Assembly (NCBI GenBank): GCA_964534625.1
Contig: CAZHRF010000058.1
Span: 1-13,329 of the forward strand
Length of the DNA stretch: 13,329 nt
Reading direction: 5' to 3'
Source of the DNA: an uncultured archaeon
Lineage (GTDB): Archaea > Asgardarchaeota > Heimdallarchaeia > Heimdallarchaeales > Heimdallarchaeaceae
Below, one piece after another: positions 1 through 13,329 of the stretch. The notes under the pieces were generated by a model. That model was not told the origin of the DNA, ran no database searches, and saw nothing but the letters and a program-made list of their open reading frames with translations. Position 1 is the first letter of the stretch. Each line of letters opens with the position of its first letter. The translations under genes were made by a program, and so were the position numbers.

Positions 1-83
1 TTCAACCCACAACTACACACAAACACGCCGACCCGTATGTCTTCGTTTTTTTCTGCTTCTACTGGTTTTGTTTCAGTTGTCAC
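1..83 (-). CDS. hdrA: 5' end of a third HdrA-family protein (partial, runs off the window)
   Basis: Manual translation from GTG at 83-81, which overlaps the TGA of the upstream ORF (GTGA), gives MTTETKPVEAEKNEDIRVGVFVCSCGL(N). This matches the HdrA N-terminal motif RIGVFVCHCGxNI seen in the other two copies. Confidence 0.85.
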   Translation of the reverse strand, partial: MTTETKPVEAEKNEDIRVGVFVCSCGL

Positions 84-1342
84 TGTGCATCACTCTTATA
101 TTCTTTTAGTTCTGGTATTTTATTCACAAAGTCTCGTATTTTCTTCATTGATCTTGCATTTTCAGCCAGATTAACTCGTTTTTGACCGAGAAATTCACTA
201 ACGACTGATGTCCAAGCAGCTGAGAACCCAGTATCTTGGTCAACTAATATTCTATTTCGTTTAATCGTGATAGCATCTTCTGGACAAGCTGTTGCACACG
301 CTCCACATAGCACACATACTTCTGTATCAATTCGTACGTGCTTTCCATCTCTTTCTATAACATTAATTGGACAGGACCATACACACTCTTCACATCGCTC
401 GGGACATTTGCTTTCATCCACTATGACATCTCCTGTAAATAATCGTTTTATAGGTACTGAATCAAATCCTATACAATGTTCTGGATCTACTATATGTGCT
501 GCAGGTACTGCTTGGGGGAATTTAAGATATATTGCTTTTCTTTTTGAGAATCCCTCATTATATTCACTTTCTACTATTGCTGGGCATACATCTACACAAT
601 CATCACAGATCGTACATTCGTCTTCTATTACATATCTTGGTTTTTTCTTTATTTTTACTTTAAAGTTCCCCACATACCCACCTACTTCTTCAACTTCACT
701 ATTTGTGAGTAAGGTTATATTTGGGTGTCGGCTAACCGCCACCATTTTAGGTGTAAGAATACATTGGGAACAATCAAGTGTGGGAAAAGTTTCAGCCAAT
801 TGAGCCATTTTCCCTCCAATTGTTGAATCTTTTTCTACTAGTGTCACTTTGTATCCAGAATCAGCTATATCCAGTGCTGCTTGTATTCCCGCTACTCCCC
901 CACCTATTACAAGTGCTTTTCTTTCTACGGGTATTTTTATTGGTGTTAATGGTTCAGCTTTTGATATTTGTTCTATTGCTGCTCTAATTATCCTAATTGC
1001 TTTACTTGTTGCTTCTTCAACATCTGATGTCACCCATGAACATTGTTCTCGTATATTAGCCATTTCAACTAAATATTTATTTAATCCTGCATCAACCGCT
1101 GCTGTCCTAAATGTATCTTCATGCATATCTCTTGAACAAGCAGCTACTACTACTCTATCCAAGTTGTACTCATTTATTGCATCTTTCAACATGTTTTGAC
1201 CAGGATCCGAACACATATACGGATTTGATTCACAAAATACTACATCAGGATGTTCTCTAATTGTATTAACAACTCTGTCTATACCGACAGTTTGAGCTAT
1301 GTTTCTGCCACAATGGCAAACAAAAACGCCTATTCTTGTCAT
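80..1342 (-). CDS. Chimeric HdrA-like protein: HdrA residues 1-292 fused to a 2x[4Fe-4S] polyferredoxin C-terminal module (FwdF-like); may be a deletion product
   Basis: aa 1-292 are colinear with the 652-aa HdrA (about 46 differences by hand count, ~84% identity) and contain VCHCG, NIREQCSW, GGGVAG, TFPTLDCSQC and CxxCxxCxxxCP. After HCIG the similarity stops, and the tail has CPERCEECVWSCP, CVLCGACATACP and SAAW. Confidence 0.85.
   Translation of the reverse strand: MTRIGVFVCHCGRNIAQTVGIDRVVNTIREHPDVVFCESNPYMCSDPGQNMLKDAINEYNLDRVVVAACSRDMHEDTFRTAAVDAGLNKYLVEMANIREQCSWVTSDVEEATSKAIRIIRAAIEQISKAEPLTPIKIPVERKALVIGGGVAGIQAALDIADSGYKVTLVEKDSTIGGKMAQLAETFPTLDCSQCILTPKMVAVSRHPNITLLTNSEVEEVGGYVGNFKVKIKKKPRYVIEDECTICDDCVDVCPAIVESEYNEGFSKRKAIYLKFPQAVPAAHIVDPEHCIGFDSVPIKRLFTGDVIVDESKCPERCEECVWSCPINVIERDGKHVRIDTEVCVLCGACATACPEDAITIKRNRILVDQDTGFSAAWTSVVSEFLGQKRVNLAENARSMKKIRDFVNKIPELKEYKSDAQ
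467..1342 (-). repeat. Diverged direct repeat of 2973..3848 (5' 876 bp of hdrA)
   Basis: Gap-free codon alignment with identical tracts at 819-861=3325-3367 (43 bp), 900-939=3406-3445 (40 bp) and 1028-1066=3534-3572 (39 bp). Confidence 0.95.
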
Positions 1343-1378
1343 CCTTTTTTCTTCCTTTTTCTACTTTTTATAATTTTA

Positions 1379-1488
1379 AATTAATCTTCTTTATTATGTC
1401 CATTCTTAAATGCCTTTTAACTTCATTATACCAAGGAAACAAGAACCTTTTTTTTATTATTGAGATTCTGTTCCATTAATAATCACAA
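1379..1488 (-). pseudogene. Probable decayed relic of the korD 5' region (alternatively a conserved cis-regulatory leader)
   Basis: 1456-1483 matches 6753-6780 at 24/28 nt. Weaker colinear similarity continues downstream (TTTCCTTGGTATAATG vs TTTTCTTGATAAAAAG; TTAAAAGGC vs TTAGAAAGGGC). In the korD frame it reads VIINGTESQ* versus FIINGTRSQK. Confidence 0.5.
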
Positions 1489-1526
1489 ATATTATACTTA
1501 AGTCGTTGAAGTCTTCATTAGCGCCA

Positions 1527-1534
1527 TTTATAAA
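1527..1534 (-). promoter_or_regulatory. Putative archaeal TATA box (TTTATAAA) for the chimeric hdrA/hdrA3 unit
   Basis: Consensus TATA box. It lies 44 nt from the 28-nt leader motif, nearly the same offset (43 nt) as the TATA box upstream of korD. Confidence 0.55.
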
Positions 1535-1655
1535 GTTATAGATGAGTATATGTTCCATAATTACACACCAGTTGAATTTGTTTTAAGTGAGTGGTAGAAA
1601 AGATCCGATAATATTCATGAGTAAGCTATATTATGCTTTAATAAATTGATTTCTT

Positions 1656-1685
1656 AAAAAAATACAAGAATGTTCTAATTTTTTT
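1656..1685 (-). terminator. Putative oligo-T terminator (A7...T7 imperfect dyad) for the kor-hdrA operon
   Basis: Minus strand reads AAAAAAATTAGAACATTCTTGTATTTTTTT. It is the first T7 run downstream of hdrA (1890) and abuts the mini-element. Confidence 0.45.
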
Positions 1686-1846
1686 ATGAACTACTCCACC
1701 CCAAGTGATGGAGTTTCCTGATTCATAGAAGCAACCTCAAAAGAAAAAGAATAACGAACTCTACGGCCAAATAAGTATAACAATTTACTTGTTATATTTC
1801 GCCATTCATCCCACCCCCAAGTGAGTGGGCATTCTGGCTAGGTAAG
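1686..1846 (-). mobile_element. Non-autonomous IS200/IS605-family miniature element (PATE/MITE-like), 161 bp, without tnpA or tnpB
   Basis: Minus strand: TTTAC|CTTACCTAGCCAG-AATG-CCCACTCACTTGGGGGTGGG-ATGAATGGCG (left-end hairpin) ... CTATGAATCAG-GAAA-CTCCATCACTTGGGGTGGAG-TAGT-TCAT| (right-end hairpin). The two subterminal imperfect hairpins are related and in direct orientation, with no terminal inverted repeats or target duplication. Guide/cleavage pairs AATG/TTAC and GAAA/TCAT fit IS608-type pairing rules. The left boundary could alternatively be 1841 (second TTAC). Confidence 0.85.
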
Positions 1847-1889
1847 GTAAATGAAACTCATTACATTTGGTAAATCTTTGCTAATTTTA

Positions 1890-3848
1890 CTATCTTACTT
1901 CCGATAACAATGCCTTTATCCTATTGCTTAAGGTTTCATAGGTTGAATTCCGTAATTCAATACTACCCGATGGACATGCTGCTACACAAGAACCACATCC
2001 TTCGCACAATGCTTCATTTATTTCTATTCTATCTGAATTGGCATTGAATGATATTGCATCATACGGACAAATATATGTACAGGTCATGCAAATTCCACAT
2101 GTTCTTTGATTTACTACTGCAACTATGGGATCACGTTCTAGAAGTTCAGCTGATAAGATTTCGAGTGCCATAGCTGAAGATCCAGAAGCTGAAGCGACGA
2201 CTTCAGGAATATCTTTTGGACCAGCTGCCGTACCAGCAATATAAACACCAGAAAGAGCCGTTTCTACAGGTTTAAGTTTTGCATGAGCTTCTTTTATGAA
2301 TCCAGTAGGATCAGAAGAGAGTTTAAGTAATTGAGCAATCTCTTTTGTACCTTCACTAGGAATAATTCCTGTTGCTAAAACCACCATATCAGCATGAATC
2401 TCAATTGTTTCTGCTGTAATAGTATTTACTCCCCGTACTAATACTTGATCTCCATCTTGCTGTAAATCTGAGATTTTTCCTCTAACAAACACAACTCTTT
2501 CTTGTTCTGTTGCGCGTTGATAAAACTCTTCATAATCTTTTCCTGCAGTACGCACATCTATGTAGAAATTATATGCCATCCCATCATGTACTAAATGTTT
2601 AAACTGTAAAGCATGTTTTGTCGAATACATACAGCATATTTTTGAACAATGAGGTAGATGTTTAGCAGGATCTCTAGACCCCGCACAATGTACAAACACT
2701 ATTGTTTTTACTAACTTACCATCAGATGGACGTCTTATTTCTCCTCCCGTTGGTCCATTAGAAGACAGTAATCGTTCAAACTGTAGCCCCGATATTACAT
2801 CAGGTATTGTTCCATACCCATACTCACCTATATTTTCTATTGAATATGTTTCATAACCCGTTGCCACTGTGATTGTACCATAGACCTCTTCAATTATTTC
2901 TGTTTTCATATCAAAGTCTATCGCTTCTCTTTCGCATGCTTCAGCACATTTACTACAAATAAGAGGATTTATTCCCAAGCAATCCTCGGGATCAATAATA
3001 TATGATGCAGGTATAGCTTGTGGGAATTTTATATATATTGCTTTACGTGGTGAAAATCCTTCATTATACTCACTTCTTACTGTAACAGGGCATACCTCGA
3101 CACAATCATCACAGATCGTGCATTCATCTTCTAGTACATACCTTGGTTTTTTCTTTATTTTTACTTTAAAACTTCCAACATATCCACTAACATCCTCAAT
3201 TTCACTATTTGTCAATAAAGTTATATTTGGGTGTCTACTCACCGCTACCATTTTAGGCGTAAGAATACATTGGGAACAATCAAGCGTGGGAAATGTTTCC
3301 GCCAGTTGTGCCATCTTTCCACCTATTGTTGAATCTTTTTCTACTAGTGTCACTTTGTATCCAGAATTGGCAATATTAAGTGCTGCTTGAATACCGGCTA
3401 TTCCTCCACCTATTACAAGTGCTTTTCTTTCTACGGGTATTTTTACTGGTATTAACGGTTCAGCTTTTGATACTTGTTCTATCGCGGCTCTAATTATTCT
3501 AATTGTTTTATCTGTTGCTTTTTCAGTATCTGCTGTCACCCATGAACATTGTTCTCGTATATTAGCCATTTCTACTAAATATTTATTTAATCCTCCATCC
3601 ACTACCGCTGCTCTAAATGTATCTTCATGCATGTCTTTCGAACAAGCAGCCACTACTACTCTATCTAGATCATGGTCTCTAATAGACTCTTTAACCATGT
3701 TTTGTCCTGGATCTGAACACATATACACATTAGATTCACAAAATACTACATCAGGATGGTTATTAATTGTATTCACAGCTCTTTCTATATCTACAGTTCG
3801 AGCTATGTTTCTGCCACAATGACAAACAAAAACACCTATTCGTGTCAT
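1890..3848 (-). CDS. hdrA: Heterodisulfide reductase subunit A family flavoprotein (FAD, multiple [4Fe-4S]), full length
   Basis: VCHCG, NIREQCSW, GGGIAG, TFPTLDCSQC, an inserted ferredoxin domain, VATGY, FERLL, HCAGSRD, CSKICCMYSTK, AGTAAGPKDI and a C-terminal 2x CxxCxxCxxxCP. The ATG overlaps the korC stop (ATGA, 3848-3845). Confidence 0.97.
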   Translation of the reverse strand: MTRIGVFVCHCGRNIARTVDIERAVNTINNHPDVVFCESNVYMCSDPGQNMVKESIRDHDLDRVVVAACSKDMHEDTFRAAVVDGGLNKYLVEMANIREQCSWVTADTEKATDKTIRIIRAAIEQVSKAEPLIPVKIPVERKALVIGGGIAGIQAALNIANSGYKVTLVEKDSTIGGKMAQLAETFPTLDCSQCILTPKMVAVSRHPNITLLTNSEIEDVSGYVGSFKVKIKKKPRYVLEDECTICDDCVEVCPVTVRSEYNEGFSPRKAIYIKFPQAIPASYIIDPEDCLGINPLICSKCAEACEREAIDFDMKTEIIEEVYGTITVATGYETYSIENIGEYGYGTIPDVISGLQFERLLSSNGPTGGEIRRPSDGKLVKTIVFVHCAGSRDPAKHLPHCSKICCMYSTKHALQFKHLVHDGMAYNFYIDVRTAGKDYEEFYQRATEQERVVFVRGKISDLQQDGDQVLVRGVNTITAETIEIHADMVVLATGIIPSEGTKEIAQLLKLSSDPTGFIKEAHAKLKPVETALSGVYIAGTAAGPKDIPEVVASASGSSAMALEILSAELLERDPIVAVVNQRTCGICMTCTYICPYDAISFNANSDRIEINEALCEGCGSCVAACPSGSIELRNSTYETLSNRIKALLSEVR

Positions 3849-4396
3849 TTTTTTACCTCTTTTGTATGATTTTTCCCTTTTTCAAATGCAATAAGGTTCT
3901 TCTCAACATATGCTGGTTTTATTTTTGCTTTAAGAGTTTGAATTATTGAATCTTCAGAAAATAGTTTTGAGTTTGCACAAATAAACCCTAACATGACTAT
4001 ATTCGCAAAAATTTTATTCCCCAGTGTTTCAGCTATTTTAGTTGCGGGGATTTTATGTATTTGTCGTGCCTTTTTAGCTCTATCATCTAACCGTACTAAA
4101 TTTTCTTCCAAAAACAAAATACCGCCTTCTTTTAGTTTGGGTATATATTTATCATACGCTTCTTCTGACATACTCACCAAATAATCTAGTTCCGTAGCAA
4201 GAGGATAATCAATCTCTTTCTCATCTATAACAATATCAGAGCTGCTAGCTCCCCCTCTGCTTTCAGGTCCATAACTTTGTGTCATTATAGAATTTTTCCC
4301 GTTTTCATACCGAGATATTGCTTCACCAACCAATCTCCCCATAAGTCCTATTCCCTGCCCGCCAAATCCACTAAATTTTACCTCAAGACGACTCAT
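3845..4396 (-). CDS. korC: 2-oxoacid:ferredoxin oxidoreductase gamma subunit
   Basis: SGFGGQG, SYGPESRGGAS, ANIVMLG and NLIAF motifs; 183 aa; operon context. Confidence 0.95.
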   Translation of the reverse strand: MSRLEVKFSGFGGQGIGLMGRLVGEAISRYENGKNSIMTQSYGPESRGGASSSDIVIDEKEIDYPLATELDYLVSMSEEAYDKYIPKLKEGGILFLEENLVRLDDRAKKARQIHKIPATKIAETLGNKIFANIVMLGFICANSKLFSEDSIIQTLKAKIKPAYVEKNLIAFEKGKNHTKEVKK

Positions 4397-4398
4397 TC

Positions 4399-5274
4399 TT
4401 ACAACCCCCTAGTTTTTGTTTTTTTTGCTATCTCTTGTATTTTTAGTAAGTTATCAGTTAATGTTGGTTTATCTTCAATATCCACAAATTTCCCAACGAT
4501 AATCGGTCCTTCTTTGTTGATGTCGGTTGTTTTAATATCAGCAAAATGCTTGATGACTGTTCTTTTCCTAAAATTCTCTAAAATTAAGCTCCCTTCTCTT
4601 AATTGATTCCTTCGTCCAAATGTTGTTGGACAAGAACTTAACACTTCAACAAAACTAAATCCATGTTTATTTATAGCCTCAACGAAAGAGTGTTTCATCC
4701 TTCTAACATCTAAAGCTGTCCATCTTGAGACATAAACTGCGTGTGTTGCTGCTGCTAATGATGGCAAATTGAAAGGCTCTTCAATTGTCCCATACGGTGA
4801 TGTTGATTGGTATTGCCCTATATAACTCGTTGGACCTACTTGTCCTCCAGTCATACCATAATTAAAATTATTAACACAAATAACTGTAATATCTGCATTG
4901 CGTCTAGCTGCATGAATGAAATGGTTACCGCCTATACTTGCTATGTCTCCATCCCCTGAAATTACAATAACCTTATTATCTGGATTAGTTACACTTAATC
5001 CAATAGCAAATGGGATCGCTCGTCCATGTGTAGTATGAAAAGAGTCGAAATTTAAATATCCTGCTATCCGTCCTGAGCATCCAATGCCCGATACAATAGA
5101 GATTGCATCTGAATCATACTTGGACTCTTTTATTGCTTCAATTAGGACATGTGTTATTGAACCAAGAGAACATCCAGGACACCAAATATGAGGTATTCTG
5201 TCTTGGCGTAAAAACTCGTCAGCTGGGTGTTCATGTGTTTCAATTAATTCATCTTTTATAATTTCTTCTGTCAA
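4399..5274 (-). CDS. korB: 2-oxoacid:ferredoxin oxidoreductase beta subunit (TPP-binding)
   Basis: WCPGC, SGIGC, HTTHGRA, GDGD...NN TPP motif, YGMTGGQ and CPT. The TTG start is 2 nt after the korA stop. Confidence 0.96.
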   Translation of the reverse strand: MTEEIIKDELIETHEHPADEFLRQDRIPHIWCPGCSLGSITHVLIEAIKESKYDSDAISIVSGIGCSGRIAGYLNFDSFHTTHGRAIPFAIGLSVTNPDNKVIVISGDGDIASIGGNHFIHAARRNADITVICVNNFNYGMTGGQVGPTSYIGQYQSTSPYGTIEEPFNLPSLAAATHAVYVSRWTALDVRRMKHSFVEAINKHGFSFVEVLSSCPTTFGRRNQLREGSLILENFRKRTVIKHFADIKTTDINKEGPIIVGKFVDIEDKPTLTDNLLKIQEIAKKTKTRGL

Positions 5275-5276
5275 AA

Positions 5277-6440
5277 TTAAACTCTCCTTTTTATTTCATC
5301 ATAAATTTCCTTTGGAGTATGAATAGATCCTCCGAGTTTGAACATCCCCACAACATTTGTCTTTCCATGTATTGTTCTTTCAACCTCTTTTGTTATTTGC
5401 CCATAATTCACTTCTGGTACAATTATTGCTTTACATTGGTCTGCAAGTTTTTGAATAAATTCATCTGGAAAAGGCCAAACAGTTCGCAATCTTAGAAAAC
5501 CAGCTTTAATGCCCTTTTCTCTCGCACGTATAACTGCGCCTTTTGCTGCTCGTGAACTTATACCAAAAGTTACTACTATGATTTCCGCATCAGTTAATTC
5601 ATATTTTTCCAGTTGGATTATTTTCTCTTTGTTTTTTCTGATTTTATCATTTATACGTCTGACATACTTCTCTTGTGCTTCAGCATTAATAACAGGATAT
5701 CCTCTTTCATCATGAGTTAATCCTGTTGTGATTACTTTATATCCTTCTCCAGCTGTAGCCATACGTGGTACAATGTCATTATCAATTAACTCATATGGAA
5801 GATACCCTTCTTTTGAGGAAGGTTTTTTTCTATTAACAATCTTAATTTCTTTTTTAGGTGGTATAACTAGTCTTTCACTCATATGACCAATAACTTCATC
5901 CATAAGAATAGTAACAGGCAAGCGATATTCTTCCGCAAGGTTAAAAGCTGTTATTGCTATGTCAAAACACTCTTGAACACTATTTGGAGAAACAGCTATA
6001 GGTTCATAATCCCCATGCGAACCATATCTTGTCTGCATAACATCTGATTGACCAACAAGAGTAGGTAAACCCGTTGAAGGACCTCCTCTTTGCACATTAA
6101 CTATAACACATGGTGTTTCTGTCATCATTCCCAATCCGATGTTCTCTAGCATTAACGAATAACCTGGTCCTGATGTTGCTGTCATACTTTTCCATCCTCC
6201 CCAACTCGCCCCCAAAATTGATGCTATAGAAGCTATTTCATCTTCAAATTGAATAAAATGTCCATTCACTTGAGGTAGACGAAGAGATATATGCTCTGCA
6301 GTTTCAGATGATGGTGTGATAGGATATCCTCCAAAAAATTTACATTCCGCAGCTATAGCTCCTTCTGCTACAGCTAAATTTCCAGAAGTAAAATATTCTC
6401 CAGTAAGAACTTCAGGTAAATCCAAAGAATTTTCATTCAC
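5277..6440 (-). CDS. korA: 2-oxoacid:ferredoxin oxidoreductase alpha subunit (start revised to GTG at 6440)
   Basis: GYPITPSSE, EDEIAS, ATSGPG and QRGGPSTGLPT motifs. The in-frame GTG at 6440-6438 overlaps the korD end and follows a purine-rich AAGGGGGAAAAG. The track start at 6536 would overlap korD by about 100 nt. Confidence 0.93.
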   Translation of the reverse strand: MNENSLDLPEVLTGEYFTSGNLAVAEGAIAAECKFFGGYPITPSSETAEHISLRLPQVNGHFIQFEDEIASIASILGASWGGWKSMTATSGPGYSLMLENIGLGMMTETPCVIVNVQRGGPSTGLPTLVGQSDVMQTRYGSHGDYEPIAVSPNSVQECFDIAITAFNLAEEYRLPVTILMDEVIGHMSERLVIPPKKEIKIVNRKKPSSKEGYLPYELIDNDIVPRMATAGEGYKVITTGLTHDERGYPVINAEAQEKYVRRINDKIRKNKEKIIQLEKYELTDAEIIVVTFGISSRAAKGAVIRAREKGIKAGFLRLRTVWPFPDEFIQKLADQCKAIIVPEVNYGQITKEVERTIHGKTNVVGMFKLGGSIHTPKEIYDEIKRRV

Positions 6441-6786
6441 CCATCTTTTCCCCCTTTTGATTAGAATTAAAAGAAGCTTCATCTGGCATTTCCAAGAATA
6501 TAGCAAATTCAGGACAGATAAGTTCACAAAAACCACAACTCGAGCAATTGGTAAAAGATTTATCTAGTTTGAGTTTAGGTGGATGATACCCTTTTTCATT
6601 TATATCTTCAGATTTCATAAGAATCTCTTCTGGACAATAATCAATACACCAGCCACATTCTTTGCATCTTTCCTTGATCAAGTATATCTTTGGTTTCGCC
6701 CTTTCTAAAAACTTTTTATCAAGAAAAGCAGGCCAACTTGGCTTTTTTCTCCATTTTTGAGATCTTGTACCATTAATAATAAACAA
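6433..6786 (-). CDS. korD: 2x[4Fe-4S] ferredoxin-like delta subunit of 2-oxoacid:ferredoxin oxidoreductase (start uncertain)
   Basis: CKECGWCIDYCP and CSSCGFCELICPEFAI, separated by the NEKGYHPP linker typical of KorD. First gene of the kor cluster. Only TTG starts are available in frame before the first Cys motif. Confidence 0.9.
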   Translation of the reverse strand: MFIINGTRSQKWRKKPSWPAFLDKKFLERAKPKIYLIKERCKECGWCIDYCPEEILMKSEDINEKGYHPPKLKLDKSFTNCSSCGFCELICPEFAIFLEMPDEASFNSNQKGEKMGE

Positions 6787-6822
6787 TCCATTTCTTGGTT
6801 AGATAAATCACTCAAATAGTTC

Positions 6823-6830
6823 TATATAAA
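6823..6830 (-). promoter_or_regulatory. Putative archaeal TATA box (TTTATATA) of the korDABC-hdrA operon
   Basis: Consensus TATA box 37 nt upstream of the korD TTG. Confidence 0.6.
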
Positions 6831-7142
6831 TATAATGTTGATCTTATTGCACATAGTGTTTAATCAATGAATTCTTAAAACATTTGTCATAAAATTTAAA
6901 TTGCCATTTCTATATTTTACTTTTCTTTTTTCTCTCAGGTTTTACTACTTCCAAATTAAGAGAAAAAGTTAAGAGATTACCAATTAGAACACATCTATAC
7001 TATTCTATTTTATTATAGAGCTAATAGTAGCTCAACACAGGTTTTAATGACTATACTATAGTTTTAAATATGAAATGCAATCTCCGAAGTTCCTGATATC
7101 AATACAAATGAAAATCCATCCGTATGACAATTCTGGATCTTT

Positions 7143-7170
7143 AAACAAAATGAATTAGAAAGAGAAAAAG
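7143..7170 (-). terminator. Pyrimidine/oligo-T tract, putative terminator of the ABC operon
   Basis: T-rich tract (CTTTTTCTCTTTCTAATTCATTTTGTTT) on the minus strand just after the ATPase stop. Confidence 0.45.
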
Positions 7171-7177
7171 AGAAGCT

Positions 7178-8941
7178 TCAATTACTTTCATCTTCAATTT
7201 CTATATCCAGATATTTTTCTAGAATTCCTTTTAACCTTTGTTTTGTCACAATAAAGTCATCTGTTATTTCGCCATTCTGAAGACTGATTAATCTAAACCC
7301 TGGTCTTACTAAAGATAAATCATGAGTGCTCATTATTATTGTTCTGTCATATTTTACTGATGTCTCCATCAACAACGAGATAAGCTCTCTCGCTAGTCTT
7401 GTATCTAAATTAGCTGTGGGTTCATCAGCAAAGATTAATGGTGTATGTCTGGCTAAGGCAACAGCTAATGCAGCACGTTGTTTTTCTCCTCCTGAAAGCT
7501 CTGGCGGATACGCATCAAGTTTATGATAAATATTACATTCTTTGGCTATTTGCTCAACTTTTTCTTTACTTATTTGCTTATCATCATTGAATAACGACGG
7601 GATATACATATTTTCTCGTATAAGGTATTGATCAAGAAGATTGTTTACTTGACTAATCATTGCTATATTATAAAATCTAAATGCACTTACTTTATCTCTA
7701 TCCTTTTGAGTTATTTCAAAATCATTGACTTTAATAATACCCTCATCAGGTTTTTCTACCCCCGATAAAACATTCATCATTGTAGTTTTTCCTGCTCCCG
7801 ATTTTCCTGATATTACGACAAGTTGTCCTTTTCTAATATCATAAGATAATCCTTTTAATACCTCGTTCTCAAATCTTCCTGCTCGAAATGATTTTTTTAA
7901 GTTCTTTACATGAATGGCAATTTCTTTATGATCTTTTGGTATGAACTCTTGTTCTAGTATCGGTTGTACTTCTTTGAAAGATACCTTTCCTTCTCCTTCT
8001 CCTTGTCCTCTTTCTTTCAGATATTCCTCAGTTTTTTCCATCTCCTCATATACTTCTTCTCTTGTAACCTCGTCAGGATTAAAGATTACTGAAAATTTCT
8101 TTGAAGGATGAATTTCAAACTCAGTTATATGCTTAAATCCTCCAGAAGCATAAACTGCATCGGGTAATCGAACAAATTGAGAACTATCTATAACACTTTG
8201 TAGACTCGATTCTTGGGGTTTTAAGATAAAGTCCAGTTCATCTCGATCAAGATCAATATTTACACCCACCAAACGCCCATCTCTTATGATATAACTCTTT
8301 TTGAACGCATTTCTAAATCGTAAGTCATGGGTTACAACTAAAATTGATGTACCGTATTGGTCATTCAAATCTTTGAAAGTTGCTATAATATCATTTGTAT
8401 TTGCTGTATCTAGTTGTCCCGTTGGCTCATCAGCAAGGACTATTGAAGGTTTTTTCGACAATACCGTTCCTATCGATGTTCTAACAGCCTCTCCTCCTGA
8501 TATGTGTGTTACTCTATTATTGCGTATTTTCTTTATGTTCAATACTTCTAATAGTTCTTTCGTCTCCTTTTTCGCTTTTTCACGTGGAAAGTGCCGCATC
8601 TTCATAGGTAACATAATGTTATCTTCAACTGATAAATGAGCAAGCAGATTTTGATGGACAAACTGATTAAGTATCCCCATCTTTTCAAATCTAAATTTAC
8701 GCATTTCACGGTCATTTAAATCGACAATGTTAACATTATCTATGATAACTGAACCACCGCTAGGAGAGAGAAGTCCACTCAATATTTTGATAAGCGTACT
8801 TTTTCCTGATCCGCTTGGACCAATAACTGATGCTACTTCTCCATCTCTGACATAAAGATCGAGTCCTCTCAAAGCTGATGTTTTCACATCAGTCATTGGA
8901 TCATGATACACTTTAATTAGGTCTTTTGCTAGTATTCCCAT
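7178..8941 (-). CDS. ABC transporter ATP-binding protein with two fused LolD/MacB-type NBDs
   Basis: NBD1: GPSGSGKS, ISGGEAVR, VLADEPTGQLD, VTHD. NBD2: GKSGAGKT, LSGGEKQR, IFADEPTANLD, STHD. A ~110-aa linker separates them. Confidence 0.95.
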   Translation of the reverse strand: MGILAKDLIKVYHDPMTDVKTSALRGLDLYVRDGEVASVIGPSGSGKSTLIKILSGLLSPSGGSVIIDNVNIVDLNDREMRKFRFEKMGILNQFVHQNLLAHLSVEDNIMLPMKMRHFPREKAKKETKELLEVLNIKKIRNNRVTHISGGEAVRTSIGTVLSKKPSIVLADEPTGQLDTANTNDIIATFKDLNDQYGTSILVVTHDLRFRNAFKKSYIIRDGRLVGVNIDLDRDELDFILKPQESSLQSVIDSSQFVRLPDAVYASGGFKHITEFEIHPSKKFSVIFNPDEVTREEVYEEMEKTEEYLKERGQGEGEGKVSFKEVQPILEQEFIPKDHKEIAIHVKNLKKSFRAGRFENEVLKGLSYDIRKGQLVVISGKSGAGKTTMMNVLSGVEKPDEGIIKVNDFEITQKDRDKVSAFRFYNIAMISQVNNLLDQYLIRENMYIPSLFNDDKQISKEKVEQIAKECNIYHKLDAYPPELSGGEKQRAALAVALARHTPLIFADEPTANLDTRLARELISLLMETSVKYDRTIIMSTHDLSLVRPGFRLISLQNGEITDDFIVTKQRLKGILEKYLDIEIEDESN

Positions 8942-8947
8942 CTTTTA

Positions 8948-11900
8948 TCATTCCATTTGTGTAGGTGCATATTGCTCAAATTCTCTCCTAAGTATATATC
9001 TCATGTTCAGGTACAATATCAAAGGTATACCCATGAGAGCTATTAGTAGTAACGCCCAAGGATACACAACATATTGTGTATAGGCTGTTATACCATATTC
9101 AAGAAGACTTAACGTTCGTGGGATAACTAAAAAGCCAACTGTCGACCCGATTATCATAGCGGGTACAATTGCTGCTATGAAACTTTCAATGGTTGATAGA
9201 TTTATTATTGTATGTGCTTTAATGCCTACTTTTTTCATAATATCATGTTTAATCACTCGTTTTTCTAATATTTTAATGGCTGTTGTAACAGTTGAAAATA
9301 CCAGTACTACCAAGGAAACAACCATACTTAATATCAATTCTATGATGAATATATTATAGAGAGGGGTTTTGAGGTTGTCTTTAACATCTTCATGGCTTCT
9401 TAGAACTGCACTTTGTGTCATTTCAAACAAAGATTGTTTAACAGAATTTACATTTTGATTAGAGTTAACTTTGACAAATAAGAAATCATAAGTTAATATC
9501 CGTCTTGTAATAATATTCTCTATTTGTTCAAAACACTCTGCAGAAATTATAATCATTCTTTCATCATTCTCAACATCCTCTTCAAAAAAGAAAACGGGGA
9601 ATAACTCAAATGTATCAATAATCTCCACACGATAGTCCAATCCTAAATCTCTGTTTGAAAAACTTAATTCGTCACCTATTTCCTTGAAGTGTGTTCGTAA
9701 AACTTCTTGTGATACTATTATATTATCTTCTGTCAAATCATCCAACCCTTCCCATTTAAAGTTAGTTACTCTTTGTTGTGGTTGTTCTATAGTCGATAGG
9801 AAATGTGATTGGTTGATCACCAGCATTCTTACCCGTTCAAATATTCCTGCATATATGGTAAACATTCTTGCATGAGTGGCACTTTGAACATTAGATATTG
9901 CAGTTACCTCTTCAACTGAATATCCATAATCAGACCATTTTGGTACAAGTATATCAGATCCGTTTTGGAAATAAGCTTGTTGATCTAGCGCTTTCTCTTT
10001 TGAATAGGGTACAACAAACATAGGTATAAGTATTCCTACAACAAGCAAGAAGATAAGAGTAATATTTTCGAAATAGTTGATATCTTTAGCTATTTCTGCA
10101 AATATAAATGTCTGTTTGTTTTTCTTTCCTTTTGTCCATAAAAGATATCCCACTCCTCTCCATAGCATTGATAGAATTTTTATTGCTATAGGTAATCCAC
10201 CCAACAACGAAAATACTGCACCAGCTACAGTTAAAAATAGAAATATAGTAAATGTAGATATCCTACTCTGTTCAAAACTAAGAACAGCTTGATTATAGAA
10301 GTACAAGTAGGATACAACGCCCAATGTTAAAAAGAATAAATCTCTCCAACTTATCTGTTTTAGTAATTTCATAAATTTATTTGGAGATTTAATTACTTCT
10401 TTTTGGCGTCCTATTATCAATAATATTCTTGGTATGCTTATGATGAAAAGAACCAAGGCAACTAAAAGCATTTCTACAACCACATTTCCTACCACCAATT
10501 GTGTCTCTGTATTTCTGAAACTTATAAAACCATTAATACGAATCAGCGGGATTGCTGTTATGACAGCTAAACCAAAACTCACTATAGTCGCTGTAACAAC
10601 TTCAAATAGTCGTATACTGACATAAATGCTCATGATCTTTCTTCTCGAGACACCACGTGATTTTAGTATTTCTACCTCATTCTGATAGCTGGAACTAAAT
10701 AGTTCTGAGCTTTCAAAGATCATAAATATTGAGAGAACAATAGCAGGTATGGCAAAAACAACCAATCGTGTTTGATTGTTTAGATAGTAGTTATTAAAAT
10801 TTTGAAAGAAATTACTAATCTCTTCATAAAACATTAAAGTTGAGCTAGTATCGAAATCAAATGAAAAAGTTCTGCCTTCGATTAATTCTTGTTCCAAGAC
10901 CAATTCATTTCTTTCTTCTATCCTGAAACCTTCAAAATCCAGATGAAATTGATAGACTCCACGAACAACAAGATTTACTTTTGATGCACCGTTTAGTATC
11001 TCGAAGAAATTATCTGCGATAGTAATAATATCACGTCCTGCCATGGGTTTCAAAATGTCATTAGATTCTCCGAGGTAATTTGTTATTTTACGTACTTCAG
11101 CAAAATTAAGAGCAGAATATAATCCTACAATAGTAACATTACTAATATAATCGGGATCTTCATCTTGGACACCATCTCGTGTATATATTTGTAAAGTGTC
11201 ATTTACTCCTAATTCTGTTTTTCGAGATAAACGCCCACTAATTACCACTTCACTATCATTATGTGGTTCTCGTCCTTCATAAAGGAAAGAATCAAATAGT
11301 GCATTTGAGTTACGCGGTAAAGCCACTATTCCGTAGGAGAGTGTCACAACGTGATGAGGATCATGTATTTTTAAAGATGTATAGTAAGTTGATTGTAAGT
11401 CTACGATATATTTATCTAATATCATATCTTCAAATAAACTACTAATGTACTCTTCTGCTTCTTGATGATAATAAGCGTCAATTTCTGATCCATTACTATT
11501 GAAAGTCGTAACCATAGAAGCAGTTGGTATGTCATCTGAGAGTATATTATGTGATCTATAGTATGCCTTTATCATTGCAGATTCGGTTGATTGAGAGATG
11601 ATAAATGCAGAACTTAGCAAATATCCTGTAATAATAAATCCTAACAGGGTGAATATTGTTCTCTTTTTATTACTTGTCCAAATAATTTTAATGGTAGATA
11701 CAGCATTATAATAGAACCTTCTGATATTTAAGAAGAAGAGTTTAAAAGTTCCATAATCACCAGGTTCTTTACTGAACAGAAAAGCTAACAGTTTTTCCTT
11801 ATTTTTAAAAATCAAAAGCGGGATCCCAGCTAGACTTATAACTGCAATAACTATGGAAATTGATAATACAATCCAATGCTCTTTTAAATATTCTTTAATA

Positions 11901-13177
11901 ATATTGTACTCTGTTAGTCCAGTTAATACCGCTTCTATTTCTAAATCATAATTTGTATTTGCGAAAAGCACATTCGTATTTTCTTCTTTAAATGAAGTTA
12001 ACCCACTATTAATATAGGGTAGCAAATCTTGCGTTTTCATTGTTATATTATATGTAATAATGAAGTTAGTTTCACTCGCGAACATATTGTATGAGTTATT
12101 ATTTGTTGGATATTTAGTGGTAATAGTTCTAAATTTCCATGTGTTTTCATCAAAGAGCCCTTGATGAATAGATATGGTCCCATAAGAATTTTGTGTTTCC
12201 AAGTAGAATATTTCTCCATTCTCTGTTTTAATATATTTTGAATCAGTTATATCATTTTGAAACAAAACAGTTTGAGAATGTGCAGATAATTGCGTTTCAT
12301 TGAAACTGCCCCAATGTATAGATCTAGGAGTCACAAAGGAATATTTTAAATCATTATTTAAAGTTTCAAAATGGGTTTTTTTGACACTCTCAGAAGACAC
12401 AGCTGCAAACTCTTTATGATAAAAGGGACTTAAATGACCATCCTTCAATTGTCCAAAGCCCATTCCAAAGTTATCTTCCCAAAGCTCATAAACATACCAA
12501 ATATTATTTGCACTATCTACTTTAATATCAAGAATTTTTCTTCTTTGAAAATCGGAATAACCATTTTGATTATATGTCAAATTGTTAACTTCATATATTG
12601 TTTTAGATATAGCGTACCCCCTCATACCCCAAGCATGGGTAACATTCATTGTCATCATATTATCATGATCAAACTCTGCTCTGAATCTATGGACCATTCC
12701 ATTTTTAATTTGAAAGCCCATATACCTAACATAAGGTCTACTCTGAACTGCAATATAGTCAATCACATTTTGTCTAACAAGATCTTCTGTCCACCCATAA
12801 TAATAGTAAATTATGTCATTTGCTGTGTTAATAACACTATAAATAATTATTACACCACCTGTTTGGGATGCTTGTGCAATATGAAACTCAAGTTCATAAA
12901 CATCTTCATGTATTGTAGATATAATTGCAGTATTGTTAATATACCGTACATGTAACAAAACATTGTCTGTATTATTCAAAACATGGACAAACAAATGAAG
13001 GTCACCATTTGAGTCTATAATGGGTTGTGATGCTATTATTCCTTCAATATCAGCTGTATCAGGGGTAACAAACAATGGAAATTCTTTATAATCCGCTGAA
13101 ACTGCAAATTGGGAAAAACAGAACAGAATCACAATCACAAATACTATTACTATTAATTTTTTATTTTTTCTTAACAT
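8948..13177 (-). CDS. Large FtsX/MacB-like ABC permease with signal peptide, extra ~400-aa extracellular domain and two permease repeats
   Basis: Basic-plus-hydrophobic N-terminus (KKLIVIVFVIVILFCFSQFAVSA); NKKRT followed by a TM helix; MacB-like extracytoplasmic motifs (EGREP..DSEVVIS, LGVNDTL, IVGLY); FtsX signatures EVEILKSRGVSRRKI and HDIMKKVGIKAHTI; multiple TM segments; 6 nt from the ATPase gene. Confidence 0.9.
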   Translation of the reverse strand: MLRKNKKLIVIVFVIVILFCFSQFAVSADYKEFPLFVTPDTADIEGIIASQPIIDSNGDLHLFVHVLNNTDNVLLHVRYINNTAIISTIHEDVYELEFHIAQASQTGGVIIIYSVINTANDIIYYYYGWTEDLVRQNVIDYIAVQSRPYVRYMGFQIKNGMVHRFRAEFDHDNMMTMNVTHAWGMRGYAISKTIYEVNNLTYNQNGYSDFQRRKILDIKVDSANNIWYVYELWEDNFGMGFGQLKDGHLSPFYHKEFAAVSSESVKKTHFETLNNDLKYSFVTPRSIHWGSFNETQLSAHSQTVLFQNDITDSKYIKTENGEIFYLETQNSYGTISIHQGLFDENTWKFRTITTKYPTNNNSYNMFASETNFIITYNITMKTQDLLPYINSGLTSFKEENTNVLFANTNYDLEIEAVLTGLTEYNIIKEYLKEHWIVLSISIVIAVISLAGIPLLIFKNKEKLLAFLFSKEPGDYGTFKLFFLNIRRFYYNAVSTIKIIWTSNKKRTIFTLLGFIITGYLLSSAFIISQSTESAMIKAYYRSHNILSDDIPTASMVTTFNSNGSEIDAYYHQEAEEYISSLFEDMILDKYIVDLQSTYYTSLKIHDPHHVVTLSYGIVALPRNSNALFDSFLYEGREPHNDSEVVISGRLSRKTELGVNDTLQIYTRDGVQDEDPDYISNVTIVGLYSALNFAEVRKITNYLGESNDILKPMAGRDIITIADNFFEILNGASKVNLVVRGVYQFHLDFEGFRIEERNELVLEQELIEGRTFSFDFDTSSTLMFYEEISNFFQNFNNYYLNNQTRLVVFAIPAIVLSIFMIFESSELFSSSYQNEVEILKSRGVSRRKIMSIYVSIRLFEVVTATIVSFGLAVITAIPLIRINGFISFRNTETQLVVGNVVVEMLLVALVLFIISIPRILLIIGRQKEVIKSPNKFMKLLKQISWRDLFFLTLGVVSYLYFYNQAVLSFEQSRISTFTIFLFLTVAGAVFSLLGGLPIAIKILSMLWRGVGYLLWTKGKKNKQTFIFAEIAKDINYFENITLIFLLVVGILIPMFVVPYSKEKALDQQAYFQNGSDILVPKWSDYGYSVEEVTAISNVQSATHARMFTIYAGIFERVRMLVINQSHFLSTIEQPQQRVTNFKWEGLDDLTEDNIIVSQEVLRTHFKEIGDELSFSNRDLGLDYRVEIIDTFELFPVFFFEEDVENDERMIIISAECFEQIENIITRRILTYDFLFVKVNSNQNVNSVKQSLFEMTQSAVLRSHEDVKDNLKTPLYNIFIIELILSMVVSLVVLVFSTVTTAIKILEKRVIKHDIMKKVGIKAHTIINLSTIESFIAAIVPAMIIGSTVGFLVIPRTLSLLEYGITAYTQYVVYPWALLLIALMGIPLILYLNMRYILRREFEQYAPTQME

Positions 13178-13329
13178 GATAATCCTTCCACATAACGTTT
13201 AGCTTGTTTTCTCTTTTTAACTAGTTTTTAACATTTTTTTGCAAAAGCACGCGATTTAAATTAATCTTTTTGCTTTTTTAATCTAAAGAATGGTATTTCA
13301 CTGCATAGTAAGACACTTATAAAGATTAT

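Follow-up and report, generated by a model that had tools for sequence, protein, structure and literature searches.

Clusters that join Kor and Hdr genes have been described before. In tubeworm symbionts and Thioflavicoccus mobilis, korABCD and tfrAB are interspersed with flxABCD-hdrABC, and Rubin-Blum et al. (2019) proposed a complex that passes electrons directly to OGOR and Tfr (PMC6315080). A TFR-OGOR-fumarase-succinyl-CoA synthetase-Mvh-Hdr cluster in Ca. Celaenobacter, Cloacimonadota (Williams et al. 2021, PMC8542988), was read as H2-driven support for reductive TCA steps. The 'succinic acid operon' of Pseudoclostridium thermosuccinogenes, as far as the citing article describes it, joins Flx-Hdr to a novel fumarate reductase (PMC7282089, citing Koendjbiharie and van Kranenburg 2019). 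[quoted passage not shown]

The window analyzed here, the whole 13,329-nt stretch of contig C58, belongs to a Heimdallarchaeaceae MAG of 120 contigs that is 89.8% complete. Its korDABC-hdrA genes form the leading section of a gene set that is widespread and was noticed before, and that an inserted operon probably split in this genome. The first-pass annotation knew of no characterized complex of this composition; clusters of Kor, Hdr, Flx or Mvh, and Tfr had, however, already been described as probable functional units (PMC6315080, PMC8542988).

Genes of the kor-hdrA unit

6823..6836, minus strand: TATA-like box TTTATATA, read by eye some 40 nt ahead of the korD start; candidate operon promoter
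6433..6786, minus strand: korD, 117 aa, TTG start, TGA stop; delta subunit with two [4Fe-4S] clusters
5277..6440, minus strand: korA, 387 aa, GTG start at 6440; alpha subunit, POR_N and PFOR_II (Pfam)
4399..5274, minus strand: korB, 291 aa, TTG start; beta/TPP subunit, TPP_enzyme_C (Pfam)
3845..4396, minus strand: korC, 183 aa, ATG start, TGA stop; gamma subunit, PF01558 POR at 124.7 bits
1890..3848, minus strand: hdrA, 652 aa, ATG start; complete HdrA flavoprotein

The five genes lie as first annotated. korD and korA overlap by 8 nt, with the korA GTG placed over the korD stop, gaps of 2 nt separate korA from korB and korB from korC, and the korC TGA and hdrA ATG overlap as ATGA. KorA exceeded the cut-off of NCBIfam NF006412 (556 against 411 bits), and its nearest solved chain was 1YD7, the alpha subunit of a 2-keto acid:ferredoxin oxidoreductase, followed by the 2-oxoglutarate synthase 8YS5. 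[quoted passage not shown] KorD matched Fer4 families in Pfam and, under both cut-offs, OGOR_delta/OorD as its best NCBIfam models. Its two CxxCxxCxxxCP motifs were invariant across 27 orthologues.

HdrA contains an N-terminal cluster domain, GGGIAG at 147, an inserted ferredoxin domain at about 243-305 and a C-terminal ferredoxin domain at 584-625. Residues 3-650 aligned with the solved HdrA 8RVU at 647 bits, and the score against the NCBIfam HdrA2 model was 789 bits, under the 1100-bit cut-off. The motifs noted earlier were confirmed: FERLL at 357, CCMYSTK at 405 and LAETFPT at 182, which correspond to LERMI, CCMYIMK and LDKTFPT of 8RVU. The closest relatives, at 69-72% identity, were the korC-adjacent hdrA genes of other Heimdallarchaeaceae, and the kor-linked hdrA is the sole complete HdrA of its clade assembled in the MAG.

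Conservation of the gene set and its partners in the genome

We fetched 20 Heimdallarchaeaceae loci. In 19 of them, including two closed genomes (Ca. Heimdallarchaeum aukensis, CP084166, and G007), korDABC, hdrA, an mvhD-type gene, hdrCB and a Tfr-like pair formed one co-directional cluster; the 20th ends early at its contig end. After the kor genes, the same-strand order was either hdrA-mvhDGA-hdrCB-243aa-555aa or mvhD'-three Flx-like genes-hdrA-hdrCB-243aa-555aa. The Flx-type version was present in other Heimdallarchaeaceae and in Aminicenantes.

A wider survey took in 80 species representatives whose HdrA is 52-72% identical to ours, from Heimdallarchaeia, Thermoplasmatota, Bathyarchaeia, Aminicenantes, Cloacimonadota, Bipolaricaulota and others. 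The korC-hdrA adjacency was not unique to this genome but recurred at 48 of the 80 loci in many archaeal and bacterial phyla, and any kor gene was present at 66. Directly downstream of hdrA was mvhD at 68/80; hdrB occurred at 64/80 and a TfrA-like gene at 55/80. Among the 48 korC-hdrA loci, none was found without mvhD and/or hdrBC nearby. Where hdrA directly followed korC (54 loci), the median spacing was 4.5 nt and 18 junctions overlapped, which suggests stoichiometric co-translation. On these gene arrangements, the Kor-Hdr coupling is well supported by conserved translational coupling.

The earlier statement that hdrBC and mvhD are missing holds within this contig only, since contig C66 of the same genome carries mvhD-mvhG-mvhA-hycI-hdrC-hdrB and a TfrB/TfrA-like fumarate-reductase pair. 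The NiFe motifs RICGVCPIPH and DPCLACATH of MvhA are intact and HdrB has two CCG motifs. The pair consists of an SdhB-like protein and a flavoprotein nearest TfrA; because the latter scored 298 bits, under the TfrA cut-off of 718, fumarate is only its likely substrate. The MvhD, MvhG, MvhA, HdrC and HdrB homologues and HdrA were all under the NCBIfam cut-offs for the methanogen enzymes. SucCD, a class I fumarase and three glutamate dehydrogenases are encoded elsewhere in the genome; the last, together with the proposal that Asgard archaea live syntrophically on amino acids (PMC7015854), would suit an oxidative direction of electron flow.

Predicted contact between KorD and HdrA

The multimer structure prediction proposed in the first-pass annotation was run, and the KorD-HdrA model passed its controls, with a score of 0.71 against 0.00 for the best of three controls, which were unrelated proteins rather than other ferredoxins. 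Among solved complexes 58 of 80 scored this high, as did 2 of 110 mismatched pairs; the counts hold only roughly because our own alignments were used. Runs agreed in at least 63% of contacts, with a partner pLDDT of at least 67. The predicted interface comprises HdrA residues 254-300, in the inserted ferredoxin domain, with 349 and 366-377, and KorD residues 18-29, 50, 52 and 82-86. The strongest predicted contacts sit in an N-terminal stretch of KorD that is absent from the bacterial orthologues. The model predicts that KorD docks on the low-potential exit domain of HdrA. It omitted KorABC, which may occupy this same surface, and the score may reflect memory of solved HdrA-polyferredoxin complexes (7BKB, 8RVU series).

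Together with the adjacency and the short spacing, this model supports the functional link between Kor and HdrA that had been suggested; it is the idea of a module lacking HdrBC and MvhD that was not supported.

Proposed mechanism and electron flow

We consider the best explanation, at a probability of about 60%, to be that kor-hdrA is the promoter-proximal part of a conserved Kor/HdrABC/input-module/Tfr-like set that was rearranged here. Its components would be a four-subunit 2-oxoglutarate-type Kor, HdrABC, a module for electron input and a soluble fumarate reductase pair of the SdhB/TfrA-like type. The input module would be the MvhDGA hydrogenase here and in Ca. Heimdallarchaeum, and FlxDCBA-like in other lineages. 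MvhAG would oxidize H2 and deliver electrons through MvhD to the HdrA FAD, where they would bifurcate. [quoted passage not shown] The net reaction would be 2 H2 + fumarate + succinyl-CoA + CO2 -> succinate + 2-oxoglutarate + CoA. The textbook potentials are -414 mV for H+/H2, +33 mV for fumarate/succinate and about -520 mV for the 2-oxoglutarate couple, from which we estimate about -66 kJ/mol under standard conditions. We infer the direction of electron flow from thermodynamics only.

The same gene set could instead encode co-regulated enzymes that form no physical Kor-Hdr complex and exchange electrons only by free ferredoxin, the gene order reflecting co-expression of a reductive TCA branch. 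Soluble ferredoxin is the usual partner of Kor, and the order within the set differs among phyla (kor ahead of hdrA, past tfrA, or split around), which is typical of co-regulated, not obligately assembled, subunits; the complex model, too, could pass through likeness to the solved complexes. The tight korC-hdrA junction and the high score of the KorD-HdrA model, at a known low-potential exit site, argue against this explanation, which we regard as possible but the less probable one.

The set might also run oxidatively. Reduced KorD, from 2-oxoglutarate oxidation in glutamate fermentation, and Tfr-like succinate oxidation would then confurcate at the HdrA FAD, and MvhAGD would make H2 for a syntrophic partner. 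In the proposal of Imachi et al. (PMC7015854), an Asgard MvhADG-HdrABC confurcates, evolves H2 and re-oxidizes ferredoxin from 2-oxoacid oxidation. Fermentative or syntrophic phyla, Cloacimonadota and Aminicenantes among them, commonly carry the cluster; the three glutamate dehydrogenases also fit. This direction nonetheless seems unlikely: at an estimated +66 kJ/mol or so at standard state (same textbook potentials), it would be feasible only at H2 below about 0.3 Pa, under the usual syntrophic levels. Published readings of the cluster favor the reductive direction (PMC6315080; PMC8542988).

Proposed rearrangement downstream of hdrA

The unit had been said to end after hdrA. Beyond a spacer, however, the same strand continues with two further genes:

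1343..1889, minus strand: non-coding spacer, 547 nt, 3' of hdrA, with a short dispersed repeat element at about 1686-1851 and T-runs
80..1342, minus strand: hybrid gene, 420 aa; an N-terminal HdrA part (residues 1 to about 292) joined in frame to the two-cluster C-terminal half of a polyferredoxin
1..83, minus strand: start of an HdrA2-type gene, first 27 codons VTTETKPVEAEKNEDIRVGVFVCSCGL, running off the contig; its GTG overlaps the TGA of the hybrid

Pieces of the spacer recurred on at least 25 contigs when it was searched against the genome with blastn, and no Rfam family matched it. At about 1447-1483, upstream of the hybrid, it holds a 39-nt remnant like the korD 5' end (32/39 matches to korD codons 3-15, E 3e-6 in a small search). 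The HdrA part of the hybrid is 84% identical in amino acids to the kor-linked HdrA. The reciprocal hybrid (polyferredoxin N-half and HdrA 297-652) lies on C66 directly ahead of mvhD, and mvhD here is translationally coupled to an FAD-less hybrid, not to a full hdrA. The C9 paralogue of the contig end is 95% identical to a metagenome contig (L149), which extends the HdrA2-type start into an HdrA 77% identical to HdrA2::MvhD fusions.

Four mosaics were present (L+R, L+R', L'+R and L'+R'), of which L'+R' is a genuine polyferredoxin family with the native operon polyFd-hdrA2::mvhD-hdrC-hdrB-x-AOR-Fd; contig C3 begins with x-AOR-Fd. We propose a rearrangement of an originally contiguous cluster, in which the kor-hdrA unit would have been duplicated and the second copy would have lost its kor genes. 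Recombination with the polyferredoxin gene would then have cut the second hdrA near codon 295. This recombination probably inserted the whole polyFd-hdrA2::mvhD-hdrC2-hdrB2-AOR-Fd operon, which would have produced a reciprocal pair of in-frame hybrids, and the assembly would have broken at the repeat. Because of this rearrangement, kor-hdrA would stand as its own unit, with mvhDGA-hycI-hdrCB-tfrBA after the reciprocal hybrid on C66. The kor-linked hdrA presumably still serves Mvh, HdrBC and Tfr. The first 55 nt are exactly common to C58 and C9, and likewise to C66 and C3; C58 may be linked through the repeat to C66, and the graph is just as compatible with C58 joined to C3 and C9 to C66.

An assembly or binning artefact, with a plain kor-hdrA-mvhDGA-hdrCB-tfrBA in the true genome, would agree with the fragmentation and incompleteness of the MAG, the contig breaks at this locus and a 241-nt tract identical between the C-terminal HdrA copies of the full hdrA and C66. 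We find it very improbable. At the DNA level the paralogous modules diverge by 13-23%, and apart from the 241-nt tract the longest runs of exact identity span 43 nt (between the two N-terminal copies), 26 nt, and 55 nt where the contig ends overlap. The breakpoints are sharp, preserve the frame and share one codon position across the four genes, and no k-mer common to the mosaics was found at the junction. All four module pairs are under purifying selection (dN/dS 0.13-0.21), and the contig ends act as a clean two-copy repeat in the k=55 graph.

Least credible is the original reading of a self-sufficient Kor-HdrA module, bi- or confurcating without HdrBC, MvhD or another donor module: the spacer with its mobile-element-like repeat and T-runs, which may make kor-hdrA a separate transcript, and the coupling of the C66 mvhD to the hybrid would suit it, but the HdrABC-MvhAGD structures leave HdrA alone without a medium-potential donor or high-potential acceptor site, the 0/48 count and the partner genes on C66 disfavor it, and the local isolation of kor-hdrA is attributable to a lineage-specific rearrangement.

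Comparison with known systems

[quoted passage not shown] It differs in having the MvhDGA [NiFe] hydrogenase in place of the FlxABCD NADH dehydrogenase and in its Asgard archaeal host, where an insertion probably broke the cluster. With Ca. Celaenobacter it shares the Mvh (group 3c) type of the gene set, whereas that cluster is bacterial and includes fumarase and SucCD, which here lie elsewhere. The operon of P. thermosuccinogenes, as the citing article presents it, is alike in its Hdr-linked soluble fumarate reductase and proposed bifurcation, and unlike the MvhDGA set it is NADH-driven.

HdrA resembles that of the MvhAGD-HdrABC of hydrogenotrophic methanogens (5ODC, 8RVU) in its full-length alignment, in all cluster motifs and the FAD motif, and in keeping the FERLL/LERMI Glu and the CCMYxxK Lys. 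It differs in LAETFPT for LDKTFPT, and the subunits here score under the methanogen cut-offs. The acceptor is probably not CoM-S-S-CoB, because an SdhB/TfrA-like pair comes after HdrCB. Compared with the Hdr-Fmd/Fwd assemblies, the acceptor here would be a TPP-dependent 2-oxoacid oxidoreductase instead of formylmethanofuran dehydrogenase, and the adaptor, by a predicted contact, the two-cluster KorD instead of a polyferredoxin of 8 to 12 clusters. [quoted passage not shown]

Genes of the kor-hdrA unit and their products

Every long open reading frame of the window is carried by the minus strand, and the features up to hdrA are as follows.

13177..8948, minus strand: multi-pass membrane protein, 1409 aa
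8941..7178, minus strand: double ABC ATPase, 587 aa, two domains of the LolD/FtsE/MacB type
about 40 nt before korD, minus strand: TTTATATA box, inside a 391-nt AT-rich gap
6786..6433, minus strand: korD
6440..5277, minus strand: korA, GTG start
5274..4399, minus strand: korB
4396..3845, minus strand: korC
3848..1890, minus strand: hdrA

Going from korD to hdrA, the first two genes overlap by 8 nt, the next two junctions are gaps of 2 nt, and korC and hdrA overlap as ATGA; a purine-rich ribosome-binding motif lies ahead of each junction. The first-pass annotation, which had described five coupled genes, had read both these junctions and the HdrA motifs correctly: FERLL is found at residue 357, CCMYSTK at 405 and LAETFPT at 182, where methanogen HdrA has LDKTFPT. 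Only 6 nt separate the gene for the 1409-aa membrane protein from the downstream ABC ATPase gene. The membrane protein had no Pfam or NCBIfam match and, judged from their sequences, the two proteins look like an unusual ABC exporter pair encoded upstream of the kor operon.

Pfam and NCBIfam models assigned the four kor products to a 2-oxoacid:ferredoxin oxidoreductase of the Kor/Oor branch, with the KorABCD architecture of an alpha subunit, a TPP-binding beta subunit with four cysteines, and separate gamma and delta subunits. KorA matched PF01855 (POR_N, 232 bits), PF17147 (PFOR_II, 83 bits) and NF006412 (556 bits, over the 411-bit cut-off). KorB matched PF02775 (109 bits) and contains the TPP motif GDG(x24)NN at 107 as well as Cys 32, 35, 66 and 215 for the proximal [4Fe-4S] cluster. 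KorC (gamma) matched PF01558 (POR, 125 bits), and KorD (delta, 2x[4Fe-4S]) has two CxxCxxCxxxCP motifs that were invariant in 27 orthologues. The best subunit-specific models were of the OGOR (2-oxoglutarate-type) or Oor type, all scoring under their cut-offs (KorB, 243 against 364; KorA with NF007206, 397 against 579; KorD, 45 against 125). 2-Oxoglutarate as the putative Kor substrate fits with the genomic link to a fumarate-reductase-like pair of proteins.

HdrA is complete, residues 3-650 aligning to chain a of the solved HdrA 8RVU with 647 bits. It has an N-terminal Cys cluster, a thioredoxin-reductase-like FAD domain (GxGxxG, here GGGIAG), and inserted and C-terminal 2x[4Fe-4S] ferredoxin domains, with three classical cluster motifs and 28 Cys; the cluster cysteines were invariant across 27 orthologues. 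Scores against the equivalog models of methanogen CoB-CoM heterodisulfide reductase HdrA fell short (NF040770, 789 against 1100 bits; NF041778, 622 against 1400). The protein is a member of the HdrA family, which does not imply CoM-S-S-CoB reduction.

Gene neighbourhoods in relatives

We surveyed the best 80 HdrA relatives, with 52-72% identity, on one-genome-per-species contigs from many archaeal and bacterial phyla; the resulting counts are descriptive rather than statistical, as the loci are related through descent and transfer. The korC gene was directly upstream of hdrA in 48 of the 80 loci, showing that the adjacency is not confined to this genome, and any kor gene was found within 8 kb in 66. 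The spacing between korC and hdrA had a median of 4.5 nt, with 18 overlaps (54 loci). Directly downstream of hdrA, mvhD was present in 68/80; hdrB was found in 64/80 and a TfrA-like flavoprotein in 55/80. A full co-directional set of kor, hdrABC, an MvhD-type subunit together with an input module, and the Tfr-like pair was found in 46 of the surveyed loci and in 19 of 20 loci from the host family, Heimdallarchaeaceae. None of the 48 korC-hdrA loci lacked mvhD/hdrBC. These results support the coupling of Kor to Hdr that the first-pass annotation had proposed as a Kor-HdrA module, and do not support a stand-alone Kor-HdrA enzyme.

Family relatives, which include Ca. Heimdallarchaeum aukensis PM71 and AB_125, showed one of two layouts following kor on the same strand in 19 of the 20 loci fetched, the 20th ending at a contig end. 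The first, seen in both closed genomes, is hdrA-mvhD-mvhG-mvhA-(hycI)-hdrC-hdrB followed by genes for the 243-aa and 555-aa proteins. The second has an MvhD-like gene, three Flx-like genes and then hdrA-hdrCB and the same pair; the trio resembles FlxC, FlxB and FlxA (FrhB-like Fe-S, Fer4_22 and NAD_binding_1/FAD_binding_6). A literature search for a Kor-Hdr-Tfr cluster in Heimdallarchaeia returned nothing specific.

Partner genes on a second contig

The genome assembly (3.37 Mb, 120 contigs, 89.8% complete), of which the window is contig C58, also encodes the partners that relatives have contiguous with hdrA (hdrB, hdrC, mvhD, mvhG and mvhA). All five are located on another contig, C66, so that their reported lack holds for the hdrA contig and not for the genome. 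C66 carries, in order, AOR, Fd (181 aa), a 538-aa gene, mvhD, mvhG, mvhA, hycI, hdrC, hdrB, and genes for an SdhB-like protein (243 aa) and an SdhA/TfrA-like flavoprotein (555 aa). It holds the only FlpD/MvhD match of the genome and one of two CCG/HdrB loci; both NiFe motifs of MvhA are intact and HdrB has two CCG motifs. The Kor-Hdr-Mvh-Tfr set is thus complete in the genome, divided between C58 and C66 with a putative insertion between them, and from the graph ends only we infer that the two contigs are physically linked.

The 555-aa flavoprotein scored 298 bits against NF004900 (TfrA), under the 718-bit cut-off. In thiol:fumarate reductase, TfrB fuses SdhB-like and CCG domains, whereas here the SdhB-like protein and HdrB are separate, suggesting that the 243/555-aa pair could at most work like TfrAB.

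Mosaic genes after hdrA

The unit had been thought to end after hdrA. The same strand in fact continues through a 547-nt spacer into a hybrid gene and a third gene, and related mosaics are found on C66 and on contig C9. L and R denote the N- and C-halves of HdrA, and L' and R' those of a polyferredoxin.

80-1342, minus strand: hybrid HdrA/polyferredoxin (L+R'), 420 aa, first ~292 residues 84% identical to HdrA, then a different two-cluster ferredoxin with a tail
1-83, minus strand: third gene, HdrA2-type start, VTTETKPVEAEKNEDIRVGVFVCSCGL, running off the contig
C66, locus L061, 2805-4421, plus strand: reciprocal hybrid (L'+R), 538 aa, a 181-aa N-part unrelated to the HdrA N-terminus, then HdrA 297-652 (86% identical)
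C9: fourth mosaic gene, 308 aa, L' N-part joined to the ferredoxin tail (R') of the window's hybrid

The GTG of the third gene overlaps the TGA of the hybrid, an arrangement of translational coupling. A metagenome scan with the C-terminal part of the hybrid found only L149, a 1.6-kb contig too short to reach C66. It is 95% identical to the C9 paralogue of the window's end and carries the third gene onward; the continuation codes for a bona fide HdrA that shares 77% identity with HdrA2::MvhD fusions. The hybrid protein had no exact match on record in public assemblies.

A 39-nt piece of the 5' end of korD survives in the spacer (about 1447-1483 against 6742-6780, 32/39 identical), and 25 nt of the korC 3' end are kept before the ATG of the hybrid. 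Together with dispersed repeats in the spacer, these remnants suggest a past tandem duplication of the entire kor-hdrA unit, followed by loss of the kor genes from the second copy. The short repeat directly 3' of hdrA (about 1686-1851), which has CACTTGGGG-type hairpins, recurs in pieces of 76-100% identity on at least 25 contigs of the genome and looks like a miniature mobile element; an Rfam scan across the window found no family.

All four combinations of L or L' with R or R' are present. The two reciprocal hybrids switch at about HdrA codon 293-296, midway through the inserted ferredoxin domain, and between them contain every part of one HdrA and every part of one polyferredoxin, such that they could form a split HdrA. 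The 538-aa protein lacks GxGxxG. Amid surroundings of 79-91% identity, hdrA (about 2470-2710) and the C66 hybrid (L061 about 3600-3840) share an exactly identical tract of 241 nt, probably through gene conversion between these two R copies.

The first 55 nt are exactly common to C58 and C9, and likewise to C66 and C3, a contig that starts with x-AOR-Fd (x, a small protein). This sharing is the signature of a two-copy repeat (hdrA2::mvhD-hdrC2-hdrB2) that collapsed in a k=55 assembly graph and is absent from the bin; the remainder of the third gene, hdrC2 and hdrB2 are presumably missing from the assembly for this reason. Most economically, the present locus is reconstructed as korDABC, hdrA, spacer, [L R', hdrA2::mvhD, hdrC2, hdrB2, AOR, Fd, L' R], mvhDGA, hycI, hdrCB, tfrBA, an order that would result if a copy of the polyferredoxin operon had circularised and entered the second hdrA copy by a single crossover. 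Here we infer the pairing of C58 with C66; the ends may instead pair C58 with C3.

A simple assembly chimera was ruled out, because no sequence is shared among the four junctions and no common k-mer occurs at the breakpoints. The use of the same switch codon and a DNA divergence of 13-23%, along with this absence of a common junction sequence, indicate that the mosaics are real genes. Their dN/dS values of 0.13-0.21 for all four module pairs (hybrids against paralogues, 0.16-0.21) do not resemble those of decaying pseudogenes.

L'R' is a member of a conserved polyferredoxin family, its full-length homologues being 37-54% identical. In other archaea (L147 and L148, from Promethearchaeota and 'Woesearchaeota' assemblies) the native operon of the family reads polyferredoxin, hdrA2::mvhD, hdrC, hdrB, x, AOR, Fd (Fer4_11), a conserved gene order that suggests an AOR-linked Hdr system. 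Among 40 relatives, L'R' was found in this genome only, indicating that the hybrids are lineage-specific. The split cluster, the reciprocal hybrids and the three HdrA paralogues within 3.9 kb are specific to this genome.

In some relatives a second Mvh/Hdr cluster encodes an HdrA of about 1120 aa (L056, 5892-9254; homologues in G010, G012, G019, G020 and G022), the counterpart of which is two genes in G005, G016 and G021. Its GltD/NfnB-like module sits at about residue 294, the switch position of the hybrids. These proteins were rejected as equivalents of the hybrids: their insertion is GltD/NfnB-like (Fer4_20 + Pyr_redox_2), and they resemble R' only weakly, at ferredoxin motifs, and L' not at all.

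Predicted contact between KorD and HdrA

We predicted the complex of HdrA with KorD, the latter modelled alone without KorABC, using for each protein a 27-row alignment of orthologues from kor-linked loci. The model scored 0.71 (best of three controls, 0.00). Of 80 solved complexes 58 reached that mark, as did 2 of 110 mismatched pairs; as our own alignments were used for the model, these counts apply to it only roughly. Contact agreement between runs was at least 63% and partner pLDDT at least 67. On KorD, the predicted interface comprises residues 18-29, 50, 52 and 82-86; on HdrA it takes in 254-256, 265-267 and 291-300, all within the inserted ferredoxin domain, together with 349 and 366-377. 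This inserted domain serves as the low-potential exit in methanogen super-assemblies, where the polyferredoxins FmdF or VhuB, which feed formylmethanofuran dehydrogenase, dock on it (PMC13518236). The model, in placing KorD at this exit domain, agrees with the analogy to Hdr-Fwd coupling drawn in the first-pass annotation. The score may reflect the likeness of any small ferredoxin to partners in already solved complexes. As a prediction, the model supports binding of KorD to HdrA and provides a concrete, testable interface.

Discussion

Modules of the HdrABC type that bifurcate electrons are very common outside methanogens, and to our knowledge few of them have an assigned high-potential acceptor and low-potential client. 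The conserved gene set described here points to fumarate as the acceptor and to 2-oxoglutarate synthase as a direct client. H2 would act as the medium-potential donor via MvhAGD, and HdrA would provide the bifurcating FAD. The high-potential branch would run through HdrC, HdrB, the SdhB-like and the TfrA-like proteins to fumarate/succinate, and KorD would pass low-potential electrons to KorAB. The fumarate/succinate couple lies at +33 mV and the low-potential Kor couple at about -520 mV. From textbook potentials we estimate about -66 kJ/mol for the reductive reaction, and that the reverse would need H2 below roughly 0.3 Pa. The genome encodes SucCD, fumarase and three glutamate dehydrogenases, so that both directions are metabolically connected; we favour the reductive, bifurcating one.

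We assign a probability of about 0.3 to the reading that a Kor-Hdr-Mvh-Tfr super-assembly, analogous to Hdr-Fwd, serves the reductive TCA branch in Asgard archaea and many uncultured anaerobes, passing the low-potential electron to succinyl-CoA carboxylation without free ferredoxin and the high-potential electron to fumarate; in this lineage the hybrids might also supply a working split HdrA connected to a second Hdr module. With fumarate as the acceptor and 2-oxoglutarate synthase as the client, the two hard reductions of the reductive TCA branch would be powered by H2 or NADH, and the gene set is relevant to electron balancing in Asgard archaea. The lesson from the window is mostly corrective, since the apparent minimal Kor-HdrA unit results from a probable lineage-specific insertion and a fragmented assembly.

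Methanogens use a similar logic with diffusible carriers: Tfr oxidises CoM-SH and CoB-SH and reduces fumarate, Mvh-Hdr reduces the heterodisulfide again while generating reduced ferredoxin, and Kor makes 2-oxoglutarate with that ferredoxin.

The kor-hdrA locus of the window belongs to a kind of cluster already described, and known from genes alone. Rubin-Blum et al. (2019) found korABCD and tfrAB interspersed with flxABCD-hdrABC and proposed a complex supplying OGOR and Tfr (PMC6315080), and Williams et al. (2021) reported an Mvh-type cluster in Ca. Celaenobacter (PMC8542988). A further related system is the Flx-Hdr fumarate reductase operon of P. thermosuccinogenes (PMC7282089). In an Asgard archaeon, Imachi et al. 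(2020) tied 2-oxoacid oxidation to MvhADG-HdrABC (PMC7015854).
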